Shown: positions 1-64,000 of the stretch, piece by piece
How positions within the stretch are numbered: the stretch's first letter is position 1
How the letters are laid out: each line of letters begins with the position of its first letter
DNA from: Octopus bimaculoides
Lineage: Eukaryota
Assembly: GCF_001194135.2 (NCBI RefSeq)
Contig: NC_069003.1
Coordinates: 32,438,105 to 32,502,104, forward strand
Reading direction: 5' to 3'
Length of the DNA: 64,000 nt
The notes under the pieces: model-generated
Told to the model about the DNA's origin: nothing
Databases searched by the model: none
Seen by the model: only the letters and a program-made list of their open reading frames with translations
Program-made: the position numbers and the translations under genes

Positions 1-545
1 TATATATATATGTAGGTATATTTATATGTACAGATATACTTTTATATGTGTGTGTGTATATGTATACCTATGTGTGTGTGTATACCTCTCTATGTCTGTA
101 TAATGTGTGTATGCATGTGTACATCATCATCTTTATTTTATGTCTGTTCTTCATTCTGGCATGGATGGGTTGTCACAGTCCAAATCATTTCATATTGGGA
201 ACTGCTGCCCTGAAAGTTTGGTGTTCATACATGCTGTTTCGTTTGGTTTCTATGGCTGGATGCCCTACCTATTGTCAACCAATTTCATAAGTGTAGTGTG
301 TGAATTTTGTTGTAGCACCAACATTATGGCAGCATTCACCAACTTAAACAAGGAGACCATCCAGAAGTCATCTGGAAGGCATGGTTAAAGGCAATGGCGA
401 TTTTATTGAATAAATTTACTTGTTAATATTTCAAGATATTTCTATGTAATTTTGGTAAATATATCTGTTAAAATGAGATGTCAGTGTTATTTTATTTTCA
501 TTTTTGTGTAATTTAGATAACAGTTTATTCATTGCACCCTGTGTA

Positions 546-598
<53 letters not shown>

Positions 599-838
599 GT
601 GTTTGTGTGTGTGTGTGTGTGTGTGTCNNNNNNNNNNNNNNNNNNNNNNNNNNNNNNNNNNNNNNNNNNNNNNNNNNNNNNNNNNNNNNNNNNNNNNNNN
701 NNNNNNNNNNNNNNNNNNNNNNNNNNNNNNNNNNNNNNNNNNNNNNNNNNNNNNNNNNNNNNNNNNNNNNNNNNNNNNNNNNNNNNNNNNNNNNNNNNNN
801 NNNNNNNNNNNNNNNNNNNNNNNNNNNNNNNNNNNNNN

Positions 839-896
<58 letters not shown>

Positions 897-1168
897 GTGT
901 TTGTGTGTGTGTGTGTGTGTGTGTCTGTGTCTCTGTGTGTGTGTATGTGTGTGATGTTTTCTTTCAGTATCTGTCAACCAAACCCACTGACAAATCTTTG
1001 GTCTGTCTAGAGCTATAGTAAAAGACACTTGCCCAAGGTGCCATGCAGTGGAACTGAACCTACATACACACACACACACACACGCACGCATGCACGCGCA
1101 CACACNNNNNNNNNNCATGCAGTGGAACTGAACCTACATACACACACACACACACACGCACGCATGCA

Positions 1169-1209
<41 letters not shown>

Positions 1210-1460
1210 TCAATTTGATCAGCTGAAACCAACACTAGCAACTACTGTTAATTTCCTTCAATGAAACTTGTGACATTTCATCATATCACCATCTTCAAAG
1301 AAATGACGTGACTTTCATGCATGTAGGCCATTACTAGTTGCCCACTGCTGGTTTCAACCAAGCAAATTAATACACGATTCTATGGCACTGAGAACTTTCT
1401 CTCTCTTTTGTTTGTGTATTACGACTGTTAAGTCGTGTGTGTGTCTTTTGCTTTTTTTTT

Positions 1461-1822
1461 TTATTACTTGCTTTAGTTATTGTACTGTGGCCATGCTGGA
1501 ACACCACCTTGAAGGGTTTAGTCAAACAAATCAATCCCAGGACCTATTTTCTTTAAAACCTGGTATTTATTGTATAGGTCTCTTTTGTTGAACCACTAAG
1601 TTATGGGTCTGTAAATAAGCCAATATACTCATACACACACACACACACACACACATATCTATATACCAATGGGCTTCTTTCAGTTTCTGTCTGCCAAATT
1701 AACTCACGAGGTTTGATCAGCTTGAGGCTATAGCAGAAAAACACTTGCCCAAGGTGTCATGCTGTGGGACTGAACCCTGGTTCATATAGTTGAGAATCAA
1801 GCTTCTGAACCACACAGCCCCT
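1461..1822 (-). mobile_element. Near full-length tRNA-headed SINE, family A (resembles octopus OR-type CORE-SINE)
   Basis: Reverse-complement match to the family A copy at 25561-25952, covering head, ACCTTGGGCAAGTGT core, internal CA/TA microsatellite and the CAGCATGGCCACAGT...AAGTAA tail. Confidence 0.85.
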
Positions 1823-3059
1823 ACATACATAGCTAAGTAATATTTTTGGAAAAAAATTGAAAGCTATATGCTCCTCCTCTTTGTTTCTCTCTCTCTCTCT
1901 CATTCAATAATTCCACTTACCCCAGCGCTAATAGATTACATGCATGCACACATGCACGCACTCACACACATGCACGCACTCACACACATAAATGCAACAT
2001 GGGTTTATTATTGGTGTATGCCGATGATGTTGATTTTAGAAGCAATTCCAAAGTGAGAGCTGAGTCTCAATCCGGTTGTTACTTGTTTGATCTTCTAAAT
2101 CATTTAAACTGACACTCCAATAATCTCTTTGTCCCAAGTGATGTGAAGTTTGGATGTAATTTATTTTTAAAATTCCCATGTAAACTTCACCAATCTTAAT
2201 CTACGTGGCCATTCAACTTGACCCGCTAGACATATTGTCTCAGTTTACCTGAAATCACACCAACCTAATATCTTACGTACGAAACAATAGATTATTTTGT
2301 TCTATCATAAATATGCTTCATCTCAAAATCTTCAAAACAGTCAATGGTTATAACTGGACTATAGTGCCTTCTTGATCAGTACTGACCTGGGGTTAAAAAA
2401 AGAACCAAGATAAATGATAGATTAGTTAATGTAGTCTTTTGTATTCAGCCATGCCTGCATCCATTGACATTTGAATATTTTCAAATATGAAATTTTTAAC
2501 AGAGGAAGTCTTGGATTTGTTGATAGTTTTCATATCTTAAGTTAACACTTCTGCTTCTTGAAGAAGTTTTTTTTAACTTGTATTGCTTTTGTGATATATT
2601 TGCTTCTGTTGTCGCTTCTATTTTATAATATTTTTGCTTCTATCGTCTCGTCTGTGATCATGTCCGTCATGCCGTCTCCGTGGAAACTTAAAAGACTATA
2701 AGTGATTGACCTTTTTGGGAGTAAATTTCCAACAAAATACTGTATTTTCCAACAAGTCAAATTTTCCAGACCAAAATTTTCAGCCAAAAATAGTTGGTCA
2801 ATTTATACACCAAGACAACAAATGTTTACACTATATACTACACTGACTGGTATGTCATAAAATATGATATGTATGCATGAGCTAATGAAGGAAACGTCTA
2901 CATGGTCACTAGACCTGTTAGAAATAGCAGCTAAATTTCTTGCATATCCTCCTCCTCCTCCTCATCATCATCATCATCATTTAACATCTTTCTTGATGAT
3001 GATGATGGTGGTAGAAATGATGATATGCCAGAAAATACAGTATGTACATATATAAGACA

Positions 3060-3283
3060 GAAGGGTGCAATTTGGAAGAAATTTACAAGTTAAATTTTCC
3101 AGACTAAATTTTACAACCAGAATGCATTGGTTGACTTATAACGCTAAGACACTTTGGTAAGACCAAAAAAATTCCATTTGAAATGCAGCAGAATTTGGAA
3201 AGATAGTGACAATGTTTGAATGTTTATACTACATGTTTACACTATATAGCTATGTCGACTTGTGTGCTGGAAAATATGGTATA
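3060..3283. mobile_element. Partial pogo/Tc2-like MITE
   Basis: Ends GTCGACTTGTGTGCTGGAAAATATGGTA and shares internal sequence with copies at 20660-20849 and 46423-46621; another fragment lies at ~2738-2850. Confidence 0.65.
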
Positions 3284-5044
3284 TAATTCTAAACTTCAAT
3301 TTACTGTGAAAATAACGAAGAATTTGTAGGGATTTAATAAACAAAGCTTCAAGCATGTGAATGTATTTATCTCACTAAAATCAAGATAAAAAAATGAGGT
3401 CTCCCCATCACCACTACCACTTTTTATTATGAAATACAATATGTAATAAAGCTTTGTTTTTGATTGTGTTTTATTATATATCAATTCATTCTATATAAAA
3501 CATTTCATAATGATATTATATATTTATTTATTTTACATAAAATGAAATATAAAAAGCTAATATAGGGGATTACAGTAGATTATCTACATACAACACTGCA
3601 TATTATACATAATATTATGAGTTTTCTTTTTCAAGAATCTAGGTCCAAAAATTGAGATGTATTTAGCATATATTAGCATATTGTACATAGTGTTTTATAG
3701 TAACTAACTCATTCCATTTATTAGCCGTTGTTGTTGATCTTTAATCAAAATTCAGCTCTGATTTAGCTGACATATTAAAAGTGACCCAGTTGTGACCATT
3801 CAGTTATTTTGTTTTTAATATAGCCTTAGCTTTGTTTTGGGGGAGATTTGACTGTTATTTGTAGCAGATCAAGAGGCTCCACAGAGACTAAATCGTCAGC
3901 TCATTCATTCATTTCTACATTTAGCTTGTATTCTTATATTAAAAGCATACGATAGAAGATTTAAATTTAAAAGTAAACATTTAAAAGAGGGAAGTTTTGT
4001 ATAAAAGAACCTGAAGTGGAGAAAGATGGTTGGATATTAAAATTATTAACAGTAAGCATTTTATTCAGCAGAAATGGAATGCATATAGACTTGTCTCTTT
4101 CATAATTGGCTACACTTAACACAAGTGAGAGGTCATAGTGACCTTCAGCTACTAGATGACACAGCAGGTAATTTTGTTGGTACTAAATCTTTTCAAAAAT
4201 ACCAGCCTTACATGATAAAGAAAATGGAATAAACTGATTTCAGTTTAAGACGGTGCAATCTCTTATGGTATTGTCAAACTAATGTGCTTGATATCTTGTG
4301 AATAAAAATGTAAAGTCTTAAATTGTAAAGTAAACAGACGTATAAAAAATTTTTTTTTTTTTTAATGTGATTGGTTTAATTTCATTTTACAGGTCATCAA
4401 GCAGAGGTTATGCGCACGTGTGGATACACGCACACACACACATATATATATATATATATAGCAGCATAGTTAGATAGATACATGCACACACATACACAAA
4501 CATGTGAATATGTGTGTGTATACTCATATGTATGTGTATATACGTGTATGTATATATGTGTGTGTGTGTATATGTATATATGTGTGTGTATATAAAGTCA
4601 TAAATGACAAATATTTTGATGAACTTTTATTTAACAGTAAAAAAAAATCCTAAGTTCATCAAAATATTTCTTTGTCATTTATCACTTTATACACTCCTAA
4701 TCCTTTTCTTTTGTATATTACTACATTTTCTACATGGCCTGTACAATGCTACATTAAGGAGCTTTTTTCAAGAGTACTACCGGATTACTTGAATCTATAT
4801 ATTGTGACTTAAATACATATACATTTATTTCTACACAATCAGCTCTTTCAATAATGGCATGTCAGTTTTGGGAAAATTGTTGGTTCTTGAGGTTATCTCT
4901 TCTTTTCATTTGAACTTGGTACTGATTCTCACCAAGCAATTGATCTACTCTCTCTGGAAGCAAAGACTATTTCAATAATTAGAGAATTTATCTTTTATGT
5001 TATTTGATATACCATCATATATAATCTTTTATGTATGTATCTTT

Positions 5045-5325
5045 TATCTTTTACTTGTTTCACTCATTGGACAATGGCCATGCTGGGGCACTGCCTTGAT
5101 GTATATCTTTTATCTTGCGTGTTTCAGTCATTGGACTGCGCCCATGCTGGAGCACTGCCTTGAAGAATTTTTAGTTGAATGAATCAGCCCCAGTACTTTT
5201 CCTTTATAAAACCTGGTACCTCTGTCAGTCTCTTTTGCCAAACCACTAAGTTATGGGGTACATAACGAACCAACACCAGTTGTAAAGCAGTGGTGGGATC
5301 TTGCATACACACACCTGCACACACA
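5045..5325 (-). mobile_element. 3' half of SINE family A with a tandemly duplicated tail
   Basis: Tail motif TTTTATCTT..TGTTTCA.TCATTGGAC..GGCCATGCTGG.GCACTGCCTTGA occurs twice (5045-5100, 5108-5165), then family body. Confidence 0.8.
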
Positions 5326-5327
5326 TA

Positions 5328-5560
5328 CAGGGTTGGCCAAAAGTCACCTGACAGTAAATCAAAACCATTTAATACCAAGGTTTATTTATGTTTAACAACG
5401 GAATGAATTTAATGAAAACATCTAAATATGAAACACTATGAAAATTGTTCAAACTGAAGCCCTTCTTGAGCGACACATTTTTCCAGATGAATAAATAAAA
5501 TTGAATATTAAGTATTTATGGAATTTTGAATTACTGTCGGGTGACCTTTGGCCAACCCTG
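5328..5560. mobile_element. Tc1/mariner-type MITE, 233 bp
   Basis: 30-bp TIRs (CAGGGTTGGCCAAAAGTCACCTGACAGTAA and its inverse, 2 mismatches) flanked by TA on both sides. Confidence 0.9.
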
Positions 5561-5827
5561 TATATGTATATGTTTATATATATCCAACAAGCTTCTTTCA
5601 GTTTCCATATATATNNNNNNNNNNNNNNNNNNNNNNNNATATATATATATATATATATATATACTCTTTTTACTCTTTTACTTGTTTCAGTCATTTGACT
5701 GCGGCCATGCTGGAGCACCGCCTTGTACTCTGATGACTGTGTTTTTGGGGGCATGCTTACTTTCACAGAAGATATCAGCTACTTTTGGGGGAACTCTCCA
5801 AATATTTGACATAATTCTTTTTTTTAC

Positions 5828-5885
5828 CTTGGGTACACTTGCTGCTAATTGCTCCTCTACATCTGCCACATGAAATTTTCCTTCT
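5828..5885 (-). CDS. Weak candidate internal exon (EGKFHVADVEEQLAASVPK), phase 2 to 0
   Basis: Minus-strand acceptor ...caagctgtcag, donor CCCAAG|gtaaaa, open frame; no homology recognised. Confidence 0.25.
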
Positions 5886-6897
5886 CTGACAGCTTGCCAT
5901 AGAGATACGAAATAATCTCAGTTGTAAAATCTCCACTTAGAAGACCATTTTAATACCCCTCCTCAAAACTGAATAAAGAAATCCACAGAATAAACCACAA
6001 GCACTCATCATCAATGGTTATTCTAACAAACTAATAGACTTAGCTTTAGAACAATAACAATAACAAACACAAACACAATGCAATAAACGCAGCAGACATC
6101 AGACCTCTTAAAAATGCACAAACCACATATAAATTGAATTATACGAATCAAATACATACTAATTATAGAACAGATAAACACATTATCAAAGACCTCACAA
6201 AACACATAACATCAAACCACATTCATATACTACAAAATACACAAAAATTAAAAACTTTCTTATTAATTACAAACTGCAGCTATGCAAACCCATGATCAAG
6301 CTATAATGACCAATGTGATTAATAAATTCAATTGAAAACATGAAAGTTATATACTTTATGGCTTCAGCAATGATATATTGGTCGTACAATTACAACCTTC
6401 ACTTGTTGATTCCCCATGCATGCACAACAAGCAGGAATTGCAAGGCACTATACCGCTCAACACAAAACAAGCTAGGAACACATGAGTAGACAACACTTGT
6501 ATACTCTACAGAATTCCCCACCAAAATAGACAATTAATGATGAAAGCAATACTTATTTCACAACAGAGTTCCATAATAAAACATAGAAAACATACACTAG
6601 TCACAAACAAAAATAAACACCTGACTAATAATGATGTATAAATGTAATGGTCAAGATTAAAATTCCAACAGTAACATCTACATCAATTACATTAGCTCAG
6701 TCTACTATACAGTTACATACACCAGTATTACTTCATCCAGAAGAGGGAACTCTTGTGTTCCCTACACACTGCCAGGTACTCAGAATATAATCTAATAGAA
6801 ATATTAATATAAAAGATAGAAACTAGAGCAGACATAGTTTCAATACAGTACTTCTAAAAGAAAAGCTATTTTCGATATGTATGAATACACGCACACA

Positions 6898-6928
<31 letters not shown>

Positions 6929-7715
6929 TTTTCTCTCATTCTGATACCTGTGTGTTTGTGTGTGCATTATATATATGCAGGTGTGGCTGTGTGATTAACA
7001 AGCTTGCTTCCTAACCATGTGGTCTCTGGTTCAGTCCCACTACGTGGCACCTTGGGCAAGTGTCTTTTACATGCTGGCCTTGCAGGGTGCATCTACTGGT
7101 TGCATCATGGTGTGACGTCATGTGTTGCCAGATACTGAAACATATGTAACATTTAAAATAAAAGAGTATCAAGTCAGTACCGATCTTCTTTTCTCTTATA
7201 TAATATAGATGTGTGTGTGTGTGTTGAAACTGTTCACCTCTGTTATTATATATGCTGCATTGATTGTGTCACTCACACTTGATGTGTAACCCACCCACTG
7301 GTTGGATGGAACACCAACCATTACTGTGTCTTTATATTGTATTGCATGTCTTGACAATCTACTCCAATGTCTGCTTTGTGCCAACAATAACTAAATTTTA
7401 TGAGACACTTGGTTTGTTTCCATTTATCTTTTTATATTTCTTCAATATACCTGTCTCCAACAGTGTCTCTCTCTATGTGGAAGGAAACATTGGAGTGTCT
7501 ATACTGCTGCAAGCATAATGCTAAAGAGTTTATTTTTTTACTTATTTATTTATGTATTTACTTATATATTTATATTTTTTATTTACTTATTCTATTTATT
7601 ATATTTTCATTTTTTTTTTTTCTTATTTGATTTCATATAACGGTTGTTGAACAATAGTCTTTGTCGTTTGGCTATAAGATTCCAACCAGCCAGTCACCAG
7701 TTGTTCAGATTTCAC

Positions 7716-7752
<37 letters not shown>

Positions 7753-8923
7753 GATCTGTACCTCAGTGCAGAACAAATATTACAAGGAACCTCATTTTGA
7801 AAAACGTTTCAACCCTCCCTTTGTTTTGCTGATATTTATTACACACTTCACCGATGCATTGACAAAAACATACATAGAAACACATGCACGTGCACACACA
7901 CACACACACACACACATACATACACACACACACACACATACACACACACATACACACACACACACATACACGCAGAACCTAAAATAAAGATCAGATCTCA
8001 CTTGAGTACTCAAGCTAAACATTTGTCAATTGCCAAGCAGTTGCGTTTCTTATTACACCAAGTGAACAGTCTTAGCTATTGGAAAAACACTTATAACTAT
8101 CTTTTACTGGATAAGCTAACAACATTGTCTCTTTTCCTGTCACATGAGAATCGCTTACACTTCAGCAACCAGTGTGTGTAATGGGATTCTGCAGTTTCTA
8201 TCTGCCGTCTTTCATTCACAAAGCACTGGCCTACTCATACCTTTGATAAAAGACATTTGCTCTGGATGCTGTGCAATATGATTGAACCTAGACTCATGCG
8301 GCTACATTTAAAAAAAATCTTTTATTTGTTCTCTTTCTTGTTTCAGTCATTGAACTGCAGCCATGCTGGAGCACCACCTTGAAGTGTTTAGTCTGTGGTT
8401 CTTGACCATTTTTGCCTATGGCCTCAATTGATTCCTGTTTTATTCTTCTGGACACTCATAGCCATTTGATGTTTAAAGAAACCCCATTATTATATTTTTA
8501 TAACTGAATATTATTAGGAATTGTATAAAAAAATTGTTGACATATTTTGTATATTGTAGAATTATAACCAATTTTATTGCTTATGAATTTTAACAACAAA
8601 ATAAATACTGGGGGTCATTTTCATTCAGCTGAACCCCTTTGTGGTGGTTTCCCAGCATGGTTGCAGTCCAATGACTGAAACAAGCAAAAGGTAAAAAATA
8701 AATAAGATGGTAAAGCTGTGATTTGCGAGAGATCTGACTGTTATTTCTAGCAAGTTCAACAACTGTAGATGTTCCCTCACTAGTTGGTGAATTCTGTGGC
8801 AGACAGAGCAGAGACAACCAAGTCAAGCTTACTCCTATCACAAGAGTTACTTCTCCTCTGCACTTAATGTTGGTGGTGAGAGGAGTAAATCTTCAGTTTT
8901 TTCCTTGTTTCAGTCATTTTTCT

Positions 8924-8982
<59 letters not shown>

Positions 8983-10639
8983 CATCCTTCTTTCGGTTTC
9001 CATCTGCCAAATCCAAAGGTTTTTGTTGACCCAGGGCTATAGTAGAAAACACCTGTCCAAGGTGCTGTGCTGTGGAACTGAACCCAGAACTATGTAGTTG
9101 AAAAGCAAACTTCTTATATAGCTGTGCCTGCACCTAAATAAAGAGTTTTATTTCATTAATATTTTATCGGAAGACTTTAGTGATATATATGAATTGAAAT
9201 AGCTACCTCTGGGAATAGGAAACTAAGTCACGGCCTAGGCTGGTATGTAATCTGAAACTGCCAATTAATTCCTTAATTATCGCAATTAGAATTATCAAAA
9301 TGTAAAATGATGTTTAAGATTTCCTTCCAATGATATACATTTAATTAAACTAATAAGGGAAAAAAAAAAATCTAGTGCCAACTTTGAAATTATTATTGGT
9401 TATATATCCTGCAAGAAATATCAGTCAAACACCCTACTTTCAGCAGTATCTATTTCATTAACAAGAAAGAAAGAAAGAAAGGAAGTAAGGAAGGAAACAA
9501 AACAAAACAATCATGGGCTGACACTAAATTGTCCATAGGAATAACTCAACCTGCTGGAAATAGCTGCAAAATTTCATGCCTTACAATCTTAATAAGAAAT
9601 GCCATGACACATCAGATGATAGTGTAGTTCTAGATTTGCTATGTTTGAAGAAAATGTAGATGAGGTTGTGTCTTAAGAAGTTTTCTTCCCAACCACATGT
9701 TTCCAGGTTCAGTCCTACTGCATGGCACCTTGTATCTTCTTTTATAGTTTTGGGCCAACTAAAGCTTTGTGAGATGGTAAGGAAGGCAAAGTGAAAGAGT
9801 AGGAAGAATAATTCTTGGGTGGCTGCAGCAGGAAGCGGTACATCAACTTCATGAGTCACCTTCTACTGGAGGCTTGGTCCAAATGCTTGCAACAAAAAGG
9901 ACTCTGATAAAGGCAACGAAGGGGTCAAGAGCTAGAATAGATCTCTTGTACAAAAACAGTTTTGGTCTAATGAACTTCTATCTGTGCAGTTTCAACCCAA
10001 AGCCATAGTATAAGATTCATGTTCAAAGTGCCTTGCAAAAGGATTGAACCTGAAACCATAGTATTACAAAGCAAACATTTCAATTACACCTCCATGCCTA
10101 TGCCCAGTTGGTCAAGTGACACTGCAGAAGGCCCATTATGAGTGGAGAGATACAGGAAAAGCTTTAAGCTATGAGACTAATTAGCTCCAGCTGTATTCCA
10201 TGTGAATTTCCACCCAAACCTAAAAACACAATTTAAATGATAATAACTGAGTAGTTAAAAAATTCTCACACATTCAAGTTTGAAAGAAAAAAGTGATTGT
10301 AAAATAGTGGAAAATGAAAATTCATTCATAAAAATTCTCTCTTTTCTCAATAGACTAGAATTCCTATTCATTATATAAAAATATGTAAATCAGATGGAAT
10401 AATTTTGTTGCAAACAAGTATTTAAATATCCTAACAACATGGCTTTATTGTCAAGAGGTTTTCTTCGCAATCATATGGTTCCAGATATAATCCGACTGCA
10501 CAGCACCACTTTGAGCAAAATGTCTTTTGTGAAACCCATTCATTAGCCTAATCCTTGTAAGAGGAATATGCTTAGATAGAAACTGTGCCAAAGCACAGTT
10601 GTGCACAAATACATACACACATACAGATGTGTGTATGTG

Positions 10640-10856
10640 CAAGGGGGTGCTGAAAAGTTCCTGGCTTAAAAGAGTATCACGAAAGGCTCGATTGGAGACC
10701 CAACCTTCTGAGTTTTTTTTACAGGGCTTAGAAAAACTGAAGGGCCATTGCAATAAATGTGTGAATCTGAGAGAGGAATATGTTGAATAAAATCATAGTT
10801 AACTAATTCTCCTGTATTTTCTAATATCTAAAGCCAGGAACCTTTCAGCACCCTCT
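10640..10856 (+). mobile_element. Mariner-derived MITE retaining the transposase C-terminus
   Basis: TIRs GGGGGTGCTGAAAAGTTCCTGGCTT / AAGCCAGGAACCTTTCAGCACCCTC; internal frame FFLQGLEKLKGHCNKCVNLREEYVE* fits the mariner C-terminal pattern FFxxGIxKLxxRWxKCxxxxGxYVE*. Confidence 0.85.
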
Positions 10857-11048
10857 TACAAATGGGTGCACTAGGTTATACTCTTTCTACCCCCATTTAT
10901 CCCACTTACCAAAAACAATTAATAATAGACAAATAGAAAGGTAAAACTTAACTATCCAGTAAATAGTGGTAAATAGAATAAGCACTAGGCTCACCATTTT
11001 CAATTATAATCCTTGAAGAGAGTGACTCAACATGTCCAGTGGTGGATG

Positions 11049-11378
11049 TAGCTTGGCATTGGTTAATTTTTTTTTCAAAGATTTGTGTTGCCTTTTGCAT
11101 TTAAGGACTTTGTATGTATTGATGATATTGTTCATTTTCGGGTCTGTGGTGAGTAAGGGGAGGTTTTGTTTGATTGTGGTGTATGCTTCGATGTTTTTGG
11201 GGTTGTGGGTGGAGATGTATGGAAGTATTTTGGGGTTGGGTGTGTTATTGTGTTGGTTGGTTTTTAGTGTGTTTTTGTCAAGTTCCTTGGCACGTTTTAT
11301 TCCAAGATCTATGAGTGTGGAGGGATATTGGCGTTGTAATAGTGTTTTTTTGAGGTCTTGTAAGCGTATTTCTCGAGT
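11049..11378 (-). mobile_element. Penelope-like element ORF fragment (RT thumb / linker upstream of GIY-YIG)
   Basis: Manual translation gives ~110 stop-free codons, TREIRLQDLKKTLLQRQYPSTLIDLGIKRAKELDK...ILPYISTHNPKN...LLTTDPKMNNII...VLKCKRQHKSLKKKLTNAKL. This fits the PLE pattern L..RGYP..LI..GI.KA...LPF.STYNP...SKRQP.NLK..LT.AK. Confidence 0.8.
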
Positions 11379-11390
11379 ATATATATATGT

Positions 11391-11537
11391 AACAGGCTTC
11401 TTTCAGTTTCCGTCTACCAAATCCACTCACAAGGCTCTGGCTGGCCCAAGGCTATAGTAGATGACGCTTGTCCTAAGTACCACACAGTGGGACTGAACCC
11501 TGAACTATGTGGTTGGGAAGCAAGCTTCTTACCACAT
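11391..11537 (-). mobile_element. 5' half of SINE family A
   Basis: CTTTCAGTTTCCGTCTACCAAATCCACTCACAAGGC...GGGACTGAACCC...CTTACCACA matches family A. Confidence 0.85.
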
Positions 11538-11632
11538 ATTTAATAAATTTGCAATATATATGCACACACTTACACAATGTGTGTATGTGTATATGTATGT
11601 AGGTCTATATATATGTTATATGCATCATATAA

Positions 11633-11675
<43 letters not shown>

Positions 11676-12245
11676 NNNNNNNNNNNNNNNNNNNNNNNNN
11701 NNNNNNNNNNNNNNNNNNNNNNNNNNNNNNNNNNNNNNNNNNNNNNNNNNNNNNNNNNNNNNNNNNNNNNNNNNNNNNNNNNNNNNNNNNNNNNNNNNNN
11801 NNNNNNNNNNNNNNNNNNNNNNNNNNNNNNNNNNNNNNNNNNNNNNNNNNNNNNNNNNNNNNNNNNNNNNNNNNNNNNNNNNNNNNNNNNNNNNNNNNNN
11901 NNNNNNNNNNNNNNNNNNNNNNNNNNNNNNNNNNNNNNNNNNNNNNNNNNNNNNNNNNNNNNNNNNNNNNNNNNNNNNNNNNNNNNNNNNNNNNNNNNNN
12001 NNNNNNNNNNNNNNNNNNNNNNNNNNNNNNNNNNNNNNNNNNNNNNNNNNNNNNNNNNNNNNNNNNNNNNNNNNNNNNNNNNNNNNNNNNNNNNNNNNNN
12101 NNNNNNNNNNNNNNNNNNNNNNNNNNNNNNNNNNNNNNNNNNNNNNNNNNNNNNNNNNNNNNNNNNNNNNNNNNNNNNNNNNNNNNNNNNNNNNNNNNNN
12201 NNNNNNNNNNNNNNNNNNNNNNNNNNNNNNNNNNNNNNNNNNNNN

Positions 12246-12525
12246 AATATCAGTGAAGAATTTCACTGGAAAAGAAGATATAAGGTTTGCCAGGTTTTTG
12301 TCTCTCTCACCAAGGTCACCAGCTGTCGAACGCCGACGAAGGGAAATAACCCTGAAATCCGGATACGTTCGTGCTGCTGACCGAGGTGAGAGGGATAACT
12401 TCCCTTGGCAAACAGGACACAGTCGTGTGTCGATAAGCCAGCTGGAGGAGATGTCCTCCTGGGGCTAAAAGCAACAGTAACATCCACCCCTAGGGGTCAG
12501 CCACACTTAAGTGGCAATATACTAC

Positions 12526-12530
<5 letters not shown>
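12246..12530 (+). mobile_element. GC/CpG-rich, highly self-complementary hammerhead-bearing element (candidate retrozyme unit or PLE pLTR), 5' end lost in gap
   Basis: Composition contrasts with flanks; nested inverted complementarity over 12285-12413 plus several further hairpins; ends at a TA microsatellite. Confidence 0.7.
12327..12371 (+). ncRNA. Type I hammerhead ribozyme motif (palindromic stem III, U4C core variant)
   Basis: CGAACG (stem I) - CCGACGA (core; consensus CUGANGA) - AGGG AAATAA CCCT (stem II) - GAAA - TCCGGA - TA (NUH = AUA, predicted cut after 12365) - CGTTCG (stem I complement). Confidence 0.85.
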
Positions 12531-12568
<38 letters not shown>

Positions 12569-13019
12569 GTATCGTATAAGTCCAAGAATGGAGGTTATGG
12601 TGTTACACTTATCCCTTCATTATGATCATTTCAACAATACATGGATCACATCTAAATACAATGTAATGTCACAATCATTTATATTTATATTCATGAGGTA
12701 GCTTATCTCTGTGTTGGCAAAACAACTGAAATGTGTGTAATGCCATACCCCCCCCCCATTCATGGACCTACTACTGTACTATACTCCATGACTAATAATT
12801 ATCCCTGGAATTTCAGTTTGTATGAATGGTTTCCTTTAAGGAAGACTGTCCCCACGTCTATACATTTTGTCTGTTAGCTAGTATTCACAGGCATGCAGAT
12901 AAAGCTTGGATTTCTAAATCTCCATTTATCCGATATATGCACACATGCACATACATACATACATACATACATACACACATAGATACATACATACATACAA
13001 TACATGCATGCTTACATAC

Positions 13020-13086
13020 ATTGTTGACGTCATAGGAATATAGAAGTTTCAAGAACTTGAAATAATCCTTTTTGGGATCGATGAAT
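13020..13086 (-). CDS. Weak candidate internal exon (FIDPKKDYFKFLKLLYSYDVNN), phase 2 to 0
   Basis: Unique non-repeat sequence, open frame, donor AAT|gtatgt; the acceptor is a weak AAG and the donor lies at a microsatellite edge. Confidence 0.25.
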
Positions 13087-13143
13087 CTTGAAGCAGATAG
13101 AGCCATAAAAAATTGTGTATAAATATTGGGTTAAAAACCCTTT

Positions 13144-13194
<51 letters not shown>

Positions 13195-13732
13195 TCTATG
13201 TATGTATATATATATACACACACATATTTACAGATTCATACCCACACACACAAGCATTTGGATGTACAAACAGGATAAGAAGTACTCAATACATGTAGAG
13301 TTCATTTATTTCTTCAAAGCTGATGATGATTCATTCCATTGTTACTCAGAGTTTCTGACTAAATGTAACCGTTGAAACAGCAAAAAAACAAAAAGCAATA
13401 AAACATTTGGTCGCCTGAGGGAAGCACATTGTGCGGTTGTGAATCATCGAACTCGAATGAACATTCATACATATACACATATGTATATATATACAGGCAC
13501 ACATGCATACATCATGCACGCACACACATATGCACTCATACACATGTGCATACACATGCATCCATACACTACGTAAATATGTGCACGTGTATACATGCAT
13601 ATTTTAAAAATAGATATACAAATGCACTTGTAAAAGAACACACACTTCTTTACACAATACCTGTATGTCTGTATGGATTTTTAAAAATATGTATATATAT
13701 GTATATATAAGTATATGTGTGTGTGATATATG

Positions 13733-13773
<41 letters not shown>

Positions 13774-14358
13774 GATATATATCATATATATATATATATA
13801 GATAGATAGATAGATAGATATATGATATTGAGTTTCATGTTTAATTGATATTCTCAAAAAGGAAACTTTTCTTGTTTAAAATATTTATTTAACAATTTGA
13901 AGAATAGTTTACAAAATTGTGGGTTGGAAGAGAAAAAGAACGCTGTAGAAAGAAAGAGAGAAATATAATTATTATTGATTATCTTTCTTTTTGTATTATT
14001 ATTATCATTATTATTATTATTATTATTATTATTGTTATTATTATTGTGATGATGGTTCTTTACATTTTAAGTTTAAATTTGGCCGAGGTTGATTTTGCTT
14101 TCATCATTTTGGGGGTCAACAGAATAAATACCAGTTGAGCACTGAGGTTGATGTAATCAACATTCCCCTCTCCCAAAATGTGCCCCTTCCATTATTGAAT
14201 GCAGTATCTGCATAAATATTTAAAGGGACACATTGTAGTAAAAACCTGTTAGTAATTATATAGCACCAGGTCAGCCCTCTGATTAAAAGACAATCCAAAC
14301 GTGACCTTCATAACTTTTATTATTATATCATTATATTACATTGTTTAATATATCCCTT

Positions 14359-14596
14359 TCAACCCCTCTTGATATGAACCCATCTGAGGCCACCCCTGGT
14401 TCTGTGATAGAAACTTCCTGATTGAAAAGTGATCTAAATTAAAACCTTCCATCAAAATTTCGTGTTCATTTATGTTCCAAACACCAGCTTAACAATGGCA
14501 AAGTCATTTTACTAAATTCTTCATTATTTAAAAAAAAAAATCAATTGAAACAACTGCCGTGGTATTTGAACAGAAATATGTTAACAAAAGGGTTAA
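14359..14596. mobile_element. TTAA-flanked CCC...GGG MITE, family P1 (piggyBac-like ends)
   Basis: Starts TCAACCCCTCTTGAT, ends CAAAAGGGTTAA; internally homologous to 39941-40208, ~37575-37752 and ~44409-44635. Confidence 0.65.
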
Positions 14597-14839
14597 AATG
14601 ATTGACTGTGTTTTGAGGGAGTTTTGACAGCTATTTTCTAGAAGGTTGAATGACCACATAAAGGCATTCTCCACAGTCCGCGTTTGGAATTCTATCGTGT
14701 TGGTTGGGGGAGGGGATGAAGCTGGAGGAGAAAGAGAAGTGAGGACAGAGGAGGAGGTGGAGTTGTGCTGGGTCTGGTTACAAAACTCCACTTGTATGAG
14801 AGAAGTTGTGTTTGTTGTATGACCTATGGTGGTTGTTGT

Positions 14840-15003
14840 TGTTGTTGTCGGGGGTGGTGTTTAACCCCAAATCAACCTTGTTTGAACACATCTATGATCA
14901 GAAGACGTTCCAGTCATGGCCACCACATATCTTTTTTTTTTTTTTCCTCATTTCAAAACAGTTTAGGACTACATCATCTAAACGTTTGAGCCTGTGAGAC
15001 CTC

Positions 15004-15044
<41 letters not shown>

Positions 15045-15116
15045 TTTGAAGACAACACATAAGGTAAGGCATGATCTGAAGGAAGAAGATTCAACTGCTA
15101 TTTCTAGCAGGCTCAC
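14840..15116 (-). mobile_element. Old dispersed family C copy with (AAC)n tail
   Basis: Hallmark GATT(T/C)(G/A)ACTGCTATTTCTAGCAG plus TTAACCCCAAATCAACC...ATGATCAGAAGACGTTCCAG; roughly 20 fragments of this family recur across the window. Confidence 0.6.
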
Positions 15117-15183
15117 TTCTTTCCTCGCTTGGAGTTCCAGCAAGTTAGTGCTTCTAAGGAGGGTAAGGAGCAGCCAAGTGAGA
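15117..15183 (-). CDS. Weak candidate internal exon (LTWLLLTLLRSTNLLELQARKE), phase 2 to 0
   Basis: Strong pyrimidine tract ...ctctctctcttag and donor GAA|gtgagc, but the tract is a CT microsatellite and the donor is the edge of a repeat. Confidence 0.25.
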
Positions 15184-15327
15184 CTAAGAGAGAGAGATGG
15201 GAGCGGAGAGGACAGTGATTTATGGTGGGACTTCTTACCAAACCCCAGCTGAACAACAGAAAAGAAGCTGTGTAATAATATATGGTAGAAATGTCCTTAT
15301 GCACATACAGACTACTGCCTCTTTAAT

Positions 15328-15360
<33 letters not shown>

Positions 15361-15605
15361 ATCTCTTTCTCTCTTTCTCTGTTTCTGGTGAATAGTGGCA
15401 AAGCTGGCAGTTCCTGGTTTAAGCTTCTACTTCTTCGTCTTCTTCATCTTTTTTCTTTTTGTATTCTTCTTTTTCTTCTTCTTCTTCTTCAACCCAAGTC
15501 TTCCTTCCTTCCTTCCCTACTCTGTCTCCTTTAAGAATCTCTGGTTTCAGTTTTAGATTTCTAGGTTGTGCTCATCACCTCCCTTCCTCCCACACACACA
15601 CACTC

Positions 15606-15640
<35 letters not shown>

Positions 15641-15879
15641 TACCTTCCCTCCTTTTACTCCTCCCCCTTTCTGGCTTTTGACAACAACCACCACAACCAC
15701 CACCACCGCAACAACAACAACAAAGGAGAAATTACTCTAAACTCAACAACACAGAAAGCCAGAAGCCTTTGGGAGCCTTTTTGTGTGGGGCTCACTCCAT
15801 CTGTCTCTCACTCTCTCTCTCCTCTTTTCTCTTTCTCCATCTGTTTCCCTCTCATTTTATCTCTACATTGCTTGCTATT

Positions 15880-16250
<371 letters not shown>

Positions 16251-16624
16251 TTTTGATTTTTCCACTGAAATCATCAGTAGAGCTCGAAAAATTGATGGAA
16301 ATTGAGGTAACATTTATGTAAAATAATAATAATAATAATAATAATAATAATTCAATGTTGTTATTCCTTCTATCTTTCTTCCAATCTTTCTTGTTTGATA
16401 TCGTTACCTGCTTGGTTTATGCTTTTCCTGGCTGGGCCCTCATCTCCATCTTCTGCGTCTCCTTCTTCTTATTCTTCTGTAAGTACATCTCAGTAATATT
16501 TATCTTCCACTGTCATTGTTACTGGTCCTACTTCTTACCATTCCATGAAGTTACTGTGTGTGACTGTTAGAAAGAGACTTTCCATATTTTGGCTCCTCTT
16601 TATAAATGTCACTATAATCCTGTA

Positions 16625-16661
<37 letters not shown>

Positions 16662-17031
16662 ATGTATATATATATATGTGTGTATGTATGTATACCCACC
16701 CACATACAGGCAGTTATGCTCATACATGCATGCATGTATAAGCATATCTACCTACATGTATTTATACTTTAGCCTGTAGTGTGTATAATTATAGTTGTAA
16801 ACATTTGTTCATGCACACATACATAACTAAAAACATTTACACTCATGCATGTAGTGAGATGTGTGTATGCACACACGCATGCATACACACGAACACACGT
16901 GCCCGCTATACATACGGACATGCTTTAAACCTGTCGTGTATACATATGTATGTGTATACATTCATAAGTCAAAACATACAGGTTCACATACATATTGAAA
17001 TACATGTAGTTATACACATACATGAACAGAG

Positions 17032-17073
<42 letters not shown>

Positions 17074-17083
17074 NNNNNNNNNN

Positions 17084-17129
<46 letters not shown>

Positions 17130-17927
17130 TTCAGCTTATAGTATTTATACGTGAATACACATGGCCAAACATGTATATGTACACATACGTAAATCAAAAC
17201 AGATTCATACAAAATGACATGTATACATGTACATGCATGTATGTGTCATACACGCATACTTTGGGCTGTAATTTGTGTATATATACACACATATTCACCT
17301 ACTAGTGTATTTGTATGCATTCATAAGTGAAAACCACACAGATATGGACATGCCGTAGCATGCCTACATACGACATACACTGGTACATACATACACGTAC
17401 ATACAGGCTTGTATAGTTAGTATAACTACAGATGCATATAGACATACGAAATATATGTAGCTATCTACATACCTAACTTCATACATACAATACAAACAGG
17501 CTTGTAGTTTGTATACACATACACACACACACACACATACACACACACACATATAAATATAAGTACCAGTCTACATACCTACATACCTAACTTTGTACAT
17601 ACATACATACATACACACACATAGACATATGACTTTATGTACCTACCTACATACATATGTAACTTCATGCACGCTTACATACAAACATACACACAAACAT
17701 ATACATACATACATACATACTCGTAGTTTGTATACATACACACGCATAGACATACAACTATATGTACCTACCTACATACATACGTAGCTTCATGCATACA
17801 TACATACATACATACATACATACATACATACATACTGCTTGTTGTTGCCATTCATTGTTTAGTTCGTGTTGTTGATGTTGTTATTTATTTCTTCTTTTAC
17901 TTGTTTCATTTATTGGACTGCAGCCAT

Positions 17928-17974
<47 letters not shown>

Positions 17975-18127
17975 GTCATTATTATTATTATTATTATTGT
18001 CATTATTATCATCATTGTTGTTGTTGTTGTTGTTGTTATNNNNNNNNNNTCATTATTATTATTATTATTATTGTCATTATTATCATCATTGTTGTTGTTG
18101 TTGTTGTTGTTATTATTATTATTATTA

Positions 18128-18164
<37 letters not shown>

Positions 18165-18310
18165 GTATTGCTGTTATTTTTAACTATTTGTACTGCGTCT
18201 GCCTAACTAATCTGTCTATCTATCAGTCTATCCAGTCAGACCATGTCTCTCGTGCTTTTAAACTGTAAACAAAAACAATATAAGCTACTTCATTGCTCTC
18301 TCCCTATTTC

Positions 18311-18350
<40 letters not shown>

Positions 18351-19321
18351 CTCTGTTCTATTCTGAGGTGTTAATATCTTTACACTTATGCTGCGTATTA
18401 TCACTCGTACACATTGCAGAGGGGAGAGATGAATGAATTCTGAAGAACTGCAAAATAATAACAAAAGTTATAGGTTCAATTTTCATCCCCAAAAAGCTGC
18501 AAAAAAAAAAGAAAAAAAAAAATCCGTCTCAAGGGCCTCTTTTCACAGCAAGACTAAGTACATGTGGATGTGACTCTGTACATTTATTTATTTATTTTTT
18601 TTATTTATCAATAACTCGTGTTGAATCAGTACTTGTGTGTGTTTGTGTGTGTGTGTGTGTGTATGCATGCATGTGTGTATGTATATGTGTGTGTATATGT
18701 ATGTATGTATCTATCTATCTATCTATTTATCTCTCTCTCTCTCTCTCTCTCTCTCTNNNNNNNNNNNNNNNNNNNNNNNNNNNNNNNNNNNNNNNNNNNN
18801 NNNNNNNNNNNNNNNNNNNNNNNNNNNNNNNNNNNNNNNNNNNNNNNNNNNNNNNNNNNNNNNNNNNNNNNNNNNNNNNNNNNNNNNNNNNNNNNNNNNN
18901 NNNNNNNNNNNNNNNNNNNNNNNNNNNNNNNNNNNNNNNNNNNNNNNNNNNNNNNNNNNNNNNNNNNNNNNNNNNNNNNNNNNNNNNNNNNNNNNNNNNN
19001 NNNNNNNNNNNNNNNNNNNNNNNNNNNNNNNNNNNNNNNNNNNNNNNNNNNNNNNNNNNNNNNNNNNNNNNNNNNNNNNNNNNNNNNNNNNNNNNNNNNN
19101 NNNNNNNNNNNNNNNNNNNNNNNNNNNNNNNNNNNNNNNNNNNNNNNNNNNNNNNNNNNNNNNNNNNNNNNNNNNNNNNNNNNNNNNNNNNNNNNNNNNN
19201 NNNNNNNNNNNNNNNNNNNNNNNNNNNNNNNNNNNNNNNNNNNNNNNNNNNNNNNNNNNNNNNNNNNNNNNNNNNNNNNNNNNNNNNNNNNNNNNNNNNN
19301 NNNNNNNNNNNNNNNNNNNNN

Positions 19322-19563
19322 CGGATGGCAACACCAGGCTCCAGTCTAATTTGGCAGAGTTTCTACAGCTGGATGCCCTTCCTAACGCCAACCACTCAGA
19401 GAGTGTAGTGGGTGCTTTTACGTGTCACCCGCACGAAAACGGCCACGCTCGAAATGGTGTCTTTTATGTGCCACCCGCACAAGCCAGTCCAGGGGCACTG
19501 GCAACGATCTCGCTCGAAAATCCTACGGGAGCCAGTCAGGCGGTACTGGCAACGGCCACGCTC
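19322..19563 (-). mobile_element. Non-autonomous RTE-related element (family R) with internal hairpin modules
   Basis: CAGCTGGATGCCCTTCCTAACGCCAACCAC (reverse complement of the RTE-type GGAAGGGCATCCAGC motif) followed by GCCAGT..ACTGGC modules; nearly identical to 28931-29250. Confidence 0.85.
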
Positions 19564-19711
19564 AGGAAAATATCATTTCTTCCTTTACCCATCAGTTTCT
19601 CTGATTCCGTATGTCCCTTGGTAATGAGTTGATGAAGTTTGGTCTTTTTTAATGTTTTGCATTGCATGTCCAGTCAGTATTTTCATAAGGATTTATTGTG
19701 ACTGTTTGACC

Positions 19712-19930
19712 AAGTGCTTCTCAACTGGGGACCATATGACCCTTGCAGGGAAGAGGCAGGGGTCCATTTAAGATTTTATTGTTAAAATTTGTGTGCAATA
19801 AATTGCTTATATTTCAACAATACAAAAAATAATTTAGCAGCTTTTTAAACATTGAATGGCTATGAGGTTTCCATCCAAGTCAAATAGGAATCAAAGGGGT
19901 CTATAGGCAAAAAGTGGTTGAGAACCACTG
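19712..19930. mobile_element. hAT/Charlie-like MITE
   Basis: Ends (C/A)AGTGCTTCTCAAC ... GTTGAGAACCACTG; approximate 8-bp TSD GTTTGACC/GTTTAGCC. Confidence 0.8.
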
Positions 19931-20151
19931 GTTTAGCCCAAGTTCACTACATTTATGTTGGGATGATGGCAAGGGATTGGCTGTAAAACTTGGACATAAC
20001 AAATATCACAAGAGGTTTTGTCTGAATGTACTGGTTTCTCTATAATGTTTACATCTTTCACTAATATACATTAACAAAACAAACATACAGACATGGCTTC
20101 ATTCATACCTACATGTGTATTTTTATTCATTTTTGCATGCATTCTTACCTT

Positions 20152-20500
20152 AGGCCCTGGTGTGGCTGTGTGGTAAGAAGTTAGCTTCCCAAACACATGG
20201 TTCCAGGTTTAGTCCCACTGTGCAGCACCTTGGGCCAAGTGTTTCTACTATAATCTTGTTCCAATCAAAGCCTTGTGAGTGAATTTGGTAGGCAGAAACT
20301 GAAAGAAGCCCGTCATGTGTGTGTGTGTGTGTGTGTGTCTCACTCTCTTTGAGTCTGTGTTTGTCCTCTACCACCAGTTGACAACAGCACTTGACAACTT
20401 AACGGTTCAGCAAAAGAGGCTGATAGAATAAGTACTAGGTTTTTAAAAAAGTCCTGAGGTTGATTTGTTTGACTAAAACTCTTCTGACTTGGCATTGCTA
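20152..20500 (+). mobile_element. Near full-length SINE family A
   Basis: TGGCTGTGTGGTAAG A-box-like and GGTTTAGTCCC B-box-like head, core and body match 25561-25952. Confidence 0.85.
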
Positions 20501-20659
20501 TGTTCTTTAAGCAAGTATTCAAAATGTACTATAGAAAATAACTTCAAGTACTCACTGGTTTGGCTGCTCTGCATACATGATGCAAGAAATTTAACACAAA
20601 ATATCAGGGTCATAATTGCTCAGGTAGCATTTATATTTCATTGTAAAATAAAAGTGGTA

Positions 20660-20849
20660 CCATATTTTCCGGCTTACAAGTCAAATTTTTCAGACCAAAA
20701 TTAATTGCCAAAAAAAAAAAAAAAAAAGGTAGGTTGACCTGTGCACCAAGACAACTTTGGCGGATCGTAAAATACCACGTGGAAAAGGTAACAACAAGGT
20801 TTGAATGTTTACACTACATACTATGTCGACTTGTATGCTGAAAATACAG
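20660..20849. mobile_element. pogo/Tc2-like MITE
   Basis: TA|CCATATTTTCCGGCTTACAAGTC ... GACTTGTATGCTGAAAATACAG|TA imperfect TIRs with TA flanks. Confidence 0.8.
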
Positions 20850-21719
20850 TAAGATAAAATATATTGCTGATTTTTAGGTAAAAAAATTTGGAGGTTGTAT
20901 TACATTCAAAACTGCAGTGTATTGATGTAAAAAACAATAATAATTTAAATTGAACTTTAAGTGTTTTGCTTAATCTCCCTCCCCCTGCTCCCATCAAATT
21001 CTCTCATTGATGTCACTAGTTCCTTCAATTTGAAATATTCACAAGACCAACCTACAACTCAGGTGTAACAATAAATACATACTGTAGCATTCTTTGCTGT
21101 AACAATATTTCCTATGCTGTAAAATCACCTTGGCCTGGCTGGCTGACTGTTGTTTGTCACTCGAGTCTCTATAAAGAGGTTAGGATGATGCAAATGAAGT
21201 TGTTTAGCCCCAGGTCAGACCTGATTCTGCAGACCTTTGATCATCAGATCAATAAGTATTCCAGCAGTGACCATCTTCCTTCTTACAGCATGGTATTAAT
21301 AGTGGTAGTGATTATGATGTGGACGGTTGTAGTGATGATGGTACTATCTGTCTCTCTATTTGTCTGTCTCTCTCTCTCTTTCTCTATTTCTCTTATACTG
21401 ATGTTCTATTACTAACTTTCTCTCTACTCTGGCTTTTTTCTTTCTTTCGTGCATTCTGTCTCTTTTTCCAGTTTTTCATCTGTCTTTATCATCCTTCAAA
21501 AACTTCCATGCTTCCTGAAATTTGCCAACAGGACACCTGATGCCCTTTTCCTCTTTATTTTTAAAAATGACTCATTCACTGTTCACTTCCTGTGTATTAT
21601 TTTATGTACTCTTCATACTTTCGGTTACTTTTTCTGATGAGTTGTAGAACACCTGAGCACTATATACAATAAATTCATTAATATTGGTCTCAAATTTTGG
21701 CACAAGGCCAGCAAGGTCA

Positions 21720-21890
21720 GAGGAGGGGGTAAGTTAGTTACATTGACCCCAGTCCACAAACGGTACTTATTTTACCTACCCCAAGAGAGATGAAAGGCCG
21801 AGTTGACCTTGGTGGAATTTGTGCTCAGAACATAAAGACAGATGAAATGCTGTTAAGCATTTTGCCCAGCATGGTAACAGTTCTGCCAGC
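21720..21890 (-). mobile_element. SINE family M copy (diverged)
   Basis: GACCCCAG...GTACTTATTT...GATGAAAGGCCGAGTTGACCTTGGTGGAATTTG..CTCAGAAC matches 30028-30203. Confidence 0.75.
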
Positions 21891-22071
21891 TGACATGCTT
21901 TTCTGTGCTGGCATCGGTCACATGGAACTGGCTGATGCAGATTTTCTGTGGTCAGATGCTCTACGTATTGCCGACTCTCCCTTTTACCAAGGTGTTACTG
22001 CCTTGTGGCTGGGCATGTTTTTGTGGAAGATTGGAAATAAAAAAACATTGCATGTGTGATAGTGACACTTG

Positions 22072-22288
22072 TGAGGGGGTGCTACAAAGTTCCTGGCTTT
22101 AAGGGTATCATGAAAGGCCTGGTTGGAGGCCCAAGTTTCTGAGTCCTTTTACAGAGTGTAGGAAAACTGAAGGACCACTGCAGTAAGTGTGTGAATCTGA
22201 GAGGGGAATATGTTGAATAAAATCGTAAGTAACTGATCCTCTTGTATTTTCTTTTGCCCAAAGCCAGGAACTTTTCTGCCCCACCTTG
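22072..22288 (+). mobile_element. Second copy of the mariner-derived MITE
   Basis: Co-linear with 10640-10856, including TIRs and the GGGGAATATGTTGAATAA transposase end. Confidence 0.85.
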
Positions 22289-22539
22289 TACAGCTAGCAT
22301 GCAAAGTCAAGACAAGGAAACATACACACAAACAACTCTGCATACACACACACATAGACACACATGTATGCATACATACATACATACATACATATGCATG
22401 GCCAGGGGCTATAGTAGAAGGCAGTAGAGCTAAACTGGAAACCACATGGTTGGAAAGCAAATTTTTTATCCACACGACCATACCTGTGTGTGTGTGTGCA
22501 TGCATGCATGTGTGTTGTTTCTAATATAGACACACGGCC

Positions 22540-22735
22540 TGAAATTTGATTGTAGTGGGACGAGTTGATTATGTCAATCCCAGTGTTTGAATGATATTTT
22601 ATTTTGTCGACCCAGAAGGGATGAAAGACAAAGTCAACCATGGCAGAATTTGAACTCAGAATGTAAAGAGCCAGAAAAAGTGGCACTAAGCATTCTGTTC
22701 GAAGTGCTAACGGATCTGTGAGTCTGCTGACTTTA
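22540..22735 (-). mobile_element. SINE family M copy
   Basis: GACCCAGAAGGGATGAAAGACAAAGTCAACCATGGCAGAATTTGAACTCAGAATGTAAAG. Confidence 0.75.
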
Positions 22736-23600
22736 TATATATATATATATATTATATTTCACTTAGGCATTGTGATACTAATAACCTGGTGTAGAATTCA
22801 TTTTTGAGGTTCCAATGTTACTAAGGCATTCGACTATGAGTCCACTGTCTATTCCTTTGTCATCCGTTTTTCCTTTTATTTTCCTTTCATATACATACAT
22901 ACACACACACATAAACATGCTCACACACCATATAATATACATACACATACATGTGTATTCAGATACACACACACACATATAAAATAAAGAGAGAGAGAGA
23001 GAAAAAGATTGATTAATCAATTTGGTTGTCATTATCAATATAGTAATATTTACATAGATTTGCATAGAACCAGCCTAATTCTTGTTAGTGTTATATTATA
23101 TTTTGCTGTCCACATCATTAACTACAAACAAAGGTATCATGAGATCAAATCATCTTAATTACTGATTCACTGAATAATATCTCCTTTATCTTTCCTGTCT
23201 TTCGTCTGAACCAAGCAGTGATGGTATATTACACAACTTCATGATATTCTGGGTAAAATCCACAATCTGAGGAATCTTGCGCTCAGTGTAATTTTTTTCA
23301 GGTGTTTGATTTCATGAGTTACTTTATAACCTCTGCAGTGCTTGTGTCAGCATAACCTTTCACAGCGCACTTTCTTTTAAGAATCAATTGGTGCAAGTAT
23401 GACATTATCTTTCCGTACACACTGCTCACTCACTACAGTTTGGTTCTCTCTGGTGCACAGTCTTGCAATTTAGAACACCTTGTACCTGTGATCCTCACAC
23501 AGTAGAACTCTGATTAATCCAACTTAACTGTTAAGATGTTTGGATATGATTTGAAGGTGATCTGACTGCTATGTCTGGCAGCCACTGTGACTGCATGGAG

Positions 23601-23869
23601 CAGTGCTTCTCAACTGGGTTCCATACAGCTCTTGGGGGGGGGGGGGTTGACATAGGATTCTGTTGTTAAAAATTACATTCAATAAATTGGTTATATTTCT
23701 ACAATACACAAAATATTTTTTAAAGAATTTTTAGGAATACAATTCCTAATAATATCCAATTATAAAAATATAATAGGATTTCTTAAACACAGAACAGTTA
23801 TGAGGGGTCACCCGAGTAAAATAGGAATGAAAGGGATCCATAGGTAAAAAAAATGGTTGAGAACCACTG
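23601..23869. mobile_element. hAT/Charlie-like MITE with 8-bp TSD
   Basis: CAGTGCTTCTCAAC...GTTGAGAACCACTG flanked by GCATGGAG / GCATAGAG (1 mismatch). Confidence 0.9.
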
Positions 23870-24118
23870 GCATAGAGGAATTTTTATTCTCTGACCTAAT
23901 GTATCATTATTACTTAAGACATTATTACTTAGTGGGAGATTTAACTGCTATTTCTAGCAGATCGATTGATGTAACCACACAAAGGCTTCTTCATGATAGT
24001 TTTCATGTTTGGGCTTATTCATTCCGATGAGTTTCAAATGTCAGACCCATTTTATATTGAAACTAGATGGATTCAATACAATAATGTTTTCATACCTCTC
24101 TCTCTTCACTTTGTCTTG

Positions 24119-24169
<51 letters not shown>

Positions 24170-24709
24170 GTTTTGTTTAGTATGTCTCCCCTTCTCTCAT
24201 CTCTCGCTTTCTCTGTGTGTCTCCCCTTCTCTCTTCTCTCTTTTACAGTGTGATTCCTCCTCTCTCTCTCTTTCTTTCTCATTCACTCTCTCTTTTTCTT
24301 TGACACTCTCTCTTTCTACCTCTCTGCTATCCCCTCTCTTTCTTTCTCTCTCTCCCCCCTCTCTGTTTCATCAAACTAAACCAAAATGATTAATATCTCT
24401 GATATCCTGCTAAACTTCACCTATTTCACCTGTCGGAGATATTACTATTTGATATCACCATCTCAGTTATTGTGCCTGATTTGTGTTCAGTGATTGATAG
24501 GCAAAGTTACCCATCGCTGCCCCTTAACACTCGACTTTGTCGAGTGCAGGATGGTTGAGTGGTTATGAAGTTCCACTTCACAATCAACCCATGTGAATCA
24601 GATTTTGATTTGACGATGTGAAACCTTGGGCAATTTAGCAAGTTATCTTATAACATTGCCTTAGGTTATTGACCCAGTGTCTTGTGAGTTACATTTGGTA
24701 GCAGATGAC

Positions 24710-24751
<42 letters not shown>

Positions 24752-24754
<3 letters not shown>

Positions 24755-24955
24755 CTCAGGCATGACTGTGTGGTAAGAAGTTTGCTTCCCAACCACATGG
24801 TTCCGGGTTCAGTCCCATTGTGTGGCACCTTGGGCAAGTGTCTTCTAGTACAGCCTCAGACCAACCAAAGACATGTGAGTGGATTTGGTAGATGGTAATT
24901 GAAAGAGGCCTGTCATGCATGTTGTGTGTGTTTGTAGCTGTGATTGTCTCTCATC
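24752..24955 (+). mobile_element. 5' part of SINE family A
   Basis: AGGCTCAGGCATGACTGTGTGGTAAGAAGTTTGCTTCCCAACCACATGGTTCCGGGTTCAGTCCC... Confidence 0.85.
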
Positions 24956-24960
24956 ACTTG

Positions 24961-25132
24961 CAGCGTGGAAGGTGTTTATAAGCCATTTAAAAGATGCAGC
25001 ACAATTTTATCAGTGAACAGGTCGCGGTCTCAAAGCGACGAAAATATTTTGACAAATTAAATTCAAATGTTGAAGTGAATCTAACGGATTTTGTGTGTTA
25101 TTTTAAACGGTTTATAAACACCTTCCACACTG
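24961..25132. mobile_element. Tc1/mariner-type MITE, 172 bp
   Basis: ~32-bp TIRs CAGCGTGGAAGGTGTTTATAAGCCATTTAAAA / TTTTAAACGGTTTATAAACACCTTCCACACTG (3 mismatches). Confidence 0.9.
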
Positions 25133-25136
25133 CAAT

Positions 25137-25197
<61 letters not shown>

Positions 25198-25239
25198 GCA
25201 TACATATGCACACACGTATATATACATACACATATATAT

Positions 25240-25480
25240 TGGGAGGCATGGGGCCTAGTAGTTTGGGTGTTATACTCCCAGTTCACAAGCTCATGGTTTC
25301 CATTTCTGGACCAAGTGATCCGTTGTGTTCTTGAGCATTTCATTGCACATTGCTCTACAATCACTTCAACACCTGATGTGCGGCGCATCATGCACCTGTA
25401 CAGGCGTTGTCAATTGATGGCATGTAAAAACTACTGTGCAGCACAAATATTTCATTGCTATAAACAAGTCAGCCACACAG
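25240..25480 (+). mobile_element. tRNA-headed SINE family T (diverged)
   Basis: GGGAGGCATGGGGCCTAGTAGTT head similar to 49331, 61331 and the minus copy at 29258-29425. Confidence 0.55.
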
Positions 25481-25560
25481 GTTGTTCAGCAAGAAATATG
25501 TGGAACCCTCTGTTGTCTACAACAGGAAAATCTATGATATATATATATATATATATATAT

Positions 25561-25952
25561 AGGCGCAGGAGTGGCTGTGTGGTAAGTAGTTTGCTTACCA
25601 ACCACATGGTTCTGGGTTCAGTCCCACTGAGTGGCACCTTGGGCAAGTGTCTTCTACTATAGCCTCGGGCTGACCAAAGCCTTGTGAGTGGATTTGGTAG
25701 ACGGAAACTGAAAGAAGCTCGTTGTATATATGTATATCTATATATATATGTAAGTGTGTGTTTGTCCCCCCAACTTCGCTTGACAACCGAGGCTGGTGTG
25801 TTTACGTCCCCGTAACTTAGCGGTTCGGCAAAAAGAAACCGATAGAATAAGTACTAGGCTTACAAAGAATAAGTCCTGGGGTCGATTTGCTCGACTAAAA
25901 AAGGCGGTGCCCCAGCATGGCCACAGTCAAACGACTGAAACAAGTAAAAAGA
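25561..25952 (+). mobile_element. Full-length young SINE family A (reference copy)
   Basis: A-box-like TGGCTGTGTGG, B-box-like GGTTCAGTCCC, CORE-like ACCTTGGGCAAGTGTCTT, internal TA/TG repeat, retained CpGs, tail CAGCATGGCCACAGTCAAACGACTGAAACAAGTAAAA. At least 20 further fragments lie in the window. Confidence 0.92.
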
Positions 25953-26600
25953 AAAAAAGAAAAAAAATATATATATGCATACATGCTTACACATATGCAG
26001 ACAGACTGTATTATTTCAGTGGTTATCTACAACTTGCAAATTGCTTCATTTGATGATTAGTATAGCTGTCTGCACATGCTTCAGAGAATAAAAAGTAAAA
26101 TAATATTTTATACTCTAAAGAATCTTGATCTCCAGATGAAACAATTTCCAAGCTGTATGTAAACCACTGAAATACAGCAAAATAAAAACAGCTACACTCT
26201 GCCATTAAATGCAGTGGATACTTTTTCATTTATGATTCGCAGACACTTTAGCTTTGTGAATAAGGATATCTGTATTATTATTATTATTTTTATTATACAT
26301 GTGTATTTGACAGTGCATTGTTGTATCACTAGCCTCTCTCTCTCTCTCTCTCTCTTCAACAACCTGTTTAAGTATTAACCAGTAGTAGTAGCAGCAGTAG
26401 CAACTAATGTCAAAAGAGAAAACGATGATGATAATAATAATAAATAAATAAATAAGTAAATAAATAAATAAGTAAAATATTTCTCAAATAACTACTGATT
26501 TCTTTTGACCCAAGTTTCTGACTGTAAGTCTCACCTGAATCAGAACAAAAGGTGTGTTTGTGTACAGCGTTTGTGTGTGTGGGTGTGTTTGTGTGTGTGG

Positions 26601-26639
<39 letters not shown>

Positions 26640-26715
26640 AGTTGTGTTTATGTGTTGGTGGGTGTGTATCAGAGAAATGTTTTTATTTATTTAATATTAG
26701 TATAATTGACCTCAG

Positions 26716-26752
<37 letters not shown>

Positions 26753-26855
26753 ATACAGAATCTAGGGAGACTGTATATTTGTATATGTATGCATATGACC
26801 CAAACAGCAGACCTACCTACTGTTGTCTATTTATAGGTCATGTGTAAGGTGTTGG

Positions 26856-26891
<36 letters not shown>

Positions 26892-27394
26892 GAGTGAGAG
26901 AGAGGACAGGATTGAGGTGACAGGAATTTTGGAATGACAGCTTTTGTACAGACAAGACACTCACCTTATACCTACTATTTAATTTCTATTGCATATTTAA
27001 GTGCTTAGTTTGTGTACTTTGCCTTTTTTTTCCCTACCCTGCTTGGAGGAAGGAAGTATAAGCCATGTCTCTTTCTTTGCCAGCTAGTTTTGTAAACTAG
27101 CAAACTTCAATGGTTACTGGACTTTCACAGAGGCCACTTTTGTCATTTTTATCACCATCCTTGTTTTCAGTAGTATTAATATTAGAGCTTCTACTACTTT
27201 TAAGAAGTATTAGTATTGCTACTACTACTACTACTACTAAGTTGTACTTTTTAAATGAAGTTGTTGGTGAAACTATTATAGGAGGATCTCCATCTATTGC
27301 TACCAACACTTCAACCACCACTGAGCCAAACTTAAATATTTCAACAGCGCCCTCCCACTGCTAACATCATCCAAACTGTAACCCTTCTGTCTTT

Positions 27395-27440
<46 letters not shown>

Positions 27441-27454
27441 TAATTATTTCTCTC

Positions 27455-27536
27455 TACCTTACCTTACCTTACCTTACCTTACCTTACCTTACCTTACCTT
27501 ACCTTACCTTACCTTACCCTACCTTACCTTACCTTA
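27455..27536. repeat. (CCTTA)n pentanucleotide array, ~16 units, next to a 43-nt T tract (27397-27439)
   Basis: Directly visible; one CCCTA variant unit. Confidence 0.95.
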
Positions 27537-27741
27537 ACTTTGTCCTGTGCATTCCTCCTCATCCAATGTTGTTTTTTTAAAACACAACAGTATACATAAA
27601 AAATATTTTCGAAGTGAATGCTGGATATCAATTATAGCAGGCCCCAATGACCATGGACCATGTAGAAGTGTTTCCTCACAACTATAACAACCTCATTTAG
27701 TTTTTGATTTTTTTTTTCACTGTCTTTCTTGCCCCACTGTC

Positions 27742-27779
<38 letters not shown>

Positions 27780-27975
27780 TATATATTTTTTCTTTCATTC
27801 TCCCTACATTATTTCCCTCTTCCTCTTATTATTATCCCTTATGTGGAATATAAACGAGCACTCTTGGTCACGTAGCCTCAATGATTTGCAGGCAAAAAAC
27901 ACTAACTTATGGAATGATTTTATTGATTCGGAGGTATGTCTTTTGTTTTTCTTTTCATTTATTTGTTAAACTATC

Positions 27976-27976
27976 A

Positions 27977-28041
<65 letters not shown>

Positions 28042-28043
28042 TA

Positions 28044-28079
<36 letters not shown>

Positions 28080-28116
28080 GTTTATTATTATTATTTATTA
28101 TTATTTATTATTATTA

Positions 28117-28182
<66 letters not shown>
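27976..28182. repeat. (ATT)n microsatellite, ~200 bp with interruptions
   Basis: Directly visible. Confidence 0.95.
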
Positions 28183-28183
<1 letters not shown>

Positions 28184-28721
28184 TGAGATAATCATTTACT
28201 TTTTATCCTTCGATTGGTGGGAGGTGATCAGGGTGGGGGGGATTCAATAAAATAAACATTAGTTGATTTAAATTACTGCATCCCTATACCCGCAAAGATG
28301 GATGGGCCTTGTACCTATGTTGTTCTTGTTGTTGTTGTTCCAGAAGCTGAATTTTTATTGTATGCTTTCATTGCACATCATAGTGCATCCAGCTCTTGTG
28401 CATTGGCAATGTGCAGTGTTTTGTTTTGTTTTGGTTTTGTGTTTTGTATTGCATCGAGTGTAATCCTCAATAATGTGTGCAATGCCTGGTGGTGTTATTC
28501 ATTATTCATTTATTTTTCCTGTATATTTGTAATCCCTGGGAGCTTTAGTTATGACAACATGATTTGGCTCTTTACATTGTGAGTTCAAATCCTGCCCGGA
28601 TCAATTTCCCCCTTTCATCCTGCTGTGGTTGTTAAAATAAAGTATACCAGTCAAATACTAGGGTCAATGATATTGTCTTCCCCACACACCTCAAAATTCT
28701 TGGCTTCTACCTGAATCACAA

Positions 28722-28771
<50 letters not shown>

Positions 28772-28930
28772 AGTGGATTGGTAAAAACCTTGGTTTAAAT
28801 GCTTTATGATATTTACTCCAGTTCTGTACATTGTGAGTTCAATTCCTGTCAATGATGACTCTGCTTTTTCATCCTCCTGGGTTGCTGAAATACTGTGGTT
28901 AGTCCATATTACTCCAGTTTCCTGGTTTCT

Positions 28931-29250
28931 ATCATCATCATAATTGTTTAACGTCCGCTTTTGGACGATTTGACTGAGGACTGGTGAAACCGGATGGCTA
29001 CACCACGCTCCAATCTGATTTGACAGAGTTTCTACAGCTGGATGCCCTTCCTAACACCAACCACTCTGAGAGTGTAGTGGGTGCTTTTATGTGCCACTCG
29101 CACGAAGGCCAGTCAGGCGGTACTGGCAACGGCCACGCTCAAATGGTGTATTTTATGTGCCACCCGCACAAGAGCCAGTCCAGGGGCACTGGCAACGATC
29201 TCGCTCGAAAGTCCATTACATATGCCACAGGCACAAGTGCCAGAAAGGCG
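28931..29250 (-). mobile_element. Family R element with (GAT)n tail and ~2.5 tandem hairpin modules
   Basis: ATCATCATCAT...TTTAACGTCCGC tail, GATGCCCTTCCTAACACCAACCAC body, modules at ~29085-29150, ~29151-29215 and ~29216-29250. Confidence 0.88.
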
Positions 29251-29257
29251 ACAGGAC

Positions 29258-29425
29258 ACCAGTCTATTACAGGATTGCTCACTTTTTTACCAGATGAGTG
29301 GACTGGAACAATGTGAAATGAAGTGTTTTGCTCAAGAACACAACACACTGCCTGATGCATGAATTGAAACCACAATTTTATGATCATGAGTCCAATACCC
29401 CAACCTCTAAGCCATGCACTTCCCC
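29258..29425 (-). mobile_element. tRNA-headed SINE family T
   Basis: GTGTTTTGCTCAAGAACACAAC...GAATTGAAACCACAAT...CCTCTAAGCCATGCACTTCC, the reverse complement of the family T head. Confidence 0.7.
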
Positions 29426-30027
29426 ATCAAGTTCTGTGGTCAATATGATTGAATAACTTCTTGCCCCCAAATTTGTGACTTTGTGTTTTTGTGAGCAACA
29501 ATTATTATTTAAATCCTACTGAGGTCAGCTTCCTCATTGACCCTGCCAGAAATTTTGATAAAATAAGTAGGTATCAGCCAAGTATTGTGAGGATGGGGCT
29601 ACAGGATCACTGGGTCCTGTCCCTCCTCCACCTCTAAAACTTAGTGTGAGACACTGTTGTTATGTAGCCTAGATTAACTCTGATCAAGATGGATTGATGA
29701 TGAAAATGCGCTCCAGTCTGGACTGTTCTGTCTTTTATGAAGTTCCTAAAACTACACCCTCTGTTTATTTTTCATCTTTTACTTGTTTCGTTTATTGGAC
29801 TGCAGCTATCTTGGAGCACTGACAGGAGGGCTTTAGTTGAACAGATTGACCTCAGTTTTTTTTTTAAAGCCTGGTGCTTATTCTATCAGTTTCTTTTGCC
29901 AAGCTGCTAAGTCACAGGGATGGTTGTCACACACATACACGTACACACACAATAGGCTTCCTTCAGTTTCTTATTTCATTATTGCCCACAAGGGGCTACA
30001 CACAGAGAGGACAAACAAGGACAGACA

Positions 30028-30203
30028 AAGGGATTAAGTCGATTACATCGACCCCAGTGCGTAACTGGTACTTAATTTATCGACCTGAAAAGGATGAAAG
30101 CAAAGTCAACCTCGGCCGAACTTGAACTCAGAACGTAAAGACAGGCGAAATACCGCTAAGCATTTCGCCCGGCGTGCTAACATTTCTGCCAGCTCGCCAC
30201 CTT
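30028..30203 (-). mobile_element. Young full-length SINE family M
   Basis: CpG-rich; minus strand reads GGTGGCGAGCTGGCAGAAATGTTAGCACGCCGGGCG...GACTTTGCTTTCATCCTTTTCAGGTCGATAAATTAAGTACCAG. The central motif recalls conserved SINE-superfamily bodies (Meta/Deu type; assignment not verified). Confidence 0.88.
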
Positions 30204-30356
30204 TCTGGCATGCTTGAGGACTGCTATTTCTTGCATGTCAAATGAAAACCTGTGTACAGGTTTCATTAGGAGGTAAAGAGAGTAAAGATCAAAAAGGAAG
30301 TATTTTTGCAAGTAAAAATGTTTATTACAAATAAATGTCACTCTTGTGTAGCATAC

Positions 30357-30454
30357 CTGTCATTCCAGGCCTGTGTTATCAGAGCAGCAGGAGTCGCGGA
30401 TCCAATGATTAGAAAAGGCTTTGGAGTAGAAAATGCTGCAAAAGCATTTGCTAA
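30357..30454 (-). CDS. Internal coding exon of unknown protein, LANAFAAFSTPKPFLIIGSATPAALITQAWND+AG (phase 0 to 2)
   Basis: Strong acceptor tttttttgtttcag| and strong donor CAG|gtatgc; 98 nt; only one of three frames open; GC-enriched unique sequence. Confidence 0.7.
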
Positions 30455-30568
30455 CTGAAACAAAAAAAGTACTTGATCAGTTTAATTCAAAACTTTAACA
30501 ATCTACCTGCCTTAAAAAAAAAAAAATTAAAGAACTCATTAGATAGTATAATTATAGATACACACACA

Positions 30569-30612
<44 letters not shown>

Positions 30613-30616
30613 TATA

Positions 30617-31015
30617 CAGGGATATTTCACAGTACGAGTTTAATTTGCTCCATGACCGAGTTCATCTTACAATTTACTTGTTTTACAAATCAATTTTCCC
30701 TATTGAAGTTAACTAAAATATAATTAATCCATTCCAGCCTCTAAAAGCCACTCAAAATAATTTTTTACGCGTTTTAAAACAGAAAAGGTGTAGTTTACAA
30801 GTAAAATGGCAATTATAAAGAAAGAGAATGCAAAAGAAATATGTAAACTGGTTTTATTAACTGAATTACCGTAAAGATGGGATGTGTTATGTGCTCATGC
30901 TGTGAATTTCTGCTCATACTTCAAGACAAAAATTCGCACGAGTCTTGGCTTGTACAGCAAATTACTCGTACAATGGTGTACTCGTACAATGGTGTACTCG
31001 TACTGTGAGGTTCTA

Positions 31016-31018
<3 letters not shown>
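30617..31018. mobile_element. Tigger/pogo-like MITE, 402 bp
   Basis: Right end reads CAGTAGAACCTCACAGTACGAG on the minus strand; 13-bp perfect inverted match at 30627-30639 and 30996-31008; TA flanks. Confidence 0.75.
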
Positions 31019-31098
<80 letters not shown>

Positions 31099-31339
31099 TA
31101 TGTATATATATGTATATATATTTCAATTTAATGCACAACCAAAAGAGCTACTAATAGTTTCATGCTTTCATGATACTTGAACAGGCATATTTATAAAATA
31201 TGCCATGTATCTCCACTGAGGCCTGTTCGAGTATCTTAAAAGCACGAAACTATTAGTAGCTCTTTCAGTAGTGTATTAAATTGATATTTATCTCTCACTA
31301 GATGGAGTAACCTCTATTAGATCTCTAAACTGTATGTAT

Positions 31340-31595
31340 ATATATATCCCTGTAACTGCTAAGTTACAGGGATATAAACACATCAACACTGGTTGTGAAG
31401 CAGTAGTAGTAGACAAACACAATGACACATACACATATACACAACAGGCTTCATTCAATTTCTGTTTACCAAATACACTCACAAGGCCTTAGTCATCCCA
31501 GGGCTATAGGAGAAGACACTTGCCCAAGGTGCCATGCAGTGGGACTAAACCCTGAACCATGTGGTTGGGACGCAAACTTCTTACCACACAACTAT
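31340..31595 (-). mobile_element. SINE family A, 5' two-thirds
   Basis: AGACACTTGCCCAAGGTGCCATGCAGTGGGACTAAACCC...CTTACCACACAA. Confidence 0.85.
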
Positions 31596-32831
31596 GTCTG
31601 AGTCTATATTCCAATATTTTTCAAAAACCTTTTTACTTGTTTGAATGTGTTGTCTCAGAATGTCATGAAATAGAAATTATAACTACATTTTTATATCTTC
31701 AACATGGAACTTTTAAAAGCCTGCATGGTGTGTGTGTCTGGAAAGAGAGAGAGAGAGAGAGAGAGAGTGGGACATGGATGTTAATTGTAAGCAAAATGTT
31801 ATATTTTCCATATTTAAATTTATCAATTTATTAACAGAATATGAAATGACGACAAAACAAAAACCAAAGAAATATCACAAAATGCAAATGCAAATTACAA
31901 AAGAAAAAAAAGCAAGTTGATATAATTTCACTTTCAAAGATCAAATATTAATTGCCATAATTAACATTTTAGCAATTCACTGCTCTTCATTTCCTCATTC
32001 CCACCTCCTTAGGAAGCTTTCAAACATTTTTACTGCATGGCACCCTTTTCTCTCTCATTAAAATCATTTTCTCTTTCTACCCCTTCTTGTCTCTCTCTCT
32101 CTCTCTCTCCCTCTCTCAACTAGTTTATTTTTCCTTTGTGGTTTACCCCCCCCCNNNNNNNNNNATATTCTCCTCTCCCTCCCCTCATTTCCTTCTTTTC
32201 TTTTTTTTTTTCTTACTACTGAAATGTGCTCTAAATACAATCTTCTGTTCAACTGTCAAAATACTTTCCTATTGAATTACAATTGACAGAACAGCTCTCT
32301 CTACCTGTTTGCTGGGCCCCAGAAATTCAAATTCCTTATTATTATTGTTGTTATTATCAGTATTATTATTAAAAAAGAAAACTACCACTACCACCCCCAC
32401 CACCACTACCGCCACCAATCCCTGCCACCAGTACCACCAATCCCCACTACCACAACCAATCCCCACTGCTACCACTCCTTTTGTTGTAAGTTGTGGCTAT
32501 TGTTATCAGTATACTGTGTGTATACAGAAATACTCATGTTTGTTCATGGAATAAAACAGAGGACATAGTACAGACATATTTTACCTGTACTTTTTTTTGT
32601 CATGCTAAAAGAAGAAAAAGAAAAAAACTAGAACAAATAGAAAAAACCTTGGAATCTTTTCTCTATAAACATTTTTGTCTTGCTATATACACCTTCTCTT
32701 CCCCATACTTGAATATTGAAGATTTATACATCTAGCAAGTTTGCTCAGAGTTACAAGTTACTTCATTATATCTCTATATTTCTGCACAAGCACACACACA
32801 CACACACACATGCACACATTTTGTGAAGTGA

Positions 32832-32868
<37 letters not shown>

Positions 32869-32917
32869 TGTGTGTGCACACAGATATTTTTGTTGGGAGT
32901 ATATCTGTCTAGCTATA

Positions 32918-32993
<76 letters not shown>

Positions 32994-33659
32994 TTATACA
33001 TACATATAAGGTATATACATGCAAACATACATGTAAGATATATATTATCACACACATACACACATGTATATGCATGTGTATGCAGTTCCTGTATCTATGC
33101 ACATATATACACACATGCATGTATGTATATACATGCCTTCATTCATACTTATTTTTCTATTCATACATACACATAATAATGTTAGTGATAATTTAAGTGT
33201 AGCAATATAGATTTGAAATAGGAATGTAATTTGTCTACAGAAGAATGAATCCATAAAAATTCCATATTTCCTTATTTTCTTGTAATTCTTCATATTTCAA
33301 TTTATACCAAAAAAAAAAAAAAAAAAAAGGTTTTATGAAATTGCTGGCTATTATTTTACAGCGTGAAAAGACTCCATTATCAAAACATGGTAAATGCTAG
33401 AAATGAATTTAGCCTTATATGATATTTTTAAAAAATGTTAAAAGTTATCTATATATATATGAATATTTACTGCAGTCACATCTGCAGGCAGAGCTTTGTG
33501 GTTAAGAAATTTCCTATGCAACCACTTGATTCCCAGCTCTCCATTTCATAACACTTTGGGCTTGTGCCTTCTGTTATAGTGTTTGGATGATGAATATCTT
33601 TGTAGTGAGATTTGGTATGCAGGAATGGTACAGAAAGAAGCCAGTCATATATGACATAA

Positions 33660-33815
33660 CCGTTTAGCATGCGTTTTCCATGTTGGCATAGGTTGGACGA
33701 TTTGACAGGAACCAATGAGCTAGAGGGCTGCACAAAAATCCAGTATCTACTTTGGCATAGTTCTTACAGCTGGATGTTCTTCCTAATGCCAAATACTTCA
33801 CAGAGTGCCTGTAAA
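33660..33815 (-). mobile_element. Diverged family R element
   Basis: TTTCCATGTTGGCATAGGTTGGACG...ACAGCTGGATGTTCTTCCTAATGCCAA. Confidence 0.75.
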
Positions 33816-33918
33816 ATGTGTGTGTTTTTCTCTCTCTCACACACACATATCAGGGCAATTATTTTGCCTCTATATAACTTTTCTTTCTTTACCAAAGTGT
33901 TGAACAAGTTTTAAAAAT

Positions 33919-34127
33919 TTAACCTTTAGCATTCAGATAACTTTATCCAATGTTATGCTTAATATTAAGCATGTATTATCTTGTGGCTTCTAGATTTCAA
34001 ATGATGTGATTGTTAACTTTTAGAATGACATTGAAAAGAAGATGTGAGAAACCAGGTCTGGCTGGTTTGAACTTAAAACACAGAATATTTGGGCTGAATA
34101 TAGCCAGTTTAAGTACTAAAGGGTTAA
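33919..34127. mobile_element. TTAA-flanked MITE, family P2 (piggyBac-like ends)
   Basis: TTAACCTTTAGCATT ... AGTACTAAAGGGTTAA; inverted homologue at ~55690-55910, partial copy at ~34940-35050. Confidence 0.75.
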
Positions 34128-35559
34128 AATTAAAAACCAGCTTAATTTATATCAAACATGGCAATTTCTCTGCTCCTCCCACTGAACTTGTGAATGTTGT
34201 TTTCCAACTGATTTGTTAATTGTAAGTTACTAAATCAAAGACAGAATTTAATTATTTTAGCTCACATATATATATANNNNNNNNNNNNNNNNNNNNNNNN
34301 NNNNNNNNNNNNNNNNNNNNNNNNNNNNNNNNNNNNNNNNNNNNNNNNNNNNNNNNNNNNNNNNNNNNNNNNNNNNNNNNNNNNNNNNNNNNNNNNNNNN
34401 NNNNNNNNNNNNNNNNNNNNNNNNNNNNNNNNNNNNNNNNNNNNNNNNNNNNNNNNNNNNNNNNNNNNNNNNNNTATATATATATATATATATTTAACTG
34501 CATATTGGTTGAAGAGATAAAAGTTTCACTTTGGTTGAAATTGTTTTCACAGTATTTTGTTAATCTTGGAATTTCACTAGAACTGTGTCTGTCTCAGTAA
34601 ATTAATGAATCGTAAATATCAGTGATTCTGCAACGGTTTAAGGAGTCGGGGAGAGGAAATGAGAAGTTCTTGAGGGTAATTCTAATTGTTTGAAGAAATT
34701 ACTTCAGACTCCCACATGTTTCAAACATATTTCTTCATTGATGACTAAATGTCGTAGTTAATATTGCTTAGTTTCAGATTGGCCTTGAATTAGCAGACCC
34801 ATGATCAAAGGCGTTCTAACTATGACCATCTCTCCTCTCTAAAAAAAACAGCTTCTCTCAGACTACACTATCCAATATGTCCTCTTCTATTCTTTTTTTT
34901 TTTGCAAAGGATCTTGGGCACTGTCCCATCTATTTCTGATTTAACCATTAAAAACAAAATATTCTAAGAACTGTTAACATTTTACATAGAATGTAAAACA
35001 AGTAGAATATTTGAGCTGGATATGGTCTATTTAAATGCTACAGGGTTAAAGAGATTTTTAAGGCTTACAACAAGACCCATTATAACAGTAGGACCCAGTG
35101 CTAATAGTAGAGTCAAATTTGATATAGATCTTATAATTTTTTACTGAGCCTTTGAGTTTCACCAGAAAGCACCAGTCATAGCTAATTTTATAAATATATA
35201 TATATATATATATATAACTGTTTTGAGTTCTGTATAAATGCTTATACATTAAATGTTATCAATAACTTGATTATTACTCATGCAAATGGCATCTTTCAGT
35301 TATTTATTCTGTAAACAATTCTAGTTAACTATGCCAACCATCAAACATTGTATGTACATGTGTTTAGTCATTCTTGTCACAGCTTCAACAAGTCTTGTGA
35401 AGTCTGTTTCACAGATGGGTTCCTTGCTGAAATAATTTTAAATACTATGAGTCATTGACTTATAAATATTGGTTTTTCTTCAACATGTAATCATTTCTAA
35501 TTAACTATATAATGTTCTCTGCATGAAATATGTTAACAAGATCTCTGACAGACCTTGAG

Positions 35560-35970
35560 TCATTTTTACACCCCATGGGAAAAGTCTCAACAAATGAACA
35601 TGAGTCCTTTGGAATTTTTAGTCAACTCATTTTTTGAATACCTTTCTTGGGATTTTTGCAATTCCTAAGAATGCTGTTGCCGCTAATAGTTGTGTTTTGA
35701 ATATCAATCCGAGTCTTCTCCACACCATGATTTCATTTCTTTCGTGATAATACCAAGAGTACCCACTACCACTATCATTGGCACAATTTCAACTTTTTTT
35801 TTCTTTCTTCTGGTGAACAAAGCATGCAATGATGTCATGACATCTTTTGTATTCTCTTTGTGCAAGTTTGCCACATTCACCTATGGCTAGTTTTTCATCA
35901 CAAACATCAGGACAGTTCAACATTGTTTTCAACATAATATTTTCACACAGTTTGTTCTAAATTCTTGTTT
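35560..35970 (-). mobile_element. R4/Dong-clade non-LTR retrotransposon 3' remnant with internal deletion
   Basis: Minus-strand translation ..FRTN.., ECGKLAQREYKRCHDIIACFVH (fits the CCHC-adjacent C.KLAQ.EYKRRHD.VA..VH motif), then KVEIVPMIVVVGTLGII and TAFLGIAKIPRKVF* (fits VP.V.GALG and TALLGTA.ILRKVL*). Confidence 0.85.
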
Positions 35971-36517
35971 TAATGATACACAGACTAGAAGTTCAGAACT
36001 AACTGATTCTCATACCTACTTCCATGTTCCTTGCTTATCCTCACCGCTGCTGCTGTCATCATCGTCATTATTCAGAATAATTATCTTAAGGGACTTCATT
36101 TGTAAGACTGTCTTTCCATCTCTGTCTTTAACCACTTCTTTCACTACTTGGGCAAACCCCTCTAAATGGTTCCTCTTGTCTCCCTTTGCATTTCATCTCT
36201 TAACCTGGTTGACTTTAGTGTACTCTCCCCCTTTCTCTGCTTTGCTTGCCTTGGTTATGGGTTATGCAGTTGTTAATTATGGCTTTCTTTTCACAGAGGG
36301 CTACAGACTGTAGATTCTGTCAGAAGCCAATCTTTGGTTGGTTCTCTTATCCCAAATTTCTTCAAACATCCTTCCATGCCACTTTCATTTCCAACCATGT
36401 CTGCTCCTCAGTGGGGCTGGCAAGATAAACTCATAAGCAAAGCCTTTTTAGGGGACAGGTTAACAGCAACCTATTGAAACCCAGATCATAAGGAGGAAAT
36501 GAGGTTGGCTGGGACAG

Positions 36518-36606
36518 GACATACTCTATGGAAACCTGTTTCCAATATTACAAAACAAGTCCTCTGATGGACACCCCAAGGGAAGCACAAGCGTGACAGA
36601 TCATAA
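36518..36606 (+). mobile_element. Possible highly decayed RTE-clade ORF2 3' remnant
   Basis: ILYGNLFPI and L*WTPQGKHKRDR resemble LYG.LP.I and LLW.P.HG.R.RGRP. Confidence 0.35.
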
Positions 36607-38003
36607 ACAACATGGAGAAGGTCCACAGAAACTGAAGTCCTGGCAAGTGGTTATACTTAGGGACAACTACAGTTCATTGCCAAAGATAAGGGCAGATGAG
36701 GATCACTTGTTGGCATTCTATGCTGCACATGTAGTCAAAGAAATTAAAAAGAGTTCATTTTATTTATCTATTTTTATTTTCTTGTCCATGTCAATAATAA
36801 CAGCTACAACTTTCTCCCTCCTTAAAGAAAAGGGAAAAACACATTGGATAAGAACTTAGATAAGTCTGTATGAAAAGCAAGATGATCACAGTTGGAACGT
36901 GTTCACTTATATGTCTGCTGGATCAGGGTCTATACCATGTCCTAAACAACTATCAGAACAGATTGCTTATGTTTGCCTATATCGTTTAGATCTATATTGA
37001 AGTAGTTCCATAATTTTGAGTTTTATTAAATCTCTTCAACTTCACTTTTGCATTCAGAATTAAGAAACAATTTTCTACAATGAAGAAGTTTCAATTAACT
37101 GCAATAGCTCATGGTATCATGAGTTTTCATAATTAATTAACCAAGAGGCAAATATCTCTTTAAATACGCTGACATCTTGTTGTTGTCCAGTTTTTATAAC
37201 TGGCTGTCCATTACTTAAGTTTTTCTTCCCAGGTTTGAAAAACTTTTGATCATTTCAGCTAATTGAAGGATGCTACTAATTCTCTTAGACTAATATTGAT
37301 TGACATTGCTAAATGATAAATATTATCTTTTCAAATTTCAAAACAAAACTTCCTAAAGCTATCCACAATAACACTGTCAGAGACAGAGTAATAAAACATT
37401 ATAATAATTATTACTGGAACCCTGAGTAACTCATAAAGACTGACAGTTTTGCTTTCATGGTGATTGTTTAGCTATTGGTCGGTCTTTATTAAGAAGATCT
37501 TTGATTAAAGATTTTCTAGTTGTGACCATCCCATCTTATTTTGGTCAATGTCTATAGGACCACATTATCAATATTCTTTTGATACCGACCTCCTTGAGAC
37601 TAACCCTGGTTGTAAAATTTTGTCTTACTTTATGTCCCAGTATAATATAATAATGGCTAAGTTATCTTGCTAAGTTATTCATTAATTTCAAAATTAATTG
37701 AAACAAAGGAGATATGTTTTGACAGAAAGAAATACAGTCACAAATGGGTAAAGATGGCATGGTTGAGGTGGATATTTTGACTGTTATTTCTAGCAGACAA
37801 GTTTTGGAACCACATTGAAGCTCTCTTGTGTTCTGATGTTGTAGAAGATAATGATTGCTACAAAATCTCATTTTTATAAGTAGTAATGAGTGTATGTATT
37901 AAATACATAAAATTTTAATTTATACCAAGATATTGATATATTTAGAATGCTTGTAAAATCATCATAGCCCATTTTAAGATCTGCCTAGTTCTTTCCTTCA
38001 TAA

Positions 38004-38081
38004 GCATTTAAGACCAAATTCCCATGAGAACTTTTCTATGCTAATGACAAGATTCTCCTGTCAGAATTGGTTGAAGAATTT
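38004..38081 (+). mobile_element. Decayed RTE reverse-transcriptase motif remnant
   Basis: AFKTKFP*ELFYANDKILLSELVEEF resembles EFKTGCPWELLYADDLVL.AES.EEL. Confidence 0.55.
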
Positions 38082-39940
38082 GCTGTCCATGTTCAAGCCA
38101 AACAAATGACAAACATAACACAAAAAACAAACTAAACACCATAATAAAACAAATTGATGCAATACACACTAACAGGATGAGTCTGTACTCCTCCATCCTC
38201 TCAGTAATGATAATGATGGCTTCAAATTTTGGTATCAAACCAGTAGTTTTAAGGGGAGGGTTTGGTTGGTTACAGGGACCCCAATAATTTAGGTCAAGTA
38301 TGGGTTATGTGCTGTTCGACCTTGACAAGATTTGAACTCAGGACATAAAGACAGATAGGAATTGAAGTGAAAGAATCCTGTTTCTCTACCCAGTAAGCCT
38401 GCAACTTGTTCTGGAAGGTATGGGGTGGGAGTACAAAGGATGTGTGTCCCAGGATCCTGAAGCAGGTCCAAGAAGGAACTGCCTTTAAGGATTAGGAATT
38501 GTCTAATGTAATTTTCTCTATTTAAGAAGTCGTGTTATAATTTGAGTGTGATTTGGCTGTTATATGTAGCAGTCCAAGAGACAACTTAAAGGCTCCTTGT
38601 TGATTTGTAGTGTAACAGGTTGTTGTTGCTGCTGTTGTTCTTTAGCTCCAGGCCAGCTACACTTATGGTCAGAAGTGTTTCGGTCATGTCCATCCATTTC
38701 CTTTTTTCTTACTTTATTTAATGTGTCATTTCTTTTTTAAGAGAATATGATTTGAGGAAGATTTTTGTGTCTGTTTTTAAAGTGTGGGTGACTTGAAGGA
38801 AATTTTGGCTTTTATTTTAAGCATGTATGTGTGCTTTGAGGGAGGCTTAGTTTCTATTTTAAGTGTGTGTGATTTGCAAAAGATTTGGCCTCTATTTCTA
38901 ACTGGTCAAGTAACTACATAGAAATTCCTGGTTTAACATACAATGCAAATAGATAACTAGTTGATACATGCATTGTGAAGAAATGTCACAGGTTATTAAA
39001 GTAAAGTAGTTGCAGTAAAGAAAGATCTGATAGAAAATGGTTAGATTTAAGAATGTTTTGGCTTTGTAGACTGGCACAAAATGATAGGCATAGAGAGATG
39101 TGATATTTAATAATATATATAACTTATGCTGGATGAGAAAATGGGTGTCAAAAATACATTAAATTTTGGCATAAGTAATAGTCATTGGGAAAGACAAGAG
39201 TCAATTCTTAATTTATTCTCATGATTGCATGTGTGTAGCTGTCTATGGGTGTATCTACCCATGTGTTTGTATGTGCTTCCAGTCTTTAGTTCCTTAGTTT
39301 GCTTTAGTAATCCTAGCTAAGGCCATGCTGGAGCATTGTCTGCAGTCGGAACAGATCATACATTGGAGAGGAAAAGTACAAGAAAGAAATCAAAGCACAT
39401 AATCAAAAGTGAATGTTGCTGTTATTGTTGTTTTACTCCTGGTCAGCCTTGCTTAATTAAACTGACCTATGACCTAAGGCATTGCATATCAAGGAATATG
39501 TTTATCATTAGGTTTGGCACAGTTGAACTAACCTGTGATTGAAGGTATACGTCAGACTACATTATTCTACATGTTCCTTTTTATTTAAAATGATAAGATG
39601 TGATTTAAGAGAGATTTAGCTGCTATTTATTATGAATCAAGTAACGGTGTTGAAGCTCTCCATTTTAGCTCATAGTGAAACACATTGCTGTCATCCAGCC
39701 TTTGTTGAGTAGGCCTTTGATCAAAAGCCTTCCTGCCATGTGTATCTTATCCTTTTTCTTTTTTTCTATCTTTACACAGTATCTAGGACTACATTATCCA
39801 ATGTGTCTTTAAGTATAATTTAAAATGAAAGCCATAGCTAGAAAGAAAAATTTTACACATGCACAGAGTCTGAATAAATTTGGTTGGTCTTTGAAGAATC
39901 TGCTTTTAAAGAACCTTTCGTTTATGTTCCAATTAACAGC

Positions 39941-40208
39941 TTAAACCCTTTTGATACCAACTCACTTGAGAACATCTTTAATTCTGTGATATAAAACCAT
40001 CTGTTTCTAAAGTGTTCATATCTGAATTAAAACATTCCATAATGATTTTGTAAGATCTTTTTGTTAAGTTACGTTCCAAACATCCTCTTCATAAAGGAAA
40101 AGTTGGTTATTTTATTAAATCTTTGCAAATTCTCGATTATTTTGAAAATTAATTGCAACATATATTGCTAGAGTAGTTCATTAGAAATTTGGTCACAAAA
40201 TGGGTTAA
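39941..40208. mobile_element. TTAA-flanked MITE, family P1
   Basis: TTAAACCCTTTTGATACC ... GGTCACAAAATGGGTTAA. Confidence 0.7.
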
Positions 40209-42593
40209 TACTAAGGTGTAGTTTTCAAAAAAACAAAAAAAATCTTATAGAATATCCTGTTACCAGGATACATTGATAGACGCCATAGTAGGAATTTGCT
40301 TGTTTTCCTACGGTCCTTAAGAGTAATGTTTGTTGTTTCACAGACCCGACAGTCCACTATGTCAGTCCTTTTCTATGAGAGTTCTATGCCAGTGGTGAAC
40401 ATATGAGAAACAAATTTCAGTCAGAACAGGGAACCAGATAACTTATTCTACAAGGCCTGAAATTTTTGGGGAGGGGACCAGTCGATTAGATCAATCCCAG
40501 TATGTAACTGGTACTTAATTTATCAACCCCGAAAGGATGAAAGGCAAAGTTGCCTTTCCACACTTACTATAATATAAAAGAATAAAAATAAAAATTGAAC
40601 CTAGTAGTGCAAGATAACTAATTAATCACTTGTTAATATACTGCCTTGCAGATATAGGATCCTATGTGGTCTCTCAGCCTGCAGGAAATAGCTGGCTAAG
40701 AGACCTCATCTCTCTTCAATCTCAGGACTATCTTAAATAAAGGAATAACCATACTGTTGTAGATACTCCCTTTTAAAAGATAAGAGATGGTCATAACTGG
40801 AATGCCTTTGGCCATAGCTGTCTGTCTGCTGAAGCAGAATTGACCTGGGATTATATAACATCAAACAAAATCAATCATGTGGTTCCTGTTTAGAGCTAGC
40901 AGGGCATACACATGTACATTAAGTGTTACATGCATCTTAGCCATTTTAAAACGTGGTGCCAGTAATAAGAGATGAACTACCGACCTTCCAGCTTCATACA
41001 TTCAACTATTTGCGATCTGTTAAGATGAACACAACTCTGATTATCACAAGTTTCTCTTGTAATTCTTTCCACTCCAGTACTATTTCAGAAAACCAGTCAT
41101 CTTTATAACTGTTGTTGTTATTATTATTATTATCATTATTATTATTATTATTATTATCATTATTCCCTTGAATGCACCCTCCCCATTTCTGTCTTTTTTT
41201 ATATAAACCATGTAACAAGGAACCGTTTATCTTATTTCATTTGTTTGATTTACTATATTCGAATGTGATATCATTCTTATCTTGGTTGCAGCTAGGTGAC
41301 TCTCTCTCAACTCATCATATATGACTATTTGTTTAGAATACATATTATAGAATTTATCAGACTTATATTTATGATAAATACAGAGGAATTGTTTTGGTAA
41401 CTTGATAATATATTATTTCAGATTTTGTAATGTAATTCTATCTTTCACAGTTGCAACATTAAATTCTTCTCCAAGAAGAAGAAAATCAATGACTGCAATG
41501 CCTTCTCTGTCTGTCTGTCTCTGTCTCTCTCTAATAACTGGGATTCACAGTTTGGATTTAGGCAGCGAGGTTTATGATTAAATGATTTATAATTACAATA
41601 TGTAGTTTTATCTATATTAATTCAGAGTTCAAACTACACTTGCTTGTTCTTCCTTCTTGTCCACCNNNNNNNNNNCCCACCCACCCTGCACTGTGCATCT
41701 CGTGTCGTTAAAAAAGTATCAGTTTTACAATTAGTGTTTTGTAATTAATCTGTGAGATAATGTTAAGTTATGCTGTAGAGTTTGGGACTAAATACTTTCT
41801 ATTATTTTGTTTTTACCTTTCTTGATTGTGAGATCAAAATCACACTGATATTAGTTTTATTCTATTATTTATAAATTGGTTAAAGCAGTGAACATGCTGA
41901 ATCATAAGTGCATAGAACAAAATGCTTAGTGCTGCCTCTTCCAGCTTTATATCCTGAGTTCAAATTTTGCTTTGCTTTCATCCGTTTGGGACCAATAAAA
42001 TAAGTACCAGTCAAGTATTTAGGTCAATGTAATCAACTGCCCCTTCCCTCAAAATTTCAGGCCTTTTGTTTATATTAGAAATGAGAAAAGGTTATTTATG
42101 AAGTGATTGCTAAATGAGCAGAGATCATACAGGGTTGAGAGAACCTCTTTTCTCTGTGTGAGGACAGGACAACTTCTCTAGTGTTTGTGCTTTAATAAAA
42201 TGCACCCAGTACACTCTGTAAATGATTGGTGTTAGGAATGGTATCTTGTTCTAGAAACCACACCAAAAGAAGTGGAATGTATGAATGAACAAGACATGGT
42301 CTTCCATCATATCTAGGAAAAGAGTAACTCCAAATAAGAACAGACTCTGACTTAACAATCCATGCTAGCATGGAAAGTGGATGGGTTCTCCATTCAGTAT
42401 CAGTAAGATAAAAATTAGTACTAGAGTTAAGATATTGTATCTTGTCAAGATAATTCACATATCCAAGATATTAAATTAGGCATGAGAGTTTGGAATCAAA
42501 ATTCTTTACAACATTTATTAACAGTTCAAAAGTAGAATAAGTTAGTTTACTATAAGGAATAAGAAAAGTTTAACATTTTGATGTTTTCATCAT

Positions 42594-43090
42594 ATCATCA
42601 TCATCATCATTGTCATAACTTTTATGTCCTTCCCATGCTTGCATGAGTCGGACACAGCCTTTCTAACACAGTATGTTGTGTTTCTTTGTTGTCTCCTTTG
42701 CAAGGTTCAACATTGTGAAATTAATTTTCACCATTTCTACCTATATTTTCCTTGTTCTTCCTTTTCAATGGCTTCCTTCCTCCTGGATCTCCTTTGCACA
42801 TTTTTCACGCATCTTTTATCATCCGTATGCATTATATGCTCTCACCAATGCAGCCATTTCTCTTACACACAACATTTAATTCCCCTTAAACCCAGTTTTT
42901 CTCTCAGTTCATTTCTACCACACTGCATCTCAGTGTGATGCAGCACTGCGCTTCATACACCAGCTATGTACAACTTACTCTTCACTTAATGACAGAATTC
43001 CCTTGTTGCCGACAGAGGTATTAGCTCTCTGAAGTTTTATTCCTCTCTGTTCTGGCTACTATGCTTTCAAAGCACCCTCTTCCATGATTA
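42594..43090 (-). mobile_element. RTE-clade LINE 3' end (ORF2 C-terminus, 3'UTR, (GAT)n tail), decayed
   Basis: GCFESIVART, FRELIPLSAT..*VKSKLY, NELREKLGLRGIKCCV*EKWLHW*EHIMHTDDKRCVK match RTE ORF2 patterns; ends in GATGATGAT. Confidence 0.85.
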
Positions 43091-44994
43091 GCACACACTT
43101 CCACAAATTAAAAGGTTCCCATAGTAAAAGGAACTACCAAAAACTTCTATGGAGCTATCCAGGCATTGAAAAGAAGTCATTTTACTAGTGCTCCGACTGT
43201 TAACTACCCATTACCAGTTTGTTACCTCTCTGTTCTAAATGCTGATGTTTGGAATATAATTTAAGAAACAGTTCTTATACAAAATCATGTGGTAGTCTTT
43301 TAAATTTAATTATAAACGTTTTAAACTGAACAGTTTTGTATCATAGAACCAGAGGCTGTCTCGTGTGAGTTAGCATCAAAGCATTTAGATGACAGGGTGC
43401 AATATGTGGAAAATGTAGTGACTACTCATGTGGATTGAGCATTCTCTCTCCTTAGCTCAGTGATATCAACTCAGTGGATTTTGGTGATAATAAAAAAACA
43501 AAAAAAATTCTGTCTTCAAAAAAAGATTCAATTATGGTTCTTTCTGTACAAAGAACTTATTTGATTGATTAAGAATACTTCATTTTTTTTTTTTTACCTC
43601 TTCTAAAATATATTTTCTTGAATAGAAAGCAATTAAACCTTATATTCACATCTGCTATTTATCATTCACTCTAAACTTTGTGTTTCAATTTGTATGACAA
43701 TTTCTCATGTATAGAAATGTTACTATTTGCTTTCATCTGCTTTCATCACTTTGTGTAATATAAATTTCTGAAGCATTAAAACTATCTTTTAATAAATCAT
43801 GTAATTTTGCAAGGATTATAACTGTAATTTAATTATAATGCAAGGAAAAATGTATGCGAGGTTGGGATGGAGAGAAGAATGAATGAATTGGATTAAAATT
43901 CCTCTGATAAAAACCTATATGTCTTCAATTAAGTTACAATTTAAAAGACAGTTCTGTAGACTATCTGGCAGCGGTGTTACTGTGCATTCAATAGTGCAGC
44001 ATTTGCTAGCAATGCATTTTGTGATTACTTCCCTGCAGCTATTTATGTATGCATGGAGGATGTCATCTCAGCTTAACTCAAACACTTTTACTTTATACAT
44101 GTCTGATTTCAATTTCTAAAATGAAGATTTAACCTTGTAACCATTTTGGTTTCACATTACCTAAGTCTTCAGAAAGCTTTTCCAATGATAGATATATATG
44201 CAGATAATTTATTCTCGCAAATCTTATAATCTTCAGATTTCAGACAAGACAAAAGAGAAACAAAAAAGAAAAAAACGTCAGAATGTAAGCTATAAGATTG
44301 TGTGAGTATGAATGAGTGCAGGGTTAGAATGTATGTATGAACGTAATTTAATGCTTTCACTATTGAGTAGAATCAAACTGTTAATGTGTCAATGAAAGAA
44401 GCATTTCTATTAACCCCTTTTGACCCCAACCCACTTGAGACTTCCTTCTTCTAGTTTTATGATAAAGAACCCATCCCTTTTATTTAAATTAAACATTTCC
44501 ATTATAATTTTATGTAAGGACCTTAATGTTATCTTCCAAACATTGGGTAATGAAAAAGTTAATTATCTTCCTAAATCCCTCTTAATTCTTCATTAGATTT
44601 TTAGATTAATTAAAACTTAGAATTTTGTGAGAAATATGACGAACCACGAAAGTAGTTCACTGTTCTAAATGTGAAGTTTCGAGCCTTTTCTGAGGGATCC
44701 TCAGAAAGATTTGAGCTCAGAATACTGGGAGTAGGTAAGGCTATCTGATACCTTAACAACTCTGCCGTTGTTACTCTGTTTGCTCACATGGAAGTGGCAG
44801 TTCAAGTTATAGGAACATTAGAGAAATTAATGTTTTTACTACACCAGGCCGAAAAGTCTCACTATCACTACACTAGTTACATTGCCTGAAATATAGATAG
44901 AAATGGTCATGGCTAGAAGGCCTTTGGTCATGTGCCTGCCCATTCTGATCTCACCTGGGTTGAAACAACAGCAACACATCTGCACTCATACACT

Positions 44995-45125
44995 GTACAA
45001 CAATGGTTGTGTGGTAGGAAGTTTGCTTCCCAACCACATGGCTCTGGGTTCAGTTCCACTGCATGGCACCTTGGGCAAGTGTCTTGTGAGTGGATTTGGT
45101 AGATGGAAACTGAAAGAAGCCTATC

Positions 45126-45156
<31 letters not shown>

Positions 45157-45290
45157 CCCACATATCTAGTGTGTGTGTGTGCATGTGCATATTGGAACCT
45201 GATGCAGCTCCCCAGCTTACCAGTTTTCAGTCAAACCGTCCAACCCATACCAGCATGGAAAATGGATATTAAATGTTGATGATGATATAT
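44995..45290 (+). mobile_element. SINE family A head (internally deleted) followed by an RTE-type tail
   Basis: Family A head at 44995-45130; CCAACCCATACCAGCATGGAAAATGGATATTAAATGTTGATGATGAT tail at 45240-45287. Confidence 0.7.
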
Positions 45291-45859
45291 ATATATATAG
45301 AGAGAGAGAGTGAGAATGTGATACCATTGTTGTAGATTTAAAACCATTATGTCTGTTGCTTTTTCTGTAGTCAATACCGAAGCTTGAATTACTTAATTTG
45401 TTTCATAAGATTTCAAAGAACTACATTTTTACTTTCATTTGATTTTCAAAAATTAGAGTTAATTTTGCCCAATATTAATTAACAAAGAACAAGAAAATGT
45501 TACTTACCAATAACAATAATAATGATGATGATGATGATGATAATAATGATTTCTTTTATTAATTATGATAACAACACAGCCATCTCTTGATGTTTCTATG
45601 ATTGATGTTTTTGTTTAGTCCTCAGTCATTCTTGTCTGACTAGACTTATGAATAAAGTGTTCAAGTTTTAATCATCCAGTTTTAAAAACATAATGGTATC
45701 TCTGATTATATTATCTCAGATATACACTTCTTCAAATTTTCAATATAGCATGCACATGGTTTTGAGGTAGACTCCACTGCTATTTCTAGCTGAATGTTTA
45801 TATTTCAAAATGGTTGGTGAAATAGCAAAACAATTGTGTGTGACTAAATACTTTACAGT

Positions 45860-46290
45860 CATCATCATCATCACTTAGTGTCTACTTTTCTATGCCTTCA
45901 TGGGTTGGATGGAGTTTATTGAGGCAGATTTTCTACAGTTTGGTGCCTTTCCTGTCACCAACCTTTACCTGTTTCCGAACAAAGCAATATTTCCCCATGG
46001 CCAGACCTGTTTGTGCAGAATATTGGAAATGACTGACATTCATTAGCACACGCATGCATGTAAGTGTGTGTGTGTGTGTGTGTGTGTTTCCTTGTCTTGA
46101 CTTCACGTGGTTGTTGTAAATGAACGCATGCATGGTTCTTTTTGTTTCCATCTACCAAATTAATTCATCTTTGGCCAGCTCAGAGCTATGGTAGGAGACA
46201 CTTGCCCAAGGTGTCATGCAGTAGGACTGAGCCTGGAACTATGTGGTTGGGAAGCAAACTTGATGATCACACAGCCACACCTGTGCCTAG
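45860..46290 (-). mobile_element. SINE with family A head and RTE-derived body/tail (A-R chimera)
   Basis: Family A head at 46130-46290, GGAAATATTGC...GGAAAGGCACCAAACTGTAGAAAA body and (GAT)n tail at 45860. Confidence 0.8.
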
Positions 46291-46422
46291 TATTCATAAA
46301 ACATCCAGTCTCTGAGGAATCCAGAATTAGGTCTTTGTTAACATGTCAGTCAGGAGGATGAATTAGGAACACAAACAAGACAAGGGGAAAAGAACAATAA
46401 AAGTAACAAAATTAATGCATTA

Positions 46423-46621
46423 CAGTATTTTCTGGTATATAAGTTGACATAGGATATATAGTGTAAACATTCAAACACCTTCACTATCTTCGCAATTCCT
46501 GCTGCATTTCACGTTTAATTTTTGGCTCTCTAAAGTTGTCTTGATGTATAAGTTGACCTACCTTTTTTTTAGCTGTAAATTTTTGGACTAAAAAATTTGA
46601 CTTGTACGCTGAAAAATACAG
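46423..46621. mobile_element. pogo/Tc2-like MITE (inverted relative to 20660-20849)
   Basis: TA|CAGTATTTTCTGG ... GACTTGTACGCTGAAAAATACAG|TA. Confidence 0.8.
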
Positions 46622-47331
46622 TATGTTGTGAAGGAAAAACTATCGATCTTTTGGGCAATTTGTCCTTTGTCAAGATAGATAAGGAGAGAAGAAGAAGAAA
46701 AAATTTGTCAGAGAAACAAAACACGTGTGTTATCTCTCTCTGTCTCTGTTTCTCATTTTTTGTCTTTATCTCTCACTCCTCCTCTCTCCGTCTTTCTCTG
46801 CCCCCTCCCCCCTCTCTCTTTCTGCACCTCATAAGAGCCATCTTTATCATTCATCTCTTCCACATTGATGAAAAATCAAAAGCAGACATGTATGAAAGTC
46901 AAATCAGTTAGCACAAGAGAAAACTGAGGTCAAATCACTCTTCTCTCACTCTTCCCCCACCTCTTCCTCCCACTATTTCCGTACAAATTTGTCATTTGGT
47001 GCCAATGTTAGAAATTAATACTCTACATATAATCAGAATATAATACATGTGTATAATACCGATATCTAACATTGGCATTTGGCCACAAAGTTGTTGAGGA
47101 GGCAATGTAAAGGGATAAGACCAAAATTCTGTAAGGCATTTAATCTGGCAGTTTACCATGCCTATTGTTCCACTATTCTTAGATGTGTGTTTTAATAATA
47201 ATAATAACAACAACAACTAGAATTCTTTCTTTCTCACTCTTTCTGTGTGTGTATGTGTGTGTGTACATACCCAAGGTGCACAGAGGTGTCCTCAGTAGTG
47301 CAATGGAGGCATGCAATAAAAATCAGACTAC

Positions 47332-47371
<40 letters not shown>

Positions 47372-48874
47372 AAATAGCAGACATACCTATATGGCTGTCT
47401 TACAAAATGTCTCATTATAGTGCTATATTGTTTAATTCTTATGAGAATGATAATGGCACTCCACAAAATGAAGTCAGCAGGGCAACCTCTACACGACCCC
47501 TTGATTTGCTAGAAATAGCAACTGTATCTATACTGCTGTATTATTAAATATTAATATACCCGCTATTGAAAAATATATGAGCGCGTGATTTTCCTGACTT
47601 ACGAATTCTTAGATGACTATCATCACTATCATTTTAACATCCACTTTTCTGTGCACTCATGGGTCAAACAAAGTTTATTGAGGCAGATTTTCTATAGCTG
47701 GATGCTCTTCCTGTTGCCAACCGTCACCTGTTTCTAAGCAAGGTAATATTTCCACATGGCCAGACATGTTTTTCTAAAATATTGGAAATGCTGTTAAGCA
47801 TTTTGCCTGGCATGTAATGATTCTGCCAGCTCATCACCTTGATGAAGACGATGATGATGATGTAGAGGAGGACGGCGACAACGACAATCCTCTTTTACTA
47901 AAGACACAATGTCTGAAATTAGGTGGGAGGGGACTAGCCAATTACTTCGACCCCAGAATTTCACTGGTGCTTAATTTATCGGCCCCAAAAGGATGAAAGG
48001 CAAAGTTGACTTCTGCAGGATTTGAACTCAGAACATAAAGTCGAACGAAATACCACCAAAACAGAATTGACTTAGGAAAACAAAATACTCTTGAAGATGA
48101 AATCCCAACATGCCCACCACAATTGAAAATGAATCTAAAACCAAGATCAAGTAACTGTTACTGAATATTTCCTTTTCCATGTGTATTTCTGGGCAGTTTC
48201 TTCAAGTTGAAATTTTTCATCATTATGTTGTTTGTTGTTGTTGTTGTTGTTGTTGTTGTTATTGTCTTCTTTTATCATGGGACACTCCTCCACCTCGAAC
48301 CCCCCATCCTCCACACACATTAACCTGCTGGATTTTGTGAGTTTTCAAAATTTGCTCTGACAGATTTGTCTTCTCAGTGAAGAAGTTCCTCTCAAATTAC
48401 AAGGTGGTTTGTTGGTTTGTTGGTGATGGTGGTGGTGGTGGTGGGAGTGGTGATAGCAGTNNNNNNNNNNNNNNNNNNNNNNNNNNNNNNNNNNNNNNNN
48501 NNNNNNNNNNNNNNNNNNNNNNNNNNNNNNNNNNNTTTGTTGGTTTGTTGGTGATGGTGGTGGTGGTGGTGGGAGTGGTGATAGCAGTTGCGGCGGTAGT
48601 AGCAGCGCCGGCAGGAGTTTTCACAACCTTGATCTTCGCCTGGCATGTGTCAGTGTTTTGAGAATTAAGTATTGTGCTGTTTGGTAAATGAAACTAATTC
48701 TCATGGACCTGCAAATTTAAAGAAAGATGTTGTTGACAGTGAAATATCAGGATGACAGTGCAGCTCAAAAGAATTAGTATCAAACATAGCAACAAATAAG
48801 AAAGAAAGAAAGACAATATTTTTTTTAAAGGTTGTTTATCATTCTTTTCTGTGTACGTATGTACATGTGTATTT

Positions 48875-49150
48875 GAGTGTGTGTGCATGTGTATTTGTAT
48901 CTGTGTGTCTGTGTGTGAATGTGTATTTGTGTCTGTGTGTGCATGTGTATTTGTATATGTGTATCAATGTGTATTTGTATATGTGTATCTGTGTGTGCAT
49001 GTGTATTTGTATATGTGTATCTGTGTGTGAATGTGTATTTGTATATGTGTGTCTGTGTGTGCATGTGTATTTGTATCTGTGTGTGAATGTGTATTTGTAT
49101 ATGTGTGTCTGTGTGTGAATGTGTATTTGTATATGTGTATCTGTGTGTGT
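48875..49150. repeat. Minisatellite of 32-bp units with shorter variants, built from TG/TA dinucleotides
   Basis: ATGTGTATTTGTATATGTGTATCTGTGTGTG(C/A) repeated about 9 times. Confidence 0.85.
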
Positions 49151-49330
49151 TTGCATTATTCCTGAGGTTATTGAATAGTGTCTCCTTCACTTATCCTTAT
49201 AATTCTCTTCCAAGGAAATTGGAAAAGAAAGAAATTTCATGTTTTGTATTATTATTCAAACATTTAGATGCTACACAGACTACATTGTTTAGTTACAGCC
49301 TAATTTACACTGGTCCAGACTACACTGGTA

Positions 49331-49500
49331 GTGGAGGCATGTAGCTTAGTGGTTAGGTTTGTAGTTTCGATTCCCGGACTGGGTAGCAAAACGCTTCGTT
49401 TCACATTACTTCAGTCCACTCAGCTGGCAAAGATTAGTAATCCTGTGACGGACCAGTACTCCTGTCCAGCAGAGAATATACATACCTCAGAAACTGGGAA
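49331..49500 (+). mobile_element. tRNA-headed SINE family T (internally deleted)
   Basis: GTGGAGGCATGTAGCTTAGTGGTTAGG...TTTCGATTCCCGGACTGGG. Confidence 0.7.
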
Positions 49501-62524: not shown

Positions 62525-63088
62525 TAATTCACGAGCCATGGGGGAAATATTACCTTGCTTAGAATCAGGTGAGGGTTGATGACTAGAAGGGCATTTGTCT
62601 GTAGAAAATTTGCTTCAGCAAATTCCATCTCACCCTTAGAAACATGGAAAAGTGGATGCTGAATGGTGAAGCCAAAACCAGACCAGATAGAAGTACTGAT
62701 AATCATCTTTGATAACAAGCCCACCCACCCCCACCCTTCAAGAAAGGTCTCAAAAATATCACCCTGGGTCCTATCACAAAAGTGAGCTTATATTACATGC
62801 TAAAAACGTTTTTCCTGAATATGCACTGTTGAAATTGGAGTATGCCTAATATACCTGTGCCTATTTTGTTCCATTAAATACCAAATTTAAGTATGTGTAG
62901 CATCTGAAATGTTAAAGATTCTTTCCTTTCCCTTTCGAGTGTTCTAATAACAACTTTGTTAAAACTTGTCCCTATCATGTTTCTTGTCTTTTTTCATTCG
63001 TCATATATGTATATATACACATACATGCATGTACACAAGATCACCTCCTCCAATTCCTCCTCCCCTCTCAAAGCATCTTGCAAATTAC

Positions 63089-63374
63089 TTGGTGAGCCTG
63101 CAAGTGCTGGTGCCACATAAAAAGCATCCAGTCCACACTGTAAAGTGGTTGGTGTTTGGAAGACCATGCCAAAACTGACCTCGCCTGTGCTCATGCCACG
63201 TAAAAAGCACTCAGTCCACTCTACTGGGTGGTTGGTGTTAGGAAGGGTATCTGGCCGTAAAAACCATGCCAAAACAGATACAGAAGTCTGGTGCAGTCTT
63301 CTGTCTGGCTAGCTCCTGTCAAACCATCCAACCCATGCCAGCATGGAAGGTGGACGTTCAATCATGATGATGAT
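63089..63374 (+). mobile_element. Family R element with an ~80-bp internal tandem duplication and (GAT)n tail
   Basis: GCCAC(A/G)TAAAAAGCA..CAGTCCAC.CT....GTGGTTGGTGTT.GGAAG occurs twice; tail CCAACCCATGCCAGCATGGAAGGTGGACGTTCAATCATGATGATGAT. Confidence 0.85.
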
Positions 63375-63897
63375 ATACCCATATTTGTTTATATGTGTAC
63401 ATATACATAGATATGTGTATTTGTGTGTGTACATATATGCATGTATGTATGTATGTATGTATGTATGTTTGTACTGTCCAGAAATTTTTCTCTTAATTCT
63501 TTCAGACAGACCTTTATAACAAAAAAAAAAATGCCAGCTTCTTTGTATGTATGTGTGTGTGTTGTTGTGTTATGTATATTGTGTGTGTGTGTGTGTGTGC
63601 ATCTATATGTTTATCTGTATGCATTGTTAGGTCTGATGAATGAGTATCTATGACACATGTAGAAGTTCTTTGTTAAAATGTTTTACTGTTATTGATGAAG
63701 GACATATCTCAGACAAATCTATCATTGCTGTAATCATAATACACATTCCACATTCTGTTTGCATGGAGGAAACTCTTTAATATATTTCCATAAATTCAAT
63801 ATCCTGTATTGATACTTCTCTCCATCCTACTCTCTCTCTCTCTTTCACACACACACAAATATAGCACATGGTCGTGCACACACACGTATGCACACAC

Positions 63898-63939
<42 letters not shown>

Positions 63940-64000
63940 TCAAAATGAAAGATTATATCGATAGTGAGGGCTGAATGAAAAAAATGTGTACAAGCGTCTG

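What the first reader, a model, noticed from the sequence alone, without database searches (positions are those of the whole stretch)
12327..12371. Type I hammerhead ribozyme with palindromic stem III and a U4C core variant
Seen: every element of the type I topology is in register. Stem I is a perfect 6 bp (CGAACG/CGTTCG), the core is CCGACGA, stem II is 4 bp with an AAAUAA loop, followed by GAAA, the 8-nt palindrome ATCCGGAT and an AUA cleavage triplet. Established: minimal type I hammerheads with short palindromic stem III occur in Penelope-like pLTRs and metazoan non-LTR retrozymes, and are proposed to cleave as dimers; U4 is normally conserved. Inference: either an attenuated copy or a family-wide variant core. 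It lies antisense to the host gene's intron.
Basis: partly seen in the sequence, partly recalled or inferred. Interest (0 to 1): 0.9.

Follow-up and report, generated by a model that had tools for sequence, protein, structure and literature searches.

The report
Hammerhead-type motif in a retrozyme-like insert
The sequence really has the full layout of an animal type I hammerhead ribozyme, of the kind carried by retrozymes and Penelope-like retroelements, but one essential core base is changed, so it is most likely a weakened or dead copy of an ordinary mobile-element ribozyme.

Summary
This is more than chance for one window. A relaxed descriptor finds it once in the window and never in 60 Mb of random sequence. 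A covariance model built only from four published retrozyme hammerheads ranks it first (17.4 bits, E about 0.01), the same score range as hammerheads next to intact Penelope-like element (PLE) genes.

Loop 1 has the layout of the axolotl retrozyme hammerheads. The motif caps a 129-nt rod in a strongly structured segment. That segment is CpG-rich and sits between (TA)n runs. A PLE gene fragment lies 0.9 kb away. The predicted homodimer is the classical double hammerhead.

Against activity, U4 is C, and published mutagenesis reports low activity for single mutants across the CUGA turn that contains U4. Pair 10.1-11.1 is A-U. Only one copy is visible. Rfam reports no hammerhead.

I found no homologue, so I could not test whether C4 is private or family-wide, nor look for covariation. 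The intron claim is also untested. Verdict: a new, probably attenuated copy of a known kind, of modest interest.

The parts
12327..12332 (+). Helix I, 5' strand (positions 2.6-2.1), CGAACG
   Evidence: Pairs perfectly with 12366-12371. All pairs are standard in the covariance-model alignment.
12333..12339 (+). Core box CCGACGA (C3 C4 G5 A6 C7 G8 A9). Position 4 (12334) is C instead of the consensus U.
   Evidence: Consensus CUGANGA as used in PMC7229834 supplementary legend S1.
12340..12353 (+). Helix II, AGGG/CCCU (4 bp; pair 10.1-11.1 is A-U), with the 6-nt loop 2 AAAUAA
12354..12356 (+). Core G12 A13 A14
12357..12364 (+). Helix III, 8-nt palindrome AUCCGGAU (A15.1...U16.1). In a monomer it gives at most 2 bp plus a CCGG loop. 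In a homodimer it gives 8 intermolecular pairs.
   Evidence: RNAcofold dimer MFE. Equivalent palindromes ACGCGCGU, ACACGUGU, ACAUGU and ACAGUACUGU occur in published retrozyme hammerheads, and ACCGGU in PLE loci.
12365..12365 (+). A17; predicted cleavage between 12365 and 12366
   Evidence: Register of the motif. Inferred, not assayed.
12366..12371 (+). Helix I, 3' strand (1.1-1.6), CGUUCG
12285..12413 (+). Extended rod. After helix I comes internal loop 1 (UGU opposite U), then the upper helix CAGC/GCUG, then further helices out to GUUUGCCAGG/CCUUGGCAAAC. The hammerhead motif sits at the tip.
   Evidence: 111 nt, -53.8 kcal/mol, z -7.65; 282 nt, -116.8 kcal/mol, z -7.84.
12246..12529 (+). Visible part of the inserted element: unique in the window, 49% G+C, CpG o/e 0.59. 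Its 5' end is lost in the gap.
11676..12245 (.). Assembly gap (570 N) that hides the 5' part of the element and could hide a second, tandem copy
11627..11675 (.). (TA)n run on the left of the gap
12530..12556 (.). (TA)n run directly after the element's 3' end
10947..11441 (-). Decayed fragment of a Penelope-like element ORF (RT-to-GIY-YIG linker), on the opposite strand, 0.9 kb from the motif
   Evidence: phmmer gave 420 hits. Long hits carry RVT_1 plus GIY-YIG. The best tblastn hit is 59% identical, E 1.5e-28.

Best explanation
The 45-mer is a genuine hammerhead-lineage sequence. It is the ribozyme module of a non-autonomous retrozyme-like element, or the 3' (pLTR) part of a 5'-truncated Penelope-like element, inserted into a (TA)n microsatellite.

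In such elements the type I hammerhead cannot close helix III by itself. Two copies, in tandem in one transcript or on two transcripts, pair through the palindrome to form a double hammerhead. Each active site then cuts after position 17. This releases unit-length RNA with 5'-OH and 2',3'-cyclic phosphate ends, which can be circularised and reverse-transcribed by a PLE enzyme. That mechanism is established for relatives and only inferred here.

This particular copy carries C at core position 4 and has no visible partner copy. As it stands it is most likely a weak or dead ribozyme. C4 also strengthens a competing fold in which C3-C4-G5 pairs with the CGG of the palindrome.

Shown here: the architecture, the non-random structure, the insertion context and the predicted dimer. 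Inferred: transcription, cleavage and circularisation.
For: (1) Exact register of all elements.

(2) A covariance model built only from four published, experimentally used retrozyme hammerheads makes this the top hit of the window: 17.4 bits, E about 0.009, all 13 pairs standard, next hit 12.8 bits. The same model scores hammerheads lying 103 nt and 716 nt downstream of intact PLE ORFs at 27.1 and 17.2 bits.

- Helix I of 6 bp is followed by an internal loop of 3 nt (5' strand) opposite a single U, then an upper helix CAGC/GCUG. The axolotl retrozyme Ax353 has the same layout: CACAGC-UUC-ACCUCA / UGGGGU-U-GCUGUG.
- Positions 15.2 and 16.2 are Y and R, as in the GAAAY/RUH rule.
- Loop 2 is 6 nt and A-rich.

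(4) The dimer MFE is the double hammerhead with an 8-bp intermolecular helix III: -32.5 against 2 x -13.8 kcal/mol.

(5) The whole visible segment is unusually structured, z -7.8.

(6) Context:
- (TA)n lies on both sides, and (TA)n is a preferred target of the Naiad PLEs, with the same bias hypothesised for Neptune (PMC8557442).
- A PLE ORF fragment lies 0.9 kb away.
- A decayed tandem pair of hammerhead-like units lies elsewhere in the window.
- PLE relatives use a CCGG-centred palindrome (ACCGGU) in helix III.

(7) There are 7 CpG in 45 nt (o/e 2.2) in a window with o/e 0.27. This argues for a recent insertion that has had little time to decay.
Against: - U4 is C. In pairwise mutagenesis of a tertiary-stabilised hammerhead, all single mutants in the CUGA turn had low activity (PMC9901934).
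- Pair 10.1-11.1 is A-U, whereas G-C is reported as highly conserved (PMC4209133).
- Rfam gives no hammerhead hit at gathering score, nor at E up to 10 on 201 nt. Rfam also reported nothing at E up to 1 for L001 and L002, where my scan and model later found PLE-linked hammerheads.
- Only one copy is visible, so no cis dimer is shown.
- No homologue was found, so there is no covariation evidence at all.
- As a monomer the hammerhead fold is a tiny part of the ensemble, about 2e-6.
- The neighbouring PLE fragment is on the other strand, looks much older, and may be a coincidence.
Confidence: 0.68

Rival explanations
1. Same element, but C4 is the family consensus. A retrozyme or PLE lineage in this genome would use a CCGANGA core that still cleaves as a dimer in vivo. 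The C3-C4-G5 : CGG alternative pairing might then act as a lock that keeps monomeric or circular RNA uncut.
For: All 28 paired positions and the other core bases are intact, and the segment looks young, with 7 CpG in 45 nt. So few post-insertion mutations are expected. T-to-C creates a CpG, against the mutational drift of this CpG-poor genome. A natural U4C hammerhead that is weak in vitro but sufficient in vivo is on record for a viroid (PMC3088659). C4 adds 2.2 kcal/mol to the competing fold.
Against: One hit among about 39 constrained positions is what about 2.5% divergence would give by chance. Single mutants in the CUGA turn are poorly active (PMC9901934). No second copy could be examined.
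Confidence: 0.17
2. Chance resemblance. The real feature would be only a long hairpin or inverted repeat (foldback element, MITE end or hairpin-RNA locus), whose 33-nt loop happens to look like a one-mismatch hammerhead.
For: The motif needs one core mismatch to be allowed. My rough estimate is of order one such chance site per multi-Gb genome (plus the analytic estimate). Rfam's only hits on the hairpin are weak miRNA-like ones: mir-4529 at 19.5 bits against a gathering score of 88.
Against: There were 0 descriptor hits in 60 Mb of random sequence. An independent model gives E about 0.01. The loop 1 layout, the Y15.2/R16.2 rule, the 6-nt loop 2, the double-hammerhead dimer MFE, the (TA)n flanks and the PLE neighbourhood were not part of the selection and all fit. 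No target-site duplication or terminal-repeat structure of a DNA transposon is visible around the hairpin. Genomes with PLEs or retrozymes hold thousands of true copies (PMC4209133, PMC7229834), so mutated true copies should far outnumber chance sites.
Confidence: 0.1
3. C at 12334 is an assembly or sequencing error in a draft contig end, and the real sequence is a consensus CUGACGA hammerhead.
For: The motif lies 82 nt from a 570-N gap in a low-quality draft with 14 N runs in 64 kb.
Against: Nothing in the sequence itself suggests an error, and substitution errors are rare in consensus assemblies. This is not testable here.
Confidence: 0.05

Closest known systems
Type I hammerheads of metazoan non-LTR retrozymes (Cervera and de la Pena 2020, PMC7229834): coral Amil224, mussel Mg353, axolotl Ax353 and Ax330
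   Same: Helix I of 6 bp and helix II of 4 bp with a 5-6 nt loop. GAAAY/RUH. Helix III is a 6-10 nt palindrome (ACGCGCGU in mussel, ACACGUGU in axolotl, AUCCGGAU here). Loop 1 has 3 nt opposite one U, followed by an upper helix, as in both axolotl motifs. The surrounding RNA is highly structured. Dimer-dependent cleavage is expected.
   Different: C4 instead of U4, and an A-U pair at 10.1-11.1. No tandem array is visible: there is one copy next to an assembly gap. No sequence similarity exists outside the motif. Neither expression nor a circular RNA has been shown.
Hammerheads in the pseudo-LTRs of Penelope-like elements (Cervera and de la Pena 2014, PMC4209133; Craig et al. 2021, PMC8557442)
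   Same: Palindromic helix III, with CCGG-centred ACCGGU in PLE loci L002 and L004. The position is near the 3' end of an element. Insertion is into (TA)n. A PLE ORF fragment lies 0.9 kb away, in the inverted orientation often seen in PLE insertions.
   Different: The min-HHRs of metazoan PLEs, and those seen here in L001/L002/L004, usually have a shorter helix I and a helix II unlike the canonical 4 bp (7-8 bp in S. mansoni; 2-3 bp in L001/L002/L004), often with an extra base after A9. This motif has the canonical 6/4 layout. No PLE ORF is contiguous with it on the same strand, and the neighbouring fragment is old and shares no DNA similarity with the segment.
Natural U4C hammerhead variant of a viroid, cited in Perreault et al. 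2011 (PMC3088659)
   Same: The same core substitution. It is reported to lower activity strongly in vitro yet to be tolerated in vivo.
   Different: A plant RNA replicon, not an animal genomic element. I did not read the primary paper.
Rfam Hammerhead_1 (RF00163) and the intronic HH9/HH10 families
   Same: Type I topology.
   Different: No match at gathering score, nor at E up to 10. There is no evidence of orthologous conservation or of an intron.

Membership tests
Hammerhead ribozyme, type I | 5' core box C3-U4-G5-A6-N7-G8-A9 | tested here: not met
   The sequence is CCGACGA: 5 of the 6 specified bases match, and position 4 is C. Rare natural core variants, including U4C, are on record (PMC3088659). 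Mutants of the CUGA turn are poorly active (PMC9901934). I therefore call it a hammerhead-lineage motif, not a demonstrated ribozyme.
Hammerhead ribozyme, type I | 3' core G12-A13-A14, pair A15.1-U16.1, and H17 (not G) at the cleavage site | tested here: met
   GAA at 12354-12356, A15.1 at 12357, U16.1 at 12364, A17 at 12365.
Hammerhead ribozyme, type I | Three helices around the core in type I order, with helix I open and helices II and III closed or dimerising | tested here: met
   Helix I has 6 bp, helix II has 4 bp, and helix III is an 8-nt palindrome. The dimer MFE forms all three.
Hammerhead ribozyme, type I | Conserved G10.1-C11.1 pair at the base of helix II | tested here: not met
   The pair is A-U. 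It is still a pair. U-U occurs here in the axolotl Ax353 retrozyme hammerhead and in some bacterial examples.
Hammerhead ribozyme, type I | Covariation in helices I and II among homologues | not testable with these tools
   No homologue was retrievable. Peptide search found none, exact-ORF look-ups found none, and pattern scans of the metagenome, prokaryote-genome and viral collections found none. No eukaryotic genome database was available.
Hammerhead ribozyme, type I | Site-specific self-cleavage | not testable with these tools
   This needs a transcription and cleavage assay.
Hammerhead ribozyme, type I | Match to the curated Rfam models | tested here: not met
   No hammerhead family was reported. 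Control: Rfam, run at E up to 1 on L001 and L002, also reported nothing for the hammerheads found there next to PLE genes.
Metazoan non-LTR retrozyme | Canonical type I hammerhead with weak or palindromic helix III | tested here: met
Metazoan non-LTR retrozyme | Tandem repeats of about 170-400 bp, each with one hammerhead | tested here: inconclusive
   One copy is visible. 285 nt without internal repetition abuts a 570-N gap that could hold another unit. Solo monomers are also described (bioRxiv 10.64898/2026.07.22.740005).
Metazoan non-LTR retrozyme | Expression as small circular RNA | not testable with these tools
   No RNA data were available.
Penelope-like element (pLTR hammerhead) | Hammerhead lies downstream of an RT plus GIY-YIG ORF on the same strand, within a repeated pLTR | tested here: not met
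   tblastn with 266 PLE proteins finds only the minus-strand fragment at 10947-11441 and nothing on the plus strand near the motif. The upstream 570 nt are unknown.
Penelope-like element (pLTR hammerhead) | Insertion into a microsatellite target such as (TA)n | tested here: met
   (TA)n lies at 11627-11675 and at 12530-12556. The target preference is described in PMC8557442.

The most novel reading that the evidence does not exclude
C4 is not a private lesion but the consensus of a retrozyme/PLE hammerhead lineage in this, probably cephalopod, genome. That would be an animal hammerhead family working with a CCGANGA core. The extra C3-C4-G5 : CGG pairing with its own helix III palindrome would act as a built-in switch between an uncut monomer and a cleaving dimer.
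Probability: 0.15. Interest if true: 0.55.

Novelty: new member of a known kind. Interest (0 to 1): 0.3.

Why it matters
If it is a decayed or attenuated copy, it simply adds one more hammerhead-bearing retroelement relic to an invertebrate genome. It also shows that such copies escape Rfam annotation.

If C4 proved to be family-wide and active, it would relax what is treated as an invariant base of the hammerhead core in an animal lineage. It would also offer a natural example of a core base doubling as part of a conformational lock. Either way, the locus is not evidence for a host-gene regulatory ribozyme.

Tried and rejected
- **Rfam.** Run at gathering score on the whole window, and at E up to 10 on 201 nt. 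No hammerhead was reported, only weak chance-level hits (mir-4529 at 19.5 against 88 bits).
- **Second copy in the window.** Looked for by pattern with 3 mismatches and by word-7 blastn. None found. The 16-nt match at 11489 (D17) lies in a SINE-like repeat and is not a hammerhead.
- **Family copies through protein space.** The open frame across the motif gave no candidate. Exact look-ups of the two minus-strand ORFs gave nothing on record.
- **DNA pattern scans** of metagenome contigs, prokaryote genomes and viral contigs gave 0 hits. These collections are not expected to hold this genome.
- **The PLE fragment** gave no word-index hit but 420 hits in the full HMMER search. Loci of related PLE proteins (L001-L004) share no DNA similarity with the segment, so they served only as yardsticks.
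- **L003**, the locus of the closest PLE protein, shows no recognisable hammerhead in its short flanks.
- **Pfam scan of all window ORFs** to find host exons. I prepared it but did not run it. None of the ORFs looked by eye like a conserved exon, so the intron claim stays untested.
- **DNA-transposon or foldback reading.** Considered and set aside because no terminal repeats or target duplication are visible.

Full report
**1. The observation**

Window 12327-12371 (+) reads CGAACG CCGACGA AGGG AAATAA CCCT GAA ATCCGGAT A CGTTCG. In hammerhead numbering:

| Element | Window position | Sequence |
|---|---|---|
| Helix I, 5' strand (2.6-2.1) | 12327-12332 | CGAACG |
| Core box C3-A9 | 12333-12339 | CCGACGA (C4 at 12334) |
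| Helix II and loop 2 | 12340-12353 | AGGG AAAUAA CCCU |
| G12 A13 A14 | 12354-12356 | GAA |
| Helix III, palindrome (A15.1-U16.1) | 12357-12364 | AUCCGGAU |
| A17 | 12365 | A |
| Helix I, 3' strand (1.1-1.6) | 12366-12371 | CGUUCG |

Two points depart from the usual consensus.

**2. Is it more than chance?**

I wrote a descriptor that allows one core mismatch. It requires helix I of at least 5-6 bp, helix II of at least 3-4 bp with a 3-10 nt loop, GAA(A), an even palindrome from A15.1 to U16.1, and a non-G at position 17.
- It finds this site and nothing else on both strands of the window.
- It finds no site in 30 Mb of first-order Markov sequence with the window's composition, and none in 30 Mb of uniform sequence.
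- My rough analytic estimate is 1e-10 to 1e-9 per position. That is negligible for one window but about one chance site in a genome of several Gb. The motif alone is therefore not proof.

**3. An independent model**

The supplementary Table 2 of Cervera and de la Pena 2020 (PMC7229834) prints four retrozyme constructs with marked cleavage sites. I cut out their hammerheads (coral Amil224, mussel Mg353, axolotl Ax353 and Ax330), aligned them and built a covariance model with the three helices.
- Searched over the window without filters, the candidate is the best hit: 17.4 bits, E about 0.009 (the calibration is rough), full length, all 13 pairs standard. The next hit scores 12.8 bits.
- As a yardstick, the same model scores hammerheads lying 103 nt and 716 nt downstream of intact RT plus GIY-YIG ORFs at 27.1 bits (L002) and 17.2 bits (L004). 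The three short-helix hammerheads of L001 score below 10 bits.
- Rfam reports no hammerhead for the candidate at gathering score, nor at E up to 10 on 201 nt. Rfam, run at E up to 1 on L001 and L002, also reported nothing for the hammerheads found there. Its silence is therefore weak evidence.

**4. Features that were not used to pick the site**

- *Loop 1.* After the 6-bp helix I there is an internal loop of 3 nt (UGU) on the 5' strand opposite a single U, then an upper helix CAGC/GCUG. The axolotl retrozyme Ax353 has CACAGC-UUC-ACCUCA ... UGGGGU-U-GCUGUG, and Ax330 has the same 3+1 layout.
- *Positions 15.2 and 16.2.* They are U and A, which fits the GAAAY/RUH rule quoted in that supplement.
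- *Helix III.* It is an 8-nt palindrome, as in mussel (ACGCGCGU) and axolotl (ACACGUGU). PLE loci L002 and L004 use ACCGGU, which shares the CCGG centre.
- *The rod.* The helix I extension continues into a rod of about 129 nt (12285-12413). The whole visible 282 nt fold at -116.8 kcal/mol, z -7.84, with several further perfect small hairpins. Retrozyme RNAs are described as highly structured.
- *The dimer.* RNAcofold of two copies gives, as the minimum free-energy structure, the classical double hammerhead. Helix III forms 8 intermolecular pairs, helix II stays intact, and helix I forms in trans. The energy is -32.5 against 2 x -13.8 kcal/mol for the 45-mers, and -111.3 against 2 x -53.2 for the 101-mers.

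**5. Context**

- *The genome.* The window is a eukaryotic draft: 35% G+C, CpG o/e 0.27, 14 runs of N, and many TA/CT/CA microsatellites. From memory, the SINE-like repeats look cephalopod. I did not test this.
- *The segment.* The motif lies in a unique segment, 12246-12529, that is 49% G+C. The 45-mer alone holds 7 CpG, o/e 2.2. In such a CpG-poor genome this suggests a young insertion.
- *The flanks.* The segment ends directly at a (TA)n run (12530-12556). On its left is a 570-N gap preceded by another (TA)n run (11627-11675). (TA)n is a preferred insertion target of the Naiad PLEs, and the same bias has been hypothesised for Neptune (PMC8557442).
- *A PLE fragment.* At 10947-11441 on the minus strand lies a decayed fragment of a PLE protein. 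It gives 420 HMMER hits. The long hits carry RVT_1 and GIY-YIG, with the match falling in the linker between them. The best tblastn hit is 59% identical, E 1.5e-28. PLE insertions often include an inverted 5'-truncated copy. However, this fragment looks old and shares no DNA with the segment, so the neighbourhood is only mildly supportive.
- *A decayed tandem pair.* The model's second and fourth hits, 56720-56677 and 56171-56128 (both minus), lie 549 nt apart in register within a decayed tandem duplication. The alignment score is 117 against 40 +/- 7 for shuffles. The hammerhead-like block is the best-kept part, 70% against 59% identity. This reads as an old retrozyme-like dimer and shows that such elements have lived in this genome.

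**6. What speaks against an active ribozyme**

- U4 belongs to the CUGA turn. In comprehensive single and double mutagenesis of a tertiary-stabilised hammerhead, all mutants in this turn except the C3-G8 swap had low activity (PMC9901934).
- A natural U4C variant is recorded as much weaker in vitro, though sufficient in vivo for a viroid (PMC3088659).
- As a monomer the hammerhead fold is marginal: -6.0 against -13.8 kcal/mol, about 2e-6 of the ensemble.
- The preferred monomer fold pairs C3-C4-G5 with the CGG of the palindrome. C4 makes this competitor 2.2 kcal/mol more stable than U4 would.
- Only one copy is visible, so a cis dimer is not shown. The gap could hide one.

**7. What could not be done**

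No collection of eukaryotic genomes was available.
- I tried to reach other copies through called ORFs and through exact pattern scans of three collections. All were empty.
- The claim that the site is antisense to a host intron could not be checked either. I saw no convincing exon in the ORF lists, but I did not run a systematic search.

**8. Verdict**

The site is best explained as a hammerhead-lineage module of a retrozyme-like or PLE-derived element inserted into a TA microsatellite. It has canonical metazoan type I architecture and carries a core substitution that probably attenuates or kills it (confidence about 0.68).

| Reading | Confidence |
|---|---|
| C4 is a family-wide, functional variant | about 0.17 |
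| Pure chance inside an unrelated hairpin | about 0.10 |
| Base-call error at 12334 | about 0.05 |

Because the strict core consensus is not met and cleavage is untested, I do not call it a demonstrated ribozyme. It is a new, probably crippled member of a well-known kind, and of modest interest.

Noticed in passing
window 55780-56900 (-): Decayed tandem duplication with a unit of about 549 nt. Each unit holds a degenerate type I hammerhead-like block: 56720-56677, AUUUCG CUGAUUA AGUG AGAAUAA CACC GAAACAUAUU UGUAGU; and 56171-56128, GCUUUG UUGAUAA GGUC ACAAUAA AACU GAAACAUGAC UGAAGU. It looks like an ancient retrozyme-like dimer.
   Followed up: partly
window 10947-11441 (-): Frameshifted fragment of a Penelope-like element protein (the region between RT and the GIY-YIG endonuclease). 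It is cut at its 5' side by a SINE-like repeat at about 11385-11540.
   Followed up: yes
L001 6597 (-), 7104 (+), 8961 (+): Three copies of a short PLE hammerhead (ACU CUGAAGA A GGC GAAA GCC GAA AGCGCU C AGU) lie downstream of an intact PLE ORF. One is inverted, which is the complex tandem/inverted layout described for PLEs.
   Followed up: partly
proteins P0153, P0164, P0168, P0210, P0212, P0223, P0232: Full-length animal-type PLE proteins (RT plus GIY-YIG) are deposited under bacterial names (Candidatus Thiodiazotropha and Solemya velum gill symbiont genomes). This is most likely host DNA carried into symbiont genome bins.
   Followed up: no
window, whole: Strong CpG depletion (o/e 0.27) at 35% G+C, with many copies of one SINE-like repeat whose translations recur as ...CPRCHAVGLN.E.CGWEANFLPH... 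in ORF lists on both strands. A few 280-nt stretches are CpG-dense, for example around 19321-19700 and 28941-30300.
   Followed up: no
window 36411 (-): The only exact CUGANGA...GAA site with a helix II in the window (CUGAGGA g cag acaugg uug GAA). It has no helix III palindrome or helix I and is probably chance.
   Followed up: partly
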